Counted from the first letter of the stretch, positions 1 to 64,000 are shown. The stretch is 64,000 bases of DNA from Amphiscolops sp. MND2022 (GCA_964187785.1 OZ076409.1:28088001-28152000), one strand, 5' to 3'. Made by a program: numbers and translations. The notes: generated by a model not told the origin, from the sequence alone.

Positions 1-780
1 GCTTTGTTTCGTTTCGTTTGATTTTTTTCGTTTTTTTCGGCACTATGCGACTTTTTTTTCGAAAATTTTCGGAATCTATCAATTGCATTTTTTTTGAAGT
101 TTTCGGTTTGTAAAAACGTTTAATGAGCCTGAATGGCCTCTTTTTGAGTTTTTCGGAATTGTGCGACTTTCTAAAAAAATACTTTTTTTCGAAAAAAAAA
201 ATTTCAATTTTTTTTTGAAAAAAATAATTTTTCCAAATGTTTCCAATAGTTGTTCCTTGAATATTTTTGAGCCTAAGATATGGCGCCGACTTGGGACGTT
301 CCCGTCTTGTTTTTTTTTCAGTTGACAATCTCACTCTGAGTGGTCCACTTTTCTTACAATTTTTGTTCATCTTTCATATTTGTTCATCTTCCATCTTCGA
401 CCCAGCCGGAGAGCGTGGGTTCGATTCTCGCACTAAACCATAAATTTTTTAATGCTTCCAAAAGTACATGTGAGACCAAAGGGTCCCCCCTTTGGGTTTT
501 TTTCGGCACTATGCGACTTTTTTCGAAAATTTTCGAAATTTATCAAAGGGTACCCCCTTGAATTTTTTTGAAGTTTTCGGTTTGTAGAAAACGTTGAATG
601 AGCCTGAATGGCCTCTTTTTGAGTTTTTCGGCATTGTGCGACCTAAAAAATACTTTTTTTCGAAAAAAAAATCAAAAAATTTTTTTGAAAAAATTTTTTT
701 TCCAAATTTTTCCAATAGTTGTTCCTTGAATATTTTTGAGCCTAAGATATGGCGCCGACTTGGGACGTTCCCGTCTTGTT
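1..780 (+). mobile_element. two tandem partial copies of the HINE/Helentron-like repeat
   Basis: Both end GGCGCCGACTTGGGACGTTCCCGTCTTGTT (~311 and ~780). Confidence 0.75.
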
Positions 781-1642
781 CAACGTTTCCGTGAATTAGA
801 ACTCTGAAACAACAACTGAAATCGTTGTCCAGTAAGCTTTTTGAAGGGATGAATGCCGGTTTCTGTTATATAAATGAGCTTAAATTTGACACAACAATTG
901 TGGAAAAGTCCAAAAATTAAGAGTTTATGTTGCTTATGTGAGTACAATTTTTGAGCGTTTTTGAGTAGGAAGGTACACAACCAAAGGCGAATGAACCAGG
1001 TATGTAGTGTCCTTTTTCGATGAGGAAATTACGTTGTTTTACAGCAGAAATACTTCAAAACGATAGGAGTGAGTCGGAAAGGAGAAAAATTGAAATTTTA
1101 AACGTTTTTGTGCAAAGTCTGTGAACTTTTCGAAACGTTTCGAATGCAAGAAAACTAAAATGGTTCATCAATAAATGCAATTGATATCCAGTTGGCTTTT
1201 TTGGGAGGTGTTTGCTAATTTGTGCTTGGAAAATGTCTCAGTATGAACCGAAAAAATTATAAAATATCAAAAATTTCCTTTTTGAAAATTTGTGATTGTT
1301 TGAGAAAGTTTTTCTGAACTAGATGGTCCTAACGCTTCAGATGATTTATCAAGCTATGCAGTACGCCTTTCAAAGGAAAACTTTGTAGTTTTCTAGGTTG
1401 AACATTATCTCAGAATGACCCAAGTGAGTCGAAAATCCAATACTTTACCGAAAAACGATTTTTGTTGGAAATTTCGTAAATTTCGTATATTAGAAGAATG
1501 AGAACATTCAATAGCAAGCAAACGCAAGTAGACCTTTTGAAAATCAATTACAGTTTAATGTTCGAAAAGAGCCTCACATTGACCCCAAAATAACTAAGAA
1601 GTCTAAAAGTCGAATATCCTGCTGGTCAGCGGGCGTCTTGTG

Positions 1643-2136
1643 AGTCGGCGCCTTTTCCCTTAAGGAAAAAAGCCCGACTATTACAGTGAGTAGTTTTTTT
1701 TTCAGTTGACAATCTCACTCTGAGTGGTCCACTTTTTACAATTTGTTCATTTGTTCAACTTCGACCAATTTTCTGAACCCGGAGAGTGTGGGTTCGATTG
1801 TCGCACTAAACCATAAATTTTTTTATGCTTCCAAAAGTACAAGTGAGACCAAAGGGTCCGTCCCCCTTTGGGTTTTTTTCGGCACTATGCGACTTTTTTT
1901 GGAAATTTTCGAATTTTATCAAAGGGTACCCCCTTGCATTTTTTTGAAGTTTTAGGTTTTTAAAAAACGTTTAATGAGCCTAAATGACCTCTTATTGGGT
2001 TTTCGGCATTGTGCGACTTTTTCAACCAAATACTTTTTTTGAATGTTTTCAAATTTTTCCAAATGTTTCCAATAGTTGTTCTTGAATATTTTTGAGCCTT
2101 AGATATGGCGCCGACTTGGGAAGTTCCCGTCTTGTT
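1643..2136 (+). mobile_element. HINE/Helentron-like repeat
   Basis: AGTCGGCGC start; GCGCCGACT plus hairpin and TTGTT end. Confidence 0.75.
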
Positions 2137-3049
2137 TTTGATATTATTGTGTAAGCTAGGATACTGCATACTACGTATTTAAACGCTGAAAACCAACTAT
2201 TTGCCCTGTAATACCATCGCGATTTATAAGTAACAACTCCAGTTACTTATACAAGTAACACCAGTTAGTAAGATGGACAATTCTGACAGAAAACGAGCAC
2301 ATAATTGACTATTGACCAAAAATAGTTTGCTGAGACAAAAGCTTTCTAACAAACCTCCAGAGTAGTGAATGTTGAAAGTCTTGAAATTTTGCGAGCGTCC
2401 TTCTCGATTTCATTTAAAATGTCTTTCACGTAACAAAGCTTCAAGTACAAGATTTGGATGCTTCCAGTGAAAGCTGCTATGTGCTTCTGAAAACATTTTT
2501 AAAATAAGGTTGTCTTGAGATATCGGTCTGCAATGGAAGGGATTAACTTGTATAAATTCGTTTTTATTTTGTTGCGGATATCAAGATTTAATACCGATTT
2601 TTTTTTGGAATTCCATTATATATTCTTTAACATTTTATTTGGAATTATTACTCAGCCACAAAGTGGCCGATTCCATTCAATATCCTGAGCTATTGAATTC
2701 TTGAGAATGGAGCGCCAATTTAGTCGTTCCCAGTTCATGTGGATCTATACCGGAGTGTTTTTCCCGAACCAAAACACTCAAAATTACTAGTTTCAAAAAT
2801 AGCCTTTTCAGTGTCAGCTGCCCGTTGTAAAATTTAACCTTAAAAAGGGCAAGACTGGAAGTATCCCAGTACCTGTCGGGATTCTTGTTTTTGTTTGTCA
2901 CGACTTGTCATGATTGACCAACTTGCGATTTAACTGCTGCAGCACATGACACTGTAAAGTCTTTCTTAACATTGACATTCCTGCTGGGCATTTTCCAAAT
3001 CGTTTACACAATGCGCACAATTCGGAGTCAACACACGAAATGAGGGGGG

Positions 3050-3551
3050 AAGTAAATAACTTCTAAATAAATAACTTCTAATTAATATAGTAAACAACTT
3101 CTAAATAAATAAGTTCTAAAATTATTTTAGTAAATAACTTCTAAAATGCAATGGCATCTAGTAAATAACTTCCAAACAGCTATTTTGACGTAATTATTTC
3201 TATAACGTCGTTAGCTATGTTCACATACCCCTAGTGCCCTAAATGCAGGAGCGAAGCGACGTGCCATATGGCCATGCCTCAATGTTGCTACTTGGCGAAG
3301 GGAGCGAAGCGACGGGACGAGCCATACAACAAATATGCTAATCTTTTCAAATAACAGTTTTCGGAATAATAGAACGGTAAGTTTATTTTCGGAATAATGG
3401 AACGGTTAATTTATTTTCGGAAGAATGAATAGCAATCTTTACTAGAATGATTTCAGAAGTTACCAGACGCAAATGCATTTTAGAAGTTATTTACTAATAT
3501 AATTTTAGAACTTATTTATTTAGAAGTTATTTACTAATATAATTTTAGAAC
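3050..3551. repeat. palindromic element with TAGTAAATAACTTCTAA arrays
   Basis: Direct arrays on the left are mirrored by TTAGAAGTTATTTACTA arrays on the right. Confidence 0.7.
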
Positions 3552-6500
3552 TTATTTATTTAGAAATTATTTACGTGATCCGAAATGAGTTTGACAGCCT
3601 CTGTAGAGCGATTATCTGTTTTTCTAAGGCTTGTCTTCAAATTAATTTCTTTTGCGGCCTTCTTCAAAGACTTCTTTTGTACGTTAGTGTTTGTTGTTTG
3701 GCTTCCGAATAGTGTCCAAATTGAAAACAAGAACAGCAAACGTGCAATTTTAATAATTTGCTGACTCAAAATATTTGATTTGCGGTTAAATCTCATCAGA
3801 CAGACGTGTATGTCAAAACATTGGAAATTTCTTGTAGATATATTTTCATGATTGAGCTCAATATGTTTCTCTGAAAGGTTCACCTATCAGCTATTCTGCT
3901 CACGTAGTATGTTTTTTTGTTTTGCCGGTTGAATTATCTTTTTAAAAAGTTTTCTTTCGGCCCAAAAATTGAATTGCCGTTCTTCTAGGCTCAAATTATA
4001 GAATTGTATATATGCTTGAAAACTGTACATGTATTTTTGATTGTGGTATACATGTAGATTGACTATTGTGGTATAGATGACTGTAATAGCCATATAATTC
4101 CTTCAAATACTGACTGAATTCGTTCTTTGAATTCGACAGCAACAACGTGCCCAATTGACTGGTGGAATATTTTTGCTTCGAATAACTAAACGCTATATCA
4201 ATATTTGCTGTCTGTATCTTAAACGTAAATAAAGTCTATTGGTATGACATTTCTTAGATTTGGCATATACATGTATTATCGCTATAAGTCCTTATTTATG
4301 CTAGATGTTTGTTCTCGAATGGCATTTAACTTTTGGCCCAGTTTTTGTCCTTTTTTTCTTCATCAAAAATGCCGAAAACTTCCTGTTGGAACAGTTTTTC
4401 TCATTTTTAAATTTTCTGGCTTTCAACCAAGGTTTTCCTGGGAGATGATAGTGCTCAGAATCATTTGAAGGAAGCCGATTTTCGCGGTTTTTCTTTTATT
4501 GTCGAGAAATTTTTGTGGCAGATTTTTTGAAAGCATTTTCCCAAGTATTGTAAAAGTTGCAAAATCTACTTAAACGGAAGAAGAAATTTTTGTTTTCCCC
4601 CGAACCCCTTCGCAATTTTTGTGTTTATTTTCTAAGAAAGTATTCCTAAGAAACTCTAACTCCTGGTCTTCGAATAAAATCTGAATTTTTGAAGAAGAAC
4701 CGTTTGAAAACCATGAAAGTACTCTAGTTCAAATGGAAGCCTCCAATAACCATTCCCTTTGTCAAATGTAGGTTTTTTTTAGTTTCCGCACATTTTTCCA
4801 TATGAAGAAAAACTAATTGTACCGCGTTTTCCCCTCATTTTGCCATGTTCCTATTTTATACTCAAGTGATAGTGCTCTTCCACAGTCTTCAACTACTACA
4901 AAAGTAGGTTCCTAGCATATATTTGTCGAGATATTTCAACTTCAAGAAAAAATGCCTGCAAAAAATCAATTTTTCCAAATGTCCAGTTTTCCGCCATTTT
5001 CATTTACCTTTTGAATGTCTCTAGAGATTAGAATATCCACTAAGTTCAACGACTAAATAATTGTCTTTTCAACAAAAGAGATTTAAGATTTTTTTAGCAG
5101 TCTTTGAATGCTTTAGTGGTTATGAACATCCACGAAGTTTGAAGACAAAACAATAACTTTCTTAGCAAACTTTCGAAAGGAGATCCAATGTTTATCTTTT
5201 GGAAAGAGATCCGAATTTTATAGTTTCAAAAAAGCCTCGAAAGATCCAATAAAAATTACTAAAATGCAATTTTCGAATAATGTTTACGTGGGATAAGTCC
5301 CCACATAATTAAGCCTCGAAACAACTAGTAAGACAGCACGCTTTTTTTGAAGAGAAATGTGATGTTTTAAATTCGTTCCTCAGCGCAAGTTTTCCCTATT
5401 GAATTATATCTTGAGCCTTTGAAACCCTGAGCTGCACAGCGACTGTGTATTTCCCATGTTGTTATCTTCTTTTATTAAAAACACTTTCAAAAGCAAGAAA
5501 AACTTTTACCAAGTCTCATCAAGCTTTAATTAGGTTGTCGGTCTCAATGCACAACGTTTCAGAGCTTCAAAGAAGTTATTGTAAATTTCTGCTCTTTCAA
5601 AATTCTGCTGTGAAGAACAACGCTTTGTAGCTATTTCCTCCTTGTGCAGTTTACTGTACTGAGACGAGTTTTTACTTTCATAGTAACTGTAAACCTTTGA
5701 GGAGTTTTTGGAGTTATTACAGTAAATCCCCTGACTTGCGCTGTATGATGAAGATAGCTTTCCATTCTTTCATCGTATATAATAGCACTAGAAGGTTATA
5801 TGCCCATTTCAAAGGGTAGACTTACGCTTTCTTTTTGCAAATCTTTTGATGTCCTTTCATTCATCACTTATCTTTGCGATTGATCTGAAAGAAGAAGAAA
5901 AATGGGCCAATTGAAAGTGCCGGCTGCTTGTACTGGTGGTCTTGAAATATTCTTGAGAAATACTGAAATTTCTTAGGTAAAAGCAATATTGACAGGGAGC
6001 TAAGGTCAAGCACTATCAAACACGCACCGCAACACAATTCTCACTTTTTCTTCCCCTCTTCCAAAATTTATCATCCCGCATCATGTTAAAGCTAGAAAAA
6101 AGAAGCCTCCACTGTTCATTGACTTGAAGTTTGATACCGTTTCTTATATTTCTCACCTGTCTTTCATTTGACAATATCCCTGCATGAGTATCAGAGAAGT
6201 GGGGGGGGGGGGGGAATACCCGTCAGTACCGGGGTGCAGGGGAAGATATTTGTCGAAAGCTCAAAAAGCCTGATTTTGCTTAGCTAGTTTGGTCTTTTTA
6301 CTTTAGTAATGTTAGTAAAGTATCAAGACAAATCGAGATTTCGACACAAGGGGTTTTACACTTGATAAATACAACCAAACATAAAAACATAGTCAATCAA
6401 CAAAGCACCTTTGCGCCGTCATTTGGGATAATTTTCTTCACAACTGAAGATTTCAAAATCGGTCATTGAGGTCAGCCCTTGTTTATTTCACTTTTCAACA

Positions 6501-6859
6501 AATCCATAAAACTAAATCAGGCAGATTTGTGCTAGCCTCATTCAAAGACGGCGAAATGCAAAAAGAATGTTTTTCGGACATCAAAGCTTCCCAAATTAGC
6601 GAAATCTTGAAATTGAGAATTAGCGTAAACAACCTCTGGGCGCTTATCAGTGGTAGACTCCCATAATCACTTTGGTCGCCTCTTTAAACATGAGTGAATT
6701 GTTCACATTGGGTGCTAATGAGAACATTGACTTCGTTCCGGTCAATTGAAATTCTTCCCAGTGAAACGTGCACTCTCACATTATCCAAAGCAAAAACAAT
6801 TTCCTTATGGAATTATAAAAGCTGTAGACGGTGAAGCTGCTTCAAGAACAAAGTTGATA

Positions 6860-7040
6860 CAGTCGGACCTCGTTATAACGAACCATCGATACAGCGTAAC
6901 TCTCGTTATAACGGAATTTGATTTCTAAACCAATGGAAATCAAGTACACACACAAGTACAAAAGTATTCGAAACAGCGTAAACTTTTAAAGTAATCAATG
7001 AGATACTCCCCGAGAGGTGTGGTAAACCGAGGTCCGACTG
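6860..7040. mobile_element. pogo/Tc1-type MITE
   Basis: TIR CAGTCGGACCTCG / CGAGGTCCGACTG with TA TSD. Confidence 0.85.
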
Positions 7041-7893
7041 TATTGAGCACTGACCAAATAATTATGAATTTCCAGTTGTAGACTTGGCTATACATGTTTC
7101 AATTTTATCCTTGAAGAAAATGCTTGTTTCTCCAAAATTAATGTTCATTAATGAAAAAGAGTCAGTAAATCCCTTTCTGATAAAATTGTGTAATTGAAAG
7201 AATCTGCTATAATGGCAGCTGTTGATGAAGCCATGAAAAACGGAATTGAAAATCCGTTGATTCATTAGTTGGGAATTGCTTTGAATAATTGAAAGTAGAT
7301 CCCTGGTTATTCCGAGAATCCAGGAGAAGTGCAATTAAACCATATTTATTTTGTTCATCAGGTTCAATACTTGCACTTGAACTCAGTGTGCACATCGATT
7401 GAGAAAAAATCCATTTGAAATTAAGAAGCATGATTGTTACGGATTAGTTGTGGTAGAATTGAACTAGTTCAATTAAAAACATGAATTAATTTACGACTAG
7501 TTAATAAATAAATAGATACCAGTAAATTAATGAAAATTATGATTGTGAATTTCATCAACAGCTTCGAAAATCTTTTGATTCCATTTTTTCAAAGATGACA
7601 AAAGTGCCGGCCGGGTGTGTAGTTCATAGTTTGATGTCGAGAAGTTGATATTTGCGAGAAAACTAAATTTTCGATTATTGCTCTTAAGTCGCTTATTTGA
7701 AAACCTAATGGAAGTGGTGGTTTCAAAGTTTTAGATTTCAAGGAGACTATTAGAGTTCTTTACTTTCTGAAAATCATTTTTCACCTTCACAAATAAATGT
7801 ACAAATGTGGTTTTGATTAAGTTTTCTGTTGCTAATACGTTCCTATGCGTGGTTCTCTATTTCGTCCAGTGTTATGTGTCATCTGCTTCGTAG

Positions 7894-8355
7894 CCTACAT
7901 GAAGCTGAACAGTCGCACTTATTACAGCATCACTGCATACAGTTTACCACAAAACTCGGCCACATTCGGAGCTCATGGACTGCCGCCTCACCTCGGTGTG
8001 AACGGAGGCTCTCAAGGGCGGCGGCACCCGTACCCGTCGTCGTCATCTGAAGTAGGGGGTGCCGGACCCAGCAAGCAAATAAAGCGGCTGCACCATCTGG
8101 CTTTTGTCAGCTCAGTTTTGGCACTATTGCATCATATCTTATGTCATTTCATGTTCGCTTTACTTTATTGCGCAACCACTTTCATCAAAGCGGATTACCT
8201 GTCCCACACATATGGCAGTGGGGGTTCCATGCCCAGCGGTGGCTACGTGCCGGAGGTCGCTGCTGTTGCCCAGTCGCAATTGTCATTACAGTCATCCTCT
8301 CTCGTGTCTGCCACCACGCCATTGACATTTCAACAAGCACAGCCGCCACATCCAG
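7894..8355 (+). CDS. FRMD4-like gene, upstream coding block (may contain a short intron)
   Basis: GC-rich coding-like part of ORF 7845..8399 after a tag acceptor. Confidence 0.55.
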
Positions 8356-11300
8356 GCACGGCAGCATTCGCAAAAATTACATTAAAAATGCTATTTTGAT
8401 CACATATTTCAATGTTGATAGTTTAAAATGAGCCAATTTTTATTTGTGGAACGAGTCGAATAGTATAATGTTTACCAAGAAAATTTTAAAAATGGAACAT
8501 ATAATTTGTGCTTGTGTTCAACATTTTCAAGATTTCGTGAACCCAAAAAAATTGCTCATTTTTGGGTATCTCATTAAGTTGATTCTATTTTTGTGATGCC
8601 TGCTTCCGTGTACCAGGCGTAGCTGGGGCCTCTGCGATTCTGTTCAAAGTGTCTCCTCCTTCTTACGACTACAACTCTGACCAGTTGTTCATGCAGAGGA
8701 CTTTCGTTGCTCAAAACAAAGACTTTTCTCTGGCCTTGGCTCTGACCGTCATGGAAGTTATTATTCATTGGTGCCAATCTTGGGTGGTTTACTTGTGGAA
8801 AAAACCCTGTTGTTATTTCGCAGAGAAACTTCCCAGGTTCGAAAGCGTGCAGTATTGTCATGCCAATGTGTCAATTGGGCAAATGAAATCATGTTTGTAA
8901 TCTGAAGGCAGCATGTTTTCCTATTTAATACCCCAAGAAATGTCAAAACCGGCGACCTTTCCGAGGGTTTCATCGAACTGGAAATAGTTTCGAAGCTTTT
9001 CGAGTTAGAAGATAACTGGCGAATTGAAGTGATACGAACGATTACAATCATTGTCCGTTTTTCGATGCGCATACTGTAAAAAAATTAAAATACACTGGAG
9101 TTCAGTGTTCCAGGTATGACCGAAAGTGTGTTAGATTTTGGTGTGTAGACTGATGATGTAATGTGAGGAGAAAACCTAAATTGGCGACGTATATTTCAAA
9201 GCCATGGGAATGACTTTGATTCGATTCAGTCCATTCAAATTTTGAGTTGCGTCGATGAATGGTGTAATTAGCAAGTGTCACATATAATGGTGGCTTCAAT
9301 TATCCTGATTGAATTAGCTGCCGGTTCGTGCGTGTGCGTAAGGGCTGTTGGCATATCCATTTGATAATTCTGGTTGCTTTTGTTTTCATTCGTAGTGAAA
9401 TCATCAATTCCAACACATTTAGCCAATGTTATTTTTTGCCACAGTGATGTAACACTACACTGTTATGATTCTCTCTATACACCAGTAGACTGAAAATTGA
9501 AACATTGACAATCATCACATTTCCATTTGTGAATTAAAATGGAGTTTGAAATGATTGAATGCTTTGGTTCCGTCAAAATTTGGTCCTCTGGGCTTGAAAC
9601 GGCACATTACCACTCCGCTTTGTCCCTGCTTTGAATGTCTGACAGCACTATTCACGTTTAAAAAATCAGTTTCAAAAAGTTTCCGAATTGTATTTTGATG
9701 TGATATCGCTATTTTGATTAGCTGGAATGTGACTCCTGGAATTGTGAAAACACATTGCAAATTGTCATTTTGAGTTCACATTAATCCCTTCCTATTTTTT
9801 TGCTACAATGAGAAAACGAAACTACGGAATTGGAATTGAAAGTCTTGCATTTGAAGATTTCTTCGTGTTTAATATCTATTTTTGATTTGAATGAACTAAT
9901 TCATGTTTCGCACCTGTGAGTGAGATTGAATCACATCATCCTCCAAAGCTTTTCAGAATAACATGAGGAAGATCTAGCCCATCGAAAATAGTCATGTTTT
10001 TTATTTCAATCTTTCTCGATCTAGGAAAATTTTCTCGAATTTTGTTTTTAAAAATCTATTTTTGTAAGTCAAAATACAAAACATGACCGTATAGAAAGAT
10101 GTTGAAAAAGTCATTCATCAATCATCCCGTAAAACAAACGGGCTCAAGATTCAAAATCCTTGCGCAACTCCAGGCGGTGTGATTACTGGACGCAGCTGAA
10201 AGTTATATGTGGCTAAGCTCTGCGTGAAACGTTTCCTTTGACTCCAGGAGACTGTTATTTTGAACCTGGTTAGGTTAAGAACGTTGTTGGAAGAAGATTG
10301 GTGCCCAATTGACACTTTTGTCCAGCGAAGAGAAAAACATATACGACGAGGCTGGAATCATAAAAGGATTGCAGATATTTTTCTTGCCTTTAATCTCTCT
10401 CATCATTTTCTCGAGCGGAGCCACTTCGCTGGCCTTCGAAAAGAATCTGAACGCTTGCCATGCTTTCATTGTCGCTTTGTGGTTGTCGACCTTAATGTCA
10501 ATTCCTTTCCTCATGGCCCTTGTGCTATTGCCCATTTACTTCTGTCTCAAAATATTCGCCCATTTGCTCAAAATTGCCATTCAGTGACCAATATTCAATG
10601 ACCACTTTGGTAGTACGAGTCTCAAAGACCTTCTTTTGAGCTGGCGTTGACTTGAGAGCCACGTGAAAAGACCTAACTTCCTACCTCCCATATTGATCGA
10701 GCGACGCGACAATCAGTTCAAAGCAGTTCAAGAACACCCTCACTTTTTACTGAGAAATAGTTGGAAACAAACTTCAAAGTTAAATTTATTGATCCTAATT
10801 TTATCATTAGCCAGTTACAATTTATTTTTTATAAACTAATGGTGTCTTTTCTATTACAGAGCCACTATGCTGGTTACCGCATGCAATGTAAAGCATTGTT
10901 CGTAGTTAGGGCAAAGTACCTCGATCAGAATCTTTGACATGTATATTGTTTTATTGATTAATTCAAAACATGAAAATGTTCGGAATTTTAAAATATACTT
11001 TCGGAAATTTTTATAAACGATTTTATTGTGAAAAATTATGTGGAAATGATAGATACTTTTTTTTAAAATTCATTAGCAACATTTTTGCAGTTGTAGAAAT
11101 ACTAGTGTTCCTCGAAAGGGCCAATTTTCAGTGGTATGATAGCTATACCCTTTGTAACACAGCTAATTTATGTCCTACTGTCAAGTTTATTATTTTTCAT
11201 GTTGGAAGCAAATGTCTGTAAAGAAAAGAGGGAAATTGATAATGTAAAATATTTGGAATTGTTAGGTTCTAGAGTGTAACAAATTACCATTTCCAAGTAT

Positions 11301-14300
11301 CTTGTGACTGATCACACTACTAGTTGAGTTGTGAAACGGAAGCTTTCCATCACATTTTCTCTTCGCGCCTCAATGCCTCTGCGCACTTCAGTGAATATCT
11401 GCTGCCGAAAAGTGGAAGTATCGAAATCATTTTCCCCAAATGGCGGCAACAGTTTGAGTGGTTTTAATGCTGAAACTGAAGTCAAGGTCTTTTCTAAAAG
11501 TATCATCACATCGATCTAATGATAAGGCCGCTGATAGTACTTGAGCTTTCGAGTTTGTTGTACTATTCACAAGATAGGGAAAGCCACTAGAATGAAACGT
11601 TTCTAGAAATTGAGGAAGTTTTTTGGGGTACTCCATCTTGCAATCTTGTAAACATTGAACGTTGCAATTAGATAGTTACGTAGAAATTAACATCCGCAAT
11701 AATTACCAATACCATACATTGTACTTGGTTTAATAGCATGCTTAGCATCGAATTGCTCCTTTTTAGTCGATGACAACTTGATATCTCGTTCTTGATTACC
11801 CCAAAATCGTTTTTAAAGAAGAACAAGCCGGGAACGGTCCAAGTCGGTGCCCGTTGAAAGAAAAGTTTTTTAAATATGTTTTTTTAAAAGGGACGCAATC
11901 GAAGAAAAGTTGCACATTCCTGAAAAACGTAGATATCATCCACAAATATTGAGAAAACTCTCATCAGTTCCACGGAACCAAAAAATAATCAACGAGGTAC
12001 CCCTTAGGACTCAGAAAAAGGTTTTCCTTACTGAAAACATCACAAAAACAAAAATTGTGTGCAATTTTTCGACTTTTTCTAAAATTCTTCGGTAAGTCAC
12101 ATTGTGCCGAAAAACCTAAAGGTGGCCCTGTATACTCGGAAAACGCTTTGTTTCTGCTAAAAACCAAAGGGGCGCTTCAGTTAGAAAAACTTCAGAAGTA
12201 AGCCGCATAGTGCCAAAAAACCCCAAGAGGGACCCTTTGGTCTCCCCTCTACTTTTGTAAGCATTAAAAACGGTTTCGTGCGAGACTCGAACCCACGTAA
12301 CCCTGCTTCTCAGACCTCAGAAATCCGCATTAACCTGTAGGCCAAGTAGCTGTTAAAAGTTAACATTATAGAAATGCTTTTAGAAATCTGTCAGTTCGCT
12401 GGTTTTAAAAAGTGTCGGTTCTTTTTGGCTATAGTCGGTTCTTTTCTCACAAGAAGCGCCGACTAAAAAATGAGTTTGGAGTAAGAATGGCAAATTTTCT
12501 TACCACGTGTTGATGAAAGTTTGAACGGTAAATTTTATTTTAGGAAGAACAGCTCAATTCTGCGCTGACGTCTCCCTATCACAATTGGTCTCCTTTCCTT
12601 GGGAGTAATCAACACAGCGGTGGGTCCTCTACCCGAAACCACCCCACGAATCCCTACAATCTGGGCATCAAGGGGGCACCCGGTCCCCTCCGAAGTCTAC
12701 AGGCAGGCTTTTTTCCTAAATTTTTTTTCAGCTATTCTGATGTAAAGCTTTTCTGAATCATTCATTTTCAACACATCTTGAAATGTTTTGAACCCAGAAC
12801 TTGTTGTTTCCGCAGTTTTTGGCTCGCTCCGTGTTTTTGCGAAAAGATAATCACAGCCTAATATTATTTGTTGACTTAGTCCGGAAAATCTGACCCAGGT
12901 TGATCATGATCTTGGTCTTGCCAAGATCTTACCATCGCGACCATGTTTCGTAGTATGATCATACTATGACCATCATGTTTCATATCATGAACATAGTATG
13001 AAAACCATGTTTCAAGAGAAAAATGTAGTAAGAATGTCGGACATGGCGGTTACCTGTGCACATAGTTCACAGAAATTGCTTACCGAAGTCCTTATGCTGT
13101 ATTTTTAGGGAGGCGCTCAGCTCGTGAGATACATAGTATCACACTTGACGAGAACCTTCGGGTCTCAAAACTGGAAAAGTATAAAACCTAAACTGCTTGA
13201 AATCAATGAAAACAATTCAGATCTGTATTTAGATACACTAGAATCGATGAATTATGAATGTAACAAGACCATAATAACAAGTTTTCGGGTTAATTACTGG
13301 AAATATCCACAACAACGATGATGCAAAACGGGAATAACGTCTATATGCAAAACAGGAATAACGTCTAAATCAGATATCATGGATCTAAAACGTCTAAATA
13401 CAAAACGGGAATAACATCTAAGGACCATATGTACTTCTTGAATTGAAAAATTACCTAAATACCCCCAAAAAATCCCGAAAATCCTACCTATCTCAGCGGC
13501 TTCTGGAAACGCGGTGCCGAAAAGCGTCCTTAATTCTACCCGGGCCATTAAGGTAACCCATATAACAGAACAGAAACAACGGCTTCAAACAGAACATTGA
13601 TAAAATGATTCATGGATGCGCGCCGATTTCCAATAAATGCGCGCCGATTTCCAATAATAACCGCTAAGTGATAATGGAATTTTTGGAAAATTTCGAACAT
13701 GTTCAATCATACTATGATCATAGTCACCGACATGCTATTCATAATGTGGCCATACTATGATCATAGAATGACAATCATTTTCCATCATGACCATACTATG
13801 ATATGGTATGATTCATCATTTCCGAATATGTCGGTCAACCTGGGGATGCCGAAAAATATATTTAAAGGACAAGTTTTTCCGGAATGCATAGATATACAGA
13901 AGTATTGTTAGCATGCCTGTGTGTAGGACGTGAGTGCGGCTGAGTTGTCTAACAGTGAACTCTCAATCAACTCTTCCAGTGGCTTCTCAGACTCTGGTCT
14001 GGCTACAACAGTGCTGCAGACTACGACTGCTTCGTACCTGAATAGTCAGAATAATAGCAATGCCAACAACCAACGTACGGTTTGACAACATTATCTATCC
14101 TCTAGATATCATTCAACATAGCCTTCCTCCTGTCAAAGTTTCTTCAGCTCTTGAAGGACCCTTTCCTCAATGATAGATTATTACTAATCGAAGTTACTAT
14201 GAACCATGAACAAGCATGTCAACTCATTGTCTATTTTTGGTTCCAATTGCAATAAGGGACTAAACTTTTGCAAACAATTGAAGGGTCTATTTTATTTTGT

Positions 14301-17300
14301 GCTAATTACCTTGCTTGACATAAAAATCGCATTTTCACTCCCAGTACGGCTTCAGTTATACTGCGGCAGCCATGGTATGGATTTGTAGCTCATAAGTTGG
14401 AACTGGTTTCAAGTTTCTAAATTTTACCCAAAATTGTAAAAAAAATAGTCAACCGGTGAAAATGATATTATTGTGGTTGGTTAATGCATACGTACATGTA
14501 TATTCACATTCGATTAATGTTAGTGAACTAATTGTAGACCTCAAGTCTTGATATAGATTATTTTCGGACGAATTATTGAAAGGATGAGTAATGTTCTGAT
14601 TGATTTTGTACTACAGGCAAAGAAAGCCAGTCGGAATCATGTGGAGGAACGGCAAGCTGTTCAACCTCACAGAGTCTCTCCATGTTGTCTGGTTGGTGAA
14701 TTGATTGTACATATTATTCACTCAGCTAGTTAGAAGTTGTGAACCAAGTTTGAAGTCAAAGATCCTCATAATTGGTCGCCATTCAAATTAATAATTCCTC
14801 GTAACTCAACTTCAGTTCTTCATTGAGAATTGGAAGTGACCCTAGTAGTAGTAGAAGCTGCAGAAGCTTAGATGAAATACTAGTGCAAATAATTTGTGGT
14901 TTGCAATAGTTGTACAGTTTGCATAATATCATACGTCTCTGACAACCAAGCATTTCTAACTACACGTTATCCAATTGTGCCCATATAGCAGTGCACATAC
15001 AAGTGCATCTTTTATTTCATTCTTCAAACTATGAGTTTGGTGCTCTTTAAAGAAAAATATAAGCAATTGAGGATCAGTGATGTACGTTCTTGTGATTTCT
15101 CGCGTTTTACTGCTTAAAAGCATTTTCACTTGATGGTATTCCATCTAATCTTGTTCTTGTTGAAATTCCCCCGCTAGGACTCACAAAATTGTACCAATTG
15201 ATAATTTTGTCGCATTTTGTCTATTTCAACCTGGGCTGTAATTTCGATTCTTCTCTAAAGCAAAAAAATAGACAGTTTTGTGTACGAATGGAAATGTACA
15301 TCGCTGTTAGTGTTTGCGATGAAGTCTGCTGAAAGCGCGACTGATGTTGGCTTGAAGTTGAGTCCGGATGTGGTTGATTCTACAGGCACGAGTGACCTGG
15401 GCCCTAGTCTGGAGACCCTCCAAGACCTGGTGGCAGCTTTCAGTGCCCAGAGAGACAGTCTGCTGGACAAACTGCGCATCAAGTTGGAACAACTGAAGGA
15501 GGTCTGCTTGCAAGAAAGTGTTAGTCAAGCCGCCCCCACATTTTACTCTTGTCTATTATTTTTAGTCGATCCTTTAGTCTCGTCCGGTTTTGTAGGTTAC
15601 CTCAAAAAAGTTTTTAAAAAACGAAAGGGGGCCCTTTGCACTAAGTTTGCATTGGCCGGACTTGGCCTTAGTGGTTCCACTTCTCTAAAACGTGGACCGA
15701 TCAGTGAGTCTGAAGGAAAAAAAGGTCACTGTAAGAGTCGGGCATTTTTTTCCTTAAAAGGAAAAAGCGCTGACTAAAAAACAGTTTGAAATGGGCTGGT
15801 TAAACATTTGTTTTTCTGTACGTTAGCAGTGACTTACTGATCTGCTGCAACCAAACAAAAAATTTCGATGAGTCACTCAATGGGACTCAAATGGTGTAAT
15901 CTGAGTTTTTCGTCTCGCAGATAATTGATGCATGGAAATTCATTTGCTCAACTTGGCTGATCAGTATTTGCGTTGCTTAGGAAATAACTGGAAAACTGCC
16001 AGAAGAATACCCGGTCAGTCCCGGGGCTTCACCTCCTCCCCCACGGCGAAGAGTGGGTACTGCTTTTCAACTGTCAGAAAATGTTCTGCTGAACATGAAT
16101 CAGTCACAGTCTCTGAAACGAACTAAGAAGTCGTCAGTAGACACCACGCAGAACAATCTCAACATCAAGAACCTTGAAGAGGAAAGGCTGATGCTACAAA
16201 CTGACGTGGATATCAAGACGCAGATAATCGAGGCTGAGAAGAAGTTGCTCAGTGAGAATAAACACTACTCTAAACGTGGAAAGAGGAAAGACAAAAAGCA
16301 GAATATTCTGAAAATGGAGGCAGAGGTGAGTCTTTGGTCACTACTGATACGTAGTATTTTTCAGTATTTTGTGATGCTTTCAGTTACTCTGAAGTTTGAA
16401 CTGAAACATTATCACTGGGTAGGAAAACGGTTCTTTTGCCCTGGACGTTGTTCAGCGGAAGCTCAATCCTGCGACGATTTTGAGTTAATAATTTAGAATG
16501 CAAACATTTAAAATATTTATGGATGGGGAACCATATGGTGCTTCAGCATCCTTAGTTGCCTTAAAAAGGGGGGGTTTCTCTGAAAATTCGGTGCTATAGG
16601 GAAATCATAATTATCCGCAGCACTTGATGATGAAAATGTTTTAGCTACGAGACATGCGCTTGAAACTAGCGCAGCTAAGCCGCGACATTGAGAGGCAGAA
16701 AATTCAAGCTTACAACGTGAGTCTCAGAGCTCCTGCAGTTGATAGCGACGAGCTTTTCTCCATTTTTAACTCTCCCCCTCGACATGAAGAAGAAACCCCT
16801 GCCGTTGATTCTGGAGAACGCAATAGAGCCCAAAGTGTCTCGCATAGATATAAGAACCATGTCGGAAGCACTGACGCGCTCAATTCTTCCCCTGGAAATG
16901 ATCTACAACAGGTTGGTTGGTTGATATTCATTTTGAATACGTCGCCATTCCTACGTAAGCAAATTTTAGTTGGTCTTTATTAGCAACATGCATTGATAGA
17001 AGAGACCTTTTTAATTCTACCGATTTCAAGCAGTGATGTACAGTAGAGTGTGGCTATAACGAAATGTCCTTATACAGAACAAATTTTAATTCCCCGAATT
17101 TTTTCCTGTTTTACATGCAAAAAATCGCGGCTATAACGAATGCGGCTATAACGAAATGTGTGTATACCGAACCAATGATAATCACCCAAGCGAGAAAATG
17201 TGCATATAACGAAATTGAGTCTCTTTCATATTATTGTCAGCGTGTGATACGTTTGCTCAGCGTCAAGTGTCGCAAGATCTTCTGTCAACAATTTAACCGC

Positions 17301-20007
17301 ATCTCAGATTAATGTGTTACTGTGTAAACAGACACCGATGCTCCATAAGCTAAATTGAGTGGTGTGCAGTTATTACTTGTGTAGTATTATGGCTACCTCG
17401 TCAAACTACTCGGTAAGATTTACGCCCAGGATTCTTATAATACGAAAAACTGTTTTCCTGTTGTCTTGTACAATCCATGCTTTCTTTAGGGTAAAAAGCG
17501 AAAATCGTTGAGTCTTGTTGACAAATATGCCATTATTCAAGAGAAAGAAAGCGATCCGTCACTTACACTGGACCAACTGTCTACAAGGTATTCGTTTGGA
17601 AAATCTACAATAAGCCAAGTGCTAGGCAAGCAACGCAGCAAAATTCTTACGGAATTTCAGAATGGGTCGACTACTGGCTCGACCAAAAAATTCAGGCAGA
17701 ACAAGTTTTAAGACGTGGATAGTCCAGCCAATGGATGCGGGAATCATAAAGAACCTTAAGTTGCACTAATGAATGCTAATTGAGAATTGACTTCTGGCAT
17801 ATGATACTAAATCCGAGTTCAAGTTTAATCTTCTGGATGCTTTGCGCTTGGTTAAATTGTCCTGGTAGAACGTTACAGAACGTACTATTCTTCTCTGCTA
17901 CAGACATTGTGGTTTTGTTTCCGACACCCCTCGACAACGGACATGCGAACCAGTTGACGCTTAATCTGAACTCTCAACGGCATGGTCCCGATTACAGCAT
18001 GCCGGCTTACTTCTAGTTGAAAATGTCAGCTGCCAGTTGAAGAACGATTATGTTGATGTAGATGCAGCGACAGAAGTTTGTGAGAGCCCAGATGATTTGG
18101 CCTTTCAACAGACAAACAACCAGTTTGAAGATCAAGTTGTAAGCGACGATGAGTTTATAGTTGAAGACCTGAGCCGGTACCTAAGCCGTCACTTATCGAT
18201 TAATTGGAGGCATTGGTGACACGCCGCTCATATTTCCATTATGAGGGTACTGAATGTCATGAGGGCATGGAAAGAATCGAGAAAGTGCTTCAGAAGAAAG
18301 CAGAAATGAAAAAGCAGACCGCGATAACAGACCATTTCCGTTAAAATTGCAGTTCAATGGATACTTAACTAATGTCGGATTTAATGTACCATTGTGCTTA
18401 TTGTACGATTATTAAGCCTGTGTCTTGTGTAATCTAATAACGATTTTCTTTTGGTTAACTTTGGTACGGTTAGGTTATCTTCGATATATTTAAGGCATTC
18501 TCGAACGAAATGTTTTTATAACGAACATTTGAGCTTTAGATTGTTCCGAAATGCGGCAATAACGAAGTGCGCTAATAACGAACTTTTTTTGTTTTCCCGA
18601 GGGGGTCCGTTATAGCCGCACTCCACTGTGTATCATTAGCGGTGTGATACCACACCGAATCGTTCAACATTGGCGGCAGAATACAACGATAAACTACATA
18701 TATACTTGGAATAAAAACCCATCTTTAGTCGGCGCTCAATGAAATCAAACGCGACAATTATAGTGACTTTTCGGCGTGTTCTTTTTCAATCCAGTGGAAG
18801 TGGCCGAATGCCACATTCCAAACATCGGCAAAACATCGGCAAAAACAAATTGGCAAAATAGTTGGAAGTGTCCCTTCATTCCTATTTCCACATACTTGAC
18901 ATTTTTTCGTAACCTAATTGGTTATTTTCGCAACTGTGACTTTTTTGGAAAATCTGCCATTTTTAAAGAGGGTCCTTTGTTTTTTGATATTTTGTAGTGC
19001 AGAAAGCGGTTTTGAGCCCAGAGGGCCCTCCTTTGGGCTTTTCGGCACTATGGAATTGACCACTTATTCAAAAGAATCATTGACGCTTTTATGTACTTTT
19101 GCTCTTTCTGAGCCTTAAGCGGGGCGCCGACTGATGCCGTTCCGGCTTGTTTCAACTTATTGTTCCATCTTTCAATTGATGTGCTTATTTTAACGACCTA
19201 ATTGTGTGTTGTAGGCTGTGAAAGAAATTCTCTCGAGCAGAACAGAGTCTATAATCAAGTCCAGCCCGAACTCTCCTGTTCTGAATCGAAATTCCAAGAT
19301 CTATAATGGCAGTGCCTGGACGTCTTCTTCGAGAAACCCGGACGCTGGAATGTTCCCCGAGGAACATGAGAATATTAGTTTGGGTTCCGTTCGGTTCGAT
19401 AAAAACAGAGATCCACGGGCCACTAATGGAAATGACAGGCCGCCTTCTCCAGAAAGGTTTGTATTTAATTTTGTTAAATCACCACGCATGTACACTTGAA
19501 CCAGGATTTTGACATAATTAATTTTCCCCCACTAATTCAAAAATTGCTCTGAAAATTTCAAATTGTCAAGTTCTATCAAATTTCGAGTATGTTCCAAGAT
19601 GAAATCATAGTTTAATTTTCCTAAGGACTGTTGATCAGTTGAGTTATTTCGATTTTTGCTGAGAGTTTGAATAGCGAAATTGGAGTTTAAACTGAATTCA
19701 AGCAACAAACTATTTTCACAAAAGATGAGTCCAACTCATGGCTTCGATAGAAAGTCTATTTCGCCTCGTATCAGTTAGTATGGCTGCTCTCGAGAACATT
19801 CTCAATTGGCACTGGACGGTTATAAAAAGTACATGATACAGAAGTCATCCGTTTTCAAAAGAAAATTCATGATAAGTAAAACTAATTTCGTTTTTAATTA
19901 ATTTGTTATGCTGTATGGGAATCCACCTCAAAAACTACACGATATTCGTTCGGGATATAGATACCTATATTACGATATTAGTATATTCAATATATTTACA
20001 CTTGCGA

Positions 20008-20045
<38 letters not shown>

Positions 20046-23000
20046 TCAACCCGCAAGTCGCATAGTTCAGCCGTTCGTGGTCTAGTGGTAAGATGCTTGC
20101 TTTTCAACCCAGAGGGTTCGTGTTCGAACCCGCGCGTATGCGCTAATTTTTTTTACAAGTATTCCGAAGCAGAAGGCTCTCACTTTTTTTCTGCGCAATG
20201 AGACTCCCCCTTTCGGCTTTGTGGGATTTTTTTTTCAAAAAAAATTTTAATGTCCCAAGGGGTCCTCCCTTCAATTTTTGAAATTTTGCAACAGAATGGA
20301 TGTTAAAAAATCTCAAAGGCTTTTTTAAAATTTGTTTTCATCGAAGCCCCTCCTTAATTTTTACAAGAAACGAAACGTTTTGCGAGCGTAAAGGACTCCT
20401 CGGCACTATGCGACTTAAAAGTTGAGTTTCTCAATATTTCTAGGAGATTCACGTCTGATTACTCGCCGAGTGTGTACGAAAGAGGAACGAAAAGTGCAAT
20501 GAAGGCGGAAAGACATTCCTGGAAATTTGCCGAGGAGGATGAAATAGCTGGCTATGTTCCCTCTGGTGCATATCAAATGACAAACTACAGAACTACCAGG
20601 TATCTCTACACATTTGTCATTTCCTTTGGAGTTAGGATTGGTGTACCCAAAAACACATACCAAAGTCGGTCGTTTTCAAAGAATTCCACGGGTTTATAAA
20701 TTCCAGTTCCAGTCAATGATATAAGTAGCATCTGTCGTAATAGATAAATATACTCCCTTTTCTGAAAATTGAGCTACAATAAATTGCTAGTGGGTTCATA
20801 GAGTATCTGTTGAAATTGACTAAATATAGCAACCTTTAACATTTTTTGAAAAATGGCGTATTGCCATGGGCAATTTTATGTATCTCTTGATACGACAGAT
20901 GATACAATTATTTTCATCATAGAGTCAAATCAAAATTTATTGAGAATCTGGTGCATTTAATTCAGTAATGATATACACTACTCTGTTGAATGATGATGAT
21001 GATTTCAGGTACCCCACATACTCTTTGAAGAAACTCAGGCACAACAAGTCGGAAGAGGATCTGCTCGGCGGGGGGTCTCCAGCAGACATTTCCTCTTCCT
21101 CTTCCAGCAACAACTGGCGCCAGCCGGTCAACAAGGGCTACCAGAAGACATCCACTGCCAGTCTCAATGCCCAACTCAACAATGACAGAAGGGAGTCCCA
21201 ACTCAGGTCCATGACCCAGATGCTCAGTGCCAGCAGTTTAGGTCAGTCCTACTTCTCACCCCCTTACCCCGTGGAAGGCCTTCTGGAATTGAGAAAATTA
21301 TCAATCCAATCATAATGATGAATGATTTAAAGAATTGACAAACATTTCTCAGTGTCTCACAAACTTAGCTACGGCTAATATTTCAAACTTGTAGTTTCCG
21401 TATCTACTGTTTCTTTTTCATCCAGCCTGTCATTTAGGTTTCTAGTGTGGAAATGTAATGAAAATCATCCTTCTACTTCAGCCTCTTTTACTTGGTATTT
21501 GGTTTTAGGTGCTACAGCCAACTACGCTGCCTGCGGGGCATCGAACACTAGTTGTGCATCTAGCAACATATCAAACAAGGAAGAACATATGTCATCGAGG
21601 TCGTCCTTCTCCAGTCTCCACAGACGACAGCACTACGCTTTGCCTTATACCTCATCAGATCAGAACAACTTGCTTCATCTTGGTGGCTGCTCCTCGCCAC
21701 ACGATAGCAACTCTGCCTCTGCCATTCACCCATCAGCACATCCTGCAAACAGGTCTACCTGGCAGCCAGAGAGGTTCAAGACAACATCAGCTACAGAAGC
21801 TACCGCCCAGGCTGGCAATATAGGGATTACGCAATCGCAGAGTCTGCAGGCGTTCTATGGATCCATTTCTCCAAGAAAGTCTACTTTTGGTATGTAATAA
21901 GAATAAAAACTTTGCTCATGGTGGACCCGAAATCGCTTGCTTCGAATTCTGGGATTTTTTCAAGAATAAGATTAGATCCTAATTTTTTTCCATGATAAAA
22001 ATAGAACTTGCTATATTGTGTTTTATTTTTTAATTGCTTGTTGGTATGGATAAATCTTCGTATTTTTGTCGTTTTTGGTTATCTTTTTTTAATTACCCGG
22101 CTTTAAAATTGCTGAAATATTTAGACTCGGTGGCTAAATTGAGGAAGTTGTGACTAAATAATAGTTATCACTGATAGTCAGTTGTTCATTAGCGCAAAAT
22201 AATGTTTTTGGCTTCCGCCTCGTGTCATTGAGTGCTATTGTTTGTTCACCCTCTTGTCGTGGTTGTAAATTAATTTGAATATCATTTCTTTGTATTCCAG
22301 ACACGACAGTGAATTACGAATGCGATGAGATGTCGCTGTCTTCAGCGGATGGAAACTTTCCCTCGCCTCAAAGTGCGACTTACGATGCTTCTTCGTATTA
22401 TCAGCGTTGCCTGGGCAATAAAAAGACCGCACAGCAGCAACAGTAAGTTTGGTTTTCGAGATGTTATCTGCAAAGATGAATGAATTCTGTCTTAATCTTT
22501 TTTCTACCTTGAATCTAATAATTAAACCTGCTTTTTTCTTGTGTTGATATTTCCAGACGTGCACGTTTCTATTGAACTTGCTTAAGTCTGTGGTTTTCAT
22601 TTTCCTATAAATTAGAAGCACAATTGCGTTCTGTTAAATTGACAGATACATCTGCTAAATAAAGGTTATTCCTTACCAACTATTTCTTGAAATTGATACA
22701 CTTCTACGCATCCTCCTAATTTTTCTGAACAGCGCTTATACTTGAAAACAGTTTTCTTTCTAAGTGAGAGTTAATACGCAACCTTTTCTTTCCAGCAGAC
22801 AGTTTTTTGATGAGCTGGTTCGGTAGGTAACTATATTTTACTCCGTCTTTTTGCCCAAAATGAAATTCGGTTTCACATCTGTAACTGTTGCATTGACAAT
22901 GATCTGCAATTGCAAAACTAACCACTAAGTTCATTACAATTTATTCGTCAAAACTATTTTAAAAATTACTTCAATACTGGAATGGATCCGACATATTTCA

Positions 23001-26000
23001 GAATATGAAATAATGACTCAATGATGGTAAGATTTTTGTTTTCGTCTTGTTAATCTTTCATTTGATTGTTTTTCTTCTGTAGTTTCTTTAAAATTGTTAT
23101 CAAATTCAACTTACCTGAAATTATCTTCATCAATTTTAATTAGTTCCATTGAAAGATTTCAAAGTTTCGAGCAAAGTGCACGGGTTTTGAAGACCCAAAG
23201 AGTTGAAAGTCTAAACTATCAGATGCTTTTGGATTTGTGATAATAGTTTTTTTTTCATGAAAAATTGTGTAAAAAGAGTTTCCTGTCTTGGACGACCATT
23301 GTGTAGTGGTTAAAGCGTTAGGCCTGTATTAGCGCGGATTCAGGTTCAAATCTCTCTCAACTCAGCATTGTTAGGTTTCGAGCAAGCTCTCAATCCCTAG
23401 CTTAGCGGTATGGTCTTGAAAAAAGACCAATTGGCGGAGAAAAGTCAAAAAGCAACCACGAAACTACAGCTTCAACCTCATCAGTTGACAACGAGGCTGC
23501 TGGTTGCAACTATGGTTCAATAAATGTACCGATTTCGAAACTCGGACCCCGCGTAATTCAGGAAATGATTTTTAGTCGGTGCTTTTCGTCATTGTTTTTT
23601 AGTCGGCGCATATTCCTTTAAAGGAAAAATGTCTGACTCTTACAGTGACTTTTTTTTTCTTCAGACCACAGACTTCACACTGTTCGGTCCCCTTTTTACA
23701 GAAACTAAAACTACTCAGGCAAAGGTCAGGGGACAAAGTCCGGCCAAGGCAAACTTAGTGCAAAGGGTCCGTCCCCTCTCTCATTTTTTTTTTACTTTTT
23801 TAACGTAACCTACAAAACCGGACGAGACTAAAGGGTCCCCCTTTCGATTTTTTTGTCACTGTGCGACTTTTTCGAAAATTTTTTGTCTCCAAAGGGTCCC
23901 CTTTCAAGTTTTTTATTTTTTGCAACAGAATGTATGTTAATAAATCCCAAAGGGTCTTCTTTTTTTACATTTTTTTCGGCACCATGCGACATTTACCGAA
24001 AGAAAAAATCTGATTTTTCAAAAGTATTTTCCTTTGTTTCCAATTGGCGAAAAAGTGGTTTCCGAGTCTTATTGAGCATGAAAGGCACCCTTTGGGTGTC
24101 TCGAATTTGTTTTCTGAGCTTTTCATAAATACGTCCTGGGCCTGTATTAAAAACTTTGCGCTTTTTGAGCCTTGAATATAACGCCGACTTTAAGACGTTC
24201 TCGTCTTGTTTTTCGATACACCTGGAGTGACCAAAATAGTTCTACCAAAAGTACAAAATTTGAACCTGATGGCCCAGTGAATTGAACCAAATTTTTTTTT
24301 CTTTTTTCGTGAAACATACAATACTGGGCGAGACTGTGAGGAGTCCCCCTTTCAGTTTTTTTCGGCATTGAGACTTTTATCAAAAATTTTTCACTGAGGG
24401 TCCCCAATTCACCAATAGTTTGAAACGTCTAAAGTCGGCGCTATATCTAATGGTAAAAGCTCAAAATGTGCAATGTTTTTAAAATTTGTGAGAGGGGGAC
24501 CCTTTGAGTTTTTTGAGAATCCAGTTTTTTGCAAAATGTTCGAGAAATCGCACAGTCCTGATAAAAATTCAAAGGGGGACCCTATAATCCCGTCCGGTTT
24601 TGTATCTTACGGTAAAAATTGAGTACATGAAAGGGGGACCCTTTGCACTAACTTATATGCGTTTCCGCCTGCCGGTTCAGTAGTTTAGTAGTTCTTTAAA
24701 AAGTTTCCACTACGCATACATTCTGTTGGCTGACGAAAAAAAACTGTAATAGTCAGGCTTTTTTCCTTTTAAAGGAAAAGGCGCCGACTAAAAACAACTG
24801 AAACAAAATTTATCATAACAAAATTCAGGTCTACAATCAAATCGGTCCAAGATCACTTATGAGTATTGGGAAAATAATTGCAATGAGATATAAGGTCAAA
24901 TAGTGAAACATTAGTTGAATGAAAGTTGAAATCAAAGATTCCTAAATATAGCCGAAAACTTTTGGCTCAAGCTCACATTGGGCAACTAAAATTTAGGTTC
25001 TTGTGCGTTTTTTTTTCTTATCTTCGGGTTGGGAAACATTATTCAGTTTTCATTAAAAGGATGGGGAAATATTGTTTTTTTTCCCGAAAAAGTTTTTTTG
25101 TTTTTTAAAAATTTTTCTTTTAAATCATTATTTAGTTGTTTAAATAAAAGTAATAATTTTCGTGCTTTGTCCACGCCAAGACGTGATCGCACCGTCTCGT
25201 AGCTCATGCCCATTGTCGAGAAGTGCCGTTCCAGTGACGCACTGCTCGGCACCGCCGACACGAGTGTTGCAGCCAGATCGGCAAATGAAGCATCACTAAA
25301 CATTTATAAAATAAATTCTTAAGGATGGAAAGTCGAAACAAAAACATGTTTTTTTCATGTGTTTAGAACATGTTTTTTTCGTGAATGTTTTTTTGTTTTT
25401 TTTTTTCATTTTTGCCAACCCTGTTTCATTAGTTTACTGATATCATGTATTGAACTGAAAAATGAACATGTTTCACCCTTGTTTGATTCTACTTCAGTTA
25501 AACCGTAGCAACCATGTGAGCAATTCTTTTCGTTGTAAGTTAGAGGTTGTTTTTCAAAGAAAACCCAGCTTTTGATTTCGTGATTTAAGCACTCTTGGTT
25601 TGACTATTCAGTTCTCACATTCTCTGCTACTTTTATCCGTAATTTCAAATATTTCAGGAAGTAAACTGATGAAAGTCAAAGCCCTGTTTGCGTAAGGAAT
25701 TCTTTTTGCGTAGACCTTTTGTGTTATAGGGTTCTCTTTCGTCGTACAATTCATTCAACGCTGCTGATAAAATCGGATGCTTGGTTTCTTCTAAGTAACG
25801 CATGCTATTTCAATGTATCAATAATATAGGTATTATAGAACTTGACAAGTGCAGCAATAGCGATATTGTATGTTAGACATTGATTTTCTGGGCATAGCGA
25901 CAACTCATATCAAGCGACAACTCATATCAGGCGACAACTCATATCAATTTCAAAAAGCGACAACTCATATCAAGCGATAACTCATATCAATTAGGAACAA

Positions 26001-27213
26001 GCCGGGAACGGCCCAAGTCGGCGCCATATCTAAGGCTCAAAAATAGCAAAAGGACTTCAATGTGTCAGGTATTCTCTTCTACAAAACCCACGTGAGAAAA
26101 AACTAGAAAAAAAAATTTTTTTTGAAATTTTTTTTGATTTTTTTTGGTCCTCGGTAAGTCGCATAGTGCCGACAAATGTAAAAGGGGGCATTTGGGAGTT
26201 TTTGAACATCCATTCTTTGGAAAAATGGGAAAAAAATGAAGGGGGACCCTCTGGAGACATTAAAAAAATTTGCGAAAAAAAGTCTCACAAAGCCGAAAAC
26301 AAACCTGCACAAAAAAATTTTGGTCATGGCGGGACTCGAACCCATGTCATTTTGCTTGTCAGACCTCGAAAAAGCCGTAGTGGCCAAGTGGCAGTGAAGT
26401 AGTGTGGCACAGTTTAGTGTTAGTGCCGGTTTAGTGCCAACTTATAAAATTTATAAAATCTGTTAGTTCGTTGAGTTCGTTGGTCTTAAAAAAAAAAGAA
26501 GTCACTACTATAGTCTGCGTTTTTCTTCGAAAAGCGCCGACTAAAAAGCGACAACTCATATCAAGTTTGCCAATAGGTTACAAATACCTAAATTTTACCT
26601 CAAAAACAACTTATAAGTAACTGCAATCAGAAATTCTAAAGTTACACTGATATTTACAATGAAATCTTGTTTCTATTTTATTATTTTTAACAAGTATTTA
26701 TCAATTATTTTAATTTTCTCTAATTATCTCATGAATTATTTGGAATAAATTTTCTGATATGAGTTTTGATTGATATGAGTTGTCGCTTGATATGAGTTGT
26801 CGCTTTTCCAAATTGATATGAGTTGTCGCCTGATATGAGTTGTCGCTTGATATGAGTTGTCGCCGTACGGATTTTCTGAGGTCGAATTAGTCGAGGTCAA
26901 AAAAACTATTGTGCATTAATGCAATGCTCAGAACGAACAGATATTTGAATCAACTCTCACCCCAAACAGTAATACAGAACATATTATCCCCCATTTTGGA
27001 AAATACATTAATAGAAAAGATGCTGATAAAGTTTTAATGCTCTAAACTTTTAAGGATTTAAAAAAATCAAACAAATGGCCAAGATACCTACTGACGATTA
27101 ATATGTTTTAGCGAATCGAACGTGACATATCGTCTGTGAAGGAAGAACCTAAATTGAGCGCCTCCCGAATCGTATGGAAACGAACTGAGAAGGAAACAGG
27201 CTGGGACTGCTAG
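7894..27213 (+). CDS. FRMD4A: FRMD4A/B / INAVA / CCDC120-family cytohesin-binding scaffold (CUPID domain), multi-exon, 5' end not resolved
   Basis: Spliced exons 15311-15519 + 15981-16325 give LRIKLEQLKEVCLQES|EITGKLPEEYPVSPGASPPPPRRRVGTAFQL, the CUPID (DUF3338) signature. Other phase-compatible exons: 7894-8355?, 8617-8756, 10860-10904, 12544-12702, 13927-14074, 14617-14691, 16645-16911, 19215-19456, 20444-20599, 21009-21241, 21509-21889, 22301-22442. Probable terminal exon 27112-27213; the linking exon was not found. Confidence 0.8.
8617..8756 (+). CDS. FRMD4-like exon (…RTFVAQNKDFSLALALTVME)
   Basis: cag acceptor, open frame, gttatt donor. Confidence 0.55.
11822..12470 (-). mobile_element. 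HINE/Helentron-like repeat with tRNA-like segment
   Basis: AACAAGCCGGGAACGGTCCAAGTCGG ... GCGCCGACTAAAAAA. Confidence 0.75.
12544..12702 (+). CDS. FRMD4-like exon (EEQLNSALTS...PLRSLQ)
   Basis: tttag acceptor, 53 codons, GC-rich island in AT-rich intron. Confidence 0.65.
12894..13844. mobile_element. TIR element (CCCAGGTTGA / TCAACCTGGG) with CATG-rich subterminal repeats
   Basis: Terminal inverted repeats plus internal short tandem repeats. Confidence 0.65.
13927..14074 (+). CDS. FRMD4-like exon (DVSAAELSNSELS...)
   Basis: Ser-rich open frame, tag acceptor. Confidence 0.7.
14617..14691 (+). CDS. FRMD4-like exon (75 nt, symmetric phase)
   Basis: tacag acceptor, gttggt donor. Confidence 0.7.
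15311..15519 (+). CDS. FRMD4A: FRMD4-like exon, CUPID N-half
   Basis: QRDSLLDKLRIKLEQLKEVCLQES coiled coil. Confidence 0.88.
15981..16325 (+). CDS. FRMD4A: FRMD4-like exon, CUPID C-half and coiled coil
   Basis: EITGKLPEEYP...RRRVGTAFQL; ttag acceptor, gtgagt donor. Confidence 0.92.
16645..16911 (+). CDS. FRMD4-like exon
   Basis: phase 0-0, continues the coiled coil (LRDMRLKLAQL). Confidence 0.85.
17041..18628 (+). mobile_element. pogo/Tigger DNA transposon, internally deleted
   Basis: TIRs CAGTAGAGTGTGGCTATAACG / CGTTATAGCCGCACTCCACTG, left TA; CENP-B-type HTH (KRKSLSLVDKYAII...GKSTISQVL) joined to a QPMDAGII DDE tail. Confidence 0.88.
18724..19152 (+). mobile_element. HINE/Helentron-like repeat
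   Basis: TTTAGTCGGCGC ... GCGCCGACTGATGCCGTTCCGGCTTGTT. Confidence 0.75.
19215..19456 (+). CDS. FRMD4-like exon
   Basis: phase 0-2 inside ORF 19218..19499. Confidence 0.8.
20013..20042 (+). repeat. (CT)n microsatellite
   Basis: Direct observation. Confidence 0.95.
20068..20143 (+). repeat. tRNA-derived segment (A box TGGTCTAGTGG, B box GTTCGAACCC) at the head of a repeat copy
   Basis: Pol III boxes are intact but the acceptor and anticodon stems pair poorly; continues into the AAGGGTCC repeat body. Confidence 0.65.
20444..20599 (+). CDS. FRMD4-like exon
   Basis: phase 2-2 inside ORF 20472..20699. Confidence 0.78.
21009..21241 (+). CDS. FRMD4-like exon
   Basis: phase 2-1; LRHNKSEEDLL. Confidence 0.82.
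21509..21889 (+). CDS. FRMD4-like exon (Ser/His-rich)
   Basis: phase 1-1, tttag acceptor, gtatgt donor. Confidence 0.82.
22301..22442 (+). CDS. FRMD4-like exon
   Basis: phase 1-2, ttccag acceptor, gtaagt donor. Confidence 0.8.
23291..23410 (+). mobile_element. tRNA-derived SINE fragment
   Basis: TGTGTAGTGGTTAAAGCG A-box-like, GGTTCAAATC B box, then a GAGCAAG-type SINE body. Confidence 0.5.
23570..24794. mobile_element. cluster of HINE/Helentron-like repeats in both orientations
   Basis: Same termini and AAAGGGTCCCC core units. Confidence 0.7.
25024..25423 (-). mobile_element. non-autonomous hAT derivative carrying a dimerisation-domain fragment
   Basis: VPSSASLERHFSTMG...RSRLG motif; CAGGGTTGG-type terminus at 25423. 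Confidence 0.8.
25891..26869. mobile_element. foldback/MULE-like element with tandem-repeat TIRs
   Basis: Inverted arrays of GCGACAACTCATATCAA; 9-bp TSD GATTTTCTG; contains a nested HINE-like insertion. Confidence 0.8.
25996..26547 (-). mobile_element. HINE/Helentron-like repeat nested in the foldback element
   Basis: Inserted into an A-run of the host repeat without a TSD. Confidence 0.8.
27112..27213 (+). CDS. probable terminal exon of the FRMD4-like gene (…WKRTEKETGWDC* if phase 0)
   Basis: ttttag acceptor, followed by 3'UTR-like sequence with AATAAA near 27879; reading phase uncertain. Confidence 0.45.
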   Translation, partial: RIERDISSVKEEPKLSASRIVWKRTEKETGWDC

Positions 27214-28102
27214 CTGTTCCTGTTAATTTTGATGTGCTGATCAAGTGTTCTGGGTGGTCAAGTCTTGTTTTTCTTCTCGCCACTTTATCCTCACTACAAT
27301 TGCCACTGAATTGAACTACAGTACTCTGCAGTAACTACTTCTGCTTACCATCGTTTCATGACTTCATAATGACATCATTCTCCTGCTGTTGAAGCTGCTC
27401 CTACTCCTCGTCTCTTCTTTCTCCATTTTGTGTCTTAATTTAATCAATTATCGGTTCATCACATTTCATTCGAATAGATTCGACAGAGCTACCTTATTTA
27501 TTTTAATACCTGTATTTTTTTATTAAACACAAACACATCAATCAGAAATCAAATCCACTGCCACCGCCGCCTCAACTTTTCAGTTTTTTTTTCATTTTCC
27601 CAAGTCCTGCTCAAATTTAGCAATAACTCATCCAGTAACAGTCTCAATGATAGTTTTGGGCAATGAATCGATTTGTGTGATTAATTTTTTAATCAGCAAT
27701 CCTAACATGAAATGTTATGAAATTACGTGTTTTAGCAAGGTTTTGATGCAGTGATATTTAATGCATCTTGGAGAGCCGAAGGATTCTTTTACGGGAAAGA
27801 AATTTATTTTCAGTTGCGCTTTAGTTTAATTTCAGTCAGCGCGAGTTGAGTTTAATTTTTCCTCAAAATGCGACAGGGAATAAAAGTTGTCTATCTGTCG
27901 TCGTTACTTATCATTGGTAAAAAATCTCTTCATGGCGCCCGAAATTAGAATATTCGATGATTACGACTAAATGCTGTATGTGTGCGGTTATTTCAGACTA
28001 GCTATTGCGACTTCTTGTCGTCTAAAGGTCGCTCTCACGAACTTTACATAAAAATGCCGTGGATTGGCGTCACGAAAAGTAGGATGGTCCGCGTGCAAAA
28101 AT

Positions 28103-31100
28103 TTAAGTGGTTTCCTGCCGTGGGCATTCGAGGACATTTAGCTGATGCGGTTGCTGCAAAATAAACAAAGTGATTGCAATTATGTAAATTATGTGTAAAC
28201 ATACCATCACTGCTCTGGATACGCTGGATATGCAGAACGAGAATCGGTGGCTGGCAAATTTTTCACTAGCCAGGTGGGATTTCTGAACAGTCGTTGAGAG
28301 ACGGCAATTATTTGTGATACTTACCAACATGTATGTAAAATATTGATATTGCAGTCGACTGCAATCGTAGTTAGCCGCGTAACACAAATACTCCTGATTC
28401 GCTTGTGTCAAGACACCTAGAATGTTATCCCTCCTTTGATATTGTGATAAATCATGAAAATAAATTCATCCTGAAGGTCTTCTAATTCATTACATTTTCC
28501 TCTAAAATGCACTTCGCAACGTACTTTAAATTATGAAAACGTCAGTTGCGTCGAAAAATTGCAATTCTGACGTTTTCGTTACGATTTTTGTGACTGTTGG
28601 GAGGAGGAAAAGATTAAAAGTAATTTGTGTTACGTTGTGAATAAGCCGTGGTGACTTGGTGACTTAACAAACACCATATTAGGAGAGGGAGGATTTGAAT
28701 TTGAGTTAATGCCCTAGTCATTTTCATGTGGCCATCCTCTGCTTTGTAATTTATCATTCATTTCCTCCGAAAGTCCTCAATCTCAATTCCATTAATAACC
28801 TCACTTTGCACGACGTTCAGCTTCCTTCGCGCAACATCGGGCAAAAAGCAAGCCATCCCAACTACTTGGACGTCATATACAACTTCACCGTCAGGGGTAC
28901 TTGAAAATACGCTGAACGTTGTCTGCTGGAGTGAAGTTGCTTACTACTTTTGTTGAAGTTTAAAAATTCTTTTGTATACAAAGAGCATAGAGATGTTTTC
29001 GGTGATTTGTTGCCATTTATTACATAAGTAGTTTCCACCTTTTGTTTTAGCAGTAGTAGATAAACACGACCTTAATTCATCTATTTATAAAACAATCTTT
29101 TTTCTCTGACTTCGTTGACCTTTTTCCCATCTCCTCAATACCTGCATCCATATGAAATAAAACGAGACTATAGTGACTTTCCGTCGTGTTTTGTTTCAAT
29201 CCGGTCGGAAGTGACCATTTCATGCCGAATGCCAAAATATCCAACATCTACAAATTGGTAAATTAGTCGAAAGGGTCTTGGGTTTTTTGATATTTTTGAA
29301 AATTGAAGAGTTCTCGCTTTGGTTTTATGGTTTCTGGTGCAGAAAAGCTTTGGATTTTTGATGTTTCTGGTGAGAATAGAAGAAAAAAAATCATTTTAAA
29401 CCCAAAGGGTCCTTTTTTTCGGTACTGTGAAATTGAGAATTTATTCAAAAGAGAATCCTAGACGCTTTGAAGTAGTTTTGCTCTTTTTGAGCCTTAAACG
29501 GTGTGCCTACTAATGCCGTTTCCGGCTTGTTTAAATGGTATACCATCCGGATTTTCAGGTACGAAAACTGAAATTTTACAGATGGGGTGTGCGGCGACAG
29601 GGGCCCAATTAAGCAAAATGAAAGCCCAGTATCAGACCTTTAAAACGCGCTATAGTTAATTTGTCTGATATGCGTCGTTGTGGAGATATTAACAACTGAA
29701 AGTTTTTAATCAAATTTTTCGAAAAAAAATGGTTTAACGACAGCGGAGAAACAAGCCACCGCTCATCGAAATTCACTTCACAATAAATGGAACTAAAGTA
29801 GATTTCTGATTATTTCGCAGAAAAGTTAAAATCTGTAACTGACAGCGAAAAATTATCAATCGCGTCAGATTTTATTCAAGAGCAAGAGCGGTTTGAAGAG
29901 AAGTCATAGCAAGTTGAACCCTTAAATTGAGCAGCTATTGAAAGCAGCATAAATGAACATGTTCATAAAACACGTTTATGAACTTTGATCTAAAGTTCAT
30001 TATTGTAAACTGGTGAATGATGAAGAATCAAGCTGTAGTCTTGGGCTATGTAATATTGCCCGTTGACAAAAGCGCCTCAAATCGCCTAAAAATCGAAACA
30101 CGAGTCTCGGCAATTGTAGAACTGCTTGTAGCTAGGTTTAGATATTAGTGTCACCACAGGGCCGAAGTTATCACGTAACGAACAACATAACATGGCTAGT
30201 CAATTGAGGAAGAGGTTTGTTTTTAGTGTTACGAACGTCAACTGCTATTTGTATTACAGGTATATGTAAAACAATCACCGTAAAAGTTCAATTGTAAAGG
30301 GGCTTATCTTGCAACTTCTGAGGATTCCGATCTTTGCTAGAACCGATTCCAGCAGAAAAAAAATAGCCCCCGTCGTTCAAGGATAAAATAACGTTTTTAC
30401 CCAACTGGAAACAAAAACTTTTTTCGCGGAAAAGCAGTCTCAATGCCGAAAAAGTTTTAAGCTCGCAAAACGATTTTTTATGCTGAATACATTTATGTAA
30501 GTAACGGAGGTACACTTAGACCAAATTAAAAATTTTTCCTCATAGCGCCGTAGGTCTTTACCACAATCATTGAGAAACTCTCAGTTTCCCATGACCAAAA
30601 AAATAAATTATGGGGTCAACCCTAAGGACTCGAAAAGGGTCTTCTTTACAGAAAACTTCAAATCACAAAATTGTGTGGAAAATTTTTTTCAAATTAAAAA
30701 AACCTTCGGTAAGACACATTGTGCCGAAAATACCTAAGTTGGCCCTCTATGCTTGCAAAACGCTTTGTTTCCACTAAAAAGTTATATCGTCCCAACGCCT
30801 TTCCGGCTTTGCACCCTGTAAGGCAGAAATTGGGGTTTAGAAATTTCGGATTTTGCGCTTTTTCTTGCCAGGCGGAATATTTGGTTGATATACTAGCTAA
30901 TGCCGAGGGGTTTAGTTATTCAAATTGAACTATACTAGTTGCACTTACTCTTCTATCATTTTTTCGTCAGCTAAAATAAACAAATAGGCCGCGCTTGTTT
31001 TTTAGTCGGCGCTTCATGAAGTGAAACGCGACTATTATAGTGACTCTTTTTTTTCTTTTCAATCCACACGAACTGACCAAAATAGTTCTTAAAAGTTCTA

Positions 31101-34100
31101 CAAAATATTATTGCACCAAAATGCACCATTTGGCCTAGCGAACTGAATCAAAAAGGTTGTTCCGCGTAACATACCATACCGGACGAGACCAAAGGGTCCA
31201 CCCTTTCAATTTTTTCGGCACTGCGAGACTTTTTCGGAATTTTTTTTCTCCAAAGGGTCCCCCTTCAATTTTTTTTGCTGTTTTGCGACAGAATGGATGT
31301 TGAAAAATCCCAAAGGGTCCCCCTTTCATTTTTTTGGCACTGCGAGACTTTTCCGAAAATAAAAATTTTCCCCCTTCAATTTTTTGATGTTTTGCGACAT
31401 AATGGATGTTGAAAAACCCCAAAGGGTCCCCCTTTCAGTTTTTCGGCATTGTGAGACTTTTTTATAAAAAATTTTCTCCGAAGGGTCCCCCTTCAATTTC
31501 TTTGATATTTTACAACAGATTGGGTGTTTAAAAATCCCAAAGGGCCCCCCTTTCAGTTTTTCGGCATTGAGACTTTTTTTTCGAAATTTTTTTTCTCCAA
31601 AGGGCCTGCCCTTCAACTGCGACAAAAATCTTGACAATTTCGGAAGTGTCCCCCTTTTAGCGCGCCGCTCGGTCCATTTTTTTGGGTATTCGATTTTCGT
31701 GTACTGTAAATTGACACTTGGAAGTCCTTTTGCTATTTTTGAGCCTTGGATATGGCGCCAACTTGGGCCGGTCCCGGCTTGTTTCAGATTTCTATTGAAC
31801 TGTTTCCTCACCAATTCTTGGCGGTGAGGCAGCGCTTTTATTGATTATTCCTACGCCGAGAATTTTGCCTCACTGCAAATACGAATTTGAAACGTCCTAT
31901 ACGCTGAGTGGTAGTTTCTTTTGTGCAAGTAACAAACCTCATAGTCCGAGAAGAATCGAAGGTGCAAACTGCGCGCAATAAAGTGAATTACAAAGTGGAG
32001 TGTATAGTTATTTCAAATAAATTTTGATTTTGAACTTCGAAGTTAATGGTCATTGTAGGCTAAAGCAGAAACAATACTGTGCCCCGCGAAGTCCTATTTT
32101 TGGATATGAGTTTAATAATATAAATCAGATTTAACATAGATTTTTGCCCCTCGCTTTGCGCCCTTTTTGCCGGGAGGTTGTCATACGATACAGTCTGACT
32201 TGATGCTGTAACTATTGACTGACTCTCGAGAAACAGGCTGTGTTGATTTTTTAAAATTTAACTAATCAACGTTCTATCAGTCCGCGCATTATGAAATGAG
32301 CTGGGACCGGTCCACGTCGACGCCCCGCTCAAGTTTCAAAATATGTTTCTTTGTAAAAGACACTATTTTTCAACTTTTATCAGTTTCTTAGTGTTTGGAA
32401 AACAACCTTTTCCTCAACTGGAAACAAAACTTTTTTGACGACAGCCGCATGTGCGGTAAAGGAGTCGGAAATGGATTAAAATATCAAAAAACAATACGTA
32501 TTTGGTCGCAGGATTATCTTCAGCATTTTTGGACTAATTTTGTCTGTTTCTCAAATTCTAGTCTTATGATTTTGATGTCTTTGCATGCATAGGACCTTAT
32601 TATGGTGTAGAATGACAAAAAATTCGTCCGAATTGTATGGACAGTTTGAGAAAATCGGAAAAATTCAAAAATGTCTGTTGCTCAGATCCGAGTCATACTT
32701 TGATGCCATTTCGTACACAGAAGCACCGTGTGTAGAATTCAAAATTTTATAAAACTATGGACAGTTTTTCAGAAATTCGAAATTTCCATTGAAATGTGCG
32801 AAAAAAGGTACGAGTGCGTTTGTAGTCGGAACTTTTTTAGTCTCCTAAAATTCCTTGTCGGGTTTTGTCGGGAACAAGTCTCATTGTGCCGGAAAAGAGC
32901 CGAAGACTTTTTTGAAAATGAAAGGGGTAGACTTTGACCGAACAAACGTTTTTCGAAATCGCAAAAAAACACGAGTTGAAATAACGTGAATTATAACCGA
33001 AAAAACTGAATGGGAATTCGCGTACAACCGTTTTACGCAATATACCCTCACTGTACTATTTTTTGACTCTTTCGCGGAGATAGAACTAAAAATGTTTTCT
33101 GACATTTATCGACTTTTCCTGGAAAATTTTTCAAGGTTCCAGATGTGCAGTTTTTGTGTTGCTCGATTTTCTCTAATCGTATGGAAGCGGTAAGCGTCCA
33201 AAAGGCTTCACTTCTGGGCTTTTCTTCGAAGCGGAAAATTTGTCAAGAAAAACCTACTTAGCTAATTTGAAGGACTCAAGCTTAACGCTTTCAAGCTTTA
33301 GGAGGAGCGCTGACTTGGGCATTTCCTTGTTTTGAAAGAACATTCAAAACGTTGAAAGGGACTGTAGTTTCCAGTTGAATCAAAATTCCGTATTTTTTGT
33401 CTTCAAAACTGATAAAATCGAATGTTCCATAAATTTCCATAAATTCCATAAATTTCAATGAACAAAGTCCGGTATTTCTTCATGAACAGATTATGGCTGA
33501 TTTCATTAGCTTTTTAATCGCCGCGTCTAGTTACCTTTTTAAAACAAAAACATCATTGGCCGGATAACGCGGGGTGGAGGCTGGAAAATTCTGTTTTTCT
33601 GAAACAATGTCTCTACCCACAACAAGCAACATTACCATATATACAACCAAGTGGCGAAAGTTCGTCGGCTTGAAGATGTGATTTCGAAGTGAAGTGACTC
33701 ACTCAAGGTCACGTCACATGAACCTGACTGCTTGCCATTGCTCTTCTAGGATTTTTGTCAAATGGTTTTTTGTCTCAACTATTTCAATGATCGAACCCCA
33801 AAATAGTTATTTGCGGAAGATAAATTTTCCCAATTGAGAATTAATTCTCTAACCCCTACCCAATGATCCACAAAAACTAAATGTTTAGCTATTTTCGGAA
33901 CGTTCGGACTGCATACTGTTGCCTATTTCACATATGCTTTTTGAGCAAAGACCATTCTAAAGATGCCTAGATTACGCAAGCATTTGAAATATCTGCAATA
34001 TTTCGCCAAGTTAACGCAGCCTGAAATTGCAAAAACTTAGTCTCCTGTGGTCGATCTCAACGACTGATCTCCCGCAAACGAACGCCTTCCTGCAAATAAA

Positions 34101-34595
34101 TTTGATGTTGGCCATGTTCGAGTCTTTAGCCAATAAGCTTCGTGCTCTAACAAGTACGTCGGTCAACTCACTTTTAGTTCGGCATGTTTTAACCTAGAAC
34201 GTTTGGTATAACTATTCTAGTCACTTCTGTTGTGTTGAGAAACAAAAAAACCGACGAAAAGCTACTACGAAAGCTGTTAATAGTATATATAGTGCCGAAC
34301 ACAAATGATAACGGAAGGCTTGATACTTTACAAAACCCGAACATGACGGATAACCAATTCGATACACTTGAATTCCAAAAAATTTAGCATGATGATGATG
34401 TCAAGGTTTATTCATAATCACTGCTTGTGGTAAAATTTTAATCTGTGTGGATTCTTTAGTTCTGTAGTTTTAACTAGATTTCAATAACAATTGATCATTT
34501 TTATCGCTCTACCCAGACGCTGCATCTGCTGAGTGTGCAAGATGTTAGTTGCAGAATTTTTCTGTCTATGAGGTTGCAGCAGTCCCAAAAAGGTG
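28103..34595 (-). CDS. putative uncharacterised multi-exon gene (partial model)
   Basis: Clean terminal exons 28325-28416, 28205-28282, 28103-28153 with gtaagt..ttcag and gtatgt..ttttgcag introns. Candidate exons 28800-28925, 33976-34020, 34080-34193, 34513-34595. I could not join these into one model and recognised no domain. Confidence 0.45.
29160..29532 (+). mobile_element. partial HINE-like repeat
   Basis: Similar to 18724-19152; ends CCGGCTTGTT. Confidence 0.6.
30997..31783 (+). mobile_element. HINE/Helentron-like repeat with internal tandem units
   Basis: TTTTTTTAGTCGGCGC start; repeated AAAGGGTCCCCC units; end GGGCCGGTCCCGGCTTGTT. Confidence 0.8.
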
Positions 34596-34993
34596 CTATT
34601 TTGGAGCTTTCAACCTATTTGAGTAATCCCTTAAAGAACTAAAATTGAGAAGGCTATTGTCCTGAATAAGTTCAAACTGAAGTTTGCTATAAAAACGGAA
34701 TACGAAGAAAATGATACTCTTGGTTGATCTCATTGTAAGAGATAAGAGAAAGAAATATGGCACTGGATAGCTGCTATATACTACTTGGTTGAGCGAAATG
34801 TCGGAAAGGGCTGAATTAATTTGCAATAAATAGATGTTCAGCTTTTTTCAGCGATATGTGGCGTCAAACAGTTCTCTTCTCGAGGCATCCCTCATTTTCC
34901 ATGTAAGGCAAGTAACGTGACACTTATCTCCAAATAAGGAAAATGAATTTCATGTCCATAAAAGGCAAGAAGCATTTGGGTTGTTGGTTCGTG

Positions 34994-54846
<19,853 letters not shown>

Positions 54847-56481
54847 TCGTCGTTTGTGCGCGGCCTCATTAAGTACACACCATTTGAGGGCGGCGGTTAA
54901 AATGGTGAGATGGTCAGCTCAAATATTATGCAATCGGTCATTAACGCTTCTGTGAGATAGGTCCTTCCAACACAGCTGTTGAAACTGCGGCTCAAACTAT
55001 CCCGTATTTATAACATCACACCCAGTCAGCGGATTACGTAATAAGTACTGTTTTCGACTTAGTTTGGAAAGGTAACTAGGCTCTTGGTTGCTTCAGATGG
55101 CTTTCCGGTTTTGTTGAGCTTTTCTCTCGTATAACTTCAAAACTTTTTAAAAATTCTTGAGAAAATCAAAAGATTTGACGTTTATGAATAACTGTTCACA
55201 GTTTGTAAGGTTTGATAGAGAAAGTTTGCTCAACAAAAATCATTCACCACTTTACTTGGAATAATAAAACGGCGGCACAAGAATACTGATCAAATTAGAT
55301 CCTGAATACTTCAATACTAAATTACAATAAGTTTTCACACTTTTACATCTTTTCTGCAATGAATCACATAATGGAATGAGAAGTATCAGAAGTTCGAAAA
55401 ACACAAATGAGTCATTGCAGCCTAGTGGAAGCACTTTTCAATGCATCTTCACATCTTGAATGAGATGTGATATATTTCATGTAATCAATATATCATGTCG
55501 AAATATAATAATTGATCAATTTTAAAACTGTCGGAAATTTTGAAGATCAATTTTAAAACTGTGAAGAAACAAAAGATTATTATTTTAGTGCATTCAACTA
55601 TTTTTTTGCGTAGAATCATGAGATATTTTTTCGACTGTTTAGATTTTCATCATTTCAGGAATAATTCACGTCACACTTTATTCGTATTATTTTTTATCCG
55701 CGACAAGGTTCTGAGTGCAAAAAATTTGTGACGATACTTCCAAAATGAACTCAAACTCAAAGAACATCCAGACTGGAAAATCAGTAAATCATTAAATATT
55801 CCCATTTCAGCCAGCTGTTGTTGCTGTTGTTCCTGTTGTTGTGGATACTCAGCTTTCGCTGATGGGATGTCTCCCATTTTCTATGTAACATCTTTCTAAC
55901 AAGTCCATAGTAACACATTGAAGGTTTGTCATAACCCGTAATCATAGCCGCGAATAGCTAGCTATACCCTCCAGCGTTAATATTTTTCCACACTTAGGAA
56001 CGGTTACTCAATTGTTGTCTTACTGATACAGAAAAGACAAATTGTCGGAAAAAACAATTTCATCTTTGTTTACTTGCTCGACGAGAGTTCGAGAGATCTT
56101 CACAACAAAATGGCAAATGTAATGCGACTGAGGATATTTTTTGTCCCCCACCACCATTTTTTTGGATAGTTAATGAAAATATTATATCAAAAAAACTTGA
56201 ATACACCTCGAAAATCTTCAATTTTGAATTTATTTCCTGGGTGACAGTTTAGAATTGAGATACAAACTTTGTTCACACTATTTGTGTCTTTGAAGTCACG
56301 CATTCTTGCTGAAGAAATTAACAGATTTCTATTTTGAGTCTCAAAAAGCAGTGAATACTAACATAATTACAGTCAAAATGTGTGAAAAATATTTTGTTCA
56401 GACTACAATTATTCTAATAGACTTCCTGTAATGAAAAAGGTTTTCCTTTTAATTAGTCTAGTCTGAAGTTTTAAAGGAAAT

Positions 56482-58101
56482 TGAAAGAAATTAGATTCAG
56501 GAGATTGAGATAGTTTTACTTCTAATTGGAAGCTTAACAGAAAAAAGGTTGTTTTAGTGAGTTAGCCTTTTCTTTTGTAGTTACTGACAATTACCTCCAG
56601 TTGTTGCTTTTTCGGCTCACAACTATCAACTCGCGAGAAATCATCTTGCAAAATTGCAATTGAATATGAAGATGATTGCAGTTGAATGTATACACGTAAT
56701 ACTATCTACAATTTCCAGGGAGAGTACACGACCACAATCGAATCCGCGACTCAGCCATGTACGTTAGGCGCAGTTCAATCTTGTCAAAGCTCCGACTTCA
56801 ACCAAATCGCAATACCCGGACTTGTTAGCAAATCTACTATGAGCTAGCGACAACACAATCTTCTAGAACAGTATGTTGCCTCCGCGAGACTCAACATTCG
56901 TCTAGCTCTCCTACTCGGGGGTCTCTTTAATTTTCTTTCGATCCTGCCTCAATTGTGTTTATTCATCACCCGCGTTTTTGGTGACCTCATCTTAACATTC
57001 TATCATACTTGACGTTCACAATACTGGGCGTCGGCATCTGAAGTTTGCATGCCTTTACCTTCATGTGTACCTATTCCTTTATGGCGTAACGAACACCACT
57101 TGTTATACTTCGCTAAGCGTTCATTACCGTCAACGACAAAGAAATCATCATCTTGTCCGATCTCCACATTCTCTCATAATTCAAGTAGCCCAAGATAATT
57201 CTAATGTCGCGAGATTTTCTCAAAGACCTTCAATTATATGGTTTACTAGTTTGCTACAAGTGAGAGATACTTTTCCGTCATTCTAAGTGCAGTGCATCGC
57301 GGATCTTTTCGCCTGACTGAAATGCGAAAAAATATTGTGCAAAAACATTGATTTTAAGGTACCTTTTCCAATCTTTTCAGGGGTGACCCCTGCGACGACC
57401 TTGAGGTTCATCCGTGATATTGAAGTTTTTTGTACTCATCCAAAGTTGCTACATGCCAAGTTATGTGATCTAGGGTCAATGGTTCTCGCGTTACGTGAAG
57501 TGCGTATGGTTTGTTTACTTAGAGCGGTTATCGCGCATGTGTTACAAATAAAGGTTCCTCCGCTGTAGTAATCGACTACACTCGTTATTGTGGTTCGTTT
57601 AAGGTAATACAATCCAAGGTCGAATGTCTTTTATTGGACGGGCCCGCGTGCCTTAAACAAGCAATGCTCAGCTCGTCATGGGCGGTTTAATGTATGTTTC
57701 ATGTACTTAGGGTTGATTGATGAACATCCTAAGCAAGTTTCATGATTTCATGATACGCAGGTCAAAGGATGGTGATTTACATAACCTTCGGTGTTTATTT
57801 ACATAGTGTCCGTGCACTTCCGCGCGTCGTAGGATACCGATAATTTTCGCGAACGGCCTTATATCCTATGTCCTATCAATTCCATATATAATATGGCTAA
57901 TTGTCTGCTTCCCTGACGTTTTCGTTAGGGGGTCGACCTACCTCACTTTCGGTGCTAATAGCTGGGGGTCTAGGCCGCCTTTTCAGCTGCTTTTAGTAAT
58001 CTGGTGGTCTAAAAAGACAATGAACATTGTTCCGTCTAAGTTCCGGGCTTCGCGCAATATCATGGGCTTTCCATAGACACCAAAAGTCTAAAAATTATAC
58101 A
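56482..58101 (-). mobile_element. solo LTR related to the 37353-39001 LTR
   Basis: Reverse-complement similarity along its length, TG/CA ends, 5-bp TSD GAAAT (56477-56481 / 58102-58106). Confidence 0.85.
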
Positions 58102-60007
58102 GAAATTTACTTTCAAAGGTTTTTGTGATGTGGTGTCAGAAAAGGACCCTGACTGATTTCAGGAAATTGCTATTAAGTGAATGACTAACTTTCTTTTTAA
58201 AATCAACTTCCCTCTTCATCTTCTCATGTTGAGTGGATGTGTCACCGTATCTTGTTGCGATAGCTATTCTGAAGAAACTCCTATTAAAATAGCTTGAAGT
58301 TTTCACATGTGTTTTTAGGTTGCTAACAACCGTTTTTATAGTTTAAAATTTTAACCTAAATTTTTTTCCTGGTTTTCAATTTTTTTTGAAGCTGCATGAA
58401 GAATCCCGAACCTGGCTACAATTCCAAGCCTTGAGGCTGTACACGTGCTTGAAGAGCCAAGAAGGCTCATCTCGTGTCCAAATTGAATGTTAAAACTTCT
58501 GAAATATTTTTGATGGTTTTATTTTTCTACCATCATTCAGTTTCTTTCTTGAAGTTTTGTCGATTTCATTTTTAAAAAAGATCTATTCTTGAAGGCCACA
58601 AAGAATTTCCAATAGAAAATACTTCCTAGAAAATTTAAACTGCAACTAGCGTCACTTCGACGTGCTATTTTAGTAGCAGTGATTTCATCAGATGAGAAAT
58701 CAAAGTGTGAAAACAACGTGATCGTCTCGGTAATTTTCGATTTACCACCAAACGCTTACTGGCCTTCTAACTATTATTTTAAAACGTTGCATTTTCGTAT
58801 ATGAGTTTAATGCAACTTCTTGTCAGTTTTCTAATGCATTCACACGATTTCATTTTGAAATAGCATGAAAATACTCTATAGATTTGGAAAATTTTGGTGT
58901 CTTTAGCTGTTTCACTGTTTTTTGGGTACTTTTTATAGGCATTGTCCCAGGCGTCCGCCTGTGATGGAAATCTTTATACAATCAGTCACGACTACAGGAA
59001 GGCGCAGCCCAACACCCTCCCACTGAATTAAGTTTTACAAGCAAAACTATATTTGTTGCTTTAAAAAGTCATGTAAAACTCTATATATTTCATTTTGTAC
59101 AAGTTATATTATGTAATTCTATGTATTAATACGAGTTACTTGGACACCAAGGCGTACAGGTAAAGGAAACGCGTTCAAATGTTTTCTTGCCTGTCGCCTT
59201 GGTCCGCAAGTCCGACTAACTCGTCATCCAATCATAGCGCAGTGTTATGTAACCTTTACTCGTGCTAGCTTAATAGATTAAAGGACTAGACAGCTATATG
59301 CCGCCTGCTAATAAAGCGCCGGGCTGTACCAGTCTATTGGACACTGAGTCCGCGCTTTAATTGAGAGTGCTATTCTATCTAGCAGTACTGGTTATGTAAT
59401 AATTAATCTTTTGATAACTAATAAAAGGCGCTATTGGTCCTCAAAGGACTGATTTAATATTTTAGACTTAGTTTGATGGTGTTGCTTCATATGTAATTTG
59501 CGCAATATATTTAGTTTAGAATATATGTAAAATTACTATCTATACATGTAGTAAGCATTTCATACATGTAATATGTATTTCATACATGTAGTACGTTGCT
59601 CAGTATGCATGTAAGCAGTTGCTTGTCCTAACGGACTCATGGTCCCGCCGCCATATTTGCCGCCAAGAGGGACCTTTGATATATATGATGTAATGTTGAC
59701 ATATTTATTTACCTGCTACTTGCTATTTATAGATCTATAAAATCTACCTGCTATTTATAGATTGTAGCTATATTTAGAAAGCCCTTAAGGCTATTTTTAG
59801 AATATGATCACCATTTTATTGAGTGTCATGCAGATTCAAATATATATAACCGGGACTGGTGGTCCCGGGGACAGAATTATTCTGACGATACTTTGATACG
59901 TTACTGTTGCATTACTGTTGCGAACTGTTTATTAAAACTACCCGTTCATTTTCACTTTGCAAGCCCGAGATATTAATTTAAATTCTTGCCTCTTGCAATA
60001 ATCTCTT

Positions 60008-61501
60008 ATGCCTTCTACTAGACGTCAAAAGGCCAAAGCTAGGAGATCTAGAGAAATGGACATGCTGTCCGACTATGATAACCTAGATGTGATGCTGGGA
60101 AATGAAAATAATAATCCCATTGAAAGAGAACTAGCCGAAGTGATAGATCAGTCGTCGGCCCACGGGGACGATGATACAAACGTGTACCATGAAAATGAGT
60201 TCAGAGATTACTTACATGAAAATGAACCTTTGAGGCAAAACGAAGTCAGACAATCCTTTGAGGCCTTTTCAAGTGAGTTTAATCTTAGATTGTCTCAAGA
60301 AATGGAATCTATGATGTCAATAATGCATAGCCAAATAAATAGAGCTATAACAACAGCTATAGCTGAAAGAGTTATTCCAGAAATTCAGAATATTGCGAAC
60401 TCGATGTCCTCTATGGGACACAGGGACACTGAGGCCAGTTCGTCCCCAAATAGTCAGGAGAACAGGGAAAGCGCACCCGGGCCTAAAATAAAAATTGCAA
60501 AGAAAGATTCAAGATCTGTAGGTGACTTAAGAGATACCATGGGTCATGGTTCTTACATGGTGACAGGAGCTACCGACACCCAACCGCAAATTCCCGAATT
60601 TCTGACCGGACGAATCCACTCAATCCCGAACCTAGAGAGACAACAATCCACACACAATATCTCTCTGGACACGACTCTGCCAGCCCCGGCCCCAGAGGCT
60701 CCTGAACCTCCTCAGGACCCGTTTAATAGACTAGCCGACGTATTGGTCAATTTGCAAAACAAACCGCAATCTATGACCATCAGACCCGTACAAACAACCC
60801 CGATGACATTTGATGGGAAAAGTGAAAAATTTGAGCTCTTTGAGGACTTGTTCCATACGATGATCAAAATGCAGCCCACAATGTCAGAACAAATGAAAAT
60901 TAATCACTTTCATTCTTTGCTACAAAAGGGAGCATTACAGACATTCAGGAACATAAACTCAATCAACCGTCAAACTCTCGAGGACGTACTGGTCATATTC
61001 CGGAGGAAATATGTCAAACCGGAATCACAAGCAACGGCAAAGCATAAATGGCACCGATTGACCTTCGATCCAAGTACAATGAAACTACCAGACTTCTTGG
61101 AAGAACTGAACCAAGGTGCAGAAAAAGCATTTGGGGAAAACGCTAAAAGCATGATTGACAGCTTGTTATACGCGAAATTACCCCCAAAACTGAAACGATC
61201 TGTCAACATGGCCCGTCTGGAGAATGGCACGTATGAAGAAATAGTTGCTCATCTTGAAAGAGAACTGGAACTCAATGCATTAGAAGAGTCAGATGATCTG
61301 CCAATGGCCACTATGGCCTCGGCGTCCACGAGCCATAACAACTTACTGTCCAATGGTATCAACACAAATAAAGACGCCCAATGCTCATACTGCAAGGCGA
61401 CGGGTCACTATTACAAAAACTGCCCGAAACTCAAGAAGAAAAAGGAAACGGAGGACAAAGACGGTAAAAAAACCTCAGCGTCCAACTTACCCACCGTGTG
61501 A
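60008..61501 (+). CDS. gag: Gag-like protein (497 aa) with CCHC zinc knuckle
   Basis: FDGKSEKFELFEDLF capsid-type motif; CSYCKATGHYYKNC. Confidence 0.85.
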   Translation: MPSTRRQKAKARRSREMDMLSDYDNLDVMLGNENNNPIERELAEVIDQSSAHGDDDTNVYHENEFRDYLHENEPLRQNEVRQSFEAFSSEFNLRLSQEMESMMSIMHSQINRAITTAIAERVIPEIQNIANSMSSMGHRDTEASSSPNSQENRESAPGPKIKIAKKDSRSVGDLRDTMGHGSYMVTGATDTQPQIPEFLTGRIHSIPNLERQQSTHNISLDTTLPAPAPEAPEPPQDPFNRLADVLVNLQNKPQSMTIRPVQTTPMTFDGKSEKFELFEDLFHTMIKMQPTMSEQMKINHFHSLLQKGALQTFRNINSINRQTLEDVLVIFRRKYVKPESQATAKHKWHRLTFDPSTMKLPDFLEELNQGAEKAFGENAKSMIDSLLYAKLPPKLKRSVNMARLENGTYEEIVAHLERELELNALEESDDLPMATMASASTSHNNLLSNGINTNKDAQCSYCKATGHYYKNCPKLKKKKETEDKDGKKTSASNLPTV

Positions 61502-64000
61502 CACATGTGGCAAAAAGAACCACCCAATAATCAAATACAGCCAAACAATCAAGGATACAAAAGGAATTCCCACTGTTGTCTGGCAGCAACAAATGGATAA
61601 AGCCTGTATTCGAACTTATAAAATAGTACATAATGATCGCCCAGACCGATTTTACGAAATCGACTATACTAAAGACTTCGAGACTCAATTCCGTCCCTTA
61701 CCCTTGATCGAAGATTATCACCCTCATTACCCCGATCCTGATTACGGCAAAGACCCGTATTGGGACGACGAAATCTACGACAGACAAAAACTCCAGTTTA
61801 GACAAGACGAATATCCACCAACGGACGACGAGGATGATCCCCCGATAGTGGACAACAAACTATCCAGGGCCCTCATTGAACTTTGGCAGCCAAATTCCGA
61901 AGCACTGTTAGAAGAAATAGAGGAAACTCAAGAGCAAGAAGACTTTCAAGGCCCCGACAGCCTTTTAGACGAAACAGCCTTCTTGCACATTCTAGTGGAA
62001 AAACAAGGAGAACCGTCATACGTTCCCCTCTCCACCAACCTTGGCCTCAAAATCAAAAGGCGGATGCTATATTTCCCAATGGACTTTGGAGAACTAACAT
62101 TAGATGGTCTCGTAGACACTGGGGCCCACTACAGCGCGATACCAGAAGCTGACCTTAGGAAAATACGGCTACTTGCACCCCAATAAATAGTGAAAGAGGG
62201 TCCTGCCCCGTCATTCCAAATTATGGTCGCAAATGGAGACCTGGAAACTCCGAAGAGTACAGTAGAACTGAAGTTCGAAGTAGGGGACATAGAGTTCCAC
62301 GAAATCTTCATAGTGATGGAAAAGTTATCCAGCCCCATAATTGGACTTATGTTCTTACAAAGAAACCACACAGTCCTAGATATGCGCCAAGGCTTACTTA
62401 ACTTTCCCTTCTTCTCGATGCAATTGAAAACAGCTGACCATAAGTACTCCAATGTAATGGAACCTATCCTCAACCCCGAGGATATAACGATTCCGCCAAA
62501 TGGACGTACAATCATCCCTATCCAATCTCAAATTTATGCAGAAAACGCTGTCACTGGAATCTTACAACCCAGTGACCTTCTAAACGAAGAAAATGATATA
62601 ACATTTTGTGCCGCCATAGTCACACTGGACGAAGGGACTACGAGGATCCATGTCAACAACTTCACAGACCAACCCTTCAAACTCAAAAAAGGGATGCACA
62701 TAGCGAATTTCTCAGTGATGACTCCAGAGCAAATGAAACATGTTAGGCCAATAGACCCAGTGTCCACTTGGCACCTACTCAATGAAAATGAAGAAGATGC
62801 TATTTATTACATCAGTAGCCTTCTCAAAGCCAACAGGAACAATGACCAATACGAACAATACTGGTTTCCAACACCCGAAAACCCAGGGGACGAAGAGTCC
62901 CATACTCCAATACAAAAGAGAATTCTTAGAGAATTACGAAACCTGCAAGAAGCAGAAAAACTAAATCCACAAGACAATGAAGAATCTCGACAAAAATTCC
63001 TCAGTAATTTTGACTGGAAGGACTCAATGCTACAACAACATGAAATCAAACAGATAGAAGCGCTATTAGTCGAATTTCACGACATATTTGCCCGTCATAG
63101 GTTTGACATTGGTATGAATGAGGAGTTCACGGTCAAATTGACCCCGAAGGACGACTCTCCTGCCTACAGCCAGAGCTTACCAACTCCGGTCAATTTGAAA
63201 GAGGACATATTGGTCGAATTAGCGTCACTACACAAATATAGTATTATAACAACATTACCATTCTCAAAGTACGCTAGCCCTATCTTTGCACAAAAGAAGC
63301 CTAATGGGAAACTGCGACTACTGGTAGACCTCCGGAAGATCAACAATCTCATTTCTGACGACTATATCAACAACAACCATCCAGTCAGCACCTTAACGGA
63401 CGCTGCACAACATATGGCCGGAAAGAAACTTTTCTGTAAGCTTGACTGTTCGCAAGCGTACCACTGCCTTCAAATGGCGGACCAACGGTCTATAGAGATG
63501 TTGGCCTTCAACTTTGCCAGCCGAACGTTTGCATATCGAAGATTGGCCCAAGGTCTCAGTAGAGCCTTATCGGCATTCTCCAGTTTTATGAGAGAATATT
63601 TGGACCGTGTCATCAAAGCCGATCAATGTGCCCAATACGTGGATGATATTGGCATCGCGGCCAACGACGCTGAGCATCTCATTAAAAATCTCAGAGCAAC
63701 TTTCGAATGCATCCGAGAGGCTGGATTGAAATTAACGATGCATAAATGCCACTTTGGAGCAACTGAGATTGATTTCTTAGGAAGGACAATCACCCCTGAG
63801 GGCGTCAAGCCCCAGAAGGAACGAGTCATACAATTCCTAGAAAAAACGAAATTCCCAAAATCCAAAAAAGCCTTACAACGTTACCTCGGATTCCTTAATT
63901 ATTATAGAAACTACATACCGAGGTTATCAGAAAAATTAGTCCCTTTCTTTCAACTATTAAAGAAAGACGAAAAGGTCTTAGTCACAACGGAATTGATTGA
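61473..64000 (+). pseudogene. pol: pol (protease, dUTPase-like spacer, reverse transcriptase) with an in-frame TAA at 62184
   Basis: LVDTGA protease; KKPNGKLRLLVDLRKIN, KLDCSQAY, RRLAQGL, QYVDDI, KCHF, FLG RT motifs; open from 62187 to the window end. Confidence 0.9.

Follow-up and report, generated by a model that had tools for sequence, protein, structure and literature searches.

In the usual layout of Ty3/gypsy elements gag starts after the primer-binding site (PBS). MMTV sag and HIV nef, two open reading frames encoded by LTRs, are located in U3 and constitute separate genes whose expression comes from the 3′ LTR. Retrotransposon Ty1 has a 53-nt 5′ UTR and its PBS lies at RNA nt 95-104, as given in the available text of PMC5454406. 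It was also reported, in the accessible portions of PMC13709905 and PMC4551931, that truncated Gag restricts Ty1 via the C-terminal part of the capsid.

The window, i.e., the whole stretch of 64 kb that was analysed, carries, with a probability that we put at about 0.8, the 5′ end of a gypsy-type LTR retrotransposon, in which gag begins 183 codons before the LTR-terminal CA and reads through the PBS; the LTR part likely belongs to a long U5 and likely constitutes the N-terminus of one Gag. The sequences of the window and of its relatives establish the frame, the junction, the nucleotide conservation of this junction across families and the existence of copies that stop at it. The arrangement holds across a gypsy-type lineage, in which ~114-223 Gag residues, differing in length and partly unrelated in sequence, are LTR-encoded, an extent that the initial annotation missed. 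The features of the locus are as follows:

58955..58959, + strand: candidate target-site duplication CCGCC (from sequence; the 3′ LTR lies beyond the window)
58960..60557, + strand: 5′ LTR, 1598 nt; right end well supported by relatives, left end putative
59841..59849, + strand: TATA-like box, with a predicted transcription start at ~59870
59931..59936, + strand: candidate poly(A) signal ATTAAA, which would give a short R and place the ORF in U5; order as in the relative L002
60008..61501, + strand: gag ORF, 497 aa (most close relatives 560-562 aa), frame change near 61470
60008..60556, + strand: LTR-encoded N-terminal 183 codons; basic start, long predicted helix, disordered linker
60182..60415, + strand: predicted long helix, residues 59-136, pLDDT 94-98 over residues 81-130
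60556..60557, + strand: LTR-terminal CA, the A being the first base of Met184
60558..60569, + strand: 12-nt putative PBS TGGTGACAGGAG, read as (M)VTG and the first base of the next codon
60809..61201, + strand: capsid-like Gag core, DUF1759 and weak Retrotrans_gag (Pfam)
61379..61429, + strand: first CCHC zinc knuckle, seen in the sequence, below the Pfam cut-off
62079..63998, + strand: pol with aspartic protease, dUTPase-like domain (62475-62729) and reverse transcriptase (63294-63791), running off the window

Translation of the copy at the window gives the 497-aa gag ORF at 60008-61501 (+), within which TCTTACA/TGGTGACAGGAG (the slash marks the LTR end) is read at 60551-60569, at gag codon 184. 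Upstream of the junction lie 183 codons and one base of gag, and the LTR-terminal A together with the following TG forms the in-frame ATG at 60557-60559, i.e., Met184. The ORF, the junction and this composite ATG had been reported in the initial annotation and their coordinates proved correct when the sequence was re-read; the reported TATA at 59841 is also there (TATATA at 59841/59843). One other CA-TGG occurs upstream, at 59638-59642, but the homology of the element extends far beyond it. There is no ATG between 59860 and 60007, and 60008 is the first one after the TATA box. Against the proposed reading, the context of this ATG looks weak and Met17/19 is the called start of many short relatives. 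The copy is defective, since the gag frame change near 61470 loses a second knuckle kept by relatives and pol contains an in-frame stop at 62184-62186, in the aspartic protease.

The left end of the LTR is putatively placed at 58960, where TGTGATGG gives an LTR of 1598 nt; TGTGA is the best candidate for the start, as it mirrors, in inverted orientation, the TCACA with which the LTR of L002 ends. Contig pieces from sequencing runs, 95-99% alike, cover 59004-59790, thus the repeat reaches at least 59004; the two runs, each used in a small share, gave scattered pieces, and the parts left uncovered are uninformative. A start at TG 59072 was not preferred, as a contig piece runs through 59004-59155, and the upstream candidates TG 58821 and TG 58706 were not preferred to 58960 either. 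In run X2 the match of one contig breaks at 60557, a weak sign (single contig, depth 2, 80% threshold). A single low-depth record of this run joins the LTR end at 60557 to 61734, inside the element, which may reflect an insertion nested in the element or a copy with an internal deletion. The contig of one run lacks 59701-59746, and the putative U3 holds short tandem repeats at 59542-59601 (3 x 20 nt) and 59716-59762 (2 x 19 nt). Self-BLAST found no second copy of the LTR region within the 64-kb window, and the LTR boundary was tested via public protein relatives and the DNA of one relative, L002. Another repeat of at most 1.4 kb is present as three diverged copies (67-89%; 37575-38970, 43381-44558 and 56488-57894, one of them inverted), the last of which ends ~1 kb upstream of the LTR. 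Elsewhere in the window there are many dispersed repeats of smaller size.

The prediction put to the protein relatives was that 3′ and solo LTRs encode residues 1-183, then a codon starting with A, then unrelated sequence. The search with residues 1-183 yielded 729 clusters of 100-321 aa, and the best 120 of the 729 were inspected, anchored on residues 172-175: 98 match up to residue 183 and then carry foreign tails, 16 continue as Gag and 6 end early or are unanchored. Residue 184 belongs to the A-first class (I/M/T/N/K/S/R) in 96/98 of these foreign-tailed homologs from the best 120 clusters, vs a background of 0.43, and residue 185 in 42/90. In a replicate with 126 further cluster members the rule held in 86/86 foreign tails, while 9 proteins continue as Gag and 31 fall short of the junction. 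When P0166 (a frameshifted Gag) was removed and duplicate tails were collapsed, the pooled non-redundant set gave an A-first residue after 183 in 174/175 foreign-tailed relatives against 43% background (p ~1e-62), with residue 185 at background (77/158); the sole exception is a tail starting with Cys, seen twice. This is a statistical test, as S and R also have non-A codons, and only called ORFs are visible, which biases the set toward intact frames; the protein relatives checked are all ENA-derived. The tails show no relation to one another, with 2 similar pairs in a set of 69, and are likely derived from host DNA. Full-length and short proteins were also paired by equally long contigs, a proxy for the same contig; 20 of 21 picked pairs were scored and the identity of the LTR part was at least 98% in 12/20 and below 98% in 8/20, which fits 5′/3′ LTR pairs plus unrelated neighbours. 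It had been proposed in the initial annotation that the LTR ends at 60557 within gag and that the PBS is coding; the frames of relatives stop matching at exactly that base, and the copies stopping at 60557 that the proposal calls for are found as many protein relatives. The exact Gag of the window is absent from the protein collection, and no relatives were found in viral and prokaryote collections. Residues 184-185 of the tails (P0163-P0408) are skewed and the first flank base is rarely T, more weakly so in the second family; at residue 185 Tyr was counted 24 times vs 5 expected and Met 11 times vs 3 expected. This skew suggests a target-site preference at integration, compatible with a 5-bp site.

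The constraint on the junction can be seen as a nucleotide constraint through the protein. Among 120 full Gags M184 and V185 are invariant (120/120) and T186, G187 and A188 are found in 119/120, while residues 176-183 vary; residue 183 is Tyr in 106, His in 13 and Pro in 1. MVTG is contained in 32 of 147 distant representatives, 8 of which are called from MVTG; in the remaining 24 the first MVTG is always preceded by one of the NAY-coded residues Y, H, N and D (24/24), vs a background of 0.17. The residue after MVTG is GNN-coded in 29/32 and the following one is free. These residue sets are accounted for by NAC-A/TGG-TNA-CNG-GNG and not by protein chemistry, hence a PBS of 12 nt. A second family, with P0425-type Gag, has an N-terminus without significant similarity to that of the window. 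Its residues 1-189 retrieved 637 short clusters and, in the best 120 of the 637 inspected, 86 have foreign tails after xYH, 16 continue as Gag, 9 end early and 9 lack the anchor motif; the A-first rule holds in 85/86 foreign-tailed proteins from these best 120 clusters. This test is slightly less independent, for the anchor motif itself placed the junction and the 9 proteins without it were set aside. Tandem, partly decayed HMVTG-like junction repeats, with units 8-35 residues apart, are present in P0414, P0502, P0437, P0428 and P0444, as if the junction had been duplicated in replication.

The primer is probably a Leu-type tRNA: TGGTGACAGGAG matches at 11/12 bases a mammalian-cell tRNA-LeuCAG probe given in PMC3413118. 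No host tRNA was found within the window or the loci examined. RNA folding around the PBS is not more stable than that of shuffles (z +1.3).

The DNA of L002, a metagenome contig with 46% identity in the best segment, reads CCCTCACA/TGGTGACAGGAG at 129 codons and one base after the gag ATG, in the same reading phase. The 12 nt of the PBS are identical in L002 and the window, including three wobble positions, while a capsid control shares 8/26 codons. Along L002 the integrase end is succeeded by other ORFs over ~5.9 kb, a purine tract with TG 7952 behind it, TATA 9159, AATAAA 9295, ATG 9356 and CA 9743; provided that the contig represents a collapsed or tandem element, its LTR would measure ~1.8 kb. 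AATAAA is found in L002 only at 9295 and 9371, near the ATG, and there is none near the LTR end at 9743. The integrase, with H2C2, rve and p58_C domains, is the last part of pol. The ~5.9-kb region from the pol end to the LTR (2075-8031) is possibly a large accessory region of the element; none of its ORFs hit a Pfam family above cut-off. Four of these ORFs, 236-284 aa long, are antisense, and one of the four has a C2H2-like finger; a sense ORF of 244 aa crosses the purine tract into the LTR. Repeated CACGTG-rich palindromic units occur at 2083-2206 and 8178-8701, after pol and in the putative U3, and CCTCACA/TGG is present twice, ~39 nt apart, at 9736-9790.

Full-length-looking N-termini across families have 114-223 aa with 5-8 K/R in the first 20 residues. 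A family-1 profile detects P0447, P0410, P0427, P0418, P0414 and P0540 and misses the P0425, P0437/L002, P0461, P0497, P0502, P0498, P0442 and P0428 types, which points either to strong divergence of the extensions or to more than one gain of them. As to the reading frame, one of the three frames over CA-TGGTGA is closed by TGA and all families use the same open frame; this use suggests that they share an origin, in which the frame was perhaps extended upstream, starting from the junction ATG. Block-wise conservation among five family-1 relatives (24-28/31 for residues 1-31 and 5-10/25 for residues 51-75) suggests protein-level selection on the LTR-encoded part; the mean BLOSUM excess is seen in close relatives only (0.40 and 0.36 vs -0.28 neutral), distant relatives being not above neutral (-0.05 to -0.31). 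The initial annotation described a basic/helical N-terminal domain, and the basic N-terminus is accompanied by a long predicted helix. The AlphaFold model is of low confidence overall (pLDDT 65, pTM 0.31), with one confident long helix and a predicted disordered linker before the junction. Fold searches of PDB and viral libraries gave nothing for the LTR-encoded domain at E<=0.001, and it has no Pfam hit above cut-off; the Atlas gave no usable hit for the domain of the window and two low hits (0.78, 0.77) for the second family. Prediction of a two-copy complex of residues 58-140 scored 0.01, which is no answer either way. Judged by its basic tip, modelled long helix and flexible linker, the domain would most likely be a nuclear-targeting or RNA-binding and oligomerising module for Gag.

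In the proposed cycle transcription would start near 59870 and translation would begin at the first ATG, 60008. Priming at 60558 by a host tRNA with the 3′ end ...CUCCUGUCA-CCA would give minus-strand strong-stop DNA of ~690 nt. The RNA 3′ end would be cut after ATTAAA 59931, with a short R and a U5 of ~600 nt, so that genomic RNA would hold the coding U5 once; the 5′ LTR must then ignore its own poly(A) signal. Reverse transcription would copy U5 into both LTRs, and each insertion would leave a 3′ LTR, in many cases reduced later to a solo LTR, that carries a promoter, a start codon and 183 stop-less codons; its read-out frame would run on to the first stop met in phase in the flanking DNA.

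The best surviving alternative, which we nevertheless consider unlikely, keeps the same boundary and puts the ORF in a very long R. RNA would then be polyadenylated after AATAAA 60334 or 60487, both ends of genomic RNA would contain most of the ORF, and solo LTRs would make a short polyadenylated RNA and no read-out. Both hexamers are canonical, the latter 65 nt before the LTR end, whereas the upstream signal is the variant ATTAAA; yet the residues under 60487 vary among subfamilies, L002 has no AATAAA near its LTR end at 9743, both of its signals being near the ATG, and such hexamers arise easily in an A-rich ORF (36% A).

Most likely the putative read-out frames are a by-product rather than a selected product. 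Their tails reach at least 50 aa in 23/175, and the median is 19 codons for representatives; clustering shifts members toward short tails and representatives toward long ones. As the length of the tails does not exceed what chance would give, nothing points to selection on them. It may be imagined that the lineage moved a Gag domain into the LTR, each insertion being a promoter plus a 183-codon cassette expressed with a random host-derived tail, and that a library of many hundreds of chimeric proteins poisons particle assembly by copy number and seeds new genes; this we hold to be unlikely. It is also unlikely that read-out proteins are selected, the LTR-only fragment binding full Gag and limiting particle assembly by copy number, like Ty1 p22/p18. 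Hundreds of LTR-only frames are intact (729 and 637 clusters, the best 120 of each inspected), but intact frames are expected of young copies, and cluster members have short tails, with a median of 8 and a mean of 11 codons vs a chance median of ~12. The predicted long helix would suit such binding, and truncated Gag restricts Ty1 (PMC13709905); however, the restriction of Ty1 uses the C-terminal domain of the capsid, which is absent from LTR-only fragments.

It is improbable that Gag starts at Met184, with the upstream frame encoding an LTR product of its own or being bypassed through splicing or a different start site. The context of ATG 60008 looks weak and 8/147 distant representatives are called from MVTG. 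The invariance of Met184, which seems to speak for this start, is uninformative on initiation, since Met is forced by CA-TGG. Moreover, the upstream frame stays open and in phase throughout the families seen, with >100 full-length Gags showing it, starts at the first ATG after the TATA box, and a 183-codon open frame would arise by chance in flanking DNA at ~4e-5. The view that 60557 is no LTR end and is an internal hotspot of recombination, insertion or splicing, for which one may cite the missing second LTR in the self-BLAST of the window and the tandem junction-motif repeats in some families, is very improbable and largely refuted by a break at one base, after NAC-A and abutting the conserved 12-nt TGG motif, across unrelated N-termini, by mutually unrelated tails and by the purine tract and TG 1.8 kb upstream in L002.

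On the preferred reading, with Gag starting in a long U5, the split between non-coding LTR and internal coding region is breached by about an order of magnitude more than in Ty1 and across several abundant families. This reading predicts that strong-stop DNA of ~690 nt is coding, that ribosomes travel over the PBS and that every transposition duplicates a protein domain. Each 3′ or solo LTR would offer chimeric ORFs a start whose base is known, thus making LTR gene birth and copy control by Gag fragments testable at hundreds of loci, and annotation will misplace such LTR ends or call read-out frames host genes.

As regards classification, the gene order gag, PR, dUTPase, RT in the window, with integrase last in L002, is that of Ty3/gypsy, and the accessory domains of the L002 integrase are gypsy-type. 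The LTR ends TG...CA, also a Ty3/gypsy feature, the CA being known from relatives and the TG at 58960 putative. Gag hits DUF1759 at cut-off, a domain common in BEL/Pao (Belpaoviridae), while RT matches Ty3 and foamy types: the best solved matches are a foamy-virus-type PR-RT (1.7e-25), Ty3 RT (1.1e-20) and 8r0s (3.3e-19). A dUTPase-like domain accompanies an RT that ranks the foamy-virus-type enzyme ahead of Ty3. Ty1/copia (Pseudoviridae) was rejected, for integrase is not located between protease and RT; PR is followed by dUTPase and RT, and integrase comes last in L002. Troyka, described in the available text of PMC12440569 with CG...CG termini and a 3-bp TSD, was rejected as well, the LTR here ending in CA. 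Odin and lokiretroviruses (retrovirus-sister RT, dual RNase H, env-like gene) were considered because the foamy-type RT ranked first; the window stops before RNase H, and the accessible part of PMC9040795 gives no PBS or dUTPase data on them.

With Ty3 the element shares the gag-PR-RT order, the RT match (E 1e-20), the terminal integrase of L002, TG...CA ends (the TG putative) and a putative tRNA-type PBS, but it differs in that gag starts 550 nt before the PBS and a dUTPase-like domain lies between protease and RT. Coding within the LTR is shared with MMTV sag and HIV nef, whereas the ORF here is downstream of the promoter, encodes the beginning of Gag and is not closed by a stop before the LTR ends. 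Truncated Gag forms from partial elements are likewise known as Ty1 p22/p18 and Drt2 (PMC13709905, in its available text); those derive from the C-terminal part of the capsid and are made from internal promoters or by a domesticated locus, whereas the putative forms described here are N-terminal, come with every LTR and have a random tail. No report of a domain-sized Gag segment within an LTR was found in the literature searched, most subscription papers, supplements and repeat databases being outside its reach. In Ty1, as in the window element, GAG starts in the 5′ LTR and the PBS is in coding sequence, ~13 codons downstream of the start (PMC5454406, available text), and an open frame leads from the LTR ATG through the PBS in both. 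Here there are 183 codons (~114-223 across families), a folded-looking domain rather than a few residues, gypsy-type order, a presumably different primer and an LTR of ~1.6-1.8 kb. The same logic is already known in Ty1, the LTR-encoded part of Gag here being domain-sized and present across a lineage.
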